A DNA stretch of 64,000 nt from Alphaproteobacteria bacterium. GTDB taxonomy: Bacteria > Pseudomonadota > Alphaproteobacteria > GCA-2731375. The position numbers and the translations under genes were made by a program. Numbering within the stretch: the stretch's first letter is position 1; each line of letters begins with the position of its first letter. Under the pieces are notes generated by a model. It ran no database searches and was not told where the DNA came from. It was given only the letters and a program-made list of their open reading frames with translations. This document shows positions 1-64,000 of the stretch, piece after piece. The stretch is taken from positions 5,760,001-5,824,000 of the forward strand of contig CBDDPY010000002.1 of NCBI GenBank assembly GCA_965232515.1. Reading direction: 5' to 3'.

Positions 1-352
1 GGCTGCATTGCTTGGTCTGCAGCAGGCGAAAGGCGATGTTCTCCCAGACCTTCATGCTGTCGAACAGCGCCGAGCGCTGGAACAGCATACCGATCTTCTC
101 GAGCGCGCCGTTCGACACCCGCCCGCGGCCGGGCCGGTTGGCCTCGTCCCCATCGATCGCGACGCTGCCAGCGTCCGGACGCACCAGGCCGATGATGCAT
201 TTCAGCAGCACGGTCTTGCCGCTGCCGGATTCGCCCAGCAGCACCCAAGCCTCGCCGGCGCCGATCTCGAGATCGACCCCGGTCAGCACCGGATCGCGGC
301 CGAAGGCCTTGCAGAGGTCACGGACCTGGATTTTCGTGGGCTGGGCGCTCAT
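1..352 (-). CDS. ABC transporter ATP-binding protein, MlaF/Ttg2A-like (runs off the left edge)
   Basis: Manual minus-strand translation from ATG at 352: MSAQPTKIQVRDLCKAFGRDPVLTGVDLEIGAGEAWVLLGESGSGKTVLLKCIIGL...IGMLFQRSALFDSMKVWENIAF. Walker A plus MlaF-typical FQxxALFDS Q-loop. Not in the ORF track because it is truncated. Confidence 0.85.
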   Translation of the reverse strand, partial: MSAQPTKIQVRDLCKAFGRDPVLTGVDLEIGAGEAWVLLGESGSGKTVLLKCIIGLVRPDAGSVAIDGDEANRPGRGRVSNGALEKIGMLFQRSALFDSMKVWENIAFRLLQTKQCS

Positions 353-548
353 GCGCGGGAACGCGATGCGACGGACGACATGGTCAAGATGCGTCCCCCA
401 TTTGCGCCCGTCTTGTCAACTGGGAATCGGTTCATCAGCCGTTCCGCATGTTGGGGAACCGCACCAGGCCGCGACTGCGGCCCGCCGGCCGTCCGGCGCG
501 CCCGCGCAGGCGCGGACCGCTAGGTCCACTGCCGTGCGCGACCTAAAT

Positions 549-2081
549 CTATCCGATGTCGCCGACCACGCGGACCCGGGTGCGCAGGGAGTTGCCGGGC
601 AGGTAGGACAGTGGCAGGTCCTCGACCTCGACCACCTTCAGGGTCGCCGCGTCGGCGCCGAAGGCAATCGCGCGTTCCTCGGCAAGCTGCCGGGCCGCGT
701 CGATCGCCGCCTCGCGGCTGAGGTCGCGGAAGATCTGGTCGACCTCGCCGCTGACCTGCGCGATGGCGGCGCCGACGGCGTTCGCCACCTCGCGGTGCGG
801 CACCTGGATCACCTCCGAGACGCCCGCCAACCGATCCGGCACCAGGAAGCAGCCGCCGCCGACGGCGATCAGCGGCACGTCGCCGGCCTCCGTCTTCATC
901 CGGTCGACGCCGTCCTCGATCATTTTGTGCATCTGCGCGAAGGCTGACGTCAGCAGGCCGTCGTCGACCCGCGCGACCCGCGAGCAGTCGCCCAGATCGA
1001 TCAGGCCGCGGGCGACGGCAAGGTCGGTGCAGGTCAGCTCGTCGCCGCCGAACACCAGCGCCCGCGAGGTGATCTGATAGCCGGTGCTGGCGGGACCGAT
1101 GCGCAGCGGATCGGCCTCGACCAGCGTGCCGCCGCCCAGGCCCAGCGACAGCAGGTCCGGCATGCGGAACAGCGTGCGCACGCCGCCGATCTCAACGACG
1201 TTGTTGGCCTCGCGCGGAAAGCCGTGGCGCAGGAAGCCGATATCGGTGGTGGTGCCGCCGACATCGACCACGACCGTGTCGTCGAGACGCGACAGGAAGG
1301 CGGCGCCGCGCATGCTGTTGGTTGGGCCCGAGGCGAAGCTGTAGACCGGGAAGGCCTCGGCCTGGTCCGCCAGCATCACCGTGCCGTCGTTCTGGGTCAG
1401 ATAGAGCGGCGCGTCGATGCCGCTGTCGGCGAGCGCGGCCACGAAGGCGCGCGTGGTCTTGCGCGCCAATTCGCCGAGGCACGCGTTCAGCAGCGCCACG
1501 TTCTCCCGCTCCAACAGGCCGATCCGGCCCAGGTCGTGCGATCGCGTGATATCGATGCCGGGACAGACGTCGCGCAGGATGTCGGCGGCCTCGTCCTCGC
1601 ATTCGCCGGTCAGCGGCGAGAACAGGGCCGAGATCGCCACCGACCGCACGCCGCTATCACGGATCTTCATCGCCGCGTCGCGCATCGCCGCCTTGTCGAA
1701 CGGCACGATCGGCCGGCCGTCATATTCGTGTCCGCCCGGCAGCATATAGACGTCATGCGGCAGGGCCGCGGCCAGATCCTCCGGCCAATCGCAGAACGGC
1801 GGCAGCGAGGCCGAGGCCGGCAGGCCGATACGGATCGCCGCCACCGGCATCAGGTCGCGGCGCTGCACCACGGCGTTGGTGAAATGCGTCGTGCCGATCA
1901 TTACCGCATCGATGCTGCCGGGATCGACCGCCGACCGCGCGACGATCTGGCGCAACGCTTCGGCCACGCCCGCGGTCACGTCCTCCGTCGTCGGCGTCTT
2001 GATCGAGGCGGCGATGCTCTCGCCGTCGACCAGCACGGCGTCCGTGTTGGTGCCGCCGACATCTATACCGATGCGTTTCAT
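549..2081 (-). CDS. Hydantoinase/oxoprolinase family protein (HyuA-like)
   Basis: MKRIGIDVGGTNTDAV, GTTHFTNA, SGPTNSMRGAA, DVGGTTTD and ANAVGAA motifs. ATG at 2081 overlaps the DUF917 stop. Confidence 0.9.
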   Translation of the reverse strand: MKRIGIDVGGTNTDAVLVDGESIAASIKTPTTEDVTAGVAEALRQIVARSAVDPGSIDAVMIGTTHFTNAVVQRRDLMPVAAIRIGLPASASLPPFCDWPEDLAAALPHDVYMLPGGHEYDGRPIVPFDKAAMRDAAMKIRDSGVRSVAISALFSPLTGECEDEAADILRDVCPGIDITRSHDLGRIGLLERENVALLNACLGELARKTTRAFVAALADSGIDAPLYLTQNDGTVMLADQAEAFPVYSFASGPTNSMRGAAFLSRLDDTVVVDVGGTTTDIGFLRHGFPREANNVVEIGGVRTLFRMPDLLSLGLGGGTLVEADPLRIGPASTGYQITSRALVFGGDELTCTDLAVARGLIDLGDCSRVARVDDGLLTSAFAQMHKMIEDGVDRMKTEAGDVPLIAVGGGCFLVPDRLAGVSEVIQVPHREVANAVGAAIAQVSGEVDQIFRDLSREAAIDAARQLAEERAIAFGADAATLKVVEVEDLPLSYLPGNSLRTRVRVVGDIG

Positions 2082-3172
2082 TGCGCCGCCCTGCGGCCGT
2101 CGAACACCGAGACGAAATCGATGTCGTAGTTGAAGGCGCGCGGGCCGACATGCTCCAGCCCCTTGGGCGTCAGCAGGATCGGCGGCGCCGGCAGCGCGAT
2201 CACAGTTACCCGCTGGCCGTAACGCAGCGATTCCGTGCCGATGGCCTCGCCCGAGACGCTGTCCAGCACGCAGATCAGGTCGGGGCTGGTGATCACGGCC
2301 TCGCCGTTCAGCCGGCCGACGATGAACTCGTTCTGGAAATCGAGGTCGAAGCTGTTGCCGGCATCGCCGTCCAGCCCTTCCAGCTTCGCCCGTCCGCGCA
2401 GGAAGCCCTCGGTCGTGCGCCGCTCGATGTCCTGGATCTTGCCGGCGAACAGCCTGAGGCCGTCCTCCGACTGCAAAATCGCGTCGATCGGGTCGCGGTG
2501 TTCGCGCCGGGCGTCCAGCACCGCCTTGCCTAGATTGATCGCCTTGGTGACGGTATGGAGGATGCCGTGATCTTTCACCTCGCGGCCGCTGCGCGGCGCC
2601 TTGCAGGTCGCCGCGATCGAGCCGAGCTCGGTGCAGACCTTGCGGCTGATCCGCTCCATCCACTTCCAGCTCGCGGCCCGCGTGACGATCACCTCGTTGT
2701 CGCGGATGTCGGCCTGGGTCAGCGGGAACATCTGCAAATCGGCAATGGCGAAGCTGGTCATCTGCGCTTCCGGAAAGGCGCGGCCCATGGCGTCGGCGTC
2801 GATCACCGGCATGCCCATCACGGCCGAGACCAGGAACGGCTGGATCGCGTTGCCGCCGCCGATCTCGACCGACATCACGGCGCGGAACTTGCGGCCCAGA
2901 TACTCTTCCATCATGCGAACGGGCTTGGCCGCGAAGTCCGGATCCGACAGCCGTTCCTGCCCGACCAGTGGCGCGCCTTGGTTCGAGACCACGGCCACCA
3001 GGTCGTCGTCGGCGAGGTCGGCCGGGTCCAGGAGCGACACAACAGTGCCGGCCTCGTACAGCCGCTTGATGTTCAGATAACCGAGATAGGGACTGCCGCC
3101 GCCGCCGGTGCCCAGGATCCAGGCGCCGATGGCCAGCGGCTCCAGTTCATCGGCGGTCACGTCTCGCATCAT
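2078..3172 (-). CDS. DUF917 family protein
   Basis: LGTGGGGSP, EIGGGN, DADAMGRAFPE, QNE and PDLICVLD motifs; classic neighbour of hydantoinase A. Confidence 0.88.
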   Translation of the reverse strand: MMRDVTADELEPLAIGAWILGTGGGGSPYLGYLNIKRLYEAGTVVSLLDPADLADDDLVAVVSNQGAPLVGQERLSDPDFAAKPVRMMEEYLGRKFRAVMSVEIGGGNAIQPFLVSAVMGMPVIDADAMGRAFPEAQMTSFAIADLQMFPLTQADIRDNEVIVTRAASWKWMERISRKVCTELGSIAATCKAPRSGREVKDHGILHTVTKAINLGKAVLDARREHRDPIDAILQSEDGLRLFAGKIQDIERRTTEGFLRGRAKLEGLDGDAGNSFDLDFQNEFIVGRLNGEAVITSPDLICVLDSVSGEAIGTESLRYGQRVTVIALPAPPILLTPKGLEHVGPRAFNYDIDFVSVFDGRRAAQ

Positions 3173-3285
3173 CGAATTCGTCGTCCCGAACGGCGGCCGG
3201 TTGTCGTTGCCCGAACGTTAGGCGATCGCCAGCACCCACGAAATAGGGGCAGGCACGTAGCCCGCCGCGCCACACCAGCACAGCG

Positions 3286-3391
3286 GTCATCCTGGCGGAG
3301 CCAGCCCTGGCGGAGGCCAGGGGCCAGGATCCAGTTTTGTTGTTTTTGACCGTCCGCGACTCCGCTGGATGCTGGCCTTCGCCAAAATGAC
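3286..3391. repeat. CGTC/GTCAT-type palindromic REP-like doublet
   Basis: gtcatcctggc...gccaggatccag (3286-3333) and inverted ctggatgctggccttcgccaaaatgac (3365-3391). Confidence 0.65.
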
Positions 3392-3512
3392 GATTGGTCA
3401 CGTGAAGTTCCCGCGCCACCCCGCCTTGCCGCCCGCGCGGGCTTTCGCGTACTCTTTTCGTTTCGGGCCTGCCGCCGGTGTTGGGGCGGCGGGCGGCACC
3501 GTGGAACAGCGT

Positions 3513-4469
3513 ATGCACAGCGACGTCCTGACCGATCCGGGCCCGCGCGCCCGCGTCACCGATCTGCCCAAGCGGATCGCCTTCCTGACGGTCGGCCAGA
3601 GCCCGCGCGACGACCTGGTGCCGCCGATCCTGACCCATGTCGAGCATCCCATCGAGGCGCTGGAATACGGCGCGCTGGACGGCCTTGACCGCCGCGCCAT
3701 CGCCGCCATGGTGCCGGGCCCGGACGATCACAGCCTGGTCACGCGCCTCACCGACGGCAGCGACGTTGTGGTCTCGAAGGCCCGCATCAACGAGCGCCTG
3801 CACCGGATCTGCGCCGAGCTCGGCGCCCAGGACATCGACCTGATCGTGTTCCTGTCGACCGGCCTGCTCGAGCCGTTCTACAGCCTGACCATGATGATCA
3901 GCGCCCAGCGCGCCGTCGACAGCGTCATCGACGCGCATGTCATGGCCGGCCAGCGGGTCGGCGTTGTCGTGCCGCTCGAATGCCAGGTTGAGGAGGTGAT
4001 ACTGCCGACCGCGCCCGGCGCGCTGGTGCAGGCAACGCACGCGATCCACGGCGACGCGGAGGCGCTCAAGGCCGCGGCCTTGCGGCTCGGGCCGTGCGAC
4101 CTCGTCGTCATGCATTCGCTCAGCTATTCGGAAGCCGACCGCGCGCTCGTCGCCGACGCGTCCGGCACGCCGGCCGTGCTCGCCCGCCGCGTCGTCGCCG
4201 GCGCCATCCGGCTGCTGCTCGACCGCGGCGGCGCATCGAACGCGGCCGACGCCGACCTCGCCCGCCGCGTCGCCCAGCTCACCCGCCGCCAGCGCGAGGT
4301 GATGATGCTGGTCGTCGAAGGCCTGTCGCACAAGGAGATCGGCCGCCAGCTCGGCATCAGCCCGCGCACCGTCGAGATCCACCGCGCCTGCGTCATGGAA
4401 AAGATGGGCGTCGCCACGCTCCCCGCGCTCATCCGCGCCGTCCTCCGCCTCGAACACTGCGATCTCTAG
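3513..4469 (+). CDS. AroM-family domain fused to a C-terminal LuxR-type HTH (transcriptional regulator)
   Basis: N-terminal RIAFLTVGQSPRDD...SRLTDGS..LSTG..VMHSLSYS is paralogous to the AroM at 7090. C-terminal LTRRQREVMMLVVEGLSHKEIGRQLGISPRTVEIHR is a LuxR HTH. Start placed at ATG 3513 because the upstream part of the ORF lies in a repeat. Confidence 0.85.
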   Translation: MHSDVLTDPGPRARVTDLPKRIAFLTVGQSPRDDLVPPILTHVEHPIEALEYGALDGLDRRAIAAMVPGPDDHSLVTRLTDGSDVVVSKARINERLHRICAELGAQDIDLIVFLSTGLLEPFYSLTMMISAQRAVDSVIDAHVMAGQRVGVVVPLECQVEEVILPTAPGALVQATHAIHGDAEALKAAALRLGPCDLVVMHSLSYSEADRALVADASGTPAVLARRVVAGAIRLLLDRGGASNAADADLARRVAQLTRRQREVMMLVVEGLSHKEIGRQLGISPRTVEIHRACVMEKMGVATLPALIRAVLRLEHCDL

Positions 4470-4474
4470 CGGCC

Positions 4475-5056
4475 ATGCGCGCGGTTGCCCTGGATGCCCG
4501 GATCAAGTCCGGGCATGACGAATTGGGTATCAAATCCAGTTATCTTTCGTCATTGCCGGGCTTGACCCGGCAATCCAGACACCGGCAGAGAATTGCCGTC
4601 CTGATCGCGGTCCTGCTGCTCACACTCCTGCCCAACACGGCCAGCGCCGAGGGCGACGCCGTCGCGCAACTGATAGATCAGGTCAACCGCACCCGCATCG
4701 CGCACGGCCTGCAGCCATTGACGCCGGAAGCCCGCCTGACCGCCGCCGCCGAAGCCCATGCCGACGCCATGGCGTCGAACGACTGCTTCGCCCATGTCTG
4801 TGACGGCGGCCCGACGCTGGTCGAGCGCATCGTCCGCGCCGGCTATCCCTACCGCACCGTGGCCGAGAACCTCGCCGCCGGCATGGCCCGCGCCGAGGCC
4901 GTGGTCAAGGCCTGGATGGCTAGCCCCGGCCACCGCCGCAATCTGCTGCTCCCCGACATCGTCGAGGTCGGCGCCGGCTACGTCCTGCGCGAGAACGACG
5001 ACGGCGACCACCGCTACCGCCACTACTGGACCATGACCTTCGGCGCGAGGTTGTAG
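4475..5056 (+). CDS. CAP/SCP domain secreted protein (start uncertain: ATG 4475 or TTG 4562)
   Basis: Hydrophobic signal IAVLIAVLLLTLLPNTASA; NRTR..HGLQPL, AAEAHADAM, AENLAAG, WMASPGHRRNLL and YWTMTFG CAP motifs. Confidence 0.88.
   Translation: MRAVALDARIKSGHDELGIKSSYLSSLPGLTRQSRHRQRIAVLIAVLLLTLLPNTASAEGDAVAQLIDQVNRTRIAHGLQPLTPEARLTAAAEAHADAMASNDCFAHVCDGGPTLVERIVRAGYPYRTVAENLAAGMARAEAVVKAWMASPGHRRNLLLPDIVEVGAGYVLRENDDGDHRYRHYWTMTFGARL
4490..4578. repeat. CGTC-type REP doublet overlapping the 5' end of the CAP gene
   Basis: ctggatgcccggatcaagtccgggcatgacg (4490-4520) and cgtcattgccgggcttgacccggcaatccag (4548-4578). The latter recurs at 7794 and 43687, and with one change at 9558. Confidence 0.85.
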
Positions 5057-5070
5057 AAAGGACCGAGCTC

Positions 5071-5499
5071 ATGACCGACACGCCCCAACCGGCCACCGGC
5101 GGCTGTCTCTGCGGCGCCATCCGCTTCGAAGCGTCCGGCAAGCCGCTCTGGATCGCCCACTGCCACTGCCATAGCTGCCGCCGCAACACCGGCGCCCCCG
5201 TCACCACCTTCGTCGGTTTCCCCGCCGACGGCTTCGCTTACGTCGCCGGCCGCCCGAAGGTCTTCAACTCCTCCCCCGGCGTCCGCCGCGGCTTCTGCGC
5301 CGATTGCGGCACGCCACTGACCTACGAAGCCGACCGCGCCGCCGGCGAGGTCCACGTCTACATCAGCACCCTCGACAACCCCGACGCATTCCCCCCGCAA
5401 TTCCACGTCTTCACCGCCGAGGGCATCGACTGGCTGCACCTCGACGATGACCTACCACGCTACCGCGCCACCTCCCGCGACAGCGCCGAACCGATGTAG
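5071..5499 (+). CDS. GFA (glutathione-dependent formaldehyde-activating/CENP-V) family protein
   Basis: GGCLCGAIRF, HCHCHSCRR and FCADCGTPL zinc motifs. Confidence 0.9.
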   Translation: MTDTPQPATGGCLCGAIRFEASGKPLWIAHCHCHSCRRNTGAPVTTFVGFPADGFAYVAGRPKVFNSSPGVRRGFCADCGTPLTYEADRAAGEVHVYISTLDNPDAFPPQFHVFTAEGIDWLHLDDDLPRYRATSRDSAEPM

Positions 5500-5655
5500 G
5501 AGACGCATTTGGCTTTTATTGGAGCGCTCTGATTGGGTTTGAGCAGCGGCGGTTGACTACACCGGAACAATTTTGGATAGGCTTTGTCGTAGTGAAGTAA
5601 CGACCTTAAGGTGTGCCCGAGGCAGGCAACCCGCTACTTCCTTAGGGCTTCATGA

Positions 5656-6201
5656 ATGGGTTTAACGATCAAAGAAATCACGGCTTGTCGAAACGTCTCA
5701 ATCAGATGCGATCGATACGTGCCGTTTGTTGTTGAGATCGAACGCTTCGGACGGCCGGACAATCCGATCTATTGGCGAACCGGCGATGGAAGTCGTTCTT
5801 TGATTGAAATTGGGATCGATAGAAGAAGCGGTGTTATCTGCAGCGTCACGCTCACGTTGATCGATTCAGGAAGTGTTGGAAAAATCGACGACAAACCGGC
5901 TACCAACCTGCCTGAAATCGAAGGCCTGCCTGTATTTGAAGTGAGTGGATGGAAAACTCCATCAGACACTTATGCTGACGATTTCCGGGACGAATTCGAT
6001 TCTGAGGTTTTTTTGTCAGTTGGAAGGAACTTCGTCGCGCTCGATTTTCAGAGCACCGGACGTCCCGTTCGCTACACTAAAAACCAACAACTGCGTTTTG
6101 GGTTTTCTCATGAAAACCACTTATCGTCATTGGAAATAACGGAACTAAACTCGCTCCAAATTCAAAGCTTAGAAGAATGCGTCGAGGGCCTATGCGAATA
6201 A
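5656..6201 (+). CDS. Hypothetical protein in a low-GC patch
   Basis: 181-aa open frame, visibly more AT-rich than its flanks; no recognised motif. Confidence 0.65.
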   Translation: MGLTIKEITACRNVSIRCDRYVPFVVEIERFGRPDNPIYWRTGDGSRSLIEIGIDRRSGVICSVTLTLIDSGSVGKIDDKPATNLPEIEGLPVFEVSGWKTPSDTYADDFRDEFDSEVFLSVGRNFVALDFQSTGRPVRYTKNQQLRFGFSHENHLSSLEITELNSLQIQSLEECVEGLCE

Positions 6202-6469
6202 ACGAGGCTCTTCGTTCAAGTTCCGGATTAGTCTTTGCTCCAGATCGCCCTGCGACCACCTGGCATCATCCGGGATAGGGCGCAACTCCCTAACGCCCGA
6301 AATACGTTTCGATCCTGTCGAAAGTCCGGTTGATAACGTCGTCCTTACGGGCCTTGGTTGGTGCGTCTGCCAGCGATCGGCCGCTGCCGGCGTGCACCAG
6401 CGTCACGTGCTCCCATTCCCTAACATTCTCAGACCGACGTTATGGCGTTGCGGCAGTATCTGTCTCGGC

Positions 6470-6844
6470 CTAGACAGACTCCAACAGTCGCACGAGCGCG
6501 GACCTTAGCGCCTGATATTCCCGATCCGGAATGCCGGTCATGGCGGCCTCGCGCGACGTCGGTTCGTCGTCATAAGCTTGGGGGGCTTCGAACAGCGCGC
6601 CCAGGGCATGGAATTGGCTGTCGGTGAAATCGACGCGCGTACCATCGATCCGATTGTAATAGTGCCAGACATCCGGCAATCGGGTTCTGAGGATCTCTCC
6701 GCCGAAGAGATCGTAGATGACGGCGGCGGTCACATTGCATTGACCGGAAGCCGGATTCGCCGCCGTCCATTGCACGGCCGTTTTCGATGACCAGGCTCTC
6801 GGCAATGCCTGCCGAATTCGGGCTTCGTCGTAGTCGGGACGCAT
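6470..6844 (-). CDS. YunG-like hypothetical protein
   Basis: AWSxxT..W...NPASGQCNVTA...FGGEIL...HYYNRIDG.RVDFTDSQF pattern recalled for the YunG family. Confidence 0.7.
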   Translation of the reverse strand: MRPDYDEARIRQALPRAWSSKTAVQWTAANPASGQCNVTAAVIYDLFGGEILRTRLPDVWHYYNRIDGTRVDFTDSQFHALGALFEAPQAYDDEPTSREAAMTGIPDREYQALRSALVRLLESV

Positions 6845-7089
6845 GCGTCTGCTCACCGGTTTGCACGTTCGAATCAACGGCCGTCCGGTTGGTTGCCTAC
6901 CACCTTTGAGCACCCCGACCAACAGCGCGCCGATATGGTCCGGCGACCTGCAACAAAGCTCAACCGCACCGACGCATGCGGCCGGCCGCGCGTCTGATCG
7001 ACGTCAAACCGGCCCTTGTCCTAAGGGATCGCCCGTATTTTTCGCCTGCCGGGGGCGTCATATCCTGATGTCAGGGTGGAGTGGTGTTG

Positions 7090-7761
7090 ATGCGGGAAAA
7101 CGGAAAGAAGCGCGTCGCGTTCGTGACGGTGGGACAGTCGCCGCGGGAGGATATCCTGACGGAGATGCTGCCGCTGCTCGGTCCCGGCGTGGAGGCTATC
7201 GAGATCGGCGCGCTCGACGGCATGCACCGCGACGAGATCGCGGAGCTCGCGCCGATCGGCGACGAGCGGCGGCTCTGCACGCGGCTGCGCGACGGCACCG
7301 AGGTCGTCACCACCAAGGCCTGGACCCGCGAGCACCTGCAACGGATCATGGACAATCTGGACGCCGACGGCGTCGACCTGATCGTCCTGCTCTGCACCGG
7401 CTATTTCGATGGCCTGGAGTCGCGGACCCTGATGGTCGAGGCCCAGCGCGTCGTCGATCATATGGTCTCGGCGCTGGCCGAGGGCGACCGGCGCATCGGC
7501 GTCATGGTGCCGCTCGAGGCGCAGACCCGGGAGTTCGCGCAGAAGGGCGTCGGGCCGCGGCCTGCGCGGGTGACGCACGCCTCGCCCTATTCGGAGAACC
7601 GCCTGGCGGAAGCCGCGGGCGAGCTCGCCGACAGCGATTTCATCGTCATGCACTGCATGGGCTACACCGAGGCCATGCGCCGGCAGGTCGCCGAGGCCTC
7701 CGGCCGTCCGGTGCTGCTGGCCCGCCGCATCGTCGCCGATGCCGTGGCGCAGCTGCTTTAG
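7090..7761 (+). CDS. AroM family protein
   Basis: VAFVTVGQSPREDI, TRLRDG, LLCTG, ASPY and VMHCMGYT motifs. Confidence 0.88.
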   Translation: MRENGKKRVAFVTVGQSPREDILTEMLPLLGPGVEAIEIGALDGMHRDEIAELAPIGDERRLCTRLRDGTEVVTTKAWTREHLQRIMDNLDADGVDLIVLLCTGYFDGLESRTLMVEAQRVVDHMVSALAEGDRRIGVMVPLEAQTREFAQKGVGPRPARVTHASPYSENRLAEAAGELADSDFIVMHCMGYTEAMRRQVAEASGRPVLLARRIVADAVAQLL

Positions 7762-7793
7762 GCGGATGGGCGGGTATCGCGCTCCTGCCGCCT

Positions 7794-7824
7794 CGTCATT
7801 GCCGGGCTTGACCCGGCAATCCAG
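7794..7824. repeat. CGTC-type REP singlet
   Basis: cgtcattgccgggcttgacccggcaatccag, identical to 4548-4578 and 43687-43717. Confidence 0.85.
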
Positions 7825-7910
7825 TGGCAAGGGGCGTCGGCGATCGGTGACGAAATTCGCGGGTGGAAACGCGCGTCGGTTCGAATGAACGACAACAGGG
7901 AGACGGGACA

Positions 7911-9509
7911 ATGAGATTACGCAACTGGTCGAAGCTGCTGGGGCTGGCGCTACTGCTCGGCGCCGTCGCGGCGACGACGACGGTAACTGGGCCGTCGCAG
8001 GCCTTCGAGCGCGTCGGCGACAAGAAGATCCTGGTCTTCGCCGGCCGTCAGCCGGTGCCGCTGCTGGACCCCAGCGTGAAATACGACTGGTCCACGCGGA
8101 TGATGCAGCAGTCGCTCTATGACGGCCTGGTGAAGTATGTCGGCGACCCGCCGCAGATCGTGCCCTGGCTTGCGGAGCGCTGGGAGACCAGCGACGACGG
8201 CAAGACCTGGACCTTCCATCTCGCCAAGAACGCCAAGTTCCACAACGGCGATCCGGTGACGGCCGAGGCCGTGCGCTTCTCGTTCGAGCGCACGCTCAAG
8301 CTCAACAAGGGCCCGTCCTGGATGCTGTCGGACTTCCTGGCGCCGGAAGGCGTCAAGGCGGTCGACGACCACACGGTGCAGTTCAACCTGAAGGCCGCCT
8401 ACGCGCCGTTCCTGTCCTTCCTGCCGTGGTGGTACGTGATGAACCCGGCCGAGGTCATGGCCAACGAGGTCGACGGCGACATGGGCCAGAAGTGGCTCAC
8501 CGACAACGCCGCCGGCTCCGGGCCGTTCAAGATCAAGCGCTGGGAGCAGGGCGTGCTCTACGAGATCGAGGCGGTCGAGGATTACTGGAAGGGCTGGCCC
8601 AGCGAGAACCATGTCGACGGCGTGATCTACAAGCTGGTCCGCGAGTCGGCCTCCCAGCGCGCGGCGCTGATCCGCGGCGAGGCCGACATTGTCGAAGGGC
8701 TGTCGAACGAAGATTTCGACGTCGTCGCCGAGATGCCCGGCATCGTCGTGCCGAACTTCCCCGGCATGACAACCTTCGGCTTCAAGATGAATGTGCAGAA
8801 GGCGCCGACCGACGACATCAACCTGCGTAAGGCATTGGCCTACGCCTTCGACTACGAGTCGCTGTTGAAGATCTACAACGGCAACGCCGTGCTGCAGACC
8901 AGCCCGTTCCCCAACGCCACCAGGGGTCATGTCGACGTGCCGGGCTTCTATCGCCAGGACCTCGCCAAGGCGAAGGAGTATCTCGCCAAATCGAACTATC
9001 CCGATGGCGGCATCGAGCTGGAATTCGTCTATGTCGAGGGCTTCGAGCCGCAGCGTCAGATGGGCCTGGTGCTGATCGACAACATGAAGGCGCTCAACAT
9101 CGGCATCAAGATGGTGCCGCTGACCTGGCCGAACATGAAGGCCCGGGGCTCCAAGGTCGAAACCTCGCCCAACCTGCTGGCGATCTTCGCGACGCCGGTC
9201 AGCACCGACCCGGACGCCGTCGCCTACCAGTATCACAAGAACTCCTGGGGCAAATATTACGGCACGCACTTCTACAACAACGAAGAGGTCTGGAAGCTGA
9301 CCGACCAGGCCCGGGCGATCACCGCCTGGGAGCAGCGCGCGCCGATCTACGCCGAGATCCAGAAGAAGATCGCCGCCGACGTGCCCGAGATCTTCGGCAT
9401 GCTGGCGAACCGGCGCTGGGCCTATCGCGACTACGTCAAGGGCTTCACCTTCAGCCCGGTCCGCTTCACCGGCGAGGTCGATCTCTATACGCTGAGATTC
9501 GGAGAATAG
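7911..9509 (+). CDS. Peptide/nickel-type ABC substrate-binding protein (family 5)
   Basis: Signal peptide; LAERWETSDDGKTWTFHLAKNAKFHNGDPVTAEAV family-5 signature; AGGGAG RBS upstream. Confidence 0.92.
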   Translation: MRLRNWSKLLGLALLLGAVAATTTVTGPSQAFERVGDKKILVFAGRQPVPLLDPSVKYDWSTRMMQQSLYDGLVKYVGDPPQIVPWLAERWETSDDGKTWTFHLAKNAKFHNGDPVTAEAVRFSFERTLKLNKGPSWMLSDFLAPEGVKAVDDHTVQFNLKAAYAPFLSFLPWWYVMNPAEVMANEVDGDMGQKWLTDNAAGSGPFKIKRWEQGVLYEIEAVEDYWKGWPSENHVDGVIYKLVRESASQRAALIRGEADIVEGLSNEDFDVVAEMPGIVVPNFPGMTTFGFKMNVQKAPTDDINLRKALAYAFDYESLLKIYNGNAVLQTSPFPNATRGHVDVPGFYRQDLAKAKEYLAKSNYPDGGIELEFVYVEGFEPQRQMGLVLIDNMKALNIGIKMVPLTWPNMKARGSKVETSPNLLAIFATPVSTDPDAVAYQYHKNSWGKYYGTHFYNNEEVWKLTDQARAITAWEQRAPIYAEIQKKIAADVPEIFGMLANRRWAYRDYVKGFTFSPVRFTGEVDLYTLRFGE

Positions 9510-9557
9510 CGGCCGCGTGGTTACCGGCGGACATGCGACACCCGGTCCTTGCCCAAT

Positions 9558-9645
9558 CGTCATTGCCGGGCTCGACCCGGCAATCCAGCGGCGGCGCGCT
9601 TGACGCCGGTGTCCCTGGATGCCCGGATCGAGTCCGGGCATGACG
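9558..9645. repeat. CGTC-type REP doublet (inverted pair)
   Basis: cgtcattgccgggctcgacccggcaatccag ... ctggatgcccggatcgagtccgggcatgacg. Confidence 0.85.
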
Positions 9646-9711
9646 GGCCGGGGCGGGTAGCATAATCTTGTCGGATTACCGGAAGCCGGGCGGTCCCGCC
9701 GCCCGGCGGCC

Positions 9712-10734
9712 ATGCATCGCGCCATGAAATACTTCATCGCCAAACGCATCCTGCTGCTCGGCGTCATGCTGATCGGCCTGCTGATGATCACGTTCGCCAT
9801 CAGCCATGTCGCGCCCGGCGATCCGGCGGCGCTGGCCGCCGGGCCAGACGCCACGCAGGAGATGATCGAGACCATCCGCACGGAATACGGCCTCGACAAG
9901 CCGTTGCCCGAGCAGTTCTGGATCTACCTCAAGGGCTTCTTCACCGGCGATCTCGGCCGATCGCTCCGCACCAGCCGCGACGTGCTCGACGATCTGATCC
10001 GCTATTTCCCCGCCACCTTCGAGCTGGTCATGTTCTCGATCCTGGTCGCGGTCGTCTTCGGCATTCCGCTCGGCATGCTCTCGGCGGTCTACAAGGACAC
10101 CTGGGTCGATCACCTGTCGCGCTTCGTTTCCGTGTCGGGCGTCGCCATCCCAATGTTCTGGCTCGGCCTGATGTTGCAGCTCTTCATCGCGCTCGAGCTC
10201 GGCTGGCTGCCGCTCGGCGGCCGGCTCGGGCTGATGACCGATCCGCCGGACCCGATCACGCATTTGCTGCTGGTCGACGCCCTGCTGCGCGGCCAATGGG
10301 GCATCTTCGCCGACGCCTTCGGGCACATCCTGCTGCCGGCGGTCGCGCTCTGCTTCCCGGCGCTCGCGTCTATCATCCGCGTCAACCGCGCGGAGATGCT
10401 CGAGACATTGAACCAGGACTACATCGTCAACGCCCGCGCGCACGGCATCGGCAGCACCCGCATCGTCGCGGTCTACGCGCTGAAGAACGCCATGATCCCG
10501 ACGCTCGCCATGATCGGCCTGCGCTACGGCTGGATGCTGGGCGGCACCATACTGGTAGAATCCGTCTTCGACTGGCCCGGCATCGGCCTCTACGCCGTGC
10601 AGTCGGCGGTGTCGTCGGACTTCCAGCCGATCATGGGCGTCACGCTCCTGATCGGCATCAACTTCATGATCGCCAACCTCCTGGTCGACCTCTGCTACGG
10701 CTGGCTCGACCCGCGCATCCGGCAGGAAGGCTAG
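9712..10734 (+). CDS. Peptide ABC permease (DppB-like)
   Basis: PGDPA, YGLDKPL, GDLGRS, EAA loop (YIVNARAHG) and ending LDPRIR. Confidence 0.92.
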   Translation: MHRAMKYFIAKRILLLGVMLIGLLMITFAISHVAPGDPAALAAGPDATQEMIETIRTEYGLDKPLPEQFWIYLKGFFTGDLGRSLRTSRDVLDDLIRYFPATFELVMFSILVAVVFGIPLGMLSAVYKDTWVDHLSRFVSVSGVAIPMFWLGLMLQLFIALELGWLPLGGRLGLMTDPPDPITHLLLVDALLRGQWGIFADAFGHILLPAVALCFPALASIIRVNRAEMLETLNQDYIVNARAHGIGSTRIVAVYALKNAMIPTLAMIGLRYGWMLGGTILVESVFDWPGIGLYAVQSAVSSDFQPIMGVTLLIGINFMIANLLVDLCYGWLDPRIRQEG

Positions 10735-10748
10735 ACGATGCGCGCAGC

Positions 10749-10870
10749 CGTCATTCCGCCCGCCACCCCCGACCCCGGCCCGCGCCAAGCCACGTGCTTG
10801 ACCGCCGGGCCGCGGTATCCGGAATCCGGGGCCGTCGACGCCTCGACCACATGCCCCGGGTTCCGGATTA
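10749..10870. repeat. Degenerate CGTC-type palindromic element
   Basis: cgtcattccg start; imperfect inverted pair tatccggaatccggggc / gccccgggttccggatt. Confidence 0.5.
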
Positions 10871-10900
10871 CCGGCGTCGGCGGGCAGGAGGCTTAAGCAC

Positions 10901-11815
10901 ATGGCGGAGAAGTCGATCGCCGTCGGGGATGTCGAGGTCGGCTGGCGCGAGCGGCATCAGAGCTCGATCCGTCAGATCCGGCTCTACGCCTACACCTTCT
11001 CAAAGAGCTTCTCGTCCATGCTGGGCCTCGGCCTGGTGCTTTTGTTCCTGATCATCGCCGCCGCCGGGCCCTGGATCGTGCCCTTTCCGGAAGACGCCGC
11101 CGGCTCGGTCAACCTCGACAACAAGCTGCAGGCGCCCAGCGCCGTGCACTGGTTCGGCACCGACGAGGTCGGCAACGACATCTATACCCGCGTCATCCTC
11201 GGCGCCCGCGTGTCGCTGCAGATCGGGCTGGTGATCACGCTGGTCGCCGCCGGCATCGGCGTGCCGCTCGGCATCATCTCCGGCTATATGGGCGGGCCGG
11301 TGCGCGAGGTGATCATGCGCATCACCGATATCTTCCTGTCGGTGCCCGCCTTGGTCCTGGCGATCGCCATCGTCACCGTGCTCGGGCCGGGCATCTTGAA
11401 CGCGATCATCGCGCTGTCGCTCGTCTGGTGGCCGGGCTACGTGCGCCTCGTCGACAGCAAGGCGCTGTCTATCCGCGGCGAGCTCTATGTCGAGGCCGCG
11501 CGCGCCGTCGGCGCCAGCCGCACGCGTATTCTCTTCATGCACATCCTGCCGAACTGCGTCTCGCCGATCATCGTCAAGGCCAGCATGGACATGGGTATGG
11601 CGATCCTCGCCGCCGCCAGCCTCGGTTTCATCGGCCTCGGCGCCCAGCCGCCCTATCCCGAATGGGGCGCGATGATCAGCACCGGCCGCAACTACCTGCC
11701 GACCTGGTGGTGGTACTCGGCCTTCCCGGGCTTGTTCATCTATTTCACCGTGCTGGGCTTCAACTTGCTGGGCGACGGCCTGCGCGACATCCTCGACCCG
11801 AAATCGCGCGGCTGA
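10901..11815 (+). CDS. Peptide ABC permease (DppC-like)
   Basis: HWFGTDEVGNDI, YVEAARAVGAS, PEWGAM and GDGLRDILDPK. Confidence 0.92.
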   Translation: MAEKSIAVGDVEVGWRERHQSSIRQIRLYAYTFSKSFSSMLGLGLVLLFLIIAAAGPWIVPFPEDAAGSVNLDNKLQAPSAVHWFGTDEVGNDIYTRVILGARVSLQIGLVITLVAAGIGVPLGIISGYMGGPVREVIMRITDIFLSVPALVLAIAIVTVLGPGILNAIIALSLVWWPGYVRLVDSKALSIRGELYVEAARAVGASRTRILFMHILPNCVSPIIVKASMDMGMAILAAASLGFIGLGAQPPYPEWGAMISTGRNYLPTWWWYSAFPGLFIYFTVLGFNLLGDGLRDILDPKSRG

Positions 11816-11818
11816 GCC

Positions 11819-12817
11819 ATGACCGACCCGCTGCTCGACATCCGCGACTTCCGCCTGCACTTCGATACCTTCGATGGCGAGCACAAGGCGCTCGACGGCA
11901 TCAACATCCAGGTCGCGCGCGGCGAGACCGTCGGCATCGTCGGCGAGACCGGCTGCGGCAAGTCGATCACCGCCAAGAGCGTGCTGCGCCTGCTGCCGTC
12001 GCCGCCGGCCCGTGTCGTCTCTGGTGAGATCCGCTTCCAGGGCCGCGATCTGCTGACCCTGCCCGAGTCCGAGATCCGCCGCATCCGCGGCATCGACATC
12101 GCCATGATCTTCCAGGACCCGATGACCTATCTCAATCCGGTCTTCACCGTCGGCCAGCAGCTCGTCGACGTGATCATGAGCCATCAGGCGGCGCGGCCGT
12201 CGGGCGAGCGCCTCAACCGCCGCGCCGCCCGCGACAAAGCCGTTTCGCTCTTGGAAAGCGTGCGCATCCCGCACGCCGACGTGCAGATCGATTCCTATCC
12301 GCACCAGCTCTCTGGCGGCATGCGCCAGCGCGTGCTGATCGCCATGGCGCTTTCCGGCTCGCCGTCGCTTCTGATCGCGGACGAGCCGACGACGGCCCTC
12401 GACGTCACCATCCAGGCCCAGATCCTGCAGCTCATCGCCGACCTCGTCGACGAGTTCCATCTGGCGGTGCTGATGATCTCGCACGACCTCGGCGTCGTCG
12501 CCAAGCTCTGCCGCCGCGTCGTCGTCATGTATGCCGGTAACGTCGTGGAAGACGCGCCCACGGCCGAGATCTTCGAGCAGCCGAAGCACCCCTATACCCA
12601 GCGCCTGCTGCAGGCGATCCCACACCTGCACGCCGACGTGCAGCACCTGTCGGGCATCACCGGCAGCATCCCGAACCTGCTCGACCCGCCGCCGGGCTGC
12701 CGCTTCCACCCGCGCTGCGGCCAGGCAATGCCGGTCTGCGCCCAGGCCAAGCCCGTCTTCGGCGACGTCGCGCCCGGCCATGGCGCCGCCTGCCACCTCT
12801 ATGGCGAGGGCGCCTGA
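11819..12817 (+). CDS. Peptide ABC ATPase (DppD-like)
   Basis: GETGCGKS, LSGGMRQR, DEPTTALD and C-terminal Cys cluster. Confidence 0.93.
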   Translation: MTDPLLDIRDFRLHFDTFDGEHKALDGINIQVARGETVGIVGETGCGKSITAKSVLRLLPSPPARVVSGEIRFQGRDLLTLPESEIRRIRGIDIAMIFQDPMTYLNPVFTVGQQLVDVIMSHQAARPSGERLNRRAARDKAVSLLESVRIPHADVQIDSYPHQLSGGMRQRVLIAMALSGSPSLLIADEPTTALDVTIQAQILQLIADLVDEFHLAVLMISHDLGVVAKLCRRVVVMYAGNVVEDAPTAEIFEQPKHPYTQRLLQAIPHLHADVQHLSGITGSIPNLLDPPPGCRFHPRCGQAMPVCAQAKPVFGDVAPGHGAACHLYGEGA

Positions 12818-13773
12818 TGCTGCTCGAGGTCCAGGACCTGAAGAAGCATTTCACCGTCAAGCGCGGCCTCTTCGACCGCGGCCATCTGCGCGCCGTCGAC
12901 GGCGTCGATCTGGCGCTGGCGCCGGGCGAGGCTTGCGGCCTTGTCGGCGAGTCCGGTTCGGGCAAGTCGACCGTGGCGCGCCTGGTGCTGCGCCTGCTGA
13001 CGCCGACAGCCGGCCGCATCCTGTTCGACGGCGACGACATCGGCGGCCTGGAGGAGCGTGACCTGGCCGGCCTGCGCGAGCGCATGCAGATGATCTTTCA
13101 GGATCCGCACTCCGCATTGAACCCGCGCATGACCGTGTTCCGTTCCATCGCCGAGCCGCTGGTCATTCACCGCCGCCTCGGCGGCCTGGAGCTGCGCAAC
13201 CAGGTCGAGGAGCTGCTGGAGATCGTCGGCCTCAGCCGTCAGTTCATGTACCGCTTCCCGCACGAGCTCTCGGGCGGACAAAAACAGCGCGTCTGCATCG
13301 CCCGCGCCGTGGCGCTCCGGCCCAAACTCCTGGTGCTGGACGAGCCCACATCGGCGCTCGACGTCTCGGTGCAGGCGCAGATCCTGGAATTCCTCACCGA
13401 TCTGCGCGAACGCCTCGGCCTCACGTATCTCTTCATCTCCCACAACCTCGCCGTCATCCGCTATGTCTGCGACCGGGTCGCGGTCATGTATCTCGGCCGC
13501 ATCGTCGAGGAAGGCGATACCGCCACCGTGTTCGAGCAGCCAAAGCACCCCTACACGCAAGCACTGCTATCGTCCGTGCCGCTGCCGCAGGCCGAACAGC
13601 CCGACGACGCCATCATCCTGGAAGGCGACATCCCCAGCCCCATCGACGTGCCCACGGGCTGTCCCTTCCACACCCGCTGCCCCCACAAGATCGGCCCGAT
13701 CTGCGAATCCGCTCGCCCGACGCTCGCGCCCGACGCCGCCGGCCGCAAAATCGCCTGCCACCTTTACGACTAA
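12817..13773 (+). CDS. Peptide ABC ATPase (DppF-like)
   Basis: GESGSGKS, LSGGQKQR, DEPTSALD and GCPFHTRC. Confidence 0.93.
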   Translation: MLLEVQDLKKHFTVKRGLFDRGHLRAVDGVDLALAPGEACGLVGESGSGKSTVARLVLRLLTPTAGRILFDGDDIGGLEERDLAGLRERMQMIFQDPHSALNPRMTVFRSIAEPLVIHRRLGGLELRNQVEELLEIVGLSRQFMYRFPHELSGGQKQRVCIARAVALRPKLLVLDEPTSALDVSVQAQILEFLTDLRERLGLTYLFISHNLAVIRYVCDRVAVMYLGRIVEEGDTATVFEQPKHPYTQALLSSVPLPQAEQPDDAIILEGDIPSPIDVPTGCPFHTRCPHKIGPICESARPTLAPDAAGRKIACHLYD

Positions 13774-13785
13774 GACGTCTATTCA

Positions 13786-13852
13786 GTCATACCGGCGAAG
13801 GCCGGTATCCAAGTCGGCGGCTGCAATGGATACCGGCCTTCGCCGGTATGAC
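13786..13852. repeat. Perfect 26-bp inverted REP-like doublet between convergent genes (probable terminator/stabiliser)
   Basis: gtcataccggcgaaggccggtatcca (13786-13811) / tggataccggccttcgccggtatgac (13827-13852). Confidence 0.85.
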
Positions 13853-13872
13853 GAGGACGGCGTTCTGCCGCC

Positions 13873-14607
13873 TCAAACCTCGACACACATCCCATCCGCC
13901 GCGGTCTCGCAGTCGAGGTCGGGCAGGCGGGCCAGCATGTCGGGGCCCATATGGGTCAGGATCACGCGCTTCGCGGCGATGGCGTCGAGATGCGCCGCCA
14001 GCGACGCGTAGTCCAGGTGCCACTTGATTGGCTTGTCGTAGAACAACGCTTCGGCGATCAGCAGATCGGCCTCCCGGCCCGCCTCGATCAGCGCGTCGGT
14101 CCACTCCGTGTCGCCGGTATAGCAAACCGTGCGGCCGTCGCAGGCGAGCCGCAGCGCGTAGGGCGGCGCGCCGCAGGCATGGTTCACCTCGAACGGCGTC
14201 ACCGATACGCCGTTGATTTCGGCCGCCGCGCCCGCCGTCAGCTCGATCACCTCGACCGCGAACCTGCGTTTGGCGCCGGTCGAACCCGGGAAGAACACCT
14301 CCATCGCCTGGTCCAGCCGTTCGCGCAGACCCGGCGGTCCGGCGACGGTCAGCGGCGCCGTCCGTTTGCTGTAGAGCTGCGCGTCCAGGATCATGAACGG
14401 CAGGCCGCCGAAGTGATCGCCGTGCAGATGGCTGACGAACACGGTGTGGATCGCGTTCGGGTCCACCTCGAAGCGTCGCATGGCGATCATCGACGAGGCG
14501 CCGCAATCGATCAGAAAGCAGCCCGCGCCGGCTGTGACATGGAAGCAGGTGTTGAAGCGCCCGCCGCTGCCGAAGGCGTCGCCGCTGCCGAGAAACCGGA
14601 TCTGCAT
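13873..14607 (-). CDS. MBL-fold metallo-hydrolase (RNase Z/BN-like)
   Basis: FLGSGDAFGSGG, LIDCG, SHLHGDHFGG, YTGDT and LTH motifs; GGAGG RBS. Confidence 0.88.
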   Translation of the reverse strand: MQIRFLGSGDAFGSGGRFNTCFHVTAGAGCFLIDCGASSMIAMRRFEVDPNAIHTVFVSHLHGDHFGGLPFMILDAQLYSKRTAPLTVAGPPGLRERLDQAMEVFFPGSTGAKRRFAVEVIELTAGAAAEINGVSVTPFEVNHACGAPPYALRLACDGRTVCYTGDTEWTDALIEAGREADLLIAEALFYDKPIKWHLDYASLAAHLDAIAAKRVILTHMGPDMLARLPDLDCETAADGMCVEV

Positions 14608-14698
14608 GCCGACCATGCCTCCTTCGCTTGCGTTTCCACGTCTGACATGAAATATAATCGAAACTCTAAATTGATCGCAAAACATAAAGAATTCGATT

Positions 14699-15697
14699 TT
14701 GTCGAAAGTGGTGATCAGCAACTGGGTGCATGACGCGGTGATCGACCGCCTGGCGCCCCATTGCACCGTCGTCGCCAATCCCGACCGTGAACCCTGGCCG
14801 GCCGACGAGCTCGCCCGCCGCGCGGCCGACGCCGACGCGCTCATTGCCTTCATGACCGAACGCATCGACGACGACTTCCTGGCGCGCTGCCCCGACCTCC
14901 GCATCGTCGCCGCCGCGCTCAAGGGCTACGACAATTTCGACGTCGCCGCCTGCACCCGCCGCGGCGTCTGGCTGACCATCGTCGACGATCTGCTGACGGC
15001 GCCGACGGCGGAGCTGACGGTCGGCCTGATGATCGCGCTCGCCCGCCACGTCACGGCCGGCGACCGGCTGCTGCGCGGCGGTGGCTTCGCCGGCTGGCGG
15101 CCGACGCTCTACGGCGGCACGCTCGACGGCGCTTGCGTGGGCCTGATCGGCGCCGGCGCCGTCGGCCAAGCCATCGCGCGGCGGCTCGCGGGCTTCGACT
15201 GCGACCTGCGCTATCACGACCGGCACCGACTGCCCGCCGACACCGAACGGCGGCTTCGCCTACGTCATATGACGCTGCCAGAACTCGTTCGCGGCAGCGA
15301 CTTTCTCGTGTTCGCCCTGCCGCTGACGCCCGCCACACAACACCTCGTCAACGCCGAGCTGCTGCGGCAGGTCAAGCCCGGCTGCTATCTCGTCAACCCT
15401 GCGCGCGGCTCGCTGGTCGACGAGGAGGCCGTCGCCGACGCCCTCGACGACGGTCGGCTCGCCGGCTATGCCGCCGACACGTTCGAAATGGAGGACTGGG
15501 CCCGGCCCGACCGCCCCACCTCTGTCGCCGCCCGGCTGCGAGCGCCGGACGCCCGCACCGTGCTGACGCCGCATCTCGGCTCCGCCGTCGACAGCATTCG
15601 CCGCGACATCGCGCTCGCCGCAGCCGACAACGTCCTGCAATGCCTCGCCGGCGAACGTCCGGCGGGCGCCGTCAACGATCCGCTTGGCCAATGTTGA
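14699..15697 (+). CDS. ptxD: Phosphite (phosphonate) dehydrogenase
   Basis: PtxD signature residues recognisable: AFMT, ALKGYDNFD (Lys76), GVWLT..DLLTAPTAEL, GWRPTLYG, NPARGS (Arg237), FEMEDWAR (Glu266), TPHLGSAV (His292). Confidence 0.9.
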   Translation: MSKVVISNWVHDAVIDRLAPHCTVVANPDREPWPADELARRAADADALIAFMTERIDDDFLARCPDLRIVAAALKGYDNFDVAACTRRGVWLTIVDDLLTAPTAELTVGLMIALARHVTAGDRLLRGGGFAGWRPTLYGGTLDGACVGLIGAGAVGQAIARRLAGFDCDLRYHDRHRLPADTERRLRLRHMTLPELVRGSDFLVFALPLTPATQHLVNAELLRQVKPGCYLVNPARGSLVDEEAVADALDDGRLAGYAADTFEMEDWARPDRPTSVAARLRAPDARTVLTPHLGSAVDSIRRDIALAAADNVLQCLAGERPAGAVNDPLGQC

Positions 15698-16560
15698 ACC
15701 TGACCTACGTCAACACCTTCGTCTCGGTGATCGAGACCGGCAGCTTCCGCGAAGCCGCGCGCCGGCTCGCCTGCGCCCAGCCTACCGTGACCCAACACAT
15801 CAAGAAGCTGGAAGCCGTCCTGCAGGCGCCGCTCGTCGCCCGCAGCCACGCCGCCTGCACGCCCACGGCCCACGGCGAACGCTTCCTGCCGTTCGCCCGC
15901 AGCCTGCTCCAGGTCGCCGCCCGCGCCCGCACCGCCGTCGCCGGCCGCCGACTCGCGATCGGCGCCAGCACCAACATCGGCACCTATCTGCTGCCGCAAC
16001 GCCTCAAGGCCTTCGCCGACCACAATGGCGCCGGCATCGCCGTCGAACCGCACATCGCCGGCAATCCGGCGGTCGCCGAGATGCTGGCGGCCGGCGAGAT
16101 CGATTGTGCGTTGATGGAATGGCCGCCGGCGCTCGCCGGCTTCGACGCCATCGTCTGGCGGCACGAACCGATGGTCGTCATCGTGCCGCCGGATCATCCC
16201 TGGGCCGGCCGGCGCAGCGTTTCGCGGGCCAAGCTGCTGGCGACGCCGTTGTTGGGCGGCGAATCCGGTACCGGCACCGCCACCCTGCTGCGCCAGGCTT
16301 TCGGCGAGGCCGCGGCCGACCTGAAGATTCAGCTCACCCTCGGCAGCACCGAGGCCGTAAAGCAGGCCGTCATCGCCGGCCTCGGCGTTTCCCTGACGCT
16401 CGCCTGCGCCGTCGAGGTCGACGTCGAGAATGGCCGTCTCGCCGCGCTACCCATCGCCGGCCCGCGCCTGACCAAGCCGCTGCACCTCGTCACCCCGACC
16501 GACGCCCCCGCAACGTCGCCCATCAAAGTCTTCGCCAACTTCCTGCGCACGGCCGGCTAA
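15691..16560 (+). CDS. ptxE: LysR-family regulator (PtxE-like)
   Basis: MLNLTYVNTF..GSFREAARRL..AQPTVTQHIKKLE HTH and GASTNIGTY; overlaps the ptxD stop, as in ptxDE operons. Confidence 0.8.
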   Translation: MLNLTYVNTFVSVIETGSFREAARRLACAQPTVTQHIKKLEAVLQAPLVARSHAACTPTAHGERFLPFARSLLQVAARARTAVAGRRLAIGASTNIGTYLLPQRLKAFADHNGAGIAVEPHIAGNPAVAEMLAAGEIDCALMEWPPALAGFDAIVWRHEPMVVIVPPDHPWAGRRSVSRAKLLATPLLGGESGTGTATLLRQAFGEAAADLKIQLTLGSTEAVKQAVIAGLGVSLTLACAVEVDVENGRLAALPIAGPRLTKPLHLVTPTDAPATSPIKVFANFLRTAG

Positions 16561-16604
16561 TCAGCGGCGGCAGAGATCGATCTGGAATGGCCGAAGCGTT
16601 GTTC

Positions 16605-16694
16605 CTGGGTTGCCGGGTCAAGCCCGGCAACGACAGCTTTTTTGGTCGAGGTCCATTTCTTTTCCGTCATGCCCGGGCTTGACCCGGGCATCCC
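16605..16694. repeat. CGTC-type REP doublet
   Basis: ctgggttgccgggtcaagcccggcaacgac ... cgtcatgcccgggcttgacccgggcatccc. Confidence 0.8.
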
Positions 16695-16747
16695 GAGCCA
16701 CCTGACAGATTGTGATCAACATTCGTGGCGAATGTCGTGCCAGCGCG

Positions 16748-17365
16748 CTAGTTCCGGTACAGGTCGCCGGCATAGCCGTCGGCGACGAAGGCGTCGATCC
16801 GTTGGGCGACGTCATCCTCGGCCTGCAATTGCGCCGCGATGATCTTGCCGAACGAGACCTTCTGTGGTTCGGGCCAACTCTCCGGTTGCCAGAGCCCAGC
16901 GCGCAGAAAGGCCCGCGCGCAGTGGAAATAGCAATGCCGGATGTGCACGCGGACCGCCAGCAGCGCCGGCCGATCGTCGTCGGTTAATCGGTCGAGCAGT
17001 TCGGCGTCCGTGGTGATCTCGGCCCGGCCGCTGATCCGCAAGGTCTCGCCCGTGCCCGGCGTCACCAGCAACAGCCCGATCTCAGGATTCTCGATGATGT
17101 TGCTCAAACCGAAGGCGAGGTTGTTCCCGGCGCGTTCGGGCAGGGCGACGGTGCGGTCGTCCTCGATCAGTACGAAGCCCGGCTTGTCGCCCTTGGGAGA
17201 TACTTCGAGGCCGTTTTCGCCCGAGGTGCCCAACACCGCGAACGGCGCGCGGGCGATGAACGCCCGCGCCTGATCGTCAAGACGGTCGAGGATCTTCGCC
17301 CGCGTCGTCCGCCGCGGTTCCGGCACGATCCGCCGCAACGCCTCGATGGATGTAATCGTCGTCAT
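16748..17365 (-). CDS. Pyridoxamine 5'-phosphate oxidase-like FMN-binding protein (MSMEG_1061 type)
   Basis: SPKGDKPGFV, LPERAGNN, ETLRISGRA and YFHCARAFLRAGLW. Confidence 0.85.
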   Translation of the reverse strand: MTTITSIEALRRIVPEPRRTTRAKILDRLDDQARAFIARAPFAVLGTSGENGLEVSPKGDKPGFVLIEDDRTVALPERAGNNLAFGLSNIIENPEIGLLLVTPGTGETLRISGRAEITTDAELLDRLTDDDRPALLAVRVHIRHCYFHCARAFLRAGLWQPESWPEPQKVSFGKIIAAQLQAEDDVAQRIDAFVADGYAGDLYRN

Positions 17366-17471
17366 CCCTCTGCCCCCTGTCCAACCGCCACGCCGCTTTG
17401 TCGCCGCTCAGTACCGCTTCCCACCAATGCGCCCGGTCCATGGCGGCGCGAACGCGGGTCAGCATGGCCAT
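17277..17471 (-). pseudogene. Short ORF with RBS whose start resembles the Ada N-terminus (truncated remnant)
   Basis: GGGGAG RBS then MAMLTRVRAAMDRAHWWEAVLSGDKAA, like Ada W.AV..RD...DG; similarity ends before the Cys ligands. Confidence 0.35.
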
Positions 17472-17497
17472 ATCCGTTCTCCCCCATCCTTCGTTCG

Positions 17498-17929
17498 TCA
17501 CGCGACGTGCTGCAGCATCGCCTGGAACCGCTGGGCGAACATGGCGTCCGCCTTCGGCAGGTCCATGGCGATGTTGATGGTCACGCCGTTCGGATCCATC
17601 ACTGCGAAATGCCGTTGGCCCCAGCTCGCGTCGCGGATCTCGACGCAGATGTCGATGCCCTTCGCCTTCAGTTCGGCATAGGCCGCATCCACGTCCGCGA
17701 CCTCCAAGCCGATGAACATGCCGCCGCGATATTCCGTCGCGAACGCCAGCGGCATCGTTGGCAGCCCCCGCCGCAGGAAACCGATCTGGATCGACGGCGC
17801 GCCCGGCCAGGCCAACTGCAGGTAATCGTCGCCGGCATGCACCGTCTCGAAGCCGAGCAGCGTGTAGAAGAGCTGCGTTTCCGTCAGGTCCGATGTGGCG
17901 ATAATCGGGTATTGCGTCTTCAGCTTCAT
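17498..17929 (-). CDS. VOC (glyoxalase/bleomycin-resistance) family protein
   Basis: FYTLLGF, LEVADVDAAY and WGQRHFAVMDPNG. Confidence 0.88.
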   Translation of the reverse strand: MKLKTQYPIIATSDLTETQLFYTLLGFETVHAGDDYLQLAWPGAPSIQIGFLRRGLPTMPLAFATEYRGGMFIGLEVADVDAAYAELKAKGIDICVEIRDASWGQRHFAVMDPNGVTINIAMDLPKADAMFAQRFQAMLQHVA

Positions 17930-17994
17930 GGCCGTGCGACCTCCATTTCCGGGCAATTCCGTTCACGATATGGTCTAGTCATACAGACCTGCTC

Positions 17995-18012
17995 CTGACA
18001 GCATGCTGTCAG
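17995..18012. promoter_or_regulatory. Perfect palindrome CTGACA-N6-TGTCAG, probable operator of the adjacent WYL regulator
   Basis: ctgacagcatgctgtcag between divergent VOC and HTH-WYL genes. Confidence 0.65.
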
Positions 18013-18067
18013 CAGTCCGGCGCTAGATTCGAATGGTCACGATGGCGCCGAAAATGAGGGGGAAGAG

Positions 18068-18787
18068 ATGCGCCGTGCCGACCGGCTGTTCAGGCTGATC
18101 CAGTACCTGCGGGGCCGCCGCCGGGCCACGACCGCGCGCGACATTGCCGACGCGCTGGAGGTCTCGGTCCGCACGGTCTACCGCGACATCGCCGATCTCG
18201 CCGCCTCGGGCGTGCCGATCGACGGCGAGGCCGGGGTGGGCTACGTGCTGCGCGGCGGCTTCGACCTGCCGCCGCTCATGTTCGACGTCGAGGAGATCGA
18301 GGCGCTGGTGCTGGGCGTGCAGATCGTCGGCCGCTGGGGCGATCCCGGGCTCGCCGCCGCCGCCCGCCGCATCCAGGAGAAGGTCGAGGCGGTACTGCCC
18401 GAGAACCTGCGCGACGAGCTGATGGATACGCCGCTGTTCGCGCCGCCGACCCGGGCGCAGGTGCCGTTCTCGGTCGATCTCGCCGGGCTGCGGCACGCCA
18501 TCCGCGACCGCCGCAAGGTGCAGTTCAGCTATACGAACGAGCAGGGCCGGGCGTCGACGCGCACCGTGCGTCCGCTGGGGCTCGCCTTCTACGGCCCGGT
18601 CTGGCTGTTCATGGCCTGGTGCGAGCTGCGCGACGATTTCCGCGCCTTCCGCGTCGACCGCATGACCGACGCTGTCGTGCGCGACGAGATCTTCATGCAC
18701 GAGGACGGCAAGCGCATCACCGACTACATCGCCCGCGAGGAAGCCGCCGCGGCCGCCTACCGCAAGATCCGCGACAAACGCGCTTAG
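18068..18787 (+). CDS. YafY-family HTH-WYL transcriptional regulator
   Basis: MRRADRLFRLIQ, EVSVRTVYRDI, PPLMF, RTVRPLGL and AWCELRDDFRAFRVDRM. Confidence 0.92.
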   Translation: MRRADRLFRLIQYLRGRRRATTARDIADALEVSVRTVYRDIADLAASGVPIDGEAGVGYVLRGGFDLPPLMFDVEEIEALVLGVQIVGRWGDPGLAAAARRIQEKVEAVLPENLRDELMDTPLFAPPTRAQVPFSVDLAGLRHAIRDRRKVQFSYTNEQGRASTRTVRPLGLAFYGPVWLFMAWCELRDDFRAFRVDRMTDAVVRDEIFMHEDGKRITDYIAREEAAAAAYRKIRDKRA

Positions 18788-18827
18788 ATCGGCTATCGAA
18801 TGGGGCGTGAACAGGGAGGACGCCCGC

Positions 18828-20033
18828 ATGCATATCGACGCCACGCCCGAGGATCTGGCCTTCCGCGAGGAGGTCCGCGCCTTTCTCGCCGACAAGCTGA
18901 CGCCGGATCTGCGCGAGGCGACGCGGCTGACGAGCGGCGTCTATTCCGAATTCGAGGTCGCTTTCCGCTGGCACAAGATCCTGCACGAGAAGGGCTGGAT
19001 CGCGCCTGGCTGGCCGGTCGAATACGGCGGCACCGGCTGGACGCCCATGCAGCGCTACATCTACGACAGCGAGGCCGGCCGCGCTGGCGTACCGCGGCTG
19101 TTCTCCATGGGCCTGCGCATGGTCGGGCCCGTGATCATGAAATACGGCCGGCCCGACCAGAAGGACGAGTACCTGCCGCGCATCCGGTCGGGCGACGACG
19201 TCTGGTGCCAGGGCTATTCCGAGCCCGGCTCGGGGTCGGATCTCGCCTCGCTGCAATGCCGGGCCGACAAGGACGGCGACGATTACGTGGTCAACGGCAG
19301 CAAGATCTGGACCACGGGCGCGCAGCACGCCAACCGCATGTTCTGCCTCGTGCGCACGTCGACCGAGGGCAAGCCGCAGCAGGGCATCAGCTTCATCCTG
19401 ATTGACATGGACACACCGGGCATTCGGGTCGAGCCGATCATCACGCTCGCCGGCGACCATGAGGTTAACCAGGTGTTCTTCGACGACGTGCGCGTGCCGC
19501 AGGCGAACCGCGTCGGCGAGGAGAACGACGGCTGGACCGTCGCCAAGTATCTCCTGGAGTTCGAGCGCGGCGGCGCCGCCTATGCGACGACGCTCGGCGC
19601 CACGCTCGCCGGCACGCGCCGCATCGCCGAGGCCGAGGCGAGCGGCGGCGGCCGGCTGATCGACGACGACGGCTTCCGGCGCAAGCTCGCCGCCGCCGAG
19701 ATCGCCGTCGACGCCCTGCAGGCGACCGAGCACCGCATCATGTCCGAGATCGCCCAGCGCGGCCGGCCAGGCCCGGCCTCCTCGATGATGAAGGTCTCGG
19801 GCTCCGAGCTGCACCAGCAAATCACCGAGCTGGCGGTCGAGGCGATCGCCTACTACGCCGCGCCCGATCAGCCCGAAGCCCGCGTGCCGGGCCGCAACGT
19901 CGATCCCATCGGCCCCGACTACGCCGTCCCGGTCATGCCGAAATACCTCAACTACCGCGCCGCCTCGATCTACGCCGGCAGCAACGAAATCCAGCGCAAC
20001 ATCATGGCCAAGCTGGTGCTGGGCCTGGCGTAG
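18828..20033 (+). CDS. Acyl-CoA dehydrogenase
   Basis: WCQGYSEPGSGSDLASL, NGSKIWTT and SIYAGSNEIQRNI; GGAGG RBS. Confidence 0.93.
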   Translation: MHIDATPEDLAFREEVRAFLADKLTPDLREATRLTSGVYSEFEVAFRWHKILHEKGWIAPGWPVEYGGTGWTPMQRYIYDSEAGRAGVPRLFSMGLRMVGPVIMKYGRPDQKDEYLPRIRSGDDVWCQGYSEPGSGSDLASLQCRADKDGDDYVVNGSKIWTTGAQHANRMFCLVRTSTEGKPQQGISFILIDMDTPGIRVEPIITLAGDHEVNQVFFDDVRVPQANRVGEENDGWTVAKYLLEFERGGAAYATTLGATLAGTRRIAEAEASGGGRLIDDDGFRRKLAAAEIAVDALQATEHRIMSEIAQRGRPGPASSMMKVSGSELHQQITELAVEAIAYYAAPDQPEARVPGRNVDPIGPDYAVPVMPKYLNYRAASIYAGSNEIQRNIMAKLVLGLA

Positions 20034-20056
20034 CGACGAGGGCGGGTAGAAGCCTC

Positions 20057-20518
20057 ATGGCGTCCGATCTGATCGTCCGCGACGTCGCGCGCACCGACTA
20101 TATGCAGTGGCTGCCGTTGTGGGACGGCTACAACGCCTTCTACGGCCGGGCGGGCGAGACGGCGCTCGCCGACGAGATCACGGCCGCGACCTGGCAGCGC
20201 TTCTTCGATGCCTACGAGCCCATGCACGCGCTCGTCGCCGAGCGCGACGGCACGCTGTTGGGCCTGGTCCATTACCTGTTCCACCGCAGCACCACGACGA
20301 TCGAGCCGAACTGCTATCTGCAGGACCTGTTCACGTCGGAAGCCGCGCGCGGCCAGGGTGTCGGCCGCGCGCTTATCGAGGCGGTCTACGAACGGGCACA
20401 TGTCGCGGGTGGCAGCCGGGTCTATTGGCTGACCCACGAAACCAATCGCACGGCGCGCCAACTTTACGACAAGGTCGCCGAGGACACCGGCTTCATCGTC
20501 TACCGCAAGATGCTCTGA
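20057..20518 (+). CDS. GNAT N-acetyltransferase
   Basis: YLQDLFT..ARGQGVGRALI and N.TARQLYDK. Confidence 0.9.
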   Translation: MASDLIVRDVARTDYMQWLPLWDGYNAFYGRAGETALADEITAATWQRFFDAYEPMHALVAERDGTLLGLVHYLFHRSTTTIEPNCYLQDLFTSEAARGQGVGRALIEAVYERAHVAGGSRVYWLTHETNRTARQLYDKVAEDTGFIVYRKML

Positions 20519-20529
20519 GCGCCGTTTCG

Positions 20530-21939
20530 CTAGTCACGCGCCAGTAACGTCATCAGGATGCCGTGGCGCGGGCGCAGCGTAATCACCGGCTGCACGGCCA
20601 CGGGATGGTCGGGAACGACCTTCAGCCGATAACGTTGCGCCAGCGTGGCCAGGATCAGCTGGATCTCCATCAGGGCGAAGTTGTTGCCGATGCACTGACG
20701 CTGACCGCCGCCGAAGGGCAAGTAAGCGAACTTCGGCCGCGTGACCGCAAGTTCCGGCTGGAACCGCTCAGGATCGAAGCGTTCCGGCGCCGGCCAGAAA
20801 TCCGGATGCCGGTGTGTGACATAGGTGCTGACGAAGACCTGCGCGCCCTTCCGAATCCGGAACCCGCCGATTTCGTCGTCGGCCGCCGCCCGCCGCTCCA
20901 CGCCCCAGGCCGGCGGGTAGAGCCTTAGCGTCTCCTCGACGACCATCCGCCCATAAGGCATGCGCGCCAGATCGTCGAAACCGGGCGCGCGCCCGCCGAG
21001 CACCGTATCCAGCTCGGCGTGCAACCTTTGCTCGACGTTCGGATGCTGGGACAACAGGTACCAAGCCCAGCTCAGCGCCATAGCGCTGGTTTCATGACCG
21101 GCCAGCAGCATGGTCATGACCTCGTCCCGCACCTGCCGGTCGCTCATGCCCTCGCCCTTGTCGGCGTCACGGACCGACACCAGCATGGACAGCAGATCGT
21201 CCCCGCCACCGTCGCTGCGGCGCCTCTCGATCAGGCCGTAGACGAAGTCGTCCAGCGCGCGCAATGCCGCCGTGAATTGGCGGTTGCGGGCCGTCGGCAC
21301 GAATATCGGCGGCGAGAACGGGCGGTTCATGCGGAAGTCGATGTATTCCAACGCGATCAACAGGTCGCGGCGCAACGTCGGATAGCGCCCGCCAAGGCCG
21401 CCGCCCAGCAGCGCGCGGCCGACGATTTCCAGCGTGATGCGCGACATCTCGCGGCAGATCTCGACGGGCCGGCCGGTCCGGTGCGCGATCTGCCAGCGCT
21501 CGCCGGCATCCTGCGCCGCCAGCGTCATGCGTCCGGCGAGCGCTTCCAGCCGCCGGCGGTGGAACGCCGGCTGCGTCAGGCGGCGCTGGCGCAACCAGAA
21601 ATCGCCCTCGCTCGAGACCAGTCCTTCGCCGCCCAGCAGCTTGAATTTCTGGTGGAAGAAGCCCCGGCGATAGTTGCGCTGGTTGCGCCGCAGCACGTGT
21701 TCAACGCCGTCGGGATGGGTGATCTGATAGATCGGCAAGGGCCCGAAGCGATAGCGCACGACATCGCCGAACGCTTCCCGCGACCGCAACGCGAGGTCCA
21801 GCGGATCGCGCCGGAAGTCGAGGGCGTGCCCAAGCAGAAACTGCCCCCGCGGTCCCGGCGCGTCGCCGCCGGTGACGTCGGTGCGCCGCGTCGGGCGCGG
21901 GACGCCGAGCGTTGCGTGGGCGAGCTGGTGATCAGTCAT
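20530..21939 (-). CDS. Cytochrome P450
   Basis: AGHETS I-helix, EETLRLYPP (ExxR), PERF and FGGGQRQCIG heme-Cys motif. Confidence 0.95.
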   Translation of the reverse strand: MTDHQLAHATLGVPRPTRRTDVTGGDAPGPRGQFLLGHALDFRRDPLDLALRSREAFGDVVRYRFGPLPIYQITHPDGVEHVLRRNQRNYRRGFFHQKFKLLGGEGLVSSEGDFWLRQRRLTQPAFHRRRLEALAGRMTLAAQDAGERWQIAHRTGRPVEICREMSRITLEIVGRALLGGGLGGRYPTLRRDLLIALEYIDFRMNRPFSPPIFVPTARNRQFTAALRALDDFVYGLIERRRSDGGGDDLLSMLVSVRDADKGEGMSDRQVRDEVMTMLLAGHETSAMALSWAWYLLSQHPNVEQRLHAELDTVLGGRAPGFDDLARMPYGRMVVEETLRLYPPAWGVERRAAADDEIGGFRIRKGAQVFVSTYVTHRHPDFWPAPERFDPERFQPELAVTRPKFAYLPFGGGQRQCIGNNFALMEIQLILATLAQRYRLKVVPDHPVAVQPVITLRPRHGILMTLLARD

Positions 21940-22000
21940 CGACCGTTTCCCACCGATTCATCTAATGTCGAATTGAACCGAGACAATCCGGCGTTATCGC

Positions 22001-22252
22001 TTACCAGAACCGCGATTCCCAATAATGCTGTCCGGTTGCCTCGCGGCCATGCCAGACGGCGACCTCAATTTCCGAGCGCGATATGCCGATGTCCTCCAAC
22101 TGTGAGTCCGACATGGCCGACAGGCGATCGATGGCCAGCCCGTAGTGGTAACGCCGCTTGCACCACTGCCAAACGCTCGACGCCGCGCCGGCGATGCCTC
22201 GCCCGGCAGCCGCGCCGCCCGACAGGGCGGGATTTTGTGTCTCAATCGTCAT
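22001..22252 (-). CDS. DUF1127 (YjiS-like) small protein
   Basis: LSAMSDSQLEDIGISRSEI motif; AGGA RBS. Confidence 0.8.
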   Translation of the reverse strand: MTIETQNPALSGGAAAGRGIAGAASSVWQWCKRRYHYGLAIDRLSAMSDSQLEDIGISRSEIEVAVWHGREATGQHYWESRFW

Positions 22253-22528
22253 CTTTTCATTTCCTTGCTTGTTTGCCGGACCCGGTAGAGCCAAACCTGG
22301 CGACGCCGGCCGGGTCCTGGCCGGTGTCTTTTGAAGCCTGGTAAATATGCATAGCGAGCGCGAAATCAGCGTCCGCTCCTCGTCCGAAATTCGTGAAAAA
22401 TGCGATACTTATCGTTTTCCGTGCCGCTGCGGCGGTCACGGCCGGCAGTGGAGCGAAGGTGGCGAAAAGTGTTAATTTGAACCGCCGCGACAAAAATCCG
22501 CTGAACCGGCGACAAGCGGTGACGCACC

Positions 22529-24505
22529 ATGCTGACGGTTCGACTGCTCGGACCTCTGGCGGTTGAGGGGCCCGACCCGATCGCGTTTTCCACCCGCAAA
22601 ACGGCGATGCTGTTTGCGATATTGGCGTTCAATGTCGGCAAATCCGTTAGCCGTGAGACGGTCCGCAATCTCTTGTGGAGCGATCGCGGCGACGCGCAGT
22701 CGTCGGGCAGCCTGCGGCGCGCCCTTAGCGATGTGCGCCGCCTGCTCGAGATGCATGGTGCGGACGCGGCCCTGCAGACCACGGCGACGGCGATAAAACT
22801 GGCCGCTGATCAGGCGCGCGTCGACGTGCGGACTTTCGTCGATCTCGCGCGCGGGGCCGGAGAAGAATCCTGGCTTGGTGCCGCCGAGACTTATCGCGGC
22901 GATCTGTTGAGCGACGCGCATGCGATCGATCCGGGTTTCGACGATTGGCTGCGTGTCGAGCGGCAAGCGGTGCGAAGCACGGCGGTTCGGCTGGTCGAAA
23001 GGCTGTCGGAATGCGCGAGCACGTCTGCGGCCTTCGATGCGACTGAGCGCCTGGCGCTGCAATTGCTGCGGACCGACGCCGCCTGCGAGGAGGCGCACCG
23101 CGCCGTCATGCGCATCTTCATCCATCGCGGCCGCCGGAACGCCGCGCTGAAGCAATACGCGGCCTGCGTCGAGGCCCTGCGCGAACAGCTCGGCGCCGAA
23201 CCGGAAGAGGCGACGCAATCGCTTTTTCGCGCGGCGAAGACGCACACGACGCCGCCGCGCGACGCTGTCGAACGGACGCCGGACGCCGCTGACCAGATCC
23301 AGGCATTCGCACCGAAGCCGAAGATCGCCGTGTTGCCGTTCGAATGCCGCGGGCCCGCGGCCGAGCAGGATTTCATCGCCAGCGGCATCGCCGAGGATCT
23401 GATCGTCGAGCTCTCGCGCATCAGCGACTACGACGTGATCTCGCGGCAATCGACGCTCTCCTTCGGCGTCGACAGCAACCCGCCCGCCGATCTGCATGCC
23501 GAACTGGGCGCCACTTACGCCATTCAGGGCAGCGTGCTGCGCGCCGACGACAGGGTCCGCGTGACCGCCCGCCTGGTCGAGCCGCGCTCGGGCGAGCAGG
23601 TCTGGGCCGACCACTACGATCGCGAGATCGGCGGCATCTTCGATCTGCAGGATGAGATCACCGCCGCGATCGTCGATACGATCGACGCCGAGATCCGCGT
23701 CCATCAGCGCGAGCGCGCGGTCCGCCGCCATCCCGACAACCTGGATGCGTGGGAGCAGTTCCAGCGCGGCATGCATTTCCTTTACGGCCGCACGCACGAC
23801 GACGCGGACAGGGCGGAGACCTGCTTCCGCCGGGCGATCGACCTGGCGCCCGCCTTCGCGGCACCCCATGCCGGGCTGGCGTCCGTAAACCTGGTGCGGG
23901 CGATCCTGAACCTGACAGACGACATACCGGGCGAGATCGACCGGTCGATCGCGCATGCCCGGCGGGCGATCGACCTGCGACCGACCGACTCCTACGCGCT
24001 GACGACGCTCGGCCGGGCCATGATCTTCAGCGGCGATCTCGAAAACGCGCGCGAGCTGCTGGAGCGCGCGATCGCCGAGAACCCCAGCCACGCTCAGGCC
24101 TATTTCGGCCTGGGGCACGCGCTCTTCCGCCTGGGCCGCGGGGCGGCGGCGATCGACTGTCTCGACCGCGGCTTGAGCCTCAGCCCCAAGGACCCGCTGG
24201 TCAGCACGATCCTGGCGCTGAAGGCGCTGTGCCTCTACGCCGGCGAGCGGTTCGATGAGGCCGAATCCGTGGCGCGGTCGGCCATGCGGCTGCGCGGTGC
24301 TGAGATCTGGCCGCGCATCGCGCTGGCGATTTCACTGGTCAGGCGCGAACGTCCGGACGAAGCCGCTGAGGTGGTCCGCGACCTCCTCAGCCTCGACCGC
24401 TCGCTGACCTGTGCAAAACTGGGCGAGATGATGGCCCACGCGCGTGCCAGGGATCGCGAGCGGGTCACCGCGGATCTCATCGCCGCGGGTTTGCCGGCGA
24501 CCTAG
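22529..24505 (+). CDS. SARP/BTAD-TolB-like-TPR transcriptional regulator
   Basis: N-terminal wHTH (LRRALSDVRR), BTAD (YRGDLL, EEAHRAVMR, LGAEP), IAVLPF TolB-N-like segment and TPR repeats. Confidence 0.88.
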   Translation: MLTVRLLGPLAVEGPDPIAFSTRKTAMLFAILAFNVGKSVSRETVRNLLWSDRGDAQSSGSLRRALSDVRRLLEMHGADAALQTTATAIKLAADQARVDVRTFVDLARGAGEESWLGAAETYRGDLLSDAHAIDPGFDDWLRVERQAVRSTAVRLVERLSECASTSAAFDATERLALQLLRTDAACEEAHRAVMRIFIHRGRRNAALKQYAACVEALREQLGAEPEEATQSLFRAAKTHTTPPRDAVERTPDAADQIQAFAPKPKIAVLPFECRGPAAEQDFIASGIAEDLIVELSRISDYDVISRQSTLSFGVDSNPPADLHAELGATYAIQGSVLRADDRVRVTARLVEPRSGEQVWADHYDREIGGIFDLQDEITAAIVDTIDAEIRVHQRERAVRRHPDNLDAWEQFQRGMHFLYGRTHDDADRAETCFRRAIDLAPAFAAPHAGLASVNLVRAILNLTDDIPGEIDRSIAHARRAIDLRPTDSYALTTLGRAMIFSGDLENARELLERAIAENPSHAQAYFGLGHALFRLGRGAAAIDCLDRGLSLSPKDPLVSTILALKALCLYAGERFDEAESVARSAMRLRGAEIWPRIALAISLVRRERPDEAAEVVRDLLSLDRSLTCAKLGEMMAHARARDRERVTADLIAAGLPAT

Positions 24506-25104
24506 TCGGTATACTTGGCGAACAGAACGGCGTCGCCGGTCTGGCGGACAAGCGGCTGGTTCGGCAGTTTTTGTCGTCCGAATTCCATATAGCCGTTGGC
24601 GAGCAGAAACCGGCAAGCCCGTGCGTTCCGCGCCGGCGCGATGATCGTCGTCGCCACCAGGCCGGTCATGGTGGCTTCCGTCTCGGCGAGGCTCAACAGC
24701 CGCGCGCCGAATCCCCGGCCCTGGTAATCCGGCCGCACGGCGACGACGCCGATATGCAGCGTGCGATAGGCCGGCCAATCGGCAAATTCGACCGGGATCC
24801 GGTCGAGCTGCTGAATGCGTCGGCTCGCGCCATTGGCGCCGCAGGGAAAGGTCACGACGACGCCGACGACGTTAGCGCCGTCGTCGATGACCAGGCTGTT
24901 GTCGCAGGTCAGGCGGCCGGCGGTCCGCGCGAACGCCCGCGCACCGATGTCGAGCAGGCATTCGTCGCCACGGACATGCCGCGCCCAGATCAGATCGGCG
25001 ATCCCGTCCGAAGCGGATTGGAAAAGCTCGGCGATGGCGCGCGCGTCCGCGGGCTGCGCCACGCGCAGGGTCTCGTTGCTGATACGTCTTGCCAAATTTG
25101 TCAT
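24502..25104 (-). CDS. GNAT N-acetyltransferase
   Basis: VAVRPDYQGRGFGARLL and N.RACRFLLANGY. Confidence 0.8.
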   Translation of the reverse strand: MTNLARRISNETLRVAQPADARAIAELFQSASDGIADLIWARHVRGDECLLDIGARAFARTAGRLTCDNSLVIDDGANVVGVVVTFPCGANGASRRIQQLDRIPVEFADWPAYRTLHIGVVAVRPDYQGRGFGARLLSLAETEATMTGLVATTIIAPARNARACRFLLANGYMEFGRQKLPNQPLVRQTGDAVLFAKYTD

Positions 25105-25323
25105 GGCACCGGGTCCGTTTTTCGACGGCTGACAGATTGACGCCGGGGCGTGAGCCCGCCGTCGCATCCGGCGTTACCTGCGCGTGAAAACGATTCCCCG
25201 GGTGACTTTTTCCGTGCCGGCCGGTTTGTGACGGCCGCGTCGCCGGTTGCCGATCCCCAAGGCAGGAACGAAAACGGCGAGGCCGTGGGCCCCGCCGCGC
25301 TCGATGACGTTTCGTTTCGTTGG

Positions 25324-26202
25324 TTAGGTGGTGTTGCGTCTGCCCCGACGGCGGCGCAGCGCCGTGACGCCCAGGCAGAAGATTCCGCTGCCCAGCAGCG
25401 CGAGCGACGATGGTTCCGGGATCGCCAGCGTGTTGAGGGGGATGGGTTCGCCGAAGATGAAGTCGTCCATGACCACGCCGTCGCCGGGTCCCGATGCGGG
25501 CGGCATGAACGTACCGTTCGACAGCAGGGTCGAACTGCCGGTAGTGACCTTGGCGCTGCCGATCAGTTCGCCGGCGTCGAAGACCACGCCCAGGAACGAC
25601 AGACCCCCGTTCGGGGACGTCAAGACTTCTCCGGCGAACAGCGAGTTGCCGTCGAGGTCGAAAAGCTCCAGCGTCGTGGCGCCGGCCAGCTCGACGTCAT
25701 TGAAGACGATGCCAAGACCGGTTGAAGCGGCCTGTTCATCCGGATTCGCCGGATCGAAGAAATCGACAAACGTCATGTTGCTGCCAATCGGCGAGAACAT
25801 GCGTTGTTCGCTGAACGGGATGAAGTCGTTGGGAAACCCGAACCGCGGCGGCGCGGCCGTGCCCGCGTTCGAGCTCAACAGGAAACCGTTGCCCGGCGTC
25901 GAAAACTCGATGCCTCGTGCGCGTGGACTGAAATCGGCATTGAAGAAGTCGCCGGGGAACAAGTTTGGATCCGAGACCGCATCCGGCGCCGCGTCCCAGT
26001 TGATCTGACGGCGACCGCCGACAAAATTCTCAGGATTGTTTGGATTGAGCGCGCCGAGCGCGTTCCGGAAATCGTCGACCGTGCCCAGAATGCTGGCGGC
26101 ATTGGCGCCCGAGGTTTCGAAAACGATCGGCGCGGCCTGCGCCGTGGCCGCCGAGAACGCAAGTGCTGCCGCGCATAGTCCCGCCACGAATCCCGGTTTC
26201 AT
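25324..26202 (-). CDS. PEP-CTERM sorting-domain protein (single unit)
   Basis: Signal peptide ending AQA; C-terminal IPEPSSLALLGSGIFCLGVTALRRRR. Confidence 0.88.
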   Translation of the reverse strand: MKPGFVAGLCAAALAFSAATAQAAPIVFETSGANAASILGTVDDFRNALGALNPNNPENFVGGRRQINWDAAPDAVSDPNLFPGDFFNADFSPRARGIEFSTPGNGFLLSSNAGTAAPPRFGFPNDFIPFSEQRMFSPIGSNMTFVDFFDPANPDEQAASTGLGIVFNDVELAGATTLELFDLDGNSLFAGEVLTSPNGGLSFLGVVFDAGELIGSAKVTTGSSTLLSNGTFMPPASGPGDGVVMDDFIFGEPIPLNTLAIPEPSSLALLGSGIFCLGVTALRRRRGRRNTT

Positions 26203-26330
26203 GGGTACCCCCTTACTGCTGACCTCGACAGAAGCGTCAAAACGCCTGAATTCCGGGAAAAGATTACCAGCCGAGCAGGCCGCAAGGCCGGTGATAAGGC
26301 CGTGTCCAACATGAGGCGCGGCCTGTCCTC

Positions 26331-27083
26331 CTAGCCCATGCCATGGCCGGCGACGTGCCCGCCGTCGACGTTGACGGTCGCGCCGGTGATGAAATCGCTG
26401 TCCGCCAGCAACAGCGCGGTCCTGGCGATGTCGTCCGGTTCGCCGATCCGGTTCAGAAGATGCAGGCCGGCCAGGCTGTCGGCGTCCGTGATTCCGTTCT
26501 TGCCGTGCAATGGCGTGCGGATGATGCCCGGCGAGATGGTGTTGACGCGGATATTGTCGCCGCCCAATTCCGCGGCCAGCTGCCGGGTCAGCGTATGCAG
26601 CGCGCCCTTGCTCGCCATCGGCGCCGTGATCGGCAGTCCGGCGATGGCGTGATCGACCAGCACGGTGCCGATATTGATCACCGCACCGCCACCACCCCGT
26701 TGCAGATGCGGCACCACGGCTTGTGTCAGGAAAAAGCTGCCCTTCAGATTGACGGCCAGAAAGAGCTCGAGATGCGCTTCGTCGACCTCCAGGAACGGCC
26801 GCGGCTCGAAGATGCCGGCATTGTTGACCAGCACGTCGATGCGACCGAACCGTGACAGGGCCGCCGCGACAAGGCGCGCCCGGTCCTCGGCCCTGGCGAT
26901 ATCGGTCACGGCCGTGATCGCATTCTCCGGCGCGCCAAGGGCGTCCTGCGTTGCGGCCAGCCTCGCCGCGTTCGTGCCCGCCAGCACGATGTTGTCGCCG
27001 CGGTCGGCGAACGCCTTGGCGATGGCCTGTCCGAGACCGCCCGAGGCGCCGGTGACGATAACTGTTTTGCGTTGCTGAGACAT
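26331..27083 (-). CDS. SDR family oxidoreductase (catalytic Tyr apparently replaced: PMASK)
   Basis: TGASGGLG, NNAG and ITGATVNVDGG. Confidence 0.9.
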   Translation of the reverse strand: MSQQRKTVIVTGASGGLGQAIAKAFADRGDNIVLAGTNAARLAATQDALGAPENAITAVTDIARAEDRARLVAAALSRFGRIDVLVNNAGIFEPRPFLEVDEAHLELFLAVNLKGSFFLTQAVVPHLQRGGGGAVINIGTVLVDHAIAGLPITAPMASKGALHTLTRQLAAELGGDNIRVNTISPGIIRTPLHGKNGITDADSLAGLHLLNRIGEPDDIARTALLLADSDFITGATVNVDGGHVAGHGMG

Positions 27084-27235
27084 GTGCTGCTCCCGTGTCC
27101 AGGTTTGCGACAGCCGGACCGGGCAATGCCGTCGGCGTCCGGTCGCGGGCCGTCTCGGACGCCATATGCGGATCGATCTTCTTTGTCGAAATAGAAGAAA
27201 TGCAGTAAATATCTTTCGAATAATTCGAAAGATGG

Positions 27236-28174
27236 ATGCGTATGGATCACCTCGCCGCCATGCGGGTCTTCGCCAGCGTGGTTGAAACCGGTGGACTGTC
27301 GGCGGCGGGCCGCGCGCTCGGCTTGGCGCCGTCGACCGTCTCGCGGCGCGTCGCCGAACTTGAAGACCGGCTCGGCGTCCGGTTGCTGCAACGGACGACG
27401 CGCAGATTGAGCCTGACGGAGGCGGGCGCGACCTACTACGAACGGGTGCGTGACATCGTGCGGGCCGTCGACGAGGCCGGCCTGGCCGTCACGGAACAGC
27501 GCGCGGGCCCCAGCGGGCCGCTGCGCGTCACGGTGCCGGCCAGCATGGCGCGCCGTCATATCGCGCCGGCCGTGGCTGACTTCGTGGCGCGTTATCCGAC
27601 CGTCAATATCGCCATGTCGGTGACGGACCGGACCGTCGACATTGTCGGCGAGGGCTTTGACGTTGCCGTCCGGACCGGCCGGCTTGACGACTCGAGCCTG
27701 ATCGCCCGCAAGCTCGGGCAATGCCGGCGTCTGGTCGGCGCCGCGCCTGCTTATCTGACGCGGGCCGGACGGCCGCGTGACCCGAAGGCGCTTGCCGAAC
27801 ATGCTTGTCTGAGCTTTCGGCGGCATCCCGGCGGCAACATCTGGCGTTTTCGAAGCCGCGAAGGCCGGACCGAAGTTCGCGTCTCGGGCCCGTTCGTCGC
27901 CGACGACGGCGAGGCACTCGTGGCGGCCGCCTCGGCTGGGCTTGGTCTGATTCTGGTGCCGGAATGGCTTGTCGGCGATGAAATCGCCGCCGGCCGGTTG
28001 GTCGAGGTATTGACGGACCATGCCGCCGAACCGGCGGAAACGCCGATCTACGCGGTGTATGCGCCAGGACCCCATGTCCCGCCCAATGTTCGGGCCTTCG
28101 TCGGATTTCTGGCCGAGCGCTTTGGTCGGGACTACGCCTGGGGCGGTGGCGCTTTCGGGAATCCCGTTATGTGA
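27236..28174 (+). CDS. LysR-family regulator (CrgA-like)
   Basis: LEDRLGVRLLQRTTRRLSLTEAG and DIVGEGFDVAVR; divergent from the SDR. Confidence 0.92.
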   Translation: MRMDHLAAMRVFASVVETGGLSAAGRALGLAPSTVSRRVAELEDRLGVRLLQRTTRRLSLTEAGATYYERVRDIVRAVDEAGLAVTEQRAGPSGPLRVTVPASMARRHIAPAVADFVARYPTVNIAMSVTDRTVDIVGEGFDVAVRTGRLDDSSLIARKLGQCRRLVGAAPAYLTRAGRPRDPKALAEHACLSFRRHPGGNIWRFRSREGRTEVRVSGPFVADDGEALVAAASAGLGLILVPEWLVGDEIAAGRLVEVLTDHAAEPAETPIYAVYAPGPHVPPNVRAFVGFLAERFGRDYAWGGGAFGNPVM

Positions 28175-28241
28175 AGCTTAACCGTTTGCCGGCATCGTTA
28201 ACGGCCATCCGAACTGGGGGTCGGACCGTGGGAGTGCTGGC

Positions 28242-29453
28242 GTGACGTCGACGCGAACCGGGGTTTCCGCGCGTGGGGGGCGCATCGACTTGGCCATGCC
28301 CTGGCGCCTGCCGCCGGATTGGCGCACCGGCCTTCACGACCTGCGCTATCTGATTCAGCCCGGCCGGGCGTCGCCGCTGCTGGCGACGCGCAAGGCGGAG
28401 GCGATCCTGCCGCGGCTGCGCTTGGTTGCCGACCTCTCCGCCGCCGTTACCTTGGCGCTGATCATCGTCGATTTCATGGTCTTCCCGTTGTCGACGGCCG
28501 CCGCATTGGCCGTTGGCCGGGTTGTCGCGGGACTGCTCTTTCTCGCCGTCGCCATCGGCAGCCGCCGGGGGCGCACGTTGCGCGCGGCCCGCCGGGCGCT
28601 GGCGGCGCTGATCATGATCGCCACGGTGTTTTTCCTGGTCGCCAAATACCAGTTGGCGGGCGTGCCCGATACCGACCTCGAACGCGCGCTTGCCTCGACC
28701 TACACGCTCTTTCCCTTCGTCATCGCGGCCGGCATCGCGATCTTTCCGCTGACCGTCGTGGAAGCGCTCGTCCTCCTGCTGCCGGTGATCGCGGCCAAGA
28801 CCTTTGTCGTCGTCTATCGCCAGCAGGGCGTGGATTGGGTCGCCGAAGCCGGTCAGCTCTGGCTGATGTTCCTGATCTGCGCCATCGCCGTCGCGGCCTG
28901 CGCCAACCAGCTGCATTTCATGCGCTCGCTGTTGAAGAACACCTCGCGCGACGCGCTGACCGGCGGCTTTACGCGCGCCGTCGGCGAGGAGCTGCTGCGC
29001 ATGTATTTTCGGCAGTCGCGCCGTACCGGCAGTCCGCTCGCCGTGATCCTGCTCGACCTCGACGATTTCAAGCAGGTGAATGACCGCTTCGGCCACGACG
29101 CCGGCGACGCGGTGCTGCGCGACTATGGCGCCCTGCTGAAATCTGCGTTGCGCGACAGTGATCTGATCGTGCGCTGGGGCGGCGACGAGCTTTTGCTGGT
29201 GCTGCCGAACGTCACGCCCGAAGGCGCCTGCCACGTCGTTCAGCGCCTGTGGCGCGAGGGCAGCGTGCTGCGCGCCGACGGCCGCGCACAGACCGCCAGC
29301 ATCGGTGTCGCCGAGCGCGTCGCCGACGGCGCCGACCGCTGGCGCGCACTCGTCCGTCTCGCCGACGAACGCGCGTATGACGCCAAACGCGACGGCAAAA
29401 ACCGCTTCGTTTGCTGCGACGGCCAGATCCATTCCCGCCCGCTGGCCGCCTGA
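28242..29453 (+). CDS. Membrane-bound GGDEF domain protein
   Basis: Several TM helices; DALTG, DLDDFKQVNDRFGHDAGD and RWGGDEL. Confidence 0.88.
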   Translation: MTSTRTGVSARGGRIDLAMPWRLPPDWRTGLHDLRYLIQPGRASPLLATRKAEAILPRLRLVADLSAAVTLALIIVDFMVFPLSTAAALAVGRVVAGLLFLAVAIGSRRGRTLRAARRALAALIMIATVFFLVAKYQLAGVPDTDLERALASTYTLFPFVIAAGIAIFPLTVVEALVLLLPVIAAKTFVVVYRQQGVDWVAEAGQLWLMFLICAIAVAACANQLHFMRSLLKNTSRDALTGGFTRAVGEELLRMYFRQSRRTGSPLAVILLDLDDFKQVNDRFGHDAGDAVLRDYGALLKSALRDSDLIVRWGGDELLLVLPNVTPEGACHVVQRLWREGSVLRADGRAQTASIGVAERVADGADRWRALVRLADERAYDAKRDGKNRFVCCDGQIHSRPLAA

Positions 29454-29684
29454 TTCCAGTCCAAGCCAGAACATGGCCGGTCGCCCGAGCAAGCGGCTGT
29501 CGATGTGCCTTGGCTGGCTCTGCTGCCGGCCGGCACATCCGCACCGGAAGGTGGGTTGGTGCAAATCCGCAAAGTTCTGCCTCGGGCCTTGACGTCACCC
29601 CTTGCACGCCTGTCACCTGCGCTCGGATGATGTTGACGTCGGCTTCAACGACTGATGTCGAGGCAAAAGGGGAGGAACGCGCAT

Positions 29685-30542
29685 ATGCGAGCGGTGAGTG
29701 ACCAAACCATAATGATCACCGGTGCGACGGACGGCATCGGCTTGCTGACAGCGCATGCATTGGCCGGAAAGAACGCCACGCTTCTGGTGCACGGCCGCCA
29801 TCCGACGCGGCTCGCGGATGCCGTCGCGTCGATCCAGGCATCCTCGGGCAACGCGGACGTTCACGGGTTCCTCGCCGACTTTGCGGATCTCGCGTCGGTT
29901 CGGCAGATGGCCGGGGAAATCGAAAAAAGCCATCCCAGCATCGATGTCCTGATCAACAATGCCGGCATTGGTTCGGGCGGTATGGAGAACCGGGAGCGCG
30001 CGTTAAGCCGCCAGGGCCACGAATTGCGCTTTGCCGTGAACTTCCTGGCGCCGTTTCTGTTGACGCATCTGCTTTTGCCTTGCCTGGCGCGCGCCGGTAC
30101 GGCCCGGATCGTCAATGTCGCCTCCGCCGGCCAGCATCCAATCGACTTTTCCGACGTCATGCTCGAGCAAGACTTCTCGGGCCGACGCGCCTACGGTCAG
30201 AGCAAGCTCTCCTTGATCATGTTCACCCTCGCGTTGGCGGAGAAGCTCGCGGGCCAGGCCATCACCGTCAACTGCCACCATCCCGGCTCGCTTCTGGACA
30301 CCAAGATGGTGCGAGAGACCTTCGGCGAGCCCTGGGGAAAGCCGGAGACCGGCGCCGAAGCGCAAGTCTATCTCGCCACCACGCCGGAACTGGCCAACAC
30401 GACCGGACGCTACTTCGACGTCATGGCCGAGGCGACGGCAAATCCCCAAGCCTATGACGCCGAGGCCCGCCGGCAACTCTGGGCGCTTGCCGAACGGCTG
30501 ACATCCCCCGCTGACCCCGGCCATCCCGAGGACGCATCGTGA
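29685..30542 (+). CDS. SDR family oxidoreductase (retinol-dehydrogenase-like)
   Basis: TGATDGIG, NNAG, YGQSK and HPG. Confidence 0.9.
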   Translation: MRAVSDQTIMITGATDGIGLLTAHALAGKNATLLVHGRHPTRLADAVASIQASSGNADVHGFLADFADLASVRQMAGEIEKSHPSIDVLINNAGIGSGGMENRERALSRQGHELRFAVNFLAPFLLTHLLLPCLARAGTARIVNVASAGQHPIDFSDVMLEQDFSGRRAYGQSKLSLIMFTLALAEKLAGQAITVNCHHPGSLLDTKMVRETFGEPWGKPETGAEAQVYLATTPELANTTGRYFDVMAEATANPQAYDAEARRQLWALAERLTSPADPGHPEDAS

Positions 30543-30589
30543 GCGCTTGGGTGAACGAAAAAACTCTTGGCGACGGTTGAACATGAAGG

Positions 30590-30760
30590 CCGCACATCGC
30601 CGCCGTACGAATCGGTTGTAGCAGGTCGTGTAGAGCCGTATCGCTCCGGCAAGTCCACCATGGCGCCCCCAACCTCAAAACCCAGAAGATCCCGTTCAGA
30701 GCGCGCCTGTCATCGACGCGTGGGATACTTCGGAGCTTGAATCGCTCCAACACGAGCTCG
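30590..30760 (-). mobile_element. Degenerate IS5-family transposase fragment
   Basis: PRVDDRRALNGIFWVLRLGAPW / DLPERYG / TCYNRFVR pieces in shifted frames, matching the IS5-family N-terminal motif. Confidence 0.75.
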
Positions 30761-30885
30761 TTCGATGTCTGCCTAATCGCCGGAACCAGACCTTGCGCTT
30801 CACAGACCTATCGTCTCTTACGAGCCCAAACCAACAGTTCAGCCAAGGCCAACCCATTTCCGTATTGGCGGGTACATACACTGAG

Positions 30886-31443
30886 TTAACGCTGTTCGAG
30901 TATGTGGAGTAGCCGCCGCAGGATGATCGATAGATTGGCAATATCTTCCTCGCCGAGCTCATCAATCAAGGAGTCCTCATGGCGGAGAAGTGACTCAACG
31001 GTGGAATCGACAAGGTCTTTTCCTTCAGGCGTCAGTTCTATCCAAACTGCCCTCTGATCTCGCGCTGCCGCAGGCGCCATACCTTTCACGTTGTCGGCTG
31101 AAGCAGAGCGCGTGCTTCGTACCAGACCAGCGGCTTCAGCACGCGCCACACGTTGGGTGATCGCACTTTTGCTTACCCGACAACGGGTGGCCAGTTCATG
31201 CACCCTGAGACGGTACGGATCTCCGGATCGCCGGAGATTTGCCAAAAGATCGCGAAGCGCGGGCTCAATGCCCAATTCATTCATCGTGCGGCGTCGGTCT
31301 TCGGAAAGAAGCTTAGCAATCCGCCAAATACGGGTGATCACACCTATCGACCTCAGGGGCAGATCCGGTCGTATACGAGCCCACTCCGTCTGAATTTGGT
31401 CGATACCGTCAGGCGCATCTTGCCCGGTCATTTTTTTCTGCAT
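30886..31443 (-). CDS. MarR-family regulator (TamR-like)
   Basis: WARIRPDL, LRRSGDPYRL and DQRAVWIELTPEGK. Confidence 0.85.
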   Translation of the reverse strand: MQKKMTGQDAPDGIDQIQTEWARIRPDLPLRSIGVITRIWRIAKLLSEDRRRTMNELGIEPALRDLLANLRRSGDPYRLRVHELATRCRVSKSAITQRVARAEAAGLVRSTRSASADNVKGMAPAAARDQRAVWIELTPEGKDLVDSTVESLLRHEDSLIDELGEEDIANLSIILRRLLHILEQR

Positions 31444-31509
31444 TTTGTCGCTTTGATCCGCTCTTGACGAAAGATGTTTAGGCCTTAACTATGTGCCCAT
31501 CAGCTCACT

Positions 31510-32277
31510 ATGTCGGGAACAATCATGCCACGTACAGTCGTAGTTACGGGCGGCGGAACCGGTATCGGTCGCGCCTGCGCCAAGCATTTTGCCGCTCAGG
31601 ACGACAAAGTCTTCATCACCGGCAGGCGTGCCACGCTACTGGATGAGGTCGCGGCGGCGATCGGGGCGAGATCGGTGGCGTTCGACGCCTCTGACCCGCA
31701 AGATGTGGCAAGCGCCCTCGGCAAACTGCCGGATCGCATCGATGTGTTGGTCAACAATGCAGGCGGCAATACCGATCTCGTCGATTCCGGTTCTCAGAAT
31801 ACTGTCGAGGAAACGCAAACAGCCGCTCGGCTGGCCCAGTTGGCGTCGCGGTGGTCCGCGAATTTCTATGCAAACGTGTTGACGGCTGTGCTGGTCACCA
31901 CTGCGCTCGAGGCTCGCTTTGCTGACGACGCCCGTATCATTACAATCGGGTCGATTGCCGGTCGCACGGGCGGGGGTGGTTCCTACGGCGCGGCCAAGGC
32001 GGCAATCGAAGCATGGACCGCCGACATAGCACGGTCTTATGGCCTTCGGGGGATCACCGCAAATGTCGTTTCGCCGGGGCTAATTGAAAGCACAGAGTTC
32101 TTTCATGGGAAGCTTTCCGATGATCGCCGGTCAGCCCTTACCGAGGCAACCTTTACAAAACGGGCGGGACAACCGGACGATGTCGCCGCTGTGGTGGCAT
32201 TTCTCGCATCCCCGGAAGCGGGACACGTGACGGGACAAGTGATTCCGATTAACGGAGGTGCCCACCTCGCGCGATGA
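31510..32277 (+). CDS. SDR family oxidoreductase
   Basis: TGGGTGIG, NNAG, YGAAK and VTGQVIPINGG. Confidence 0.9.
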   Translation: MSGTIMPRTVVVTGGGTGIGRACAKHFAAQDDKVFITGRRATLLDEVAAAIGARSVAFDASDPQDVASALGKLPDRIDVLVNNAGGNTDLVDSGSQNTVEETQTAARLAQLASRWSANFYANVLTAVLVTTALEARFADDARIITIGSIAGRTGGGGSYGAAKAAIEAWTADIARSYGLRGITANVVSPGLIESTEFFHGKLSDDRRSALTEATFTKRAGQPDDVAAVVAFLASPEAGHVTGQVIPINGGAHLAR

Positions 32278-32519
32278 TCCATCGATGCGGTCATTGGGCC
32301 TGTTTACGAAAAGAACCGACATTCCCGCCTGTGCCACGAATGACCGGAATGTCCGCATCTGGGACGTTGCAGTCTCAGCAGCCGACGTCTGGTCAGTCGC
32401 CGAAACCGGGCGAAGCGGTTTATGTGTACACGGCCTAGAATGGTTGCACTGAGTTCTGCATCGGGTGGAAAGGCAGTGCGTGACGGTTTGCATCCGATCC
32501 ACGTGTCTGACGCGAAACT

Positions 32520-32651
32520 ATGTATACGCCGGCAGAAAAGACGATCGCCCGGATTGTGAAAGTCAATCACGCGGGCGAATACGGTGCGATCCGCATTTAT
32601 CGAGCGCAGATCTGGGTTGCCCGCCGCATGCGATTGGCAGAACAAGGCTGA
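32520..32651 (+). pseudogene. Truncated Coq7/demethoxyubiquinone-hydroxylase-like fragment
   Basis: Manual translation MYTPAEKTIARIVKVNHAGEYGAIRIYRAQIWVARRMRLAEQG*; V(D/N)HAGEYGA..IY is the Coq7 first-helix motif; stops after 43 aa. Confidence 0.65.
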
Positions 32652-32694
32652 TCTGACAGCATAGGCGCCGGTTGTAGACACGGCGGGGTCGGGG

Positions 32695-33867
32695 ATGACG
32701 GACAGCGTGAATGCCTTTGTGCCGGGCATGGAATTTCGAATCGAGGGCGCGTCCGGCGGACCGCTTACCGGGCTTACCTTTGCCGCGAAGGATCTGTTCG
32801 ACGTCGCCGGCTATCCGACCGGCGGCGGCAATCCCGACTGGCAGCGTCAGAATCCGGTGCCCGAACGCCACGCCTGGGCCGTGCAGACGCTGCTCGACGC
32901 CGGCGCGACGCTGATCGGCAAGACCGTCACCGACGAGGTTTCGCTCGGCATCCTCGGCGAGAACGCCTTCGACGGCACGCCCGTCAACAGCGCCGCGCCC
33001 GACCGGGTGCCGGGCGGCTCGTCCTCCGGCTCGGCCGCGGCCGTCGCCGCCGGCCTCTGCGACCTCGCGCTCGGCACCGACACCGGCGGCTCGGTGCGCG
33101 TGCCGGCGAGCTTCTGCGGCCTCTATGGTATCCGCCCCACGCATGGCCGGCTGGACTTGAGCGGCATGCTGCCGCAAGCGCCGAGCTCCGATACCACCGG
33201 CTGGTTCGCCCGTGACGCCGGCACCTTCGCCCGCGCTGCCGAGGTCCTGTTCGGCGAGCCGGCGCCGGAGGCGCTGCCGACCCGCCTGATCGTCGCCACG
33301 GACGCGTTCGGCTTCGCCGAGCCCGAGACCCGCGCCGCGCTGCGGCCGCTGGTCGACCGCCTCGGCGCCCTCGTCGGCGAGGTCAGCGAGGACATCATGG
33401 CGCCGCCCGGCCTGTCGGTCTGGGGCCGGGCCCAGCGCACGCTGCAACCGGCCGAAGCCTGGGCCACCTTCAAGGACTGGATCGAGCGCGACAATCCGCG
33501 CTTCGCCTTCAACGTCGCCCGCGGCCTGATCATGGGCGCTGATATGCCCGAGGGCGAGCTCGCCTGGGCCCGTCTGATGCGCCGCGAGGCCCGCGCCCGC
33601 CTCGAACACCTGCTGCCGCACGGCACGATCCTCTGTTTGCCGACGACGCCGTTCCCGGCGCCCAAGAAAAACCTTCCCCTGCCGGAACAGAATGGCTTGC
33701 GCGAGCAGATCCTCTGTCTCTGCGCCCATGGCGGCCTCGCCGGCCTGCCGCAGCTCAACATTCCCGGCGCCCACGTCGACGGCGCCCCCGTCGGCCTCTC
33801 CATCATGGCTGCCCGCGGCGCCGACATGACGCTGGTCGCTGTCGCGCGGTCGCTCGCGGAAGCATGA
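32695..33867 (+). CDS. Amidase-signature family amidase
   Basis: AAKDLFD, PGGSSSGSAAAV and GTDTGGSVRVPAS. Confidence 0.93.
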   Translation: MTDSVNAFVPGMEFRIEGASGGPLTGLTFAAKDLFDVAGYPTGGGNPDWQRQNPVPERHAWAVQTLLDAGATLIGKTVTDEVSLGILGENAFDGTPVNSAAPDRVPGGSSSGSAAAVAAGLCDLALGTDTGGSVRVPASFCGLYGIRPTHGRLDLSGMLPQAPSSDTTGWFARDAGTFARAAEVLFGEPAPEALPTRLIVATDAFGFAEPETRAALRPLVDRLGALVGEVSEDIMAPPGLSVWGRAQRTLQPAEAWATFKDWIERDNPRFAFNVARGLIMGADMPEGELAWARLMRREARARLEHLLPHGTILCLPTTPFPAPKKNLPLPEQNGLREQILCLCAHGGLAGLPQLNIPGAHVDGAPVGLSIMAARGADMTLVAVARSLAEA

Positions 33868-33874
33868 ACCCAAC

Positions 33875-33943
33875 CGTCACACTGGCGCAGGCCAGGGTCC
33901 ATTGCTGCAGTCGTCATGGATGCCGGCCTGCGCCGGCATGACG
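33875..33943. repeat. CGTC-type REP doublet (degenerate)
   Basis: cgtcacactggcgcaggccagggtcca ... tggatgccggcctgcgccggcatgacg. Confidence 0.7.
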
Positions 33944-33963
33944 ACGAAGAGGAGGTTCGAGCA

Positions 33964-34368
33964 TTGGACGAATTCACCCCCAACATCCCCGAGGTCGTGG
34001 CCGAGGTTTCGGCGCTGTTCGAGCGCTACGAAAAGGCGCTCGCCGAAAAGAACGTCGACGTCCTCGACGACACCTTCTGGAACAGCCCGCACACCATCCG
34101 CTACGCCCTGCACGAGCACGGCTACGGCTTCGACCAGATCCACCAGCACCGCGTCGCCCGCCCGGCCGGACCCGGCCTGAAGGAAAAGCGCCTGCGGCTC
34201 GAGATCGTCACCATCGGCCGCGACTTCGCCACCACCAACCTCGAGTTCAAGGTCCGCGGCCACGACCTCACCGGCCGCCAGTCACAGACCTGGGTCCGCT
34301 TCCCCGACGTCGGCTGGAAGGTCGTCGCCGCCCACGTCTCCACCACCGACGGCCAGCCGCTGTGGTAA
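33964..34368 (+). CDS. AtzH/HpxZ-like (DUF3225) protein
   Basis: EVVAEVSALFERYEKAL, FWNSPHTIRY, GRQSQTWVRF and WKVVAAHVS; TTG start after GAGGAGG. Confidence 0.85.
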   Translation: MDEFTPNIPEVVAEVSALFERYEKALAEKNVDVLDDTFWNSPHTIRYALHEHGYGFDQIHQHRVARPAGPGLKEKRLRLEIVTIGRDFATTNLEFKVRGHDLTGRQSQTWVRFPDVGWKVVAAHVSTTDGQPLW

Positions 34369-34375
34369 CGGCGGT

Positions 34376-35347
34376 TTAACCGAGCAGGCCGATCAGTCGC
34401 GCCAGCTCGTCGGCCTGCTCGGCGACGATCTCCTCGGCCTCCCGTTGCAGGTTGGCGACGTTGCCGGCGGCCGCCGCGTCCATGTCGTCGAGCGCCAGGT
34501 TCAGCCGCGTGTCGAAGCGGAAGTAGCGCTGTGCATCGCCCGCTTTGACGTCGGGCAGGAGTTGCCGCAGCTGATAGTCGGCCGCGTCGGCCTCGCCGTC
34601 CATCATGATGCTGATCACGGGCCGCACCCAGCCGAGCAGTCCCCAGTCCTTGGCGTCGTCGAACGGGATCTTCCGCGTCGCGACGCCGGTGCCGAGCGAG
34701 ACCATCAGCATGTCATCCGGCGCTTGCCCCATCGCCGCCGCCTCGGCGAAGGCGCTCATGCCGGGATTGTTGACGAAGACGCCGCCGTCGATCAGCGCCC
34801 GCCGCGTCGGTTTCTTGGCGAGGCTCTTGACCAGTTCCGGCTCGAAATAGGTCGGCGCCGCCGAGGTCGCCCGCGCGGCGTCGCGCAGGTAATGGTTGCG
34901 GTCCTTCTTTTCCTTCGCCCGCCGGGTCTTGAAGAAATAGGGTTCGCGCCGTTCGATGTCGTAGCTCGTCAGCATCACCGGCGTGAGGCAATCAGCCAGC
35001 GTCGCGTCGCCGAGATACTCCTTCAGCAGCTTTTCCAGCGGCGCTTCGTCATACTTCTCGTCGCCGATGCCGCCCAATGATGTGACGCCATCCCAGAGCG
35101 AGCGATCGAAGATCTCCCGCCCACGCTCGACATATAGCGCCAGCATGTCGGCCGCCGAAAACTTCGGCTTGCCGCCCGCGCCCGGCGCTGCCAGTCCCGC
35201 GGCCAGAATGCCGCCCGTCGACGTGCCGACGATCAGGTCGAACATTTTGGCGACCGGCTTGCCCGTCGCGCTTTCGAGATGCGTCAGCAGCGCCGCCGGG
35301 ATCACCCCGCGAATGCCGCCGCCGTCGATCGACAGAATCTTGAACAT
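34376..35347 (-). CDS. Patatin-like phospholipase
   Basis: DGGGIRG, GTSTG, SAAPTYF and DGG. Confidence 0.92.
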   Translation of the reverse strand: MFKILSIDGGGIRGVIPAALLTHLESATGKPVAKMFDLIVGTSTGGILAAGLAAPGAGGKPKFSAADMLALYVERGREIFDRSLWDGVTSLGGIGDEKYDEAPLEKLLKEYLGDATLADCLTPVMLTSYDIERREPYFFKTRRAKEKKDRNHYLRDAARATSAAPTYFEPELVKSLAKKPTRRALIDGGVFVNNPGMSAFAEAAAMGQAPDDMLMVSLGTGVATRKIPFDDAKDWGLLGWVRPVISIMMDGEADAADYQLRQLLPDVKAGDAQRYFRFDTRLNLALDDMDAAAAGNVANLQREAEEIVAEQADELARLIGLLG

Positions 35348-35433
35348 GCGCCCTCCGAATCGTTTTTTCCCATATTACGATCCGATTGTTTCCGCGTGAC
35401 GTCTTTGTAAGACATCGCAGCGGGCGCGTCGGT

Positions 35434-36549
35434 TCAGGCGACGATTTCGCCGAGTAGCCGGTTGACGTCGGCGGCGGCTTCCATGTGGGGCAGGTGGCCG
35501 GCGTCGACCAGGTGGACGGGGACGTTGGCGGGCAGGGCGTCGGCGTGCGCCGGCGGCAGGATGCGGTCCTGGCGGCCCCAGACGGCTTGCGCCGGCACGG
35601 CGAGGTCGCCGAGGCGGTCGGCCAGCAGATTGCTCTGCCGGCCGTCGGCGAAGACCCGGTCGGCGATGGCGCGCAGGCCGGCGTCGACACCGTCGAGGCG
35701 TTTGAACTTCAGCACGTCGTTGACCATGTCGCGGCTGACCAGGCTCTCGTCCGCCACCAGCATGGCCAGCACCGCCTTCATTTCCTTGCGGCGGCCGGCG
35801 GCGATGAAGCCGTCGATGTAATCCATGTTGATCTCGGGTCCCAGCCCGGCGGGCGCGATCAGCGTCAGGCTCGCGGCCCTTTCCGGTTGCGACAGCGCCA
35901 GTTCGGCGACGACGGCGCCGCCCAGCGAATGGCCGGCGAGATGGGCCGCGCCGATGCCGGCGGCCGCCATGAAATCGCCGACCGCCGAGGTCAGCGACGC
36001 CAGATCGCCTTCGCCAACGTCCTTGCCCGAAATGCCGTGTCCCGGCAGGTCGAGCGCATAGACCGCGCGGCCGTCTGCCAGCGCCGGCTGGTTGAAGAGC
36101 CAGTTGTTCATGTCGCCGCCGAAGCCGTGCACCAGCAGCAAGGGCGTGCCGTCGCCGTCGCCCACCTTCAGGAACGCCATCTGCCGGCCGCCGGCCTCGA
36201 TGCTCTCGGGCGCCGGCGCGGCCGCCGCGCTCTCCTTGGCGGCGACCGCGAACTCGGCCTGGAATTCGGCGACGTAGGCGTCGATGTCGGCGTCGGGCAT
36301 ATCAGCGTCGGCGATCACGCCCAGCAGCGCACCGACCGGCACGGTCTCGCCCTCGGGCACGACCTGCCGGCGCAGCACGCCGGTCTCCGTCGACTCGTAC
36401 GCGTTGGTGATCTTGGACGTCTCGATGTCCATCACCTCGTCGCCGTTTTTAACCGCGCCGCCTTCGTCCACATGCCAGGCCGCGACCATGCCCTCCTCCA
36501 TGGCCAGACCCCATTTCGGCATGGTGATCGCCCGGATCTCCCCGCTCAT
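35434..36549 (-). CDS. acoC: Acetoin dehydrogenase E2-like component (lipoyl domain + alpha/beta hydrolase)
   Basis: MPKWGLAMEEG, ETSKI lipoyl-Lys, HGFGGD, GHSLGG and GHLPHME. Confidence 0.88.
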   Translation of the reverse strand: MSGEIRAITMPKWGLAMEEGMVAAWHVDEGGAVKNGDEVMDIETSKITNAYESTETGVLRRQVVPEGETVPVGALLGVIADADMPDADIDAYVAEFQAEFAVAAKESAAAAPAPESIEAGGRQMAFLKVGDGDGTPLLLVHGFGGDMNNWLFNQPALADGRAVYALDLPGHGISGKDVGEGDLASLTSAVGDFMAAAGIGAAHLAGHSLGGAVVAELALSQPERAASLTLIAPAGLGPEINMDYIDGFIAAGRRKEMKAVLAMLVADESLVSRDMVNDVLKFKRLDGVDAGLRAIADRVFADGRQSNLLADRLGDLAVPAQAVWGRQDRILPPAHADALPANVPVHLVDAGHLPHMEAAADVNRLLGEIVA

Positions 36550-36580
36550 CCCGTCCGCTCCCTTAGCTCTTGCCGCCGCG

Positions 36581-36677
36581 CTTCGAGACGCTTGCTGCGC
36601 AAGCTCCTCAGCGTGAGGTCAGTGCGTGTGACAACGCGAGACCTTATCCTGAGGAGGCCCGAAGGGCCGTCTCGAAG
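36581..36677. repeat. RIME-like palindromic doublet (second repeat family)
   Basis: cttcgagacg...ctcctcagcgtgagg ... ccttatcctgaggaggcccgaagggccgtctcgaag between acoB and acoC. Confidence 0.7.
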
Positions 36678-36679
36678 GA

Positions 36680-37693
36680 TCACGCTCCGTACTGATGCAC
36701 CTCGCGCACCGCGGCCTCGATCTTGTCGGGCGTCGGCACGTAGAGGTCTTCCAGCTCCGGCGCGAACGGCACCGGCGTGTGCGGCGGCGTCACCTTCTTG
36801 ATCGGCGCCTTCAGCGCGCCGAAGGCGTTCTCGCTGATCAGCGCCGAGATGTCGGTCGCCATGTTGCAGCGCGGGCTCGCCTCGTCGACCACCACGACCC
36901 GGCCGGTCTCCTCGGCGCATTCGATGATGGTGTCGTCGTCGAGCGGCGAGGTCGTGCGCGGGTCCACGACCGTGCAGCTGATGCCGTCGGCTTCGAGCTT
37001 GTCCGCCACCTGGTTCGCGAACGTCACCATGCGGCCGATCGCCACGATGGTCACGTCGTCGCCCTCCCGCGTCAGGTTCGCCTCGCCGAAGGGGATCGTA
37101 TAGGCCTCGTCCGGAACTTCCTCTTCGTCGTCATACATCACCTTGTGCTCGAAGAAGATCACCGGATCGTCGTCGCGGATTGCCTGGATCATCAGGCCTT
37201 TCGCTTCGTACGGCGACGACGGGATCACCACCTTCAGCCCGGGCACGTGCGTGAATACCGGATAGAGGCACTGGCTGTGCTGGCTCGCGGCCCGGAAGCC
37301 GGCGCCGTACATGGTGCGGATCACCAGCGGCGTCACCGCCTTGCCGCCGAACATGTAACGGAACTTGCCGGCCTGGTTGAAGATCTGGTCGAAGCAGACG
37401 CCCATGAAGTCGACGAACATCAGCTCCGCCACCGGCCTGAGCCCCGTCGCCGCCGCGCCCGCCGCGGCGCCGATAAACGCGCTCTCGGTGATCGGCGTGT
37501 CGAGCACGCGGTCGCGGCCGAACTCCGGCGCCAGGCCCTTGGTCACGCCCAGCACGCCGCCCCAGGCATCGTCCTCGCCCGGCGCGCCCATGCCGCCGAC
37601 ATTGTCCTCGCCCATGACGATCACGGTCGGATCGCGCCGCATCTCCTGCGCCAGCGCTTCGTTCAGGGCATCGCGATAGGTCTTTTTGCTCAT
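36680..37693 (-). CDS. acoB: Acetoin dehydrogenase E1 beta subunit
   Basis: DAWGGVLGVTKGL, DTPITESAF, FDQIFNQ and ASQHSQ. Confidence 0.9.
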   Translation of the reverse strand: MSKKTYRDALNEALAQEMRRDPTVIVMGEDNVGGMGAPGEDDAWGGVLGVTKGLAPEFGRDRVLDTPITESAFIGAAAGAAATGLRPVAELMFVDFMGVCFDQIFNQAGKFRYMFGGKAVTPLVIRTMYGAGFRAASQHSQCLYPVFTHVPGLKVVIPSSPYEAKGLMIQAIRDDDPVIFFEHKVMYDDEEEVPDEAYTIPFGEANLTREGDDVTIVAIGRMVTFANQVADKLEADGISCTVVDPRTTSPLDDDTIIECAEETGRVVVVDEASPRCNMATDISALISENAFGALKAPIKKVTPPHTPVPFAPELEDLYVPTPDKIEAAVREVHQYGA

Positions 37694-37705
37694 GACGCGC
37701 CTCCC

Positions 37706-38674
37706 TCAATAGGACACGTAGACATCGGTCGTCAGGTCCTCGGGACCCGGCGGCGGCGCGGCGATGGCGTCCGCTGTCGCCGTGTCGATCATGGCCGTCA
37801 CCTCGGCCTCGATCTCGTCGAGCTGTTCCGGCTCCAGCAGGCCGGTCTCGGTCACCCGCTGCCGGAACGCGGCCAGGCAGTCCTTCTCGGCCTTGATCGC
37901 GTCGACCTCGCCGTCGCCGCGGTAGGTCATGGCGTCGCCTTCGAAGTGGCCGTAATAGCGGTTCAGCGTCACGTGCAGCAGGCTCGGCCCGTTGCCGCTG
38001 CGGGCCCGGTCGATGGCTTCGCCGGCCGCGTCGTAGACGTCGAAGAAGTCGTGTCCGTCGACCGAGCGGGTGGCGAGCCCGAAGCCCTTGCCGCGCTCGA
38101 TCTGGCTGCCGCCGACCGACCACTCGCTCGCTGTCGACTCGGCATAGCCGTTGTCCTCGACCACGAAGATCGCCGGCAGGTTCCAGACCTTGGCGAGGTT
38201 GTAGGATTCGAGCGTCGTGCCCTGGTTCGAGGCGCCGTCGCCGACGAACGCGATGGCGACGCCACGGGTGCGGAGCGTCTTCGCGCTCAAGGCCGCGCCG
38301 CAGATCAGCGGCGGCCCGCCGCCGACGATGCCGTTCGCGCCCATCATGCCCTTCGCCAGATCGGCGATATGCATGGAACCGCCCTTGCCGCCGCACAGGC
38401 CGTCTTTTCGGCCATAGATTTCCTTCATCATGCCGCCGACGTCGCAGCCCTTGGCGATGCAATGACCGTGGCCGCGGTGCGTGCTGGCGATATAGTCGTC
38501 GTCGTTCAAGTGCAGGCAGAAGCCCGCGGCGGACGCCTCCTCGCCGGCATAGAGATGCACGAAGCCGGGGATCGACCCCGTCGCGAATTCGGTATGCACC
38601 CGGTCCTCGAACTGCCGGATGGTCTGCATGGTGCGATAGGCGTGGATCAGCGTGTCGCGGCTGAGCTGCAGCAT
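37706..38674 (-). CDS. acoA: Acetoin dehydrogenase E1 alpha subunit
   Basis: PGFVHLYAGEEA, STHRGHGH, GDGASNQG TPP motif and GHFEGD. Confidence 0.9.
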   Translation of the reverse strand: MLQLSRDTLIHAYRTMQTIRQFEDRVHTEFATGSIPGFVHLYAGEEASAAGFCLHLNDDDYIASTHRGHGHCIAKGCDVGGMMKEIYGRKDGLCGGKGGSMHIADLAKGMMGANGIVGGGPPLICGAALSAKTLRTRGVAIAFVGDGASNQGTTLESYNLAKVWNLPAIFVVEDNGYAESTASEWSVGGSQIERGKGFGLATRSVDGHDFFDVYDAAGEAIDRARSGNGPSLLHVTLNRYYGHFEGDAMTYRGDGEVDAIKAEKDCLAAFRQRVTETGLLEPEQLDEIEAEVTAMIDTATADAIAAPPPGPEDLTTDVYVSY

Positions 38675-38926
38675 GCCGGTCTCCCTCCCGTTGTTGTTGC
38701 TTGTCGATGACGCCGTTGCGGCTTGTCGTTATGGCAAGAAGCTTAACGGAATTCCGGGCATAGGGAAGGGGAGAACCGTGACGCCCGCATCCGTCGCAAG
38801 ATTGTCACGGAGATCGGGCCCCTGTTCCGCCACGCCGACCGGGCGATCGCCCGTGTCTTGTTTGCGTCGGCGACGGAATACCCATTTATGCAAACACATC
38901 CGGTCGCCCGCAGTCGTGAATAGCCA

Positions 38927-40165
38927 ATGACCCGACCCATTGCCCTGCTATCCTTGTTACTGCTGCTGATCGCCGCCGGCACGCAAGCGGCGGAACGGCC
39001 GCTCGATGTCTTCGAGGCGGTCTGGCGCGAGGCGAAAGCCGGGATCTATCCGCAAGAGCTGGCTGCCAAGCATTTCACGGAAAGCCGCTACGACGCCCTG
39101 AAAGCGCAAGCGGCCACGGCCGAGGACCTTTACGCGCTCACGCCCGTCATCAACGATTTCCTGGCCGAGCTCGGCGTCTCGCACACCCGCTTCTATGACG
39201 ACAGCGCGTTCGCCTTCTATCTGTTCCGCTCCATGTTCACGACCCGCCGGCTCGACGATCCGGCCGTGCGCCACATCGGCGTCCAGCACGCGACGGTCGA
39301 CGGCGCCCATGTCGTGCGCGAAGTGCTGGACGGCTATCCTGCCGCCAAGGCCGGCCTGCGGCGCGGCGACGTCCTGCTGCAGGCGAACGGCCTGATCTAC
39401 GCGCCCGGACATGTCATCAATCCCGACGGCGGTACGGTCGACCTGCTGTTCCGCCGCAACGGCGCGGTCCGACGCGTCACCGTCGAGACCGTGCACGAGA
39501 ACCCGAACCGGTCGTTCCACGACGCCATGCTGAACAGCGCCACGACCTTCCGCGTCGCCGGCCGCGACGTCGGCTACGTCCATCTCTGGTCGGGCACGCA
39601 TCCGCGCATCCTGCGGTCGTTCACCGCCCTCATGCGCGACCGCTTCGCCGGCCACGACGCCATGATCCTGGACCTGCGCGGCGGCTATGGCGGCGCCTGG
39701 TACGACTATCTCGATCCCTTCTTCCCGGACCGCACGAGCTATTACCGGTTCACTGTCCTCGACCGCCGCGGCCAAAGCGAGCACCGCGCCGAGCCCCGGA
39801 CCAATCCCGACCATTTCACCGGACCGGTGGTCGTGCTGATCAACGAGGGCACGCGCTCGGGCAAGGAAGCGCTCGCCTACCAGTTCAAGACCTCCGGCCG
39901 CGCGCCGCTCATCGGCACGACCACCCGCGGCGCTTTCCTCGCCGGCCGCGCCATCTTCACCGACCCGGCCAAGCCCTACTTCCTGTTCCTCGCCGTCGCC
40001 GAGCCGCGCTTCGACGGCAACCGCCTGGAAGGCCGCGGCGTCGACCCCGACATCGCCGTCGCCTATCCCCTCGACCGCAGTCCCGCCACCGACCCGCAAC
40101 TCGCGGCCGCGCTCGCCGAAATCGAAAGGATGATGCAGGCCGATGGTCCGCCGTCACGCGACTAG
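38927..40165 (+). CDS. Secreted S41-family peptidase with PDZ domain
   Basis: Signal peptide; SHT, PAAKAGLRRGD (PDZ), LDLRGGYGG, TRSGKE and EGRGVDPD. Confidence 0.85.
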   Translation: MTRPIALLSLLLLLIAAGTQAAERPLDVFEAVWREAKAGIYPQELAAKHFTESRYDALKAQAATAEDLYALTPVINDFLAELGVSHTRFYDDSAFAFYLFRSMFTTRRLDDPAVRHIGVQHATVDGAHVVREVLDGYPAAKAGLRRGDVLLQANGLIYAPGHVINPDGGTVDLLFRRNGAVRRVTVETVHENPNRSFHDAMLNSATTFRVAGRDVGYVHLWSGTHPRILRSFTALMRDRFAGHDAMILDLRGGYGGAWYDYLDPFFPDRTSYYRFTVLDRRGQSEHRAEPRTNPDHFTGPVVVLINEGTRSGKEALAYQFKTSGRAPLIGTTTRGAFLAGRAIFTDPAKPYFLFLAVAEPRFDGNRLEGRGVDPDIAVAYPLDRSPATDPQLAAALAEIERMMQADGPPSRD

Positions 40166-40380
40166 GCCTCGATACCGCTGGCCGTTTGCGCGTCGATGAC
40201 AGACGAGAGTGCTTTGCAATCGATACATCTTCAGGTTTGGTTAATCGTCGGCGGCTAATGTTGAACCATTGGGGGTCGCGCGCTGCGGACACGGTTTGGT
40301 TGTCGGCGTGACCACTGGCTCGCCGGGCCGGCCGTTGTCCGCAACGTTTTCGAACGTCTTGTGAAGCGGAACAGCCGCCC

Positions 40381-40662
40381 ATGATGCATCGTTTCAAATC
40401 CAAGGCCGACCGCCGCGACGCCGTGCGGATCGAGCGGCCGAAGGACGGCCGGATCGTTCTCGACGACGGCGCCGCGCCCATCGACTGCCGCGTCCGCGAT
40501 ATTTCGACCACGGGCGCGCGCCTCGAATGCGAGGATGTCGCGGCCTGGCCGACGGAACTGGTGCTGCTGGACAGCGCCGGCAACCGGATCGACTGCGAGG
40601 TCGTCTGGACCTCCGGCACCGAGATCGGCGTCCGCTTCAAAACCCCGCGCCCGCTGTTTTGA
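40381..40662 (+). CDS. Stand-alone PilZ domain protein
   Basis: RRDAVR (RxxxR) and DISTTG (DxSxxG) c-di-GMP motifs; IGVRF. Confidence 0.85.
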   Translation: MMHRFKSKADRRDAVRIERPKDGRIVLDDGAAPIDCRVRDISTTGARLECEDVAAWPTELVLLDSAGNRIDCEVVWTSGTEIGVRFKTPRPLF

Positions 40663-40758
40663 CCACAAAGACGCAAAGACACGAAGAAGCGAAGGGTTGT
40701 TAGGCGCTGCGCGCCAACCGGTCCTCTTTGGTTCTTTGTGTCTTCGCGTCTTTGCGGT
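40662..40758. repeat. 27-bp imperfect inverted repeat filling the convergent intergenic gap (probable bidirectional terminator)
   Basis: accacaaagacgcaaagacacgaagaa (40662-40688) / ttctttgtgtcttcgcgtctttgcggt (40732-40758). Confidence 0.7.
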
Positions 40759-42660
40759 TCAAATCCCTCTGTTCGATTTCGCCCTCACCGTACGCACTGC
40801 GTAGCGTCGCCCGAATACCAGCAGGCCGCCGAGACTGACCAGCGCCAGGCCCAGGCCGCCCGGCTCCGGCACGGCGGCAAGCCGCGGCGTCAGCGTCGGC
40901 AACGTCGCCTGCGCCGGCACGTCCAGGATGAAGGCGGCGCTGCAATCGCCTGGTCCCCCTGGACCGGGGAAGCAGGAGCCATTGGTCGAGGCCTGCAGCC
41001 CATTGAAGGCGATGGTGACGGTGTCGCCGAGGTCGGGCGGCAGGGCTTCGACGGCGAAAAACAAGAGCGGCGTCAGGCTCAGCGCGTCGGCCCCGAGCGT
41101 GCCGGCGAACCGGAACGCCTGCGCCGTCGCGTCGGAAATGGCGATGTCGCCGAATTCGACGGCGAACGCCACCAGATCGCTGTCGTTCAGAACGGCGCCC
41201 GCGGCGAAGTTGGCGTCGTCGAAGCTGAGGAAACCGCTGACCGGGTCGCCCGCGTCGAGCCCGGCGGTGACGCAATCCGTGACGCAGGCGGCGCTCAAGT
41301 CATAGGTGATGACGCCAGCTCTTGCCGGTGCCGCAACGCCGGCCGCCGCCAGGAACGCGAACGCGGCGGCCAGGGGCGCGGCGAGGGAGGCTCCGCGCCT
41401 CCGGCCGCCGGCCGACGGCGTCACCGGTTGCCGTCGGCGGCGGGCGGTGAACAGGCCGAACAGGGCCGCGCCCAACAACGCCAGCCCGCCCGGCTCGGGC
41501 ACGTCGACAATGCGCGGCAGCAACGGTCCCAGGCGGCCGCGGGCCTGATCGCCAAGCTCGGCGTCGCCGCATCGGTCACCGATGCAGGACGCGTTGGTCG
41601 AGGCGATGACGCTGCCGACCAGGTTGGCGAAAAAGAAGTCGCCGCTATCGGGCGCGATCGCATCGAACAGGGCGATCGCGATGAGGGACAGCGCCAGCGT
41701 GTCGGGGTTGTCCAGCTTTGCGTTGAATATCACGGCGTTTGCCGTCGAGGCATCGATCGTGACGCTGCCGAACTCGACGGCGAAATCGACGAGGGCGTCC
41801 TGGTCAACGAAGGCGTCCACCAGAAAGGCGGCGGCGTCGAGGGCGAAGAAGCCGCTGCCCTTGTCGCCGACGTCGAGGCCGACGAGGTCGCAGTCGAGCT
41901 CGCAGGTGATGTCGAAATCGTAAGCGATGACGCCGGCCTGCGCCGGCGCCGAGACACCGCCCGCCGTCAGCAGGGCGAGCGCCGCGGCCAGGGGCGCCCC
42001 GAGGAGAAACAGGCGCCCCTGGCCGGCCGCCGGCGCGGCGGCCGACCTCCGCCGGCGCAGGACGGCTAGCCCGATCAGGGCCACGCTCATCAGTCCGAGC
42101 CCACCCGGCGCCGGAACGGCGGCATGCGACGGCGCCTCGATGGAACTCGGCCTTAGGTTGACGCTCGGCATCTTCGCATTGGCAGGGCTGCTGCCCGGGT
42201 CGACCACGATGCAATCGCTGTCGGCGCAGGCGCCGTCGATCGACGCGAAAACCCTGCCGAGCCGAAGCGTGATCAATTCGCCCTGATCGGGACCGAGCGC
42301 TTCCGCCGCGACGAATTCAGCGAAGTCGATCGTCAGCGCATCGTTCCTCAGTTCGCCCTGAAAGAACAGTCCGACAGCCGTCGTGTTGTCGAGGCTGATG
42401 TCGCCGAAGTCGATGGCGAAGGCCGTGACATCGGCGGTGCCTAGGATCGCGCCGGGCGCGAAGTTGGCGTCGTCGAAGGTGATGAAACCGTCGCCGATGG
42501 GATCGCCGAGGTCGAGACCGAATTCGGCGCAATTGAGCCGACAGTCGGCCGTGATGTCATAGGTGATCGTGCCGGCTTGCGCCGTTGTCGCGTCGCTGGC
42601 GACGACCAGCAGGACGGCGGTCGCGAACCCAGCGACGAGGAAATGCTTGCGTAGGGGCAT
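40759..42660 (-). CDS. Three-unit PEP-CTERM polyprotein: 3 x [signal peptide - Cys-paired domain - PEP-CTERM]
   Basis: AGGAG RBS and ATG at 42660. Cleavage motifs AQA|GTITYD, AQA|GVIAYD, ARA|GVITYD. Sorting motifs VPAPGGLGL..RRRR, VPEPGGLAL..RRRR, VPEPGGLGL..RR. No internal stops. Confidence 0.88.
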   Translation of the reverse strand: MPLRKHFLVAGFATAVLLVVASDATTAQAGTITYDITADCRLNCAEFGLDLGDPIGDGFITFDDANFAPGAILGTADVTAFAIDFGDISLDNTTAVGLFFQGELRNDALTIDFAEFVAAEALGPDQGELITLRLGRVFASIDGACADSDCIVVDPGSSPANAKMPSVNLRPSSIEAPSHAAVPAPGGLGLMSVALIGLAVLRRRRSAAAPAAGQGRLFLLGAPLAAALALLTAGGVSAPAQAGVIAYDFDITCELDCDLVGLDVGDKGSGFFALDAAAFLVDAFVDQDALVDFAVEFGSVTIDASTANAVIFNAKLDNPDTLALSLIAIALFDAIAPDSGDFFFANLVGSVIASTNASCIGDRCGDAELGDQARGRLGPLLPRIVDVPEPGGLALLGAALFGLFTARRRRQPVTPSAGGRRRGASLAAPLAAAFAFLAAAGVAAPARAGVITYDLSAACVTDCVTAGLDAGDPVSGFLSFDDANFAAGAVLNDSDLVAFAVEFGDIAISDATAQAFRFAGTLGADALSLTPLLFFAVEALPPDLGDTVTIAFNGLQASTNGSCFPGPGGPGDCSAAFILDVPAQATLPTLTPRLAAVPEPGGLGLALVSLGGLLVFGRRYAVRTVRAKSNRGI

Positions 42661-42724
42661 AGTCTGACTCCTGAACAGAACGTTCGTCCCCCACAGCGAA
42701 CATATATCATTCATGTCGGACGTT

Positions 42725-42829
42725 CGTTCAGTTTGTCAAACGATTTTTTGAGTCATTGCTGTTCGAGAATGTTCTATGAAACGAACGATTGAAAAATAAA
42801 TCATTCAAAATCGTTTGACAAACCGAACG
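42725..42829. promoter_or_regulatory. Mirror-image divergent promoters / operator pair (23-bp inverted repeat containing TTGACA on each strand)
   Basis: cgttcagtttgtcaaacgatttt (42725-42747) / aaaatcgtttgacaaaccgaacg (42807-42829), 1 mismatch; AT-rich region with repeated GAACG/CGTTC. Confidence 0.65.
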
Positions 42830-42894
42830 ATTGATCCTTAATTATGCCGGTCGCACCGCATGAAGGGATTTTTGCGGAAAGGAGACATCGGCAC

Positions 42895-43500
42895 ATGCAA
42901 ACCCAGAGCCTTTGCCTGCCGCCGCGCGGTTCGGCGATCCGGCGGGCCGTGCCGGCCGATTGCGGCGAGCTGGACCGGCTGGCGCTGATGGCGTTCCGGC
43001 GCGCGGCCCCGGCCCACTACACGGCCGAACAGACCGAGCGTATTCTGCGCTTCCTGATCAAGATCGACCGCGGGCTGATCACCACCGGCCGGCTGTTCGC
43101 GCTGCAGGACGACGGCCGTCTTGTCGGCTGCGCCGGCTGGTCCAGCGGCGGCCCGCTGATCCGTGGCGCCGCCGACGCGGTCGGGAGCTGGGCCGGCGCC
43201 GGCCGGAACGGCGACGGTCCTGGGCCCGACGGTCGGCCCGGGGCCGAGATCCGCTGCGTTTATGTGCACCCGGACCAACAGCGCCGCGGCGTCGCCAAGC
43301 GCCTGCTGGTGACCGCCGAGCGCGACGCGGCCGCGGCCGGACACCGGCGGTTCTCGCTGATCGCGACGCTGCCGTCCGTGCCCTTCTACCTCAGCCGTGG
43401 CTACCAGGCCGTTCAGCCCCTCGACATTCCCATGCCCGAGGGCGCGCCCGTGCAGGGCCTCGCTATGGCAAAGGACGTCGCCGCCCGCTGCGCCCGCTGA
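42895..43500 (+). CDS. GNAT N-acetyltransferase
   Basis: LVGCAGWS, IRCVYVHPDQQRRGVAKRLL and ATLPSVPFYLSRGY; AAGGAG RBS. Confidence 0.88.
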   Translation: MQTQSLCLPPRGSAIRRAVPADCGELDRLALMAFRRAAPAHYTAEQTERILRFLIKIDRGLITTGRLFALQDDGRLVGCAGWSSGGPLIRGAADAVGSWAGAGRNGDGPGPDGRPGAEIRCVYVHPDQQRRGVAKRLLVTAERDAAAAGHRRFSLIATLPSVPFYLSRGYQAVQPLDIPMPEGAPVQGLAMAKDVAARCAR

Positions 43501-43686
43501 CCCGCGGGCGCAAACGCGGCGCCACCCCACATCGCGAGGGCCTCAGGCCTGCGGCGGTCCCGATCTCAGCCCCACGTTCCGGAACCGCCCCGCCGTGCGC
43601 GCGTGCTGGCGCACGGCTCGCGATGCCGACGGCTGTCAGTGGCAGCCGCGCACATCACGGGTAAGCCTATGAAAACACCAAATAAT

Positions 43687-43717
43687 CGTCATTGCCGGGC
43701 TTGACCCGGCAATCCAG
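43687..43717. repeat. CGTC-type REP singlet
   Basis: cgtcattgccgggcttgacccggcaatccag. Confidence 0.85.
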
Positions 43718-43738
43718 ATAATAGCTTTCGGTACGCCC

Positions 43739-44362
43739 CTAAAACTCCGTCGTCACGCCCGCGCGCGACGGGCCGGCCGTCACGTCCTCGGCCGTCGCGC
43801 CGGCGCCGTCGGCCGTCGGCGACGGATAGGCCGCCACCAGGATCGCTTCCGAATCGTCGTCCAGGCCCTCGTAGCTGTGCGGCAGGTTGCCCTTCATGCG
43901 CAGGAAGTCGCCGGGGCCCAGCTCGACCTCCTGGCCGGCCGGGCCGATGCGCCAGCGGCCCTTGGTGACGATCAGATGCTCGACGGTGCCGGGCGCGTGC
44001 GGCGTCGACTTGTGCACGCCGCGCTGGATCGTGCCCTGCAGAAATTCGAGCTGCACGCCGGGCAGCTGCGACCAGCTGATCGAGCGATAGCGGATCGGGT
44101 CGGCGTCGACCCAGCTGCCCTGCGGCGCCCGCACTACCACCACCGTCGCCTCGTCCGAGCTCACCAGGTCGCTCAGCCGGACGCGCAACGCGTTCGCCAG
44201 CGCCCACAAGGTCTCCAGCGTCGGATTGGCGTTGCCCATCTCGATCTTCGACAGGTTGGCCTTGGCCACGCCCGACATGCGCGCCAGCTCCGACAGCGAG
44301 ATTCCCCGCCCGATGCGCGCCGATTTGATACGACTGCCGACTTCGGCTCTGATCTTTTCCAT
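43739..44362 (-). CDS. XRE-family HTH regulator with cupin sensor domain
   Basis: ISLSELARMSGVAKANLSKIEMGNANPTLETLW; H..GTVEHL...GDF.....PHSY cupin. Confidence 0.9.
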   Translation of the reverse strand: MEKIRAEVGSRIKSARIGRGISLSELARMSGVAKANLSKIEMGNANPTLETLWALANALRVRLSDLVSSDEATVVVVRAPQGSWVDADPIRYRSISWSQLPGVQLEFLQGTIQRGVHKSTPHAPGTVEHLIVTKGRWRIGPAGQEVELGPGDFLRMKGNLPHSYEGLDDDSEAILVAAYPSPTADGAGATAEDVTAGPSRAGVTTEF

Positions 44363-44513
44363 TCGTTCAATATATCGATCATTCCGCCGCCGAAAAGAAA
44401 AATCATCGTGATCGACGCATCAAAAACACGCGTTTCCGACATGGGTTTGCCGTCGTCCATCCGACGGCTGAGGCGTTTTCGAATTCAGAAGACTTTCGCC
44501 CGATCGGCTGCGA

Positions 44514-45269
44514 TCACTTGCCCTCGCTCAGAGCGATCGATTCTTCGACAACCGCTTTGAGTCGAGTGAGACGCTCGATCAGGCTACCCGTGTCGGGAAG
44601 GGCTTCATGCCAATAATAGTAGATCTCGGTCTCGTGGATGGCTGTCGTGGCGGCAACCATGTAGGTGCTGTCTGTTCCGTCGTCCGCTCGGATCTCCCCG
44701 AGAGCGGCCGTGTAGAAGGCTTTGTCGTCGATGGAAATCGGTTCGATATTGATATGCGTCCGCACCCGGGTGCCGAAGTACTGCGATAGTCGTTCGGCAT
44801 AAGCGCCATCGCCTTCATTCACGTCTCGCACGATGCTCGCAAACGTCCCGTCATCAAGCACAGATCTGAGCTCTTGCAACAGCGTCTCGCGGGATTTGCC
44901 CGGCCGGCTGTCGGCGTCGCGCCGCGCCTTGATGACAATCCATTGCGCGGGCTCCGTTATTGTCCGATTTGCCGCGCAATCGATCACGAACAGAAGTGGT
45001 TTCAGCTTGGGATCGAGCGCCGCATATTCCTGTATCGCCGGCTCGAAGGCTTTGTCAGGCAGACAGAAACCATCCGGCGTGGCGAACCTAAACATGTGGC
45101 CGTTGTATTCGACGGCGTGAGTCGTCGGTGTATCTGCGGCATCGGCATGCCTGGGCCAGCCAAGAAGGAGTAAGAGCGTTATCGCGTGCAGAGCGGCAGT
45201 TGCCGATAATGCGCCCAGGTTCTTTTGCCCGGCCTTTCTCATCGCCACTTGTACCGGTTTCGCTATCAT
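44514..45269 (-). CDS. Hypothetical exported protein, lower GC
   Basis: 251-aa ORF with hydrophobic signal ending ADA and a PDGFC motif; start uncertain. Confidence 0.65.
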   Translation of the reverse strand: MIAKPVQVAMRKAGQKNLGALSATAALHAITLLLLLGWPRHADAADTPTTHAVEYNGHMFRFATPDGFCLPDKAFEPAIQEYAALDPKLKPLLFVIDCAANRTITEPAQWIVIKARRDADSRPGKSRETLLQELRSVLDDGTFASIVRDVNEGDGAYAERLSQYFGTRVRTHINIEPISIDDKAFYTAALGEIRADDGTDSTYMVAATTAIHETEIYYYWHEALPDTGSLIERLTRLKAVVEESIALSEGK

Positions 45270-45435
45270 TTGGCGCTTTGTCTTTGATTATTTCTCAAAA
45301 TGATAGCACGTGATGAGGAGAGCCGCCCGGGATTCCGGCTCTGAACCTCCTTCTCATGTTCAGTACATCAATCACTGCGTCGATGAGTAGAAAACTGACG
45401 CGATTCCAGTGCCTTGGTGTCTTGACAAGGCATCG

Positions 45436-46536
45436 CTATTTGGATGCTCGATGTGGCGTCAATTCGGCGACCCGGTCAAGCCAGGCTACGACAGTTTCCA
45501 TCGCCGTGGCGTCCATCGTCGTTTCGATTTGCCAGATTTCCTCGATGTCGCCGCGTTGCGCGGGCTGGAACATGTGGTTGAGGCCCGGTAGAACGGCGAC
45601 CTCGGAGGCGGGATGGCGCAGCAGCGGGCCCGTCAGCGGCGCGTTGACCGCGGCCGAGACGAACAGGTCCTTGTCGGCGTAGAGCGCCAGCACCGGGCCG
45701 TCATAGGCGGCAATGATCGGCGCGACCGGGCGGTCGAGCTCGGCCATCATCCAGGCCGTCGCGAAGGCCGCGGCGAGTTTTTCGGCCTGCGCCCGGCCGG
45801 CGCCTTCGGCGGCCGCGAAGTCGCGGAGGCGGTCATGCGCCGTCTCGACGCCGTCGGACGTCCGCAGGATTTCGAAAATCGCGCGCAGCTCGCGGTCCAG
45901 ACGCGCGAGCTCGGCGTCCGATCGGCCCGCGAGGCGTTCGAAGTCGCGATGCTGCAACAGCAGCGTCTCGGCAATGGTCGTGACGCCGCTGGCGAGCAGG
46001 ACCATGAAGTCCGGCCGCTCGGTCGAGGCCGCGATCGGCGCCTTGATGCCGCCTTGCGAATGGCCGATGAAGCCGGCGCGGGCGGGATCGATGCGCGGCT
46101 GCTGTCGCAGCCACTTCAGCGCCGCCGCCGCGTCGGCCGCGAAGTCGTCGTCGGTCGCCGTGGCGGCATCGCCGGTGCCGCGGCCGAACCCCCGGTCGTC
46201 ATGCCGGAACACGGCATAGCCGTGCCGCGTCAGGAAATCGGACAGCACCAGAAACGGCCGGTGGCCGAGCAATTTCGCGTTCCGGTCGACGACCTCCGAG
46301 CCGGAGACGAGCACGACGCCGGGAAACGGCCCGTCGCCCCGCGGCAGGGTCAGCTCGCCGGCCAGTCGTACATCGGGCGCGCCGCCGGGGATGACGACCT
46401 CGCGGATATCGTAGTCGCGCGCAACCGGCGTCTGCGGCCACGGCAGCATCTCCAGCATGACATTCTCATAGGCCTGCTTGCAGGCTGACAGCAGGCCCAG
46501 ACCGGCGACCAAAGCCATGCCGAACAGGCGGTTCAT
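45436..46536 (-). CDS. Alpha/beta hydrolase lipoprotein
   Basis: Lipobox LLSAC; LAGELTLP, DDRGFG, GHSQGG nucleophile and GLNHMFQ. Confidence 0.88.
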   Translation of the reverse strand: MNRLFGMALVAGLGLLSACKQAYENVMLEMLPWPQTPVARDYDIREVVIPGGAPDVRLAGELTLPRGDGPFPGVVLVSGSEVVDRNAKLLGHRPFLVLSDFLTRHGYAVFRHDDRGFGRGTGDAATATDDDFAADAAAALKWLRQQPRIDPARAGFIGHSQGGIKAPIAASTERPDFMVLLASGVTTIAETLLLQHRDFERLAGRSDAELARLDRELRAIFEILRTSDGVETAHDRLRDFAAAEGAGRAQAEKLAAAFATAWMMAELDRPVAPIIAAYDGPVLALYADKDLFVSAAVNAPLTGPLLRHPASEVAVLPGLNHMFQPAQRGDIEEIWQIETTMDATAMETVVAWLDRVAELTPHRASK

Positions 46537-47483
46537 GTCCGTGCCCGCCCATCGTTGTAGCGGGTTTGCGGGCGGCCGACCGCCGGGCTTGGCGTCATTT
46601 CCGGGCCGGCGAACAGGACCGTCGCGGCCGCGCGCCACGTCGGCGCGGCGGTCAGCGCGCGCCACAGCTTCACCGCGCCATGGGCGTGCACGGCAATGGG
46701 GTTGCGGCTGACCAGCGGCTCGGTCAGACCGTAGTCCACCGGCTCGACCTCGGCCGCGTAGGTGCCGAACAGCCGGTCCCAGACGATCAGGATGCCGCCA
46801 TAGTTCTTGTCGATGTATTGCGGGTTGCGGCCGTGGTGCACCCGGTGGTTCGACGGCGTGTTCAGCCAGGGATCGAGCCAGCGCAGGCGGCCGACCAGCT
46901 CGGTGTGGATCCATTGCTGCCAGGCCAGAACGAGGCCCAGGCAGGTCAGCACCAGCAGCGGATGAAAGCCCACCAGCACCAGCGGCAGATAGAGCAGCGG
47001 CGAGACGAAGAAGTCGACGAAGCTGATGCGCGCCGCGATGGTCTGGTCGAAATGGTCGCCCGAATGATGCACCGAGTGATAGAGCGACCACAGCGCGTTG
47101 ACCCGATGGCCCAGCCGGTGCTCGCCGTAATAGACCAGGTCGACCAGCAGCAGACAGAGCGCCGCCGTCGCCCAGGTCGTCGGAACCGTCCAGGGCGCGA
47201 CCGCGGCCGCGCCATAGAACAGGCCAATCAGCACGCCGGTCAGCAGCACCTCGACCGCCGTCGCCGGCAGCAGGCAGAACAGGCTGGTCAGCATGCCGGT
47301 CAGCCGCCGCCGGTCGAGCTTGCGCCGCCACCATAGCCAGGCGATCTCGACGACGAGGATCGGCAGCCCGATGCCGAGCAGGCCCAGCACCACCAGATCC
47401 GAAGTCGGCAACAGTGCCTCCGGCGCGCCAGGAATGGCGGCGCCGTCCGCCGCGGCCATGGCCATCGAGGGCGCAAAATCCAT
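46533..47483 (-). CDS. Sterol desaturase / alkylglycerol monooxygenase-like protein
   Basis: His boxes HRLGH, HSVHH, WIH and HRVHH; DKNYGG..IVWDRLFGT. Confidence 0.9.
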   Translation of the reverse strand: MDFAPSMAMAAADGAAIPGAPEALLPTSDLVVLGLLGIGLPILVVEIAWLWWRRKLDRRRLTGMLTSLFCLLPATAVEVLLTGVLIGLFYGAAAVAPWTVPTTWATAALCLLLVDLVYYGEHRLGHRVNALWSLYHSVHHSGDHFDQTIAARISFVDFFVSPLLYLPLVLVGFHPLLVLTCLGLVLAWQQWIHTELVGRLRWLDPWLNTPSNHRVHHGRNPQYIDKNYGGILIVWDRLFGTYAAEVEPVDYGLTEPLVSRNPIAVHAHGAVKLWRALTAAPTWRAAATVLFAGPEMTPSPAVGRPQTRYNDGRART

Positions 47484-47493
47484 CTTTTCGATC

Positions 47494-47537
47494 TCCTAAC
47501 AATATTAGAGTGATCGTTCGCTCTAATATTGTTAGGA
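47494..47537. promoter_or_regulatory. Perfect 17-bp inverted repeat, probable TetR operator
   Basis: tcctaacaatattagag-N10-ctctaatattgttagga between divergent desaturase and TetR genes. Confidence 0.75.
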
Positions 47538-47626
47538 TGGCGACCGTCGGCAAGAGAGAAAATCGCGCGATGTCGATGTGCGGCCGGCGAATTCGGGTAG
47601 AAAGGCCGGAACACGGGAGCAAACGG

Positions 47627-48232
47627 ATGGCGCGCAAACGAAACGAAGCGGCCTTCGCGGCCCGGCGGTCGGAGATTCTCCGGGCGGCGGAGGCGTTGTT
47701 CGTGGCGCACGGCTTTCATGGCACCGGCATGGCGGCGATCTGCGAGGCCGCCGGCATGAGCCCCGGCACGCTCTACCGCTACTTCCCGGCCAAGGCCGAC
47801 ATCATCAGGGCTATCGTCGCCGAGGAACGGGCCGAGACGGCGGCCTGGTTCGACCGGCTGGACGACGCGGCGGATTTCCAGGCGGCGCTGGTGGCGGCGT
47901 TGGCCGAGGCCATCGACGCGGTCGCGGACGAGACCTACGGCCGGCTGGCGCTCGAGATCGCGGCGGAGGCCGGCCGCGATGCCGATATCGCCGCCATTCT
48001 GGCCGAGGCCGAAACCGAAGCCCGCGAGCGCCTGACCGCCATCATCGCCGACGCCCAACGTCGCGGCGATGTCGACGCCACGGCCGATCCCACGACCACG
48101 GCACGGCTGCTGCTCATGCTCATCGACGGCGCCACAGGCGCGGGACCGGGCGCACTTCCGATGCCGGCGAAACAGCTTCGCCAGGCGTTGCGGCGCCTGC
48201 TCGACGGCCTGCTCGGCCCGGCCGAAACCTGA
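47627..48232 (+). CDS. TetR-family regulator
   Basis: ILRAAEALFVAHGFHGTGMAAICEAAGMSPGTLYRYF; GGAG RBS. Confidence 0.92.
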   Translation: MARKRNEAAFAARRSEILRAAEALFVAHGFHGTGMAAICEAAGMSPGTLYRYFPAKADIIRAIVAEERAETAAWFDRLDDAADFQAALVAALAEAIDAVADETYGRLALEIAAEAGRDADIAAILAEAETEARERLTAIIADAQRRGDVDATADPTTTARLLLMLIDGATGAGPGALPMPAKQLRQALRRLLDGLLGPAET

Positions 48233-48369
48233 CGCGAAACGGCATCATTTCGACATTTTCGGAAGCATCGAAGCGAGCCGGAATTCCGCCGATCTTTCTG
48301 CTTGACCATTCCTGTGCATGGGGTTGTTCCGCGATCTCCCCTGCGTGACCCCCCCCCCCCGGGGTTGGA

Positions 48370-49632
48370 TCAGGTGTCGCGGGCGGCCTGGGTCACCTCC
48401 TCGATCGACGTCACGGTCTGTCGGCTCAGCATCAGCTCGCGGGCGAGCCGCAGCGCCCGGCGCTCGCAGGCGGCGCGGCGATCCGGGTCCTCGATCCATT
48501 CGAGGTCGATGTTGTGGGCGAGGCCGAGGATGCGGCGGATCATCTTCGCTGCGGCGAAACCGAGCGTGTCCGCGAACAGGGCCGCCATGTAGCGCGCCTG
48601 CGCCGCTTGCATGGCGTCGGGCGCCGCGTCGAACAGCGGACGCGGATAGGCGTCGCCCGTCAGCCCCTTGTCCCAAAGCGCCCGGAACTTGGCATCGAAC
48701 AGCGTCCAGCACTCCTCGACCTGATCCAGCACCCAGGCCTTGTAGGCTTCGCGGTCTTCCGTCTCGGTCGCGTGGCCGTCCTGGCTGCAATAGTTCAGCA
48801 GCAGGTTCGCGATCAGCGCGCCGGTGTCGAAGCCCATGGGCCCGTAGAAGGCGAACTCCGGATCGATCACCCGCGTATCGTCCGCCGTCACCATGATCGA
48901 GCCGGTGTGCAGGTCGCCGTGCAGCATGGCCTGGGTCTCGGTCATGAATTTCAGCTTCAGCTCCGAGACAGCCAGCTTCAGCGGGCCGTCCGCGCGGATC
49001 GCTTCCGCGCCGGCGTCGAGCTGTGGCGTCGTCCAGCGGTTGTTCTCGGCCACCATGTAGGGCTCGGTGAAGATCAGGTCCTCGGTGATCTTGCACAACG
49101 CCGTGTTGCCGCAGAAGGCCGCGACCTGCGCCTTCTTCTCAGCCGCGGTCAGGGCGAGATCCGAGGTGCCGAACAGCGTCTCGGCCATGAACGTGGTGAT
49201 GTGGTCGGCGAAGTGCGGATAGACGATCGCGTCGATCATGCCGCGCCGCATGATGATGTGCGGCTGCAACAGCTCCATGACGATCAGCGCCAGCGTCTCG
49301 TCGTAGTGCAGCACGCGCGGCGCCAGCCCGGGGGCGAGCCGGTTGTGTGCGCCCAGCGCCAGCTGCTCGAAATGCGCCCGCGACAGCGGCAGCGGCCAGC
49401 TCTCGCCGACGAGCCGCACATAGGGCAGGGCCTGCTTCACGGCGACGCCGCCGTCGGCGCCGTCCACGATGAACACCAGATTAAGGTTGCCGTCGCCGAC
49501 CTCACGCACCCGCCAGGCCTCGGGCCCGCCGCCCAGCACCGCCGCGACCTCGTCGACGCCGGCCAGATAGGCCGGCAGCGATTTGTCGTCGTGCGGCTTG
49601 TAGCCCGGCGGCGTTTCCAGCGTTGCGTCCAT
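48370..49632 (-). CDS. mtnK: S-methyl-5-thioribose kinase
   Basis: EVGDGNLNLVF, KQALPYVRLVGESWPL, HGDLHTGS, IDPEFAFYGPMGFD and RRILGLAH. Confidence 0.92.
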   Translation of the reverse strand: MDATLETPPGYKPHDDKSLPAYLAGVDEVAAVLGGGPEAWRVREVGDGNLNLVFIVDGADGGVAVKQALPYVRLVGESWPLPLSRAHFEQLALGAHNRLAPGLAPRVLHYDETLALIVMELLQPHIIMRRGMIDAIVYPHFADHITTFMAETLFGTSDLALTAAEKKAQVAAFCGNTALCKITEDLIFTEPYMVAENNRWTTPQLDAGAEAIRADGPLKLAVSELKLKFMTETQAMLHGDLHTGSIMVTADDTRVIDPEFAFYGPMGFDTGALIANLLLNYCSQDGHATETEDREAYKAWVLDQVEECWTLFDAKFRALWDKGLTGDAYPRPLFDAAPDAMQAAQARYMAALFADTLGFAAAKMIRRILGLAHNIDLEWIEDPDRRAACERRALRLARELMLSRQTVTSIEEVTQAARDT

Positions 49633-49838
49633 CCCCATCACTCCCTGCACGGATTTCGTTTGCCGGCGATTTTGGCGGTCCGGGCCGCGCGACGCAAAGG
49701 CGAAAGTCGCCTCTGTACGCGCCGCGCCGAACCGGTTTAAATGACGACCAACGGCGCGGGCAAAGACGCCGAACAAGTTGACAGGGGAATTGGGGAGGCG
49801 ATCGTTTGCGTAACCTTGCACGGGCGGGTCGCGCCTAG

Positions 49839-50822
49839 ATGGCGGTGACGCATGCCGAGTCCGGGGCGCCGTCGCGGGACGCACATCCCGATTGGTTCAC
49901 ATCGAAGAAGCCGCGCAGCCATCTGATCGTTGCGCGCTGGGTGCCGCTGGCGCTGGTCGGGCTGCCGGTGCTGACGCTGTTCGCCATCGTCGTCTATCCG
50001 ACGATCTGGATGTTCTATCACGCCTTCCAGGACACCAACATGATGCGGCTGTTCCAGGGCAACTGGAGCTTCGTCGGTTGGGAGAATTTCGGCACCGTCC
50101 TCGGCTCCGACCGGTTCACCGATTCGGTCGTGCATCTGGCGCAATACCTGCTATTCGGCTGCGCGCTGCAGGTGCTGCTCGGCACTGTGCTGGCGCTGAC
50201 GCTCTACGAGCTGGTGACGAAGAACTGGCTGCGCGTCCTGCTGCTGATCGCCATGGTGCTGCCGATGATGCTGCCGCCGTCGATCGTCGGCGTGCTCTGG
50301 AAGTTCCTGCTGACGCCGTCGAACGGCGCCATCAACCAGGCGCTGTTGAACCTGGGCCTGATCGTTGAACACATCGAATGGTTTAACGCCGGCGTTTCAC
50401 TGTGGTCGATCATCATCGCCGACGTCTGGAATTGGACCGCGCTGCCGTTGCTGATCGTCTATTCGGGCCGGGTCTCGTTGCCGCCGTCGGTCTACGAGGC
50501 CGCGCGCGTCGACGGCGCCGGGCGCTGGCTGGTGATGCGCCGCATCACGCTGCCGATGCTGAAGGAGGTGATCGCCATCGCCTTCATCATCCGCTTCATG
50601 GACGCATTCAAGTTCGTCGACCTGGTCTACGTGATGACCTCGGGCGGGCCGGCGCAGAGCTCGGAGCTGCCGGCCTATATCGCCTTCCAGCGCGGCATCC
50701 GCGAGTTCGCCATCGGCGAGGCGGCGGCCTATGCGATCATCATCTTCGCGATCTCGGCCATCCTGATCACGCTGTTCCTGAAGTACCTGAAGAAGGTGCT
50801 GAAGGCGCAGGGCATCGCCTGA
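49839..50822 (+). CDS. Carbohydrate ABC permease
   Basis: FVGWENF, DVWNWT and YEAARVDGA EAA motif. Confidence 0.9.
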   Translation: MAVTHAESGAPSRDAHPDWFTSKKPRSHLIVARWVPLALVGLPVLTLFAIVVYPTIWMFYHAFQDTNMMRLFQGNWSFVGWENFGTVLGSDRFTDSVVHLAQYLLFGCALQVLLGTVLALTLYELVTKNWLRVLLLIAMVLPMMLPPSIVGVLWKFLLTPSNGAINQALLNLGLIVEHIEWFNAGVSLWSIIIADVWNWTALPLLIVYSGRVSLPPSVYEAARVDGAGRWLVMRRITLPMLKEVIAIAFIIRFMDAFKFVDLVYVMTSGGPAQSSELPAYIAFQRGIREFAIGEAAAYAIIIFAISAILITLFLKYLKKVLKAQGIA

Positions 50823-50837
50823 GGACGGACGCGGGCG

Positions 50838-51677
50838 ATGAGCGAAAAGAACTACCGCCTAGTCAAGACGCTCTTGCTGATTTTTGTCGGCATCTGGCTG
50901 CTGTTCACGCTGTTCCCGTTCTATTGGCAGATCATCACCGCTTTCAAGTCGGCGGCCGAGACCAACCGCACCATCCCGACCTTCTGGCCCGAGGTCTGGC
51001 ATCCCGAGAACTTCGCCGCCGTGTTTGCCGAGCGCTCCAACTTCAGCGCGCTGGTCGACAGCTTCATCATCGCCACCGGCAACACGCTGCTGTCGTTGTT
51101 CCTGGGCACGCTCGCCGGCTACGCCTTCGCCCGCTTCCCGCGTCAGGCCGGCGGCGAGAACCTGGCCTTCTGGATCCTGTCGAACCGCATGTTCCCGCCG
51201 GTCGCCGTGCTGGTGCCGATGTTCTTCCTGTTCGACGCCACGCCCTGGGGCACCGACAGCCACCTGTCGCTGATCATCCTCTATCTCGTCTTCAACATGC
51301 CGCTGGCAACCTGGCTGATGATGGTGTTCTTCCGCGACGCGCCGCGCGAGCTGGAGGAGGCGGCCTATCTCGACGGCTACACGCCGTTCCAGGCGTTCCG
51401 CAAGGTGACGCTGCCGCTGGTGCTGCCGGGCATGATCTCGGTCGCCATGCTGTGCTGGATCTTCGCCTGGAACGAATATCTCTTCGCCAACCTGTTCGTC
51501 GGCACCGACGTCAAGACCTTCACCATCGTCATCCCGACCTTCACGCATGGCAGCCAGACGCTCTGGAACCTTCAGATGGCCTTCAGCCTGATCGCCGTGC
51601 TGCCGCCGGTCATCCTGTTCATCGTGCTGCGCCGCTATATGGTGCGCGGCCTGTCGCTCGGCGTCGTGAAGGGCTGA
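50838..51677 (+). CDS. Carbohydrate ABC permease
   Basis: ELEEAAYLDG, AWNEYLFA and ending GVVKG. Confidence 0.9.
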   Translation: MSEKNYRLVKTLLLIFVGIWLLFTLFPFYWQIITAFKSAAETNRTIPTFWPEVWHPENFAAVFAERSNFSALVDSFIIATGNTLLSLFLGTLAGYAFARFPRQAGGENLAFWILSNRMFPPVAVLVPMFFLFDATPWGTDSHLSLIILYLVFNMPLATWLMMVFFRDAPRELEEAAYLDGYTPFQAFRKVTLPLVLPGMISVAMLCWIFAWNEYLFANLFVGTDVKTFTIVIPTFTHGSQTLWNLQMAFSLIAVLPPVILFIVLRRYMVRGLSLGVVKG

Positions 51678-51682
51678 TCGCC

Positions 51683-52789
51683 ATGGGGCGTCTGGAAATC
51701 GAAGGGCTGTGCAAGGGCTGGGACTTCCCCGTCATCGATGACCTGGATCTCACCGTCGAGGAAGGCGAGTTCTTCGTCGTCGTCGGCCCGAGCGGCATCG
51801 GCAAGACCACGCTGCTGCGCCTCGTCGCCGGCCTGGAGCAGCCGGACCAGGGCCGCGTGATCGTCGGCGGCCAGGACCTGACCGGCCTGCCACCCTATCG
51901 CCGACCGGTGGCCATGACCTTCGAGAGCTATGCGCTTTACCCGCACTTGAGCGTGTTCGAAAACATCGCCAGCCCGCTGCGCGCCCGCAAGACCGACGCC
52001 GCCACGATCAAGGCCCGCGTGCACGACGTGGCGACGCTGCTGCGCATCGACCAGCTGCTCGACCGTCGTCCGGGCGAGATCTCGGGCGGCCAGAAGCAGC
52101 GGACGGCGTTGGGCCGCACGCTGGTGGCGCAGCCCGAGGTCTTCTTGCTGGACGAACCGATCAGCCATCTCGACGCCAAGATCCGCCACGAGCTGCGCTC
52201 GCAGTTCCACAGCCTCGAGGAGCTGCGCCGGGTGGCGACGCTCTATGTCACGCACGATTACGCCGAAGCCCTGTCGCTGGGCGACCGCATCGGCGTCATG
52301 GGCAATGGCGGGCTGATGCAGGTCGGCACCGCGCGCGACGTGTTCACGCGGCCGCAGAGCCTCTTCGTTGCCCAGCATCTGGGACAGCCCGGCATCAACA
52401 CCATTGCCGCGCAGCTCAGCGCCGAAAACGGCGCGCTGCAGGCGCGGGCCGGCAATGCCGGTTTCGCGTTCCCCGTCGATCCGGCGCACGCGACGGCGCT
52501 GAACGGCACCGGTGGCGGTTCGATCACCGTCGGCATCCGGCCGCAGCATATCGGCGTGCTGCTGGACGGCGAGCCGGCGCCCGACCGTCATGTGTTCGAC
52601 GCCACGGTCGAGATCTATGAGGCGCTGGGCGCCAGCGGCGTGCTGGTCGCCGACGTCGGCGGCGTCAGCCTGACGGCGCTGACCGCGCCGGAGCGCATGT
52701 TCGACCACGGCCAGCCCGTGCGTCTCGCGCTGCAGACGGGCGCCGTGTTCTATTTCGACGCCGGCAGCGGCGCCAACCTGTTGTTGTAG
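51683..52789 (+). CDS. Carbohydrate ABC ATPase (MalK-like)
   Basis: GPSGIGKTT, ISGGQKQR, LLDEP and YVTHD. Confidence 0.9.
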   Translation: MGRLEIEGLCKGWDFPVIDDLDLTVEEGEFFVVVGPSGIGKTTLLRLVAGLEQPDQGRVIVGGQDLTGLPPYRRPVAMTFESYALYPHLSVFENIASPLRARKTDAATIKARVHDVATLLRIDQLLDRRPGEISGGQKQRTALGRTLVAQPEVFLLDEPISHLDAKIRHELRSQFHSLEELRRVATLYVTHDYAEALSLGDRIGVMGNGGLMQVGTARDVFTRPQSLFVAQHLGQPGINTIAAQLSAENGALQARAGNAGFAFPVDPAHATALNGTGGGSITVGIRPQHIGVLLDGEPAPDRHVFDATVEIYEALGASGVLVADVGGVSLTALTAPERMFDHGQPVRLALQTGAVFYFDAGSGANLLL

Positions 52790-52794
52790 CTGAT

Positions 52795-53901
52795 ATGGCG
52801 ACGATCACGCTCAAAGACGTCAACAAGATCTACCGCTCGCGCGGGCAGGCCGTGCATGCGGTCAAGGATCTGAACATGACCGTCGCGGACGGTGAGTTCG
52901 TGGCCCTGCTGGGACCGTCCGGCTGTGGCAAGACCTCGACCTTGCGCATGATCGTCGGCCTGGAAGAGATCACGTCCGGCGACATCCACTACGACGACCG
53001 GCGGGTCAACGACCTGGAGCCGCAGGAACGCAATGTCGCCATGGCGTTCGAGACCTACGCGCTCTATCCCAACTTCACCATCGCCGAAAACCTCGGCTTT
53101 CCGCTGGAGGTCCGCGGCCTGCCGGCGGCCGAGCGCAAGAAACAGGTCGACGAGATTGCGGCGCTGCTGCGCATCGAGGACATCCTCGATCAGACGCCCG
53201 GCGCGCTATCGGGCGGACAGCAACAGCGGGTCAGCCTGGGGCGTGCGCTGATCCGCGATCCGGCCGTGTTCATCCTCGATGAGGTCATGAGCCACATCGA
53301 CGCGCATCTTAAATTCCAGATGCTGTTCGAGCTGAAGGAGATCCATCAGCGCCTCGGCAAGACCATGGTCTACGTCACCCACGACCAGGTCGAGGCGCTG
53401 GCGCTGGCGGACCGTGTCGCCGTCATGAGCAATGCGCTCCTGCAGCAGGTCGGCACGCGCAACGAGCTCTACCACACGCCCGCCAACGTCTTCGTCGCCG
53501 ACTTCATCGGCGAACCGCCGACCAACTTCTTTCCCGTCGCGCTCGACGCCAATGGCGGCCAGCCGCGGCTGCGCGCCGAGAATGCCGATCTCGTGTTCGA
53601 GCCGTCGGACGATCTTGGCCGGCGGCTGCTGGACAACGGCCAACAGCAATTCATTGTCGGCATGCGGCCGCAGAACCTGCGGCTTGGCGAGATGCCGGAT
53701 GGCCGCGCGCTCCAAGCCGAGGTGACGATCAACGAGTATCTCGGCGAGCAGACGATCCTGACGCTGCGCGATCGCGACCATGTCTTCCGCGCACTGGCGC
53801 CGCCGGAGACGGCGGTCGGACGTGGCGAGACCGTGACGCTGCGCTATCTACCTAGCGACGTCATGGTGTTCGATGCGCAATCGGAGGCGTTGATCACCTG
53901 A
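52795..53901 (+). CDS. Carbohydrate ABC ATPase (MalK-like)
   Basis: GPSGCGKTS, LSGGQQQR and YVTHDQ. Confidence 0.9.
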   Translation: MATITLKDVNKIYRSRGQAVHAVKDLNMTVADGEFVALLGPSGCGKTSTLRMIVGLEEITSGDIHYDDRRVNDLEPQERNVAMAFETYALYPNFTIAENLGFPLEVRGLPAAERKKQVDEIAALLRIEDILDQTPGALSGGQQQRVSLGRALIRDPAVFILDEVMSHIDAHLKFQMLFELKEIHQRLGKTMVYVTHDQVEALALADRVAVMSNALLQQVGTRNELYHTPANVFVADFIGEPPTNFFPVALDANGGQPRLRAENADLVFEPSDDLGRRLLDNGQQQFIVGMRPQNLRLGEMPDGRALQAEVTINEYLGEQTILTLRDRDHVFRALAPPETAVGRGETVTLRYLPSDVMVFDAQSEALIT

Positions 53902-53985
53902 CGGCAAGACGAAAAGACCCGGCGCAGAACGCGCCCTCAGCAACGGCCGGCGACAGCCAAGGCCGAACGAAGGGAGGCAAAGACC

Positions 53986-55530
53986 ATGGGATTGTTCAAC
54001 GGTTATACCCGGCGCAAGTTCCTGAGAGGTGCCGCGGCGGGCGCCGGCGCGGCGGCGGCCGCCAGCGTGCTGCCGAGGCGGTCGCTCGCGGCGACACCGG
54101 TACCGCCCGGCAAAAAGCTGTTCAACGATATTGAGCTGACCTACTTCCAGGATTCGAACTGGCTGCATTCGCCGTTGTGGCTGTCGCCGCATCTGATGAA
54201 AGAGGCCGGCGTCGGCATCAAGAGCCGCGAGAACTATGACGGCGGCGACGCTGTCGCCAAGATCCTGCCGCAGCTGCTGTCGCGCAAGCCACGCTTCGAC
54301 TGGGTGCAGTATCCGAGCCTGTTCTTCGGCGCTTTCGCCGAAAGCGGCCAGCTCGAGCCGCTCGACGACTATCTCGCGCAGTATGAAGGCACGGACGAAT
54401 ATCTCGACTGGGTAATGCCGGCCTATCGCGAGTTCTATACCAAGTGGAGCGGCAAGACCTACGGCGTGATGCTGGACGGCGACATCCACATCCTGCACTA
54501 CCGCAAGAGCCGCTTCGAGGATCCCGAGCTGCAGAAGAAGTTTTCCAAGCGCTTCCAACGCGAACTGGAAGTACCGAAGACCTGGCTCGATTTCGTCGAC
54601 GCGACCCAGTTCTTCACCGAGGAGCTGAAGAGCCAGGGCGTCTACGGCACGTCCATGGTGGTGAACCCGCCGAACTTCGGCTGGGGGTTCTGGATGGATA
54701 TCGCGGCGTCCGCCGGAGTGAATTACTTCGACGAGAACATGAACCCGACCATCCACCTGGGCAAGGCGGCCGAGTCGCTGGATATCTACAAGGAGATCAT
54801 CAAGTTCGGCCCGCCCGGCGCCGAGGCCATGGACATCGGCACGACGATCCAGCGTTGGCAGTCCGGCGCCGACGTGATGTCGGTCTGGTGGATCGACCTG
54901 TCCGAGTTCACCGTGCAACAGCAGGGCCCGGATCTGGCCGAGGATCAGCGCGGCGCCATCGTGCCGGGCTGGAAGAACGACGACGGCTCGATCACCAACC
55001 GGGCGATCTCGCTCTGGTGCCGCACGGCCTCGATCCCAAAGAACCTTCCGCAGGACGTGAAGGACGCGGCGTTCTATTTCATCTACCGGATGTCGCATCC
55101 GGACTATTCGAACGAGATGGTGGCCGACGAGTATTGCGGCTCGGATCCGTACGGCAAATCGCATTACGGCGACGAAGCGGCGAAGCTCTATCTGCAGGCC
55201 AATCCGCAGCGCGGCACCGACAACGAGCTGTGGAAGACCAATGCCGGCATCTTCAAGAACTTCGACACGGCGAAGAACCATCTCGACGCCGGTCTCGCCA
55301 ATGTCGAGGTCGGCTACCCGCAGTTCTTCTGGGAAGGCGCGCCGGAATATGCCGACGCGCTGGGCCGGAATATCTCGAAGGCGGTGTCGGGTCAGTTGAC
55401 CAGCCAGCAGGCGCTAGACGAAGCGGCCGAGGAATGGACCAAGATCGCCCAGAAGCTGGGCCTCGACAGCCAGAAGCGGCAGTACCGCAACTTCATCGAT
55501 GGCGCGCGCAAGCTCGGCTACAAGATCTGA
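53986..55530 (+). CDS. Carbohydrate ABC substrate-binding protein with Tat signal
   Basis: TRRKFL twin-arginine signal; LEPLDD, DGD..ILHYRK and PKTW family-1 motifs. Confidence 0.88.
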   Translation: MGLFNGYTRRKFLRGAAAGAGAAAAASVLPRRSLAATPVPPGKKLFNDIELTYFQDSNWLHSPLWLSPHLMKEAGVGIKSRENYDGGDAVAKILPQLLSRKPRFDWVQYPSLFFGAFAESGQLEPLDDYLAQYEGTDEYLDWVMPAYREFYTKWSGKTYGVMLDGDIHILHYRKSRFEDPELQKKFSKRFQRELEVPKTWLDFVDATQFFTEELKSQGVYGTSMVVNPPNFGWGFWMDIAASAGVNYFDENMNPTIHLGKAAESLDIYKEIIKFGPPGAEAMDIGTTIQRWQSGADVMSVWWIDLSEFTVQQQGPDLAEDQRGAIVPGWKNDDGSITNRAISLWCRTASIPKNLPQDVKDAAFYFIYRMSHPDYSNEMVADEYCGSDPYGKSHYGDEAAKLYLQANPQRGTDNELWKTNAGIFKNFDTAKNHLDAGLANVEVGYPQFFWEGAPEYADALGRNISKAVSGQLTSQQALDEAAEEWTKIAQKLGLDSQKRQYRNFIDGARKLGYKI

Positions 55531-55587
55531 GGCCAAGCGACGTCAATGAAACGATCGGGGAGGGCATGGCCCTCCCCATTTCTTTCC

Positions 55588-57102
55588 CTACGACGGGGTC
55601 GCCTGTCGGTGCAGGATGTCGGCCATGGCCGGATAGGTGTCTCGATAGGCCTCGAAGTAGGGCCGGTAGGCGGCATGGCGGTCGGCGTCCGGCTCAATGC
55701 GCCGGGTGACTCGGACCATGGCGTCGGCGCCTGCTGCGACATTGTCGAACAAGTCCGCGCCGACGGCCGCCAGAATGGCCGAGCCCAGGCTCGGCGCGTC
55801 GGCGACGGCCGTCAGGTTGAGCGGGATGCCCGAGACGTCGGCATGGGTTTGCAACCAGAGATCGGACCGCGTGGCGCCGCCGCAGACGGCGATCTCGGCC
55901 GGCTCGAAACCGTTCTCGCGCATGGCCGCGAAAATCAGTTCGGTGCCGTAGCAGACCCCCTCTATGATGGCGCGGAAGAGGTGGGCCGGACCATGTTTCA
56001 GCGTCAGTCCCGAGATCACGCCGCGCGACAGCGGATCGGTGTAGGGCGTGCGATTGCCCTGGAAGTGGTCGAGGACGACCAGTCCTTCCGCGCCTGGCGG
56101 CAACTCGGCGGCGGCGGCGTTGAGCTGTTCGTAGGTGACGTCGTCGCCCAGCAGGTTCTTGAACCAGTTCACCACCGAGCCCGTCGACACCTGCCCGCCC
56201 TCGACCGTGTGCAGGCCGGGCATGACGGCGTCGGCATAGGTGCCCCAGATGCCCGGACCGTGAAAGGCGGCTTCGCTCAAGCCCAGATGCAGGTGCGACG
56301 AGCCGGTGATCAGCGCGAACCGCTCCGGCCGCACGACGCCCAGGCCGATCATGGCGACGAACGCATCGGCGCCGCCCTGCGCGATCGGCAGGCCAGTCGG
56401 CAGGCCCAGGTGATCGGCGGCGGCCGTCGTCAGGCCGCCAATGGTCTCGCCCAGCGCCAGCACCTCGGGCGGCAGCCTACCGGCCAGTTCCGGCATGCCG
56501 ACGGCGTCGAGCAGGCTGTCCTGAAACCCGCCGTTGCGGGAATCGTAGTGCCAGCGCACGGCCGCGTTGTTGATGCTCGCCACCCGACGGCCCGTCAGGT
56601 GGAAGGTCATGAAGTCCTGGTATTCGCAGATCGTATGCGCCGCGGCGAAGGTCTCGGGTTCGTGCGCCTTCAGCCAGGCCGCCTTCGGCAGCAGCCATTC
56701 GGCCGAGACCGGGCCGCTGCCGCCGCCGTTGATCTTCAGCGCCGGGTCGCCGCTGCCTGCGATCATCGCGGCTTCGGCGCCGGCGCGCACGTCCATCCAG
56801 ATCAGGGCCGGACGCAGCGGCTGGCCGTTCACGTCGAGCGCGACGACGCTGCAGCAGGTGGTGTCGACCGCCATGCCGGCGATGGCGTCCGGCGATACAT
56901 CGGCGTCGGCGACGGCGCGGCGGACCGACTCGGCCAGCGCGTTCCACCAGTCGGCCGGGTTCTGTTCGGCCCAGCTCGGATTCGGAAATGCTGTCTCATA
57001 GGCGGTCGAGGCAAAGGCCAACGGCGTACCGCCCAGGTCGAACACCCCGGCACGCAAGCCTTCGGTGCCGCCATCGACCCCGATAACGTAAGGACCTGTC
57101 AT
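55588..57102 (-). CDS. FGGY-family carbohydrate kinase (ribulokinase-like)
   Basis: GVDGGTEG, AEQNP.DWW, DTTCCS, WMDVRA, FQGNRTP and GGATRS. Confidence 0.9.
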   Translation of the reverse strand: MTGPYVIGVDGGTEGLRAGVFDLGGTPLAFASTAYETAFPNPSWAEQNPADWWNALAESVRRAVADADVSPDAIAGMAVDTTCCSVVALDVNGQPLRPALIWMDVRAGAEAAMIAGSGDPALKINGGGSGPVSAEWLLPKAAWLKAHEPETFAAAHTICEYQDFMTFHLTGRRVASINNAAVRWHYDSRNGGFQDSLLDAVGMPELAGRLPPEVLALGETIGGLTTAAADHLGLPTGLPIAQGGADAFVAMIGLGVVRPERFALITGSSHLHLGLSEAAFHGPGIWGTYADAVMPGLHTVEGGQVSTGSVVNWFKNLLGDDVTYEQLNAAAAELPPGAEGLVVLDHFQGNRTPYTDPLSRGVISGLTLKHGPAHLFRAIIEGVCYGTELIFAAMRENGFEPAEIAVCGGATRSDLWLQTHADVSGIPLNLTAVADAPSLGSAILAAVGADLFDNVAAGADAMVRVTRRIEPDADRHAAYRPYFEAYRDTYPAMADILHRQATPS

Positions 57103-57179
57103 CCTGTCACTCCCCTGGGCGCCCTGTCTTTCGAGCTTGGCGCCGATTTTGGAAGCGCACATGCAGGAGCGCAACAGCC

Positions 57180-58115
57180 ATGATTGTCGTCTTCGGTTCT
57201 CTCAACGTCGATGTCGTCATGCAGGTGAATGCGCTGCCGAAACCGGGTGAGACGGTGATCGGCGGCCACTATTTCGCGGTGCAGGGCGGCAAGGGCGCCA
57301 ACCAGGCGCTGGCGGCGGCCCGCGCCGCGCCGAATAACGCGACCAAGGTGGCCATGGTCGGCCGGGTTGGGAAAGACGATTGGGGCCGGTTCGCGACCGA
57401 GCGGCTGGCCGAGGCCGGCGTCGACCTGAGCTGCGTGCAGCCGGCGGAGTCGCCGACCGGCTATGCCACGATTTGCGTGGATGCGGCCGGCGAAAACGCC
57501 ATTGCCGTCGCCAGCGGCGCCAACATGGATCTGACCGCCGAGCAGGTCGACGATGCCTGGCTGCAGTCCGGCGACTGGCTGGTCATGCAGATGGAGGTGC
57601 CGGCGGCCGAGAACTGGCGGGTCGCCGCGCACGCGAGAAGCCGGGGCGCGAAAGTGCTGTTGAATGTGGCGCCAGCCAGCGTGATCCCCGAAGAGGTTCT
57701 GGCCTCGGTGGATGTGTTGGTCGTGAACGAAATCGAGGCCGGCATGGTCGCCGGTGCGGTTGCCGGATCGCCCGACGCGGCGCAGGCGATCACGCGGGAC
57801 CTGAGCCAGCGCCACAACCTCTCTTGCATTACCACGCTCGGCGCCGACGGCGCGGTGGTCGCGTCGCCGGACGGCAGCTGGCAGATCGACGCCTTGCCGA
57901 TACAGGCCGTCGATACCACGGGCGCGGGCGACGCGTTCGTCGGGGTGCTGGCGGCATCGCTGCATGGGGGATCGGATCTGCTGTCGGCACTGCGTCGGGC
58001 TGTCGTCGGCGCGGGCCTGAGCTGCATGACCGCCGGCGCGCAATCGAGTTTTGCCGCGGCGGCCGATATCGATGGCCGGATCGACGATTTGGCGCCGCCG
58101 CGGCCGACCGCTTAG
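57180..58115 (+). CDS. rbsK: Ribokinase (PfkB family)
   Basis: GSLNVD, GGKGANQALAAAR, VNEIE and DTTGAGDAF. Confidence 0.85.
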   Translation: MIVVFGSLNVDVVMQVNALPKPGETVIGGHYFAVQGGKGANQALAAARAAPNNATKVAMVGRVGKDDWGRFATERLAEAGVDLSCVQPAESPTGYATICVDAAGENAIAVASGANMDLTAEQVDDAWLQSGDWLVMQMEVPAAENWRVAAHARSRGAKVLLNVAPASVIPEEVLASVDVLVVNEIEAGMVAGAVAGSPDAAQAITRDLSQRHNLSCITTLGADGAVVASPDGSWQIDALPIQAVDTTGAGDAFVGVLAASLHGGSDLLSALRRAVVGAGLSCMTAGAQSSFAAAADIDGRIDDLAPPRPTA

Positions 58116-58149
58116 AGCGTCGTTGTCTGCGTGAAGGGAGGGACACCCA

Positions 58150-58587
58150 GTGCTGAAGAATATCGATCCGCTGCTGAACGCGGACCTGCTCCACGTGCTG
58201 CGCGCCATGGGGCATGGCGACGAACTGGCCATCGTCGACCGGAACTTTCCGGCGCAGTCGACGGCGCAGCGCCTGGTTCGGCTCGATGGCGTCGGCGTGG
58301 TCGAGGCGGCACGCGCGATCCTGTCGGTTTATCCCGTCGATACCTTCATCGACCCGCCGGTGTTTCGCATGGAGGTCGTGGGCGATCCGCAGACCATCCC
58401 CAACGTGCAGCGCGAGTTTCAGCAGGTGTTGAACGAAGCGGAGGGGCGCGATGTCAGAATCGGCGGCCTCGAGCGTTTCGCCTTCTATGAGCGGACACGG
58501 GACGCCTATGCCGTGGTGGCGACCAGCGAAGACCGCGGCTATGGCTGCCTTCTGTTGAGCAAGGGCATCGTGCCGGGACCGGAATGA
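58150..58587 (+). CDS. RbsD/FucU family pyranase/mutarotase
   Basis: MGHGDELAIVDRNFP, ERFAFYE and YGCLLLSKG. Confidence 0.9.
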   Translation: MLKNIDPLLNADLLHVLRAMGHGDELAIVDRNFPAQSTAQRLVRLDGVGVVEAARAILSVYPVDTFIDPPVFRMEVVGDPQTIPNVQREFQQVLNEAEGRDVRIGGLERFAFYERTRDAYAVVATSEDRGYGCLLLSKGIVPGPE

Positions 58588-59453
58588 TGAACAAGCTGGG
58601 TGTGCATGCGCTGGTCTGGTGCGGCGGCTGGAGCGAGGCGGAAAGCGCGCGGGCGATCGGCGCCACGGCGGAGCTCGGCTACGACCTGATCGAGATTCCG
58701 CTGCTGGATCCGGCGAAGGTCGATTCGGTGCGCACGCGGCAGCAACTCGACGAGTACAAGCTCGCGGCCGTGACGTCGCTGGGCTTGAGCTTCAACGCCG
58801 ACATTTCCAGTCCCGATATCGAGGTCGTGGCGCGCGGCGAGGCGTTGCTGAATGACGCGTTGGCGGTGACCGCGGAACTGGGCGCCGACTACATGGGCGG
58901 CGTGATCTATTCGGCGCTCGGCAAGTATCCGGGGCCGCCGTTGCCCGAGGGGCGGGCAAACTGCGTGGCGGTGCTGACGCGACTCGCCGAGGCCGCCGAC
59001 CGTGCCGGCGTGACGCTGGGGCTGGAACCGGTCAACCGTTACGAGAGCAATCTGATCAATACGGGCGAACAGGCGATGGCGCTGATCGCCGACACCGGCG
59101 CCGACAACATCGTCGTGCACCTCGACAGCTATCACATGAATATCGAGGAGGGGAATCTCGCCCGCGCCGTCGAGGTCTGTGGCGACAAGCTCGGCTATGT
59201 GCATATCGGCGAGAGCCATCGGGGTTATCTCGGCTCCGGCACCATCGACTTCCCGCAGCTGTTCCGTGCCCTCGCCAAGGTTGGCTATGGCGGCGCCATC
59301 ACCTTCGAATCATTTTCGTCCGCCGTGGTCGATCCCTTGCTGTCGAACACGCTCGCCGTCTGGCGCGACGTCTGGACCGACAGCCGCGATCTGGCGGCAG
59401 AGGCAAAGCGGTACATCGAAACACAACTCGAAGCCGCGCGGCACGCGGTGTAA
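58584..59453 (+). CDS. Ketose 3-epimerase family (D-psicose/D-tagatose/L-ribulose 3-epimerase-like)
   Basis: LEPVNRYE, LDSYHMNIEE, HIGESHRG and FESF metal-binding motifs. Confidence 0.88.
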   Translation: MMNKLGVHALVWCGGWSEAESARAIGATAELGYDLIEIPLLDPAKVDSVRTRQQLDEYKLAAVTSLGLSFNADISSPDIEVVARGEALLNDALAVTAELGADYMGGVIYSALGKYPGPPLPEGRANCVAVLTRLAEAADRAGVTLGLEPVNRYESNLINTGEQAMALIADTGADNIVVHLDSYHMNIEEGNLARAVEVCGDKLGYVHIGESHRGYLGSGTIDFPQLFRALAKVGYGGAITFESFSSAVVDPLLSNTLAVWRDVWTDSRDLAAEAKRYIETQLEAARHAV

Positions 59454-59468
59454 TCGTCGGCCCGGGCG

Positions 59469-60536
59469 TTACGAATTGACCAGTGTGACGCCATGATCCG
59501 CAAAGCGGACGGCGATCGCCGTGCCGGATGGGACGGGTGACATTACCTGCTGGCTGACGACAAACAGATCGCCGACCGACGTATCCACGGCGTATTCGAT
59601 ATGCGTGCCGAGGTAGGTGGCTTTGCGGACCACGCCGCTGATGCCGCTATTGTCGGCCGCGTCGGTCAGCAGAATGGAATGTGGGCGGATCGCGACTTGT
59701 GCGCTGCCGGGGGACAGGCCGCGATGCGGCAATTCCAGCTCCATGTCGCCGATCATAACGCGCGCGGTGTCGCCGTTCAGGCTGACGACGTCGACATCAA
59801 CCAGATTCGCGTCGCCGATGAAATCCGCGACGAACAGGTCGGCCGGCTCTTCATAGAGCTCGCGCGGCGTGCCCTGCTGCGCGATCGCCGCGTTGGTCAT
59901 GACGATGATCCGGTCCGATACCGCCAGCGCCTCTTCCTGATCGTGGGTGACGTAGACCGATGTCAGGGCCAGGTTCTGCTGAATGTCGCGAATTTCCTCC
60001 CGCACGCGGCGACGCAGCTTGGCGTCCAGGTTCGACAGGGGCTCGTCGAACAACAGGACCTGCGGTTCGAGGACCAGCGCGCGGGCGACCGCGACACGCT
60101 GCTGCTGACCGCCCGACAGCTCGCTTGGCAGCCGCGCGCCATAGCCGGCCAGTCCGACCAGCGCCAGGCCGTCCTCGGCCTTCTCGCGGGCTTCCGACTT
60201 CGACGCGCCGCTGACGCTGAGGCCGTAGGCGACATTTTCGATCACGCTCATATGCGGGAACAGCGCGTAGGACTGAAATACCATGCTGACATCACGGTTC
60301 GTGGCGGGCAGCAGGGTCACGTCCTGCTCGCCGATCCAGATCCGGCCGCTGGTCGGCATCTCCAGACCGGCGATCATGCGCAGCGTCGTGGTTTTACCGC
60401 AGCCGCTGGGACCCAGAAGCGTGACGAGCGCCCCCGCCTCGACATCGAACGAGACGTTGTCAACGGCGACGGTTTCGCCGAAGGCCTTCGTCACGCCGTC
60501 AAACCGCACGGCGGCCGCTTTGGTCCTGATGTCCAC
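59469..60536 (-). CDS. ABC ATPase, AfuC/FbpC-like
   Basis: GPSGCGKTT, LSGGQQQR and DEPLSNLD. Confidence 0.9.
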   Translation of the reverse strand: MDIRTKAAAVRFDGVTKAFGETVAVDNVSFDVEAGALVTLLGPSGCGKTTTLRMIAGLEMPTSGRIWIGEQDVTLLPATNRDVSMVFQSYALFPHMSVIENVAYGLSVSGASKSEAREKAEDGLALVGLAGYGARLPSELSGGQQQRVAVARALVLEPQVLLFDEPLSNLDAKLRRRVREEIRDIQQNLALTSVYVTHDQEEALAVSDRIIVMTNAAIAQQGTPRELYEEPADLFVADFIGDANLVDVDVVSLNGDTARVMIGDMELELPHRGLSPGSAQVAIRPHSILLTDAADNSGISGVVRKATYLGTHIEYAVDTSVGDLFVVSQQVMSPVPSGTAIAVRFADHGVTLVNS

Positions 60537-60541
60537 GAGTC

Positions 60542-62749
60542 TCAGCCTCCCGCCATGACGGATGCCGGCTGACGCGCATCGCCGCGCCGGCCGATGCGGC
60601 GTTCGCCGACCAGCAGTTGAACGACACCGATGGCCATCAGCATGACCAGGATCAACACCGAGGAATAGGCAATCGACAGTCCGTAGTCGCCGTTCTCGAC
60701 CCGCCCGATGATGTAGGACGTCGCCATGTCGTAATTGGCGCTCACCAGGAAGATGACCGCGCTGATCGCCGTCATGGCGCGGACAAAGCTGAAGACCAGC
60801 GCCGCGACGATCGCCGGCCGCAACAACGGCAGGATGACCTTGCGTATGGTGACCCAGGTATTCGCGCCCAGCGTCAGCGACGCTTCGTCCAGGCTCCTGT
60901 CGAGCTGGCTCATCGAGGCGATGCCGGCGCGCACGCCCACCGGCATGTTGCGGAAGATGAAGCAGATCACCAGGATCACGCCGGTTCCGGTCAATTCGAA
61001 CGGCGGCACGTTGTAGGCCAGCACGTAGCTGACGCCGATCACGGTGCCGGGTATGGCGAAGCTCAGCATGGTGCCGAACTCGAAGCTGTCCTTGCCGGCG
61101 AAGTTCTGCCGTACCAGCAGGTATGCCGTCAGCAGGCCGATGGCCGCGGTCAACGGCGCCGACACGGCGGCGATGGTGATCGTGGTGCCGAAGGAGTTCC
61201 AGGCGGCGCCGCTCCAGACCAGGCCATGCTCGCCCGTGGTGATCGAGAAGGCGTCGAGATAGTGCCGTAGCGTGAAGGAATGATCGCGCCCCCAGGTCTC
61301 GACGAAGCCGCCGAACATGATCATCAAATAGATGATCGCGGTCAGCACGGCCCAGGGGATGGCCGTGCTGAACACCAGCCAGTGCAAGCGTCGCGGCAAT
61401 TGCACATGGATGCCGGCGTCGCCCTTGCCGGTCACCGTGGTGTAGGAGCGCCGGCCCAGCCAGCGGCGTTGCGCGTAGAACGCGGTCAGCGTGAACGCCA
61501 GCAGCACAATGGCCAGGACGGCGGCCTGCCCCTGGTCGTTCTGGGCGCCGACGATGGCGAAAAAGATCTCCGTCGACAGGACGTCGAAATTGCCGCCAAG
61601 CACCAGGGGATTGCCGAAATCGGCCATGCTTTCGATGAAGCCCAGCAGAAAGGCGTTTGCCAGGCCGGGCCGCATCAACGGCAGCGAGACGGTCGTGAAC
61701 GTTTTCCAGCTATCGGCGCGCAGGGTCTGCGCCGCTTCCTCCATGGACGGGCTGACGCCCTCGACGACGCCGATCAGGACCAGGAAGGCGATGGGCGTGA
61801 AGGCCAGCATCTGCGCGAACCAGATGCCGGGCAGGCCATAGATCCAGCGGCTGGCCGGTATGTCGAAGGTGTATTCGAGGAACTGCGTCACCGCGCCGGA
61901 TCGGCCGAACAGCAGGATCACGGCAAGGCCGATGACGAAGGGCGGCGTGATGATGGGCAAGACGGTCAGGACCCGCAACGACCGCTTGGCGCGAAAATTG
62001 GTTCTGGTCGCGATCAGCGCGAAGGCGAGGCCGAGCAACGTCGTGCCGATGCCGACCATGATCGCCAGGATCAGCGAGTTCCAGGCGACGCCGCAACTGA
62101 CGTTGCTGTAGAGGCAGTTCACGCCCCAGATCTTGTCGTCGAACAGCTTCTCGAACAGGATGCCGAGCGAATAGACGCCGTCATTGTCCTGCAGCGCGCT
62201 GGCCAGGATGCGGGTGACGGGGAAAAAGATGAAGGCGGCGACCAGCGCGATGATCAGTCCGATCGATCCGACGACGAAGACGTCGCCGTTCACCGCGCCG
62301 CGCGCGGCGATACCCCGGGTCAGCAGAAACAGGAACGCGCCGCAGACCAGCAGCGCGCCATAGCCCATGCCGAACTGCCGGTCGTCGAGCGGCCCGAACA
62401 TCAGCTCGAACGACGCGAACTCCCAACCGGCGATGCCGATGGCGAAGCCCTGCGCCATCGCATAGGCGAGACCGCCGCCGCCCGCGACCAAAAGCACGGT
62501 CGCGAACAGCGGATCGGTTCTGGAGCGGCCGGCAAGGCCGAGCGGCAACAGCAGAAACACCGCCACCGGAGCAAGCCAGACCTTGCCGCCGGCGAAGACC
62601 TGGACCAGCCCCGGTGCATAGTCGGCATCGAGCGGGTAGCCGTCGAAGACCCAGGCAAAGGCCCAGAAGCCGTCTTCGACGGCATACCAGGGCAGCACGG
62701 CAAAGCCGATACCGCCGACAGCGAGCCAAAGGACGACCGATCTATCCAT
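60542..62749 (-). CDS. ABC permease, AfuB/FbpB-like (duplicated, with N-terminal extension)
   Basis: Two EAA loops (MEEAAQTLRA, LDEASLTLGA), ITPPFV and ADFGNP. Confidence 0.9.
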   Translation of the reverse strand: MDRSVVLWLAVGGIGFAVLPWYAVEDGFWAFAWVFDGYPLDADYAPGLVQVFAGGKVWLAPVAVFLLLPLGLAGRSRTDPLFATVLLVAGGGGLAYAMAQGFAIGIAGWEFASFELMFGPLDDRQFGMGYGALLVCGAFLFLLTRGIAARGAVNGDVFVVGSIGLIIALVAAFIFFPVTRILASALQDNDGVYSLGILFEKLFDDKIWGVNCLYSNVSCGVAWNSLILAIMVGIGTTLLGLAFALIATRTNFRAKRSLRVLTVLPIITPPFVIGLAVILLFGRSGAVTQFLEYTFDIPASRWIYGLPGIWFAQMLAFTPIAFLVLIGVVEGVSPSMEEAAQTLRADSWKTFTTVSLPLMRPGLANAFLLGFIESMADFGNPLVLGGNFDVLSTEIFFAIVGAQNDQGQAAVLAIVLLAFTLTAFYAQRRWLGRRSYTTVTGKGDAGIHVQLPRRLHWLVFSTAIPWAVLTAIIYLMIMFGGFVETWGRDHSFTLRHYLDAFSITTGEHGLVWSGAAWNSFGTTITIAAVSAPLTAAIGLLTAYLLVRQNFAGKDSFEFGTMLSFAIPGTVIGVSYVLAYNVPPFELTGTGVILVICFIFRNMPVGVRAGIASMSQLDRSLDEASLTLGANTWVTIRKVILPLLRPAIVAALVFSFVRAMTAISAVIFLVSANYDMATSYIIGRVENGDYGLSIAYSSVLILVMLMAIGVVQLLVGERRIGRRGDARQPASVMAGG

Positions 62750-62787
62750 CGCCCGTCAGACGCCCGGGCCAAGCCATGTTCGGCGGC

Positions 62788-63822
62788 TCAACGTGGCAGC
62801 GACTTCACCTCATCGTCCCACTTCTTCAGCAGCCGGCGGCGTTCGGCCGACGAGCCGTATTTCTTGAAGTCGTAGTCGATCAGCTTGATCTGATCGAGGT
62901 TCGGCGCTTCCGGCGGCGGCACGGCGGCCTGGTTCGACATCACCTGATAGGCCTTGGCCTCCTTCGCCCGCATCTGGATCTCCTTGCGCAGCGCGAAGTC
63001 ATAGAACTTCTTGGCGCTGTCCAGGTTGCGCGCGCCCTTGATGATGCTCATCGAACCGATCTCGTAGCCGGTGCCCTCGCAGGGCGCGACGATCTCGATC
63101 GGAAACCCCTTCACGACCTGCGTCACCATGTCGTGCATGAAGGTGATGGCCAGGGTCGTTTCGCCGCGCGCCGCCGCCTTGATCGGCGCCGAGCCTGACT
63201 TGGTGTACTGGTTGATGTTCTTGTGCAGACCCTTCATGAAGTCGAAGCCCTTGTCCTCGCCGAAGATCTGCACGATCGTCGCCAGCGTCGTGTAGGCGGT
63301 GCCGGACGAGTTCGGGTTGGCCATCTGGACCTCGCCCTTGTAGACCGGCTTGGTCAGGTCGTCCCAGCATGTGGGCGCGGGCAGGCCTTTCGATTTCAGC
63401 AGTTCCGCGTTGTAGCCGATGCCGAGGCCGCCGGCATAGATCCCGACCGTCTTGTCGCCGGCCGCCTTTGCCTGCCTTTGCGCCCAGTCGTGCAGCTGGT
63501 CGAACATCGGCGACACATACGGCTGGGTCAGGCCTTCCTCGGCCGCCTGCAGGTGCGGATCGCCGGTGCCGCCCCACCAGACGTCGCCCTTCGGATTGCG
63601 CGCCTCGGCCTTGATCTGCGCGAAGGTCTCGCCGGAGCTTTTTCGCGTCATCGCGACCTTGATGCCGGTCTCCTTCTCGAAGGCCTCGACCATCAGATTG
63701 CACCATTCGATCTGCGGGCTGCAGTAAAGGGTCAGTTTGTCGGCCGCCAGAGCGGACAATGTGAGACCGGCCAGCGATATGCCGGCGGCCAGTGCCGTCC
63801 AAAGTTGGGTCTTCATGGTCAT
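62788..63822 (-). CDS. ABC substrate-binding protein, AfuA-like (sugar-phosphate/iron family)
   Basis: Signal peptide; RKSSGE, DVWWGGTGDPH, NPNSSGTAY and EGTGYEIG. Confidence 0.88.
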   Translation of the reverse strand: MTMKTQLWTALAAGISLAGLTLSALAADKLTLYCSPQIEWCNLMVEAFEKETGIKVAMTRKSSGETFAQIKAEARNPKGDVWWGGTGDPHLQAAEEGLTQPYVSPMFDQLHDWAQRQAKAAGDKTVGIYAGGLGIGYNAELLKSKGLPAPTCWDDLTKPVYKGEVQMANPNSSGTAYTTLATIVQIFGEDKGFDFMKGLHKNINQYTKSGSAPIKAAARGETTLAITFMHDMVTQVVKGFPIEIVAPCEGTGYEIGSMSIIKGARNLDSAKKFYDFALRKEIQMRAKEAKAYQVMSNQAAVPPPEAPNLDQIKLIDYDFKKYGSSAERRRLLKKWDDEVKSLPR

Positions 63823-63927
63823 GACGTCTCCTCCGCTGTTCTATTGTTGTCCGCTGCCGTCGCGTCGGCAGCGGTTGGCATCATTCGTTTTGGCCTTGTC
63901 GACCGTTAAAACGGTATCGCCAGGTCA

Positions 63928-63967
63928 TGTTCAAAAAATCGTCATAAATATGCAACAAATCTGTTTT
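63928..63967 (+). promoter_or_regulatory. Pho-box-like 11-bp tandem repeats upstream of a gene starting at 63990
   Basis: ATGTTCA-AAAA / TCGTCAT-AAAT / ATGCAAC-AAAT / CTGTTTT, then GGAGG (63976) and ATG (63990). Confidence 0.4.
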
Positions 63968-64000
63968 GCCAGACTGGAGGTCGCGGCCCATGACTGAGGA

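Follow-up and report, generated by a model that had tools for sequence, protein, structure and literature searches.

A single open frame concatenating three PEP-CTERM units with internal signal peptides: a candidate exosortase polyprotein from an alphaproteobacterium

The window, the 64,000-nucleotide stretch of an alphaproteobacterial genome analysed here, carries on its minus strand a gene in which three PEP-CTERM units follow one another within one uninterrupted frame (Table 1). Each of the three comprises a signal peptide ending in AxA↓G, a four-cysteine domain of approximately 145 residues, and a VP[AE]PGG motif followed by a helix and an arginine cluster. On balance the fused precursor probably crosses the membrane in six spans, signal peptidase I and exosortase then cleaving it into three proteins. 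That it descends from tandem paralogous genes, its family being normally single-unit, is probable to the same degree, as the two parts are judged jointly as one reading: a three-cargo PEP-CTERM/exosortase A precursor of tandem-paralogue descent.

Translation of the window gives an uninterrupted open frame (651 aa) that begins at 42714 and closes with the stop 40759-40761. The probable start within it is the ATG at 42660, yielding 633 aa, because an AGGAG lies 8 nt upstream and because two multi-unit relatives described below, P0002 and P0003, both begin MPH at the matching position. This single ATG and a single ribosome-binding site (Shine-Dalgarno duplex of -6.9 kcal/mol) serve the continuous 633-codon frame, and residues 1-29 form an N-terminal Sec signal with a basic n-region, a hydrophobic core and AQA↓G, as judged from hydropathy and inspection. 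The original prediction had described just such a stop-free frame of 633 codons, and its unit positions also proved correct, with domain starts at 42573, 41934 and 41316 and PEP motifs at 42117, 41502 and 40872. A terminator scan found no intrinsic terminator 3′ of the gene.

Table 1. Layout of the three-unit gene and its upstream region, in window positions
Feature	Position	Strand	Evidence or remark
5′ intergenic region, common to the divergent GNAT gene	42661..42843	-	AGGAG 8 nt before ATG
Sigma-70-like site, one, in 5′ intergenic region	42821-42793		
24-nt inverted repeat in 5′ intergenic region	42724-42747 / 42807-42830		96% complementary
Whole coding sequence, three-unit PEP-CTERM precursor, 633 codons plus stop 40759-40761	40759..42660	-	identical 5545-nt contig, run X1
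Signal peptide 1, residues 1-29, ...TTAQA↓G	42574..42660	-	homologous to P0002 and P0003 N-termini
Domain 1, residues 30-181, four-Cys, beta-rich	42118..42573	-	profile E 5.3e-69
Internal PEP-CTERM 1, residues 182-206, VPAPGG + helix + RRRR	42043..42117	-	TIGR02595 17.4 bits, cut-off 16
Junction 1 cytoplasmic linker (predicted), residues 207-215, SAAAPAAGQ	42016..42042	-	ATG/GTG/TTG absent
Internal signal peptide 2, residues 216-242, GRLFLLGAPLAAALALLTAGGVSAPAQA↓G	41935..42015	-	20/26 residues identical to P0003
Domain 2, residues 243-386	41503..41934	-	85% identity to P0002 unit 1
Internal PEP-CTERM 2, residues 387-410, VPEPGG + helix + RRRR	41431..41502	-	TIGR02595 25.2, Pfam 25.7 bits
Junction 2 cytoplasmic linker (predicted), residues 411-422, QPVTPSAGGRRR	41395..41430	-	in-frame GTG 41422-41424
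Internal signal peptide 3, residues 423-448, GASLAAPLAAAFAFLAAAGVAAPARA↓G	41317..41394	-	hydropathy and comparison with P0003
Domain 3, residues 449-596	40873..41316	-	AlphaFold2 all-beta, nine strands, pLDDT 87.9, pTM 0.78
Terminal PEP-CTERM 3, VPEPGG + helix + RR, then 14-aa basic tail	40762..40872	-	kept in P0002 and P0003

Paralogous repeats of this kind can in principle confuse an assembler, yet an assembly or sequencing error joining three separate genes is extremely improbable here. An independently built contig from run X1 is identical throughout 40600-42900 at a depth of 78, contigs of run X3, a different sample, are identical across junction 2, and a contig of run X4 (about 90% identical there) spans part of junction 2 without a gap. 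None of the four runs compared with the three-unit gene lists an indel, and since independent contigs reproduce its layout in this way it is not an assembly artefact; the stops or frameshifts at the junctions that the original prediction had named as a sign of error did not appear in these contigs. The same junctions are moreover encoded by two independently assembled relatives, P0002 and P0003. Run X3 gave no contig over 41988-42610, a gap that proves nothing about assembly error and is no evidence for a variant without a unit. The gene may be transcribed: contigs from a single RNA library (run X5), which may contain DNA, extend over the upstream region and over portions of units 1 and 3.

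At 31-43% identity to one another the three units are paralogues, and all family-invariant residues occur in each of them, so that the three-unit pattern exceeds chance. Each matches the family profile (E 4e-64 to 5e-69) and keeps the invariant C11, C15 and G56 and the near-invariant G19, L20, G23, F51 and C115. A profile built from the three domains retrieved 111 proteins at E ≤ 0.001, among which just P0002 and P0003 carry more than one sorting unit. The usual form of the family is a single-unit PEP-CTERM protein of about 200 aa, with profile E-values down to 1e-22 and the PEP-CTERM at its end, as in P0004 (187 aa) and P0008 (191 aa); for the domain itself there is no Pfam or NCBIfam model. 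Across 57 aligned single-unit homologues the domain lies directly after the N-terminal signal (median 24 aa), which is the format of the internal signals of the window gene. These homologues thus resemble the window units in their four-Cys beta domain, its start right after AxA and the closing PEP-CTERM; they have one unit per gene, whereas the window gene concatenates three without a stop. The single-unit family came to light through the full profile search, after a word-index search for shorter relatives of the whole protein had returned none, its 8000 candidates probably having been swamped by low-complexity words. The model of domain 3 had no match with E<0.2 in a Foldseek search of the PDB (TM at most 0.26), and the ESM Atlas gave unnamed clusters only, all below 0.9. 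A predicted complex of domains 2 and 3 scored 0.01, a value that bears neither way on co-assembly.

A 5.8-billion-cluster search returned only three proteins with such a design, the window gene included. The other two, P0002 (424 aa, two units) and P0003 (617 aa, three units), have homologous junctions and are of the kind, with more than one PEP-CTERM and an internal signal, that the original prediction had proposed looking for. Compared with P0003, the counts of identical residues are 17/25 in PEP-CTERM 1, 6/9 in linker 1, 20/26 in signal 2, 18/24 in PEP-CTERM 2 and 18/26 in signal 3, and 42/142, 74/144 and 67/142 in the three domains. Internal tags and signals are thus 68-77% identical and domains 30-51%, the junction values being inflated by an A/L/G-rich composition. 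All five internal signals across the three multi-unit proteins end PAxA↓G; those of the window gene are each preceded by a loop whose charged residues are all basic, and finish in PAQA↓G or PARA↓G. The order of units is SP1-U1-J1-U2-J2-U3 in the window, SP1-U2-J2-U3 in P0002 and SP1-U2like-J1-U2′-J2-U3′ in P0003: units have been rearranged from one lineage to another, and the frame has been preserved every time. Among the codon changes listed for run X4, 12 are synonymous and 12 non-synonymous overall, and all five within residues 377-402 (PEP-CTERM 2 and its helix) are synonymous, as are 12 of the 14 listed for unit 3 in run X5; these tallies count the listed changes only, from partial lists. 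Alignment A1 against genome contigs and metagenome contigs found no relative.

The original prediction had expected three hits to the PEP-CTERM models. On the whole protein Pfam PF07589 does match three stretches (25.1 bits, cut-off 20.7), but TIGR02595 matches only two. Taken alone, unit 1 passes TIGR02595 at 17.4 bits (cut-off 16) and lies below the Pfam cut-off at 15.4; unit 2, the best of the three tags, passes both (25.2 and 25.7 bits); and unit 3, in which the motif is visible, lies below both, with 17.2 bits for Pfam and no TIGR02595 match at E ≤ 0.01. The unit 1 motif reads PAP rather than PEP, VPAP being common in the same genome, and this tag was also matched in the genome scan (C2:5802043-5802117). 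The genome holds 49 TIGR02595 matches, among which the internal PEP-CTERM 2 ranks 7th. PEP-CTERM 1 starts 452 residues and PEP-CTERM 2 starts 247 residues ahead of the stop, whereas in the other 47 of the 49 the distance from motif start to stop is 24-44 residues; the extreme C-terminal location is found in unit 3 only. According to Haft 2006 (PMC1569441), PEP-CTERM is C-terminal "virtually without exception", 87% of tags have fewer than 10 further residues, and the few that are atypically placed "may represent non-functional examples".

The chain has six hydrophobic segments, between which lie in turn three acidic, Cys-bearing domains and two short, exclusively basic loops. The loops (residues 203-215 and 408-422) contain Arg/Lys and no Asp/Glu, in keeping with the positive-inside rule, and the domains are acidic with four Cys each. 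In the model we propose, the chain would insert through Sec in six spans, signal 1 crossing in-to-out, domain 1 becoming periplasmic and the PEP-CTERM 1 helix returning out-to-in. The Arg loop would remain cytoplasmic and also supply the n-region for signal 2, after which the same steps would recur. Signal peptidase I would cut after every AxA, giving the N-termini GTITYD, GVIAYD and GVITYD, and XrtA would cut at every VP[AE]P motif, so that the output would be three separately sorted mature domains at a fixed 1:1:1 ratio together with two helical-hairpin remnants.

The genome's exosortase, which the original prediction had suggested finding, is represented by one PF09721 match (229 bits) that TIGR03109 identifies as XrtA (315 bits against a cut-off of 208); the protein also has an EpsI domain, and its gene adjoins a TIGR03087 glycosyltransferase gene. 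Functional internal signals are favoured by the presence of this XrtA, by junctions that are kept in two relatives and are better conserved than the domains, by the basic loops, and by a second unit that has no ATG, GTG or TTG start of its own. The anatomy set out in the original prediction was therefore correct, and the comparative evidence points the way its interpretation did; cleavage and 1:1:1 release are what we infer from that anatomy.

The same six-span chain might instead be cut at its internal sites partly or not at all, so that processing would reach no further than the first signal and the last PEP-CTERM and leave a polytopic inner-membrane protein with three periplasmic domains. 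The internal h-regions, at about 20 residues, are long for cleavable signals and resemble transmembrane anchors, and the view in Haft 2006 (PMC1569441) of atypically placed signals as possibly non-functional agrees with such an outcome. We nevertheless consider it unlikely, as all five internal signals have PAxA↓G exactly where the N-terminal signals of the single-unit homologues have it, the first beta strand following without a linker, the high-ranking PEP-CTERM 2 is internal, and a mere anchor role would not require conserved AxA and VPEPGG. A further question is whether the gene behaves as a stop-less operon, units 2 and/or 3 being made mainly from internal starts and the read-through fusion being a by-product. 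The original prediction had stated that neither linker contains a Met, which is true, but it missed an in-frame GTG in junction 2 (Val413, 41422-41424) to which a Met corresponds in P0003. That relative has a Met at junction 1 as well, where the window has Ala213, and starts at these points would yield ordinary signal peptides (MTPSAGGRRRGASL... and MGQGRLFLF...). An internal start is thus possible for unit 3, given GTG413 and the Met at both P0003 junctions. As an account of the whole gene, however, this is very unlikely. Unit 2 has no ATG, GTG or TTG between the Arg cluster and the cleavage site and keeps all its family-invariant residues, the sole candidate at junction 1 being CTG217 with an AGGGG at a 3-nt spacing. 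GTG413 has no Shine-Dalgarno sequence (-2.1 kcal/mol, against -6.9 at ATG 42660), and in run X4 codon 413 is GCT, with TTG in the codon after. Ribosomes arriving from the upstream unit would in any case still read through and make the fusion.

Conversely, the fusion may be an accident in which tandem paralogues were joined by stop loss, the downstream units being dispensable or misrouted, in a rare lineage that is losing the fusion. The layout is certainly extremely rare. In other genomes of the family and order the four-Cys domain was found in 0 of 32; a TIGR02595 scan of 33 family genomes gave no other open frame with two matches among the 150 matches listed out of 241; and when a junction profile (A5) was run over 401 genomes of the phylum, end-to-end matches without a stop came from the two junctions of the window gene alone, a survey that says little about generality because its profile is sequence-specific and it scored only 15 candidates in each genome. 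The five longest of its remaining matches each consist of a usual C-terminal PEP-CTERM with a stop after it. Open frames are also cheap in 66% GC DNA, P0002 has lost a unit, and the junction Met relics of P0003 point to formerly separate genes. We regard an accident as decidedly unlikely all the same: the fusion is older than a domain divergence of up to 50-70%, the invariant Cys, Gly and Leu and the sorting motifs are present in every unit, the domains are less conserved than the junctions, and the listed changes are largely synonymous in unit 3 (12/14) and wholly so in PEP-CTERM 2 (5/5). Tandem arrangements of separate genes do occur, with a cluster of three PEP-CTERM genes (278, 277 and 229 aa) in the same genome at C2:1204439-1206385 and several tandem PEP-CTERM clusters in the genomes of relatives. 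Such paralogues lie head to tail on one strand, as the units of the window gene do, but each has its own stop and start, whereas the window gene has no stops between units and no start at junction 1.

The preferred reading, a precursor of three exosortase A cargoes, can be placed beside several known systems. Each unit on its own resembles the canonical substrates of exosortase A (XrtA, EpsH) as presented in Haft 2006 (PMC1569441), with a signal peptide, a cargo, a VPEP-type motif, a helix and an Arg cluster. The cargo domain has no known homology, as in those substrates, and the genome is likewise typical in having XrtA beside EPS-type glycosyltransferases and dozens of PEP-CTERM proteins. 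The departure is that PEP-CTERM 1 and 2 are internal and each leads straight on to a further signal peptide. A bacterial parallel is FbcH of Bradyrhizobium japonicum, a cytochrome b/c1 polyprotein reportedly described by Thony-Meyer and colleagues in about 1989-1991 as being cut at an internal signal peptide. In FbcH, as proposed here, an internal signal restarts translocation and is then cleaved, so that one gene yields two proteins; it differs in that a single cut separates two unrelated partners, with neither an exosortase nor a C-terminal sorting signal involved. A cytochrome b/c1 fusion in the window's own genome, which would show in-house handling of internal signals, was looked for and not found, cytochrome c1 being there a separate 287-aa frame. 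Among viruses, HCV core-E1 (PMC5402940) and SFTSV Gn/Gc (PMC5113920) are described as envelope polyproteins that are cut by host signal peptidase at internal signals. They share with the window gene an alternation of stop-transfer helices and internal signals, signal peptidase splitting the products; they differ in belonging to the eukaryotic ER and carrying viral cargo, where the window gene encodes bacterial paralogous repeats with an additional cleavable sorting tag, as predicted, on each unit.

The literature searched gave no description of a multi-unit PEP-CTERM gene with internal signals, in agreement with the original prediction, which knew of no described example. PEP-CTERM has hitherto been defined as strictly C-terminal, and internal copies dismissed as probably dead. 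Processing as predicted would mean that exosortase recognises a signal in mid-chain, that bacterial signal peptidase I routinely resolves a natural polyprotein, and that gene fusion is a route to fixed stoichiometry of surface or matrix proteins. We suggest, tentatively and with more doubt than conviction, that a PEP-CTERM helix with its Arg loop and the signal after it constitutes a portable "cut-and-restart" cassette, allowing several exosortase cargoes per frame at fixed stoichiometry, and that this is a general, undescribed mode of surface-protein biogenesis. Were that so, the exosortase signal need not be C-terminal, and the three domains of the window gene would co-assemble in the matrix after release. 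The gene is a ready substrate for mapping the exosortase site, as each internal cut would leave a hairpin of about 60 residues and a new C-terminus, both defined. In it, conservation of the internal tags exceeds that of the flanking cargo, and the middle unit, having no ATG, GTG or TTG start of its own, is apparently dependent on the fusion.

The gene at 40759-42660 on the minus strand is confirmed as a real, conserved concatenation of three units of a normally single-unit PEP-CTERM protein, each unit comprising a signal peptide, a four-Cys domain and a PEP-CTERM. The frame is open from 42714 until its stop codon (40759-40761). ATG 42660 is almost certainly the start, for a 633-aa product: it is preceded at 8 nt by AGGAG (SD duplex -6.9 kcal/mol), and both multi-unit relatives, P0002 and P0003, open with MPH here. 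The original prediction of three concatenated units in one uninterrupted 633-codon frame was borne out, with all units present in a single frame. The three domains are paralogues (31-43% pairwise identity) with two Cys pairs and the remaining conserved positions common to all. Below, junctions 1 and 2 denote the PEP-CTERM helix, Arg linker and next signal between units 1 and 2, and 2 and 3, respectively.

Parts of the three-unit protein, with identities to the relative P0003
Feature	Residues	Sequence	Identical to P0003
Signal 1	1-29	ends TTAQA/G	
Domain 1	30-181		42/142
PEP-CTERM of unit 1	182-206	VPAPGG, helix, RRRR	17/25
Linker of junction 1	9 residues		6/9
Signal 2	216-242	ends APAQA/G	20/26
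Domain 2	243-386		74/144
PEP-CTERM of unit 2	387-410	VPEPGG, helix, RRRR	18/24
Linker of junction 2	12 residues		6/12
Signal 3	423-448	ends APARA/G	18/26
Domain 3	449-596		67/142
PEP-CTERM of unit 3	protein end	VPEPGG, helix, RR + 14-residue basic tail	

Support for the three PEP-CTERMs from profile models is real and uneven. Three matches had been expected, and Pfam does mark three stretches on the whole protein, but the terminal unit 3 taken alone falls under the cut-offs of both TIGR02595 and Pfam. Unit 2 alone exceeds both (25.2 and 25.7 bits), while unit 1 alone passes TIGR02595 (17.4 bits, cut-off 16) and fails Pfam; its VPAP form is common in the PEP-CTERM tails of this genome. In 47 of the genome's 49 TIGR02595 matches the motif starts 24-44 residues before the stop, the sole exceptions being the PEP-CTERMs of units 1 and 2 here. 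Another, ordinary PEP-CTERM in the window (25345-25422, minus strand; 28.4 bits) ends a 640-aa open frame, 32 aa from motif to stop.

The single-unit form is the rule within the domain family. A three-domain profile searched against 1.84 billion representative proteins gave 111 matches at E<=0.001, of which 42 reach E<=1e-10; all true relatives but two proteins carry one matched stretch, and most of these single-stretch proteins are 170-230 aa long. The seven inspected (P0004-P0008, P0013 and P0019) consist of signal peptide, domain and PEP-CTERM, and PF07589 matches at E<=0.01 in 35 of 60 aligned family sequences, three of the 60 being the window domains cut without their tags. The 57 single-unit homologues have a median of 24 residues before the domain, with an AxA-type site at most 1 residue from the column where the window domains start. 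P0111 is an ordinary domain duplication, with two tandem half-domains, one terminal PEP-CTERM and no internal sorting signals; P0063 and P0081 are repeat proteins unrelated to the family. No Pfam or NCBIfam model matched the four-Cys domain. For domain 3, AlphaFold2 gives a confident nine-stranded model (pLDDT 87.9, pTM 0.78), and Foldseek found no PDB neighbour (best E 0.23).

Our search for further proteins with several PEP-CTERMs and internal signals, covering a 5.8-billion-cluster index and a profile search, returned P0002 and P0003 and no others. P0002 (424 aa) starts with SP1 and an orthologue of unit 2 (85% identical), which junction 2 connects to an orthologue of unit 3 (93%). P0003 (617 aa) begins with SP1, a unit-2-like domain (78%) and junction 1; its second domain is again unit-2-like but diverged (51%), and junction 2 connects this to a third, unit-3-like one (47%). 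Since the three proteins differ in unit make-up, at least two gains, losses or exchanges of whole units must have occurred. The two junctions of the window protein are 56% identical, which makes it probable that the array was extended by duplicating a unit already containing a junction. The P0002 signal peptide is an apparent hybrid, its first half resembling signal 1 and its second half signal 2 (alignment columns 1-244), as would be expected if in-frame recombination between these signals removed unit 1.

That the gene is an assembly or sequencing artefact is barely credible. The check for artefacts at the junctions, made through contigs of four public runs, listed no insertions or deletions in any of them. 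The X1 contig (5545 nt, depth 78) equals the window over 40600-42900, and X1 may be the source sample; from a different sample of the same study, X3 contigs at 41225-41416 and 41400-41684 are identical to the window and span junction 2, and X4, about 10% diverged there, spans 41380-41829 gap-free. X3 contigs match on both sides of 41988-42610 with none across unit 1 and junction 1, leaving X1 as the only run with DNA across junction 1; this hole may reflect missing coverage or a strain that, like P0002, has no unit 1. The independently assembled P0003 encodes a homologous junction 1. Production of units 2 and/or 3 by internal initiation is distinctly improbable. P0003 does have a Met in both junctions, exactly at the expected signal-peptide start (MGQGRLFLF..., MPPAGGQQRGASL...) and aligned to Ala213 and Val413 in the window protein, which we read as putative relic start codons of formerly separate genes. 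The claim that neither linker contains a Met holds for both junctions, of which junction 1 has no ATG, GTG or TTG either, but it overlooked the in-frame GTG (Val413) of junction 2. No Shine-Dalgarno sequence precedes that GTG (-2.1 kcal/mol), and X4 has GCT at this codon, followed by a TTG codon. The only start candidate of junction 1, CTG217, has AGGGG 3 nt upstream and would yield a signal peptide with no basic n-region. Unit 2 has lost its start while keeping all invariant residues, and can probably be made only within the fusion, which is the strongest single argument for the fused chain as the functional product.

The fusion as a tolerated accident is, in our judgement, rather improbable. 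Fused relatives are few; all three proteins are continuous frames with the same junction format, and between the window protein and P0003 the cargo is less conserved than the junction elements, whose figures are somewhat inflated by Ala/Leu/Gly-rich composition. Variants listed for PEP2 and unit 3 point the same way: among changes listed, 5 of 5 in X4 codons 377-402 (PEP2 and helix) and 12 of 14 in unit 3 of X5, which comprises RNA-library contigs, are synonymous. Over X4 as a whole, the changes listed are 12 synonymous versus 12 non-synonymous, with 47 further differences beyond those listed. The chain contains six alternating hydrophobic segments. Loops 203-215 and 408-422, from PEP-CTERM helix to next signal, contain Arg/Lys and no acidic residues, and the three domains are acidic with four Cys each; the positive-inside rule thus dictates a predicted six-span topology with all three domains periplasmic. 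Periplasmic loops of ~150 residues in polytopic proteins are ordinary cargo for Sec/SecA translocation. We lean towards a chain that signal peptidase I and XrtA split into three proteins; an uncut polytopic protein is unlikely. Signal peptidase I would cut at each AxA and XrtA at each VP[AE]P, freeing three mature domains and leaving two helix/Arg-loop/helix remnants. The anticipated exosortase was found: a single enzyme, which carries a fused EpsI domain and falls in class XrtA (TIGR03109 315 bits, cut-off 208), its gene adjoining one for a TIGR03087 PEP-CTERM/XrtA-system glycosyltransferase. FbcH is reportedly a bacterial precedent, a cytochrome b/c1 polyprotein cleaved at an internal signal peptide.

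PEP-CTERM systems are unevenly spread across this family, with TIGR02595 matches in 12 of 33 genomes (1 to 71 per genome). The four-Cys domain occurs in none of the 32 genomes besides this one; in the genome set the family is also the whole order. Among the 150 matches listed out of 241 for the 33 genomes, no second frame bears two TIGR02595 matches, and a low-sensitivity survey of 401 genomes of the phylum with a junction profile found an end-to-end stop-free match only in this gene. On the same chromosome, outside the window, C2:1204439-1206385 (plus strand) holds an unfused counterpart: three tandem PEP-CTERM paralogues in separate open frames (278, 277 and 229 aa) with near-identical VPAPGGIGLLALGAAG tails. 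Haft et al. place PEP-CTERM at the C-terminus 'virtually without exception' and suggest that the few in atypical positions may be non-functional. Literature searches on PEP-CTERM/exosortase polyproteins, multiple or internal PEP-CTERMs and signal peptidase cleavage turned up no such precursor, and the gene is of real interest for protein-sorting research.

The gene lies ~770 kb from xrtA and stands alone, flanked by a PilZ gene in convergent and a GNAT gene in divergent orientation. The PilZ gene (40381-40662, plus strand) encodes a stand-alone 93-aa protein (PF07238 E 5e-9) and lies 97 nt from the stop; given this adjacency, a connection through c-di-GMP with roles at the surface or in the matrix is possible. 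The intergenic region towards the GNAT gene contains a 24-nt inverted repeat (42724-42747 / 42807-42830; 96% complementary), further repeats at 42762-42792 / 42804-42834, ACGTTCGT at 42680 and 42720, and several CGTTCG/CGAACG-type repeats, which may be candidate regulator binding sites.
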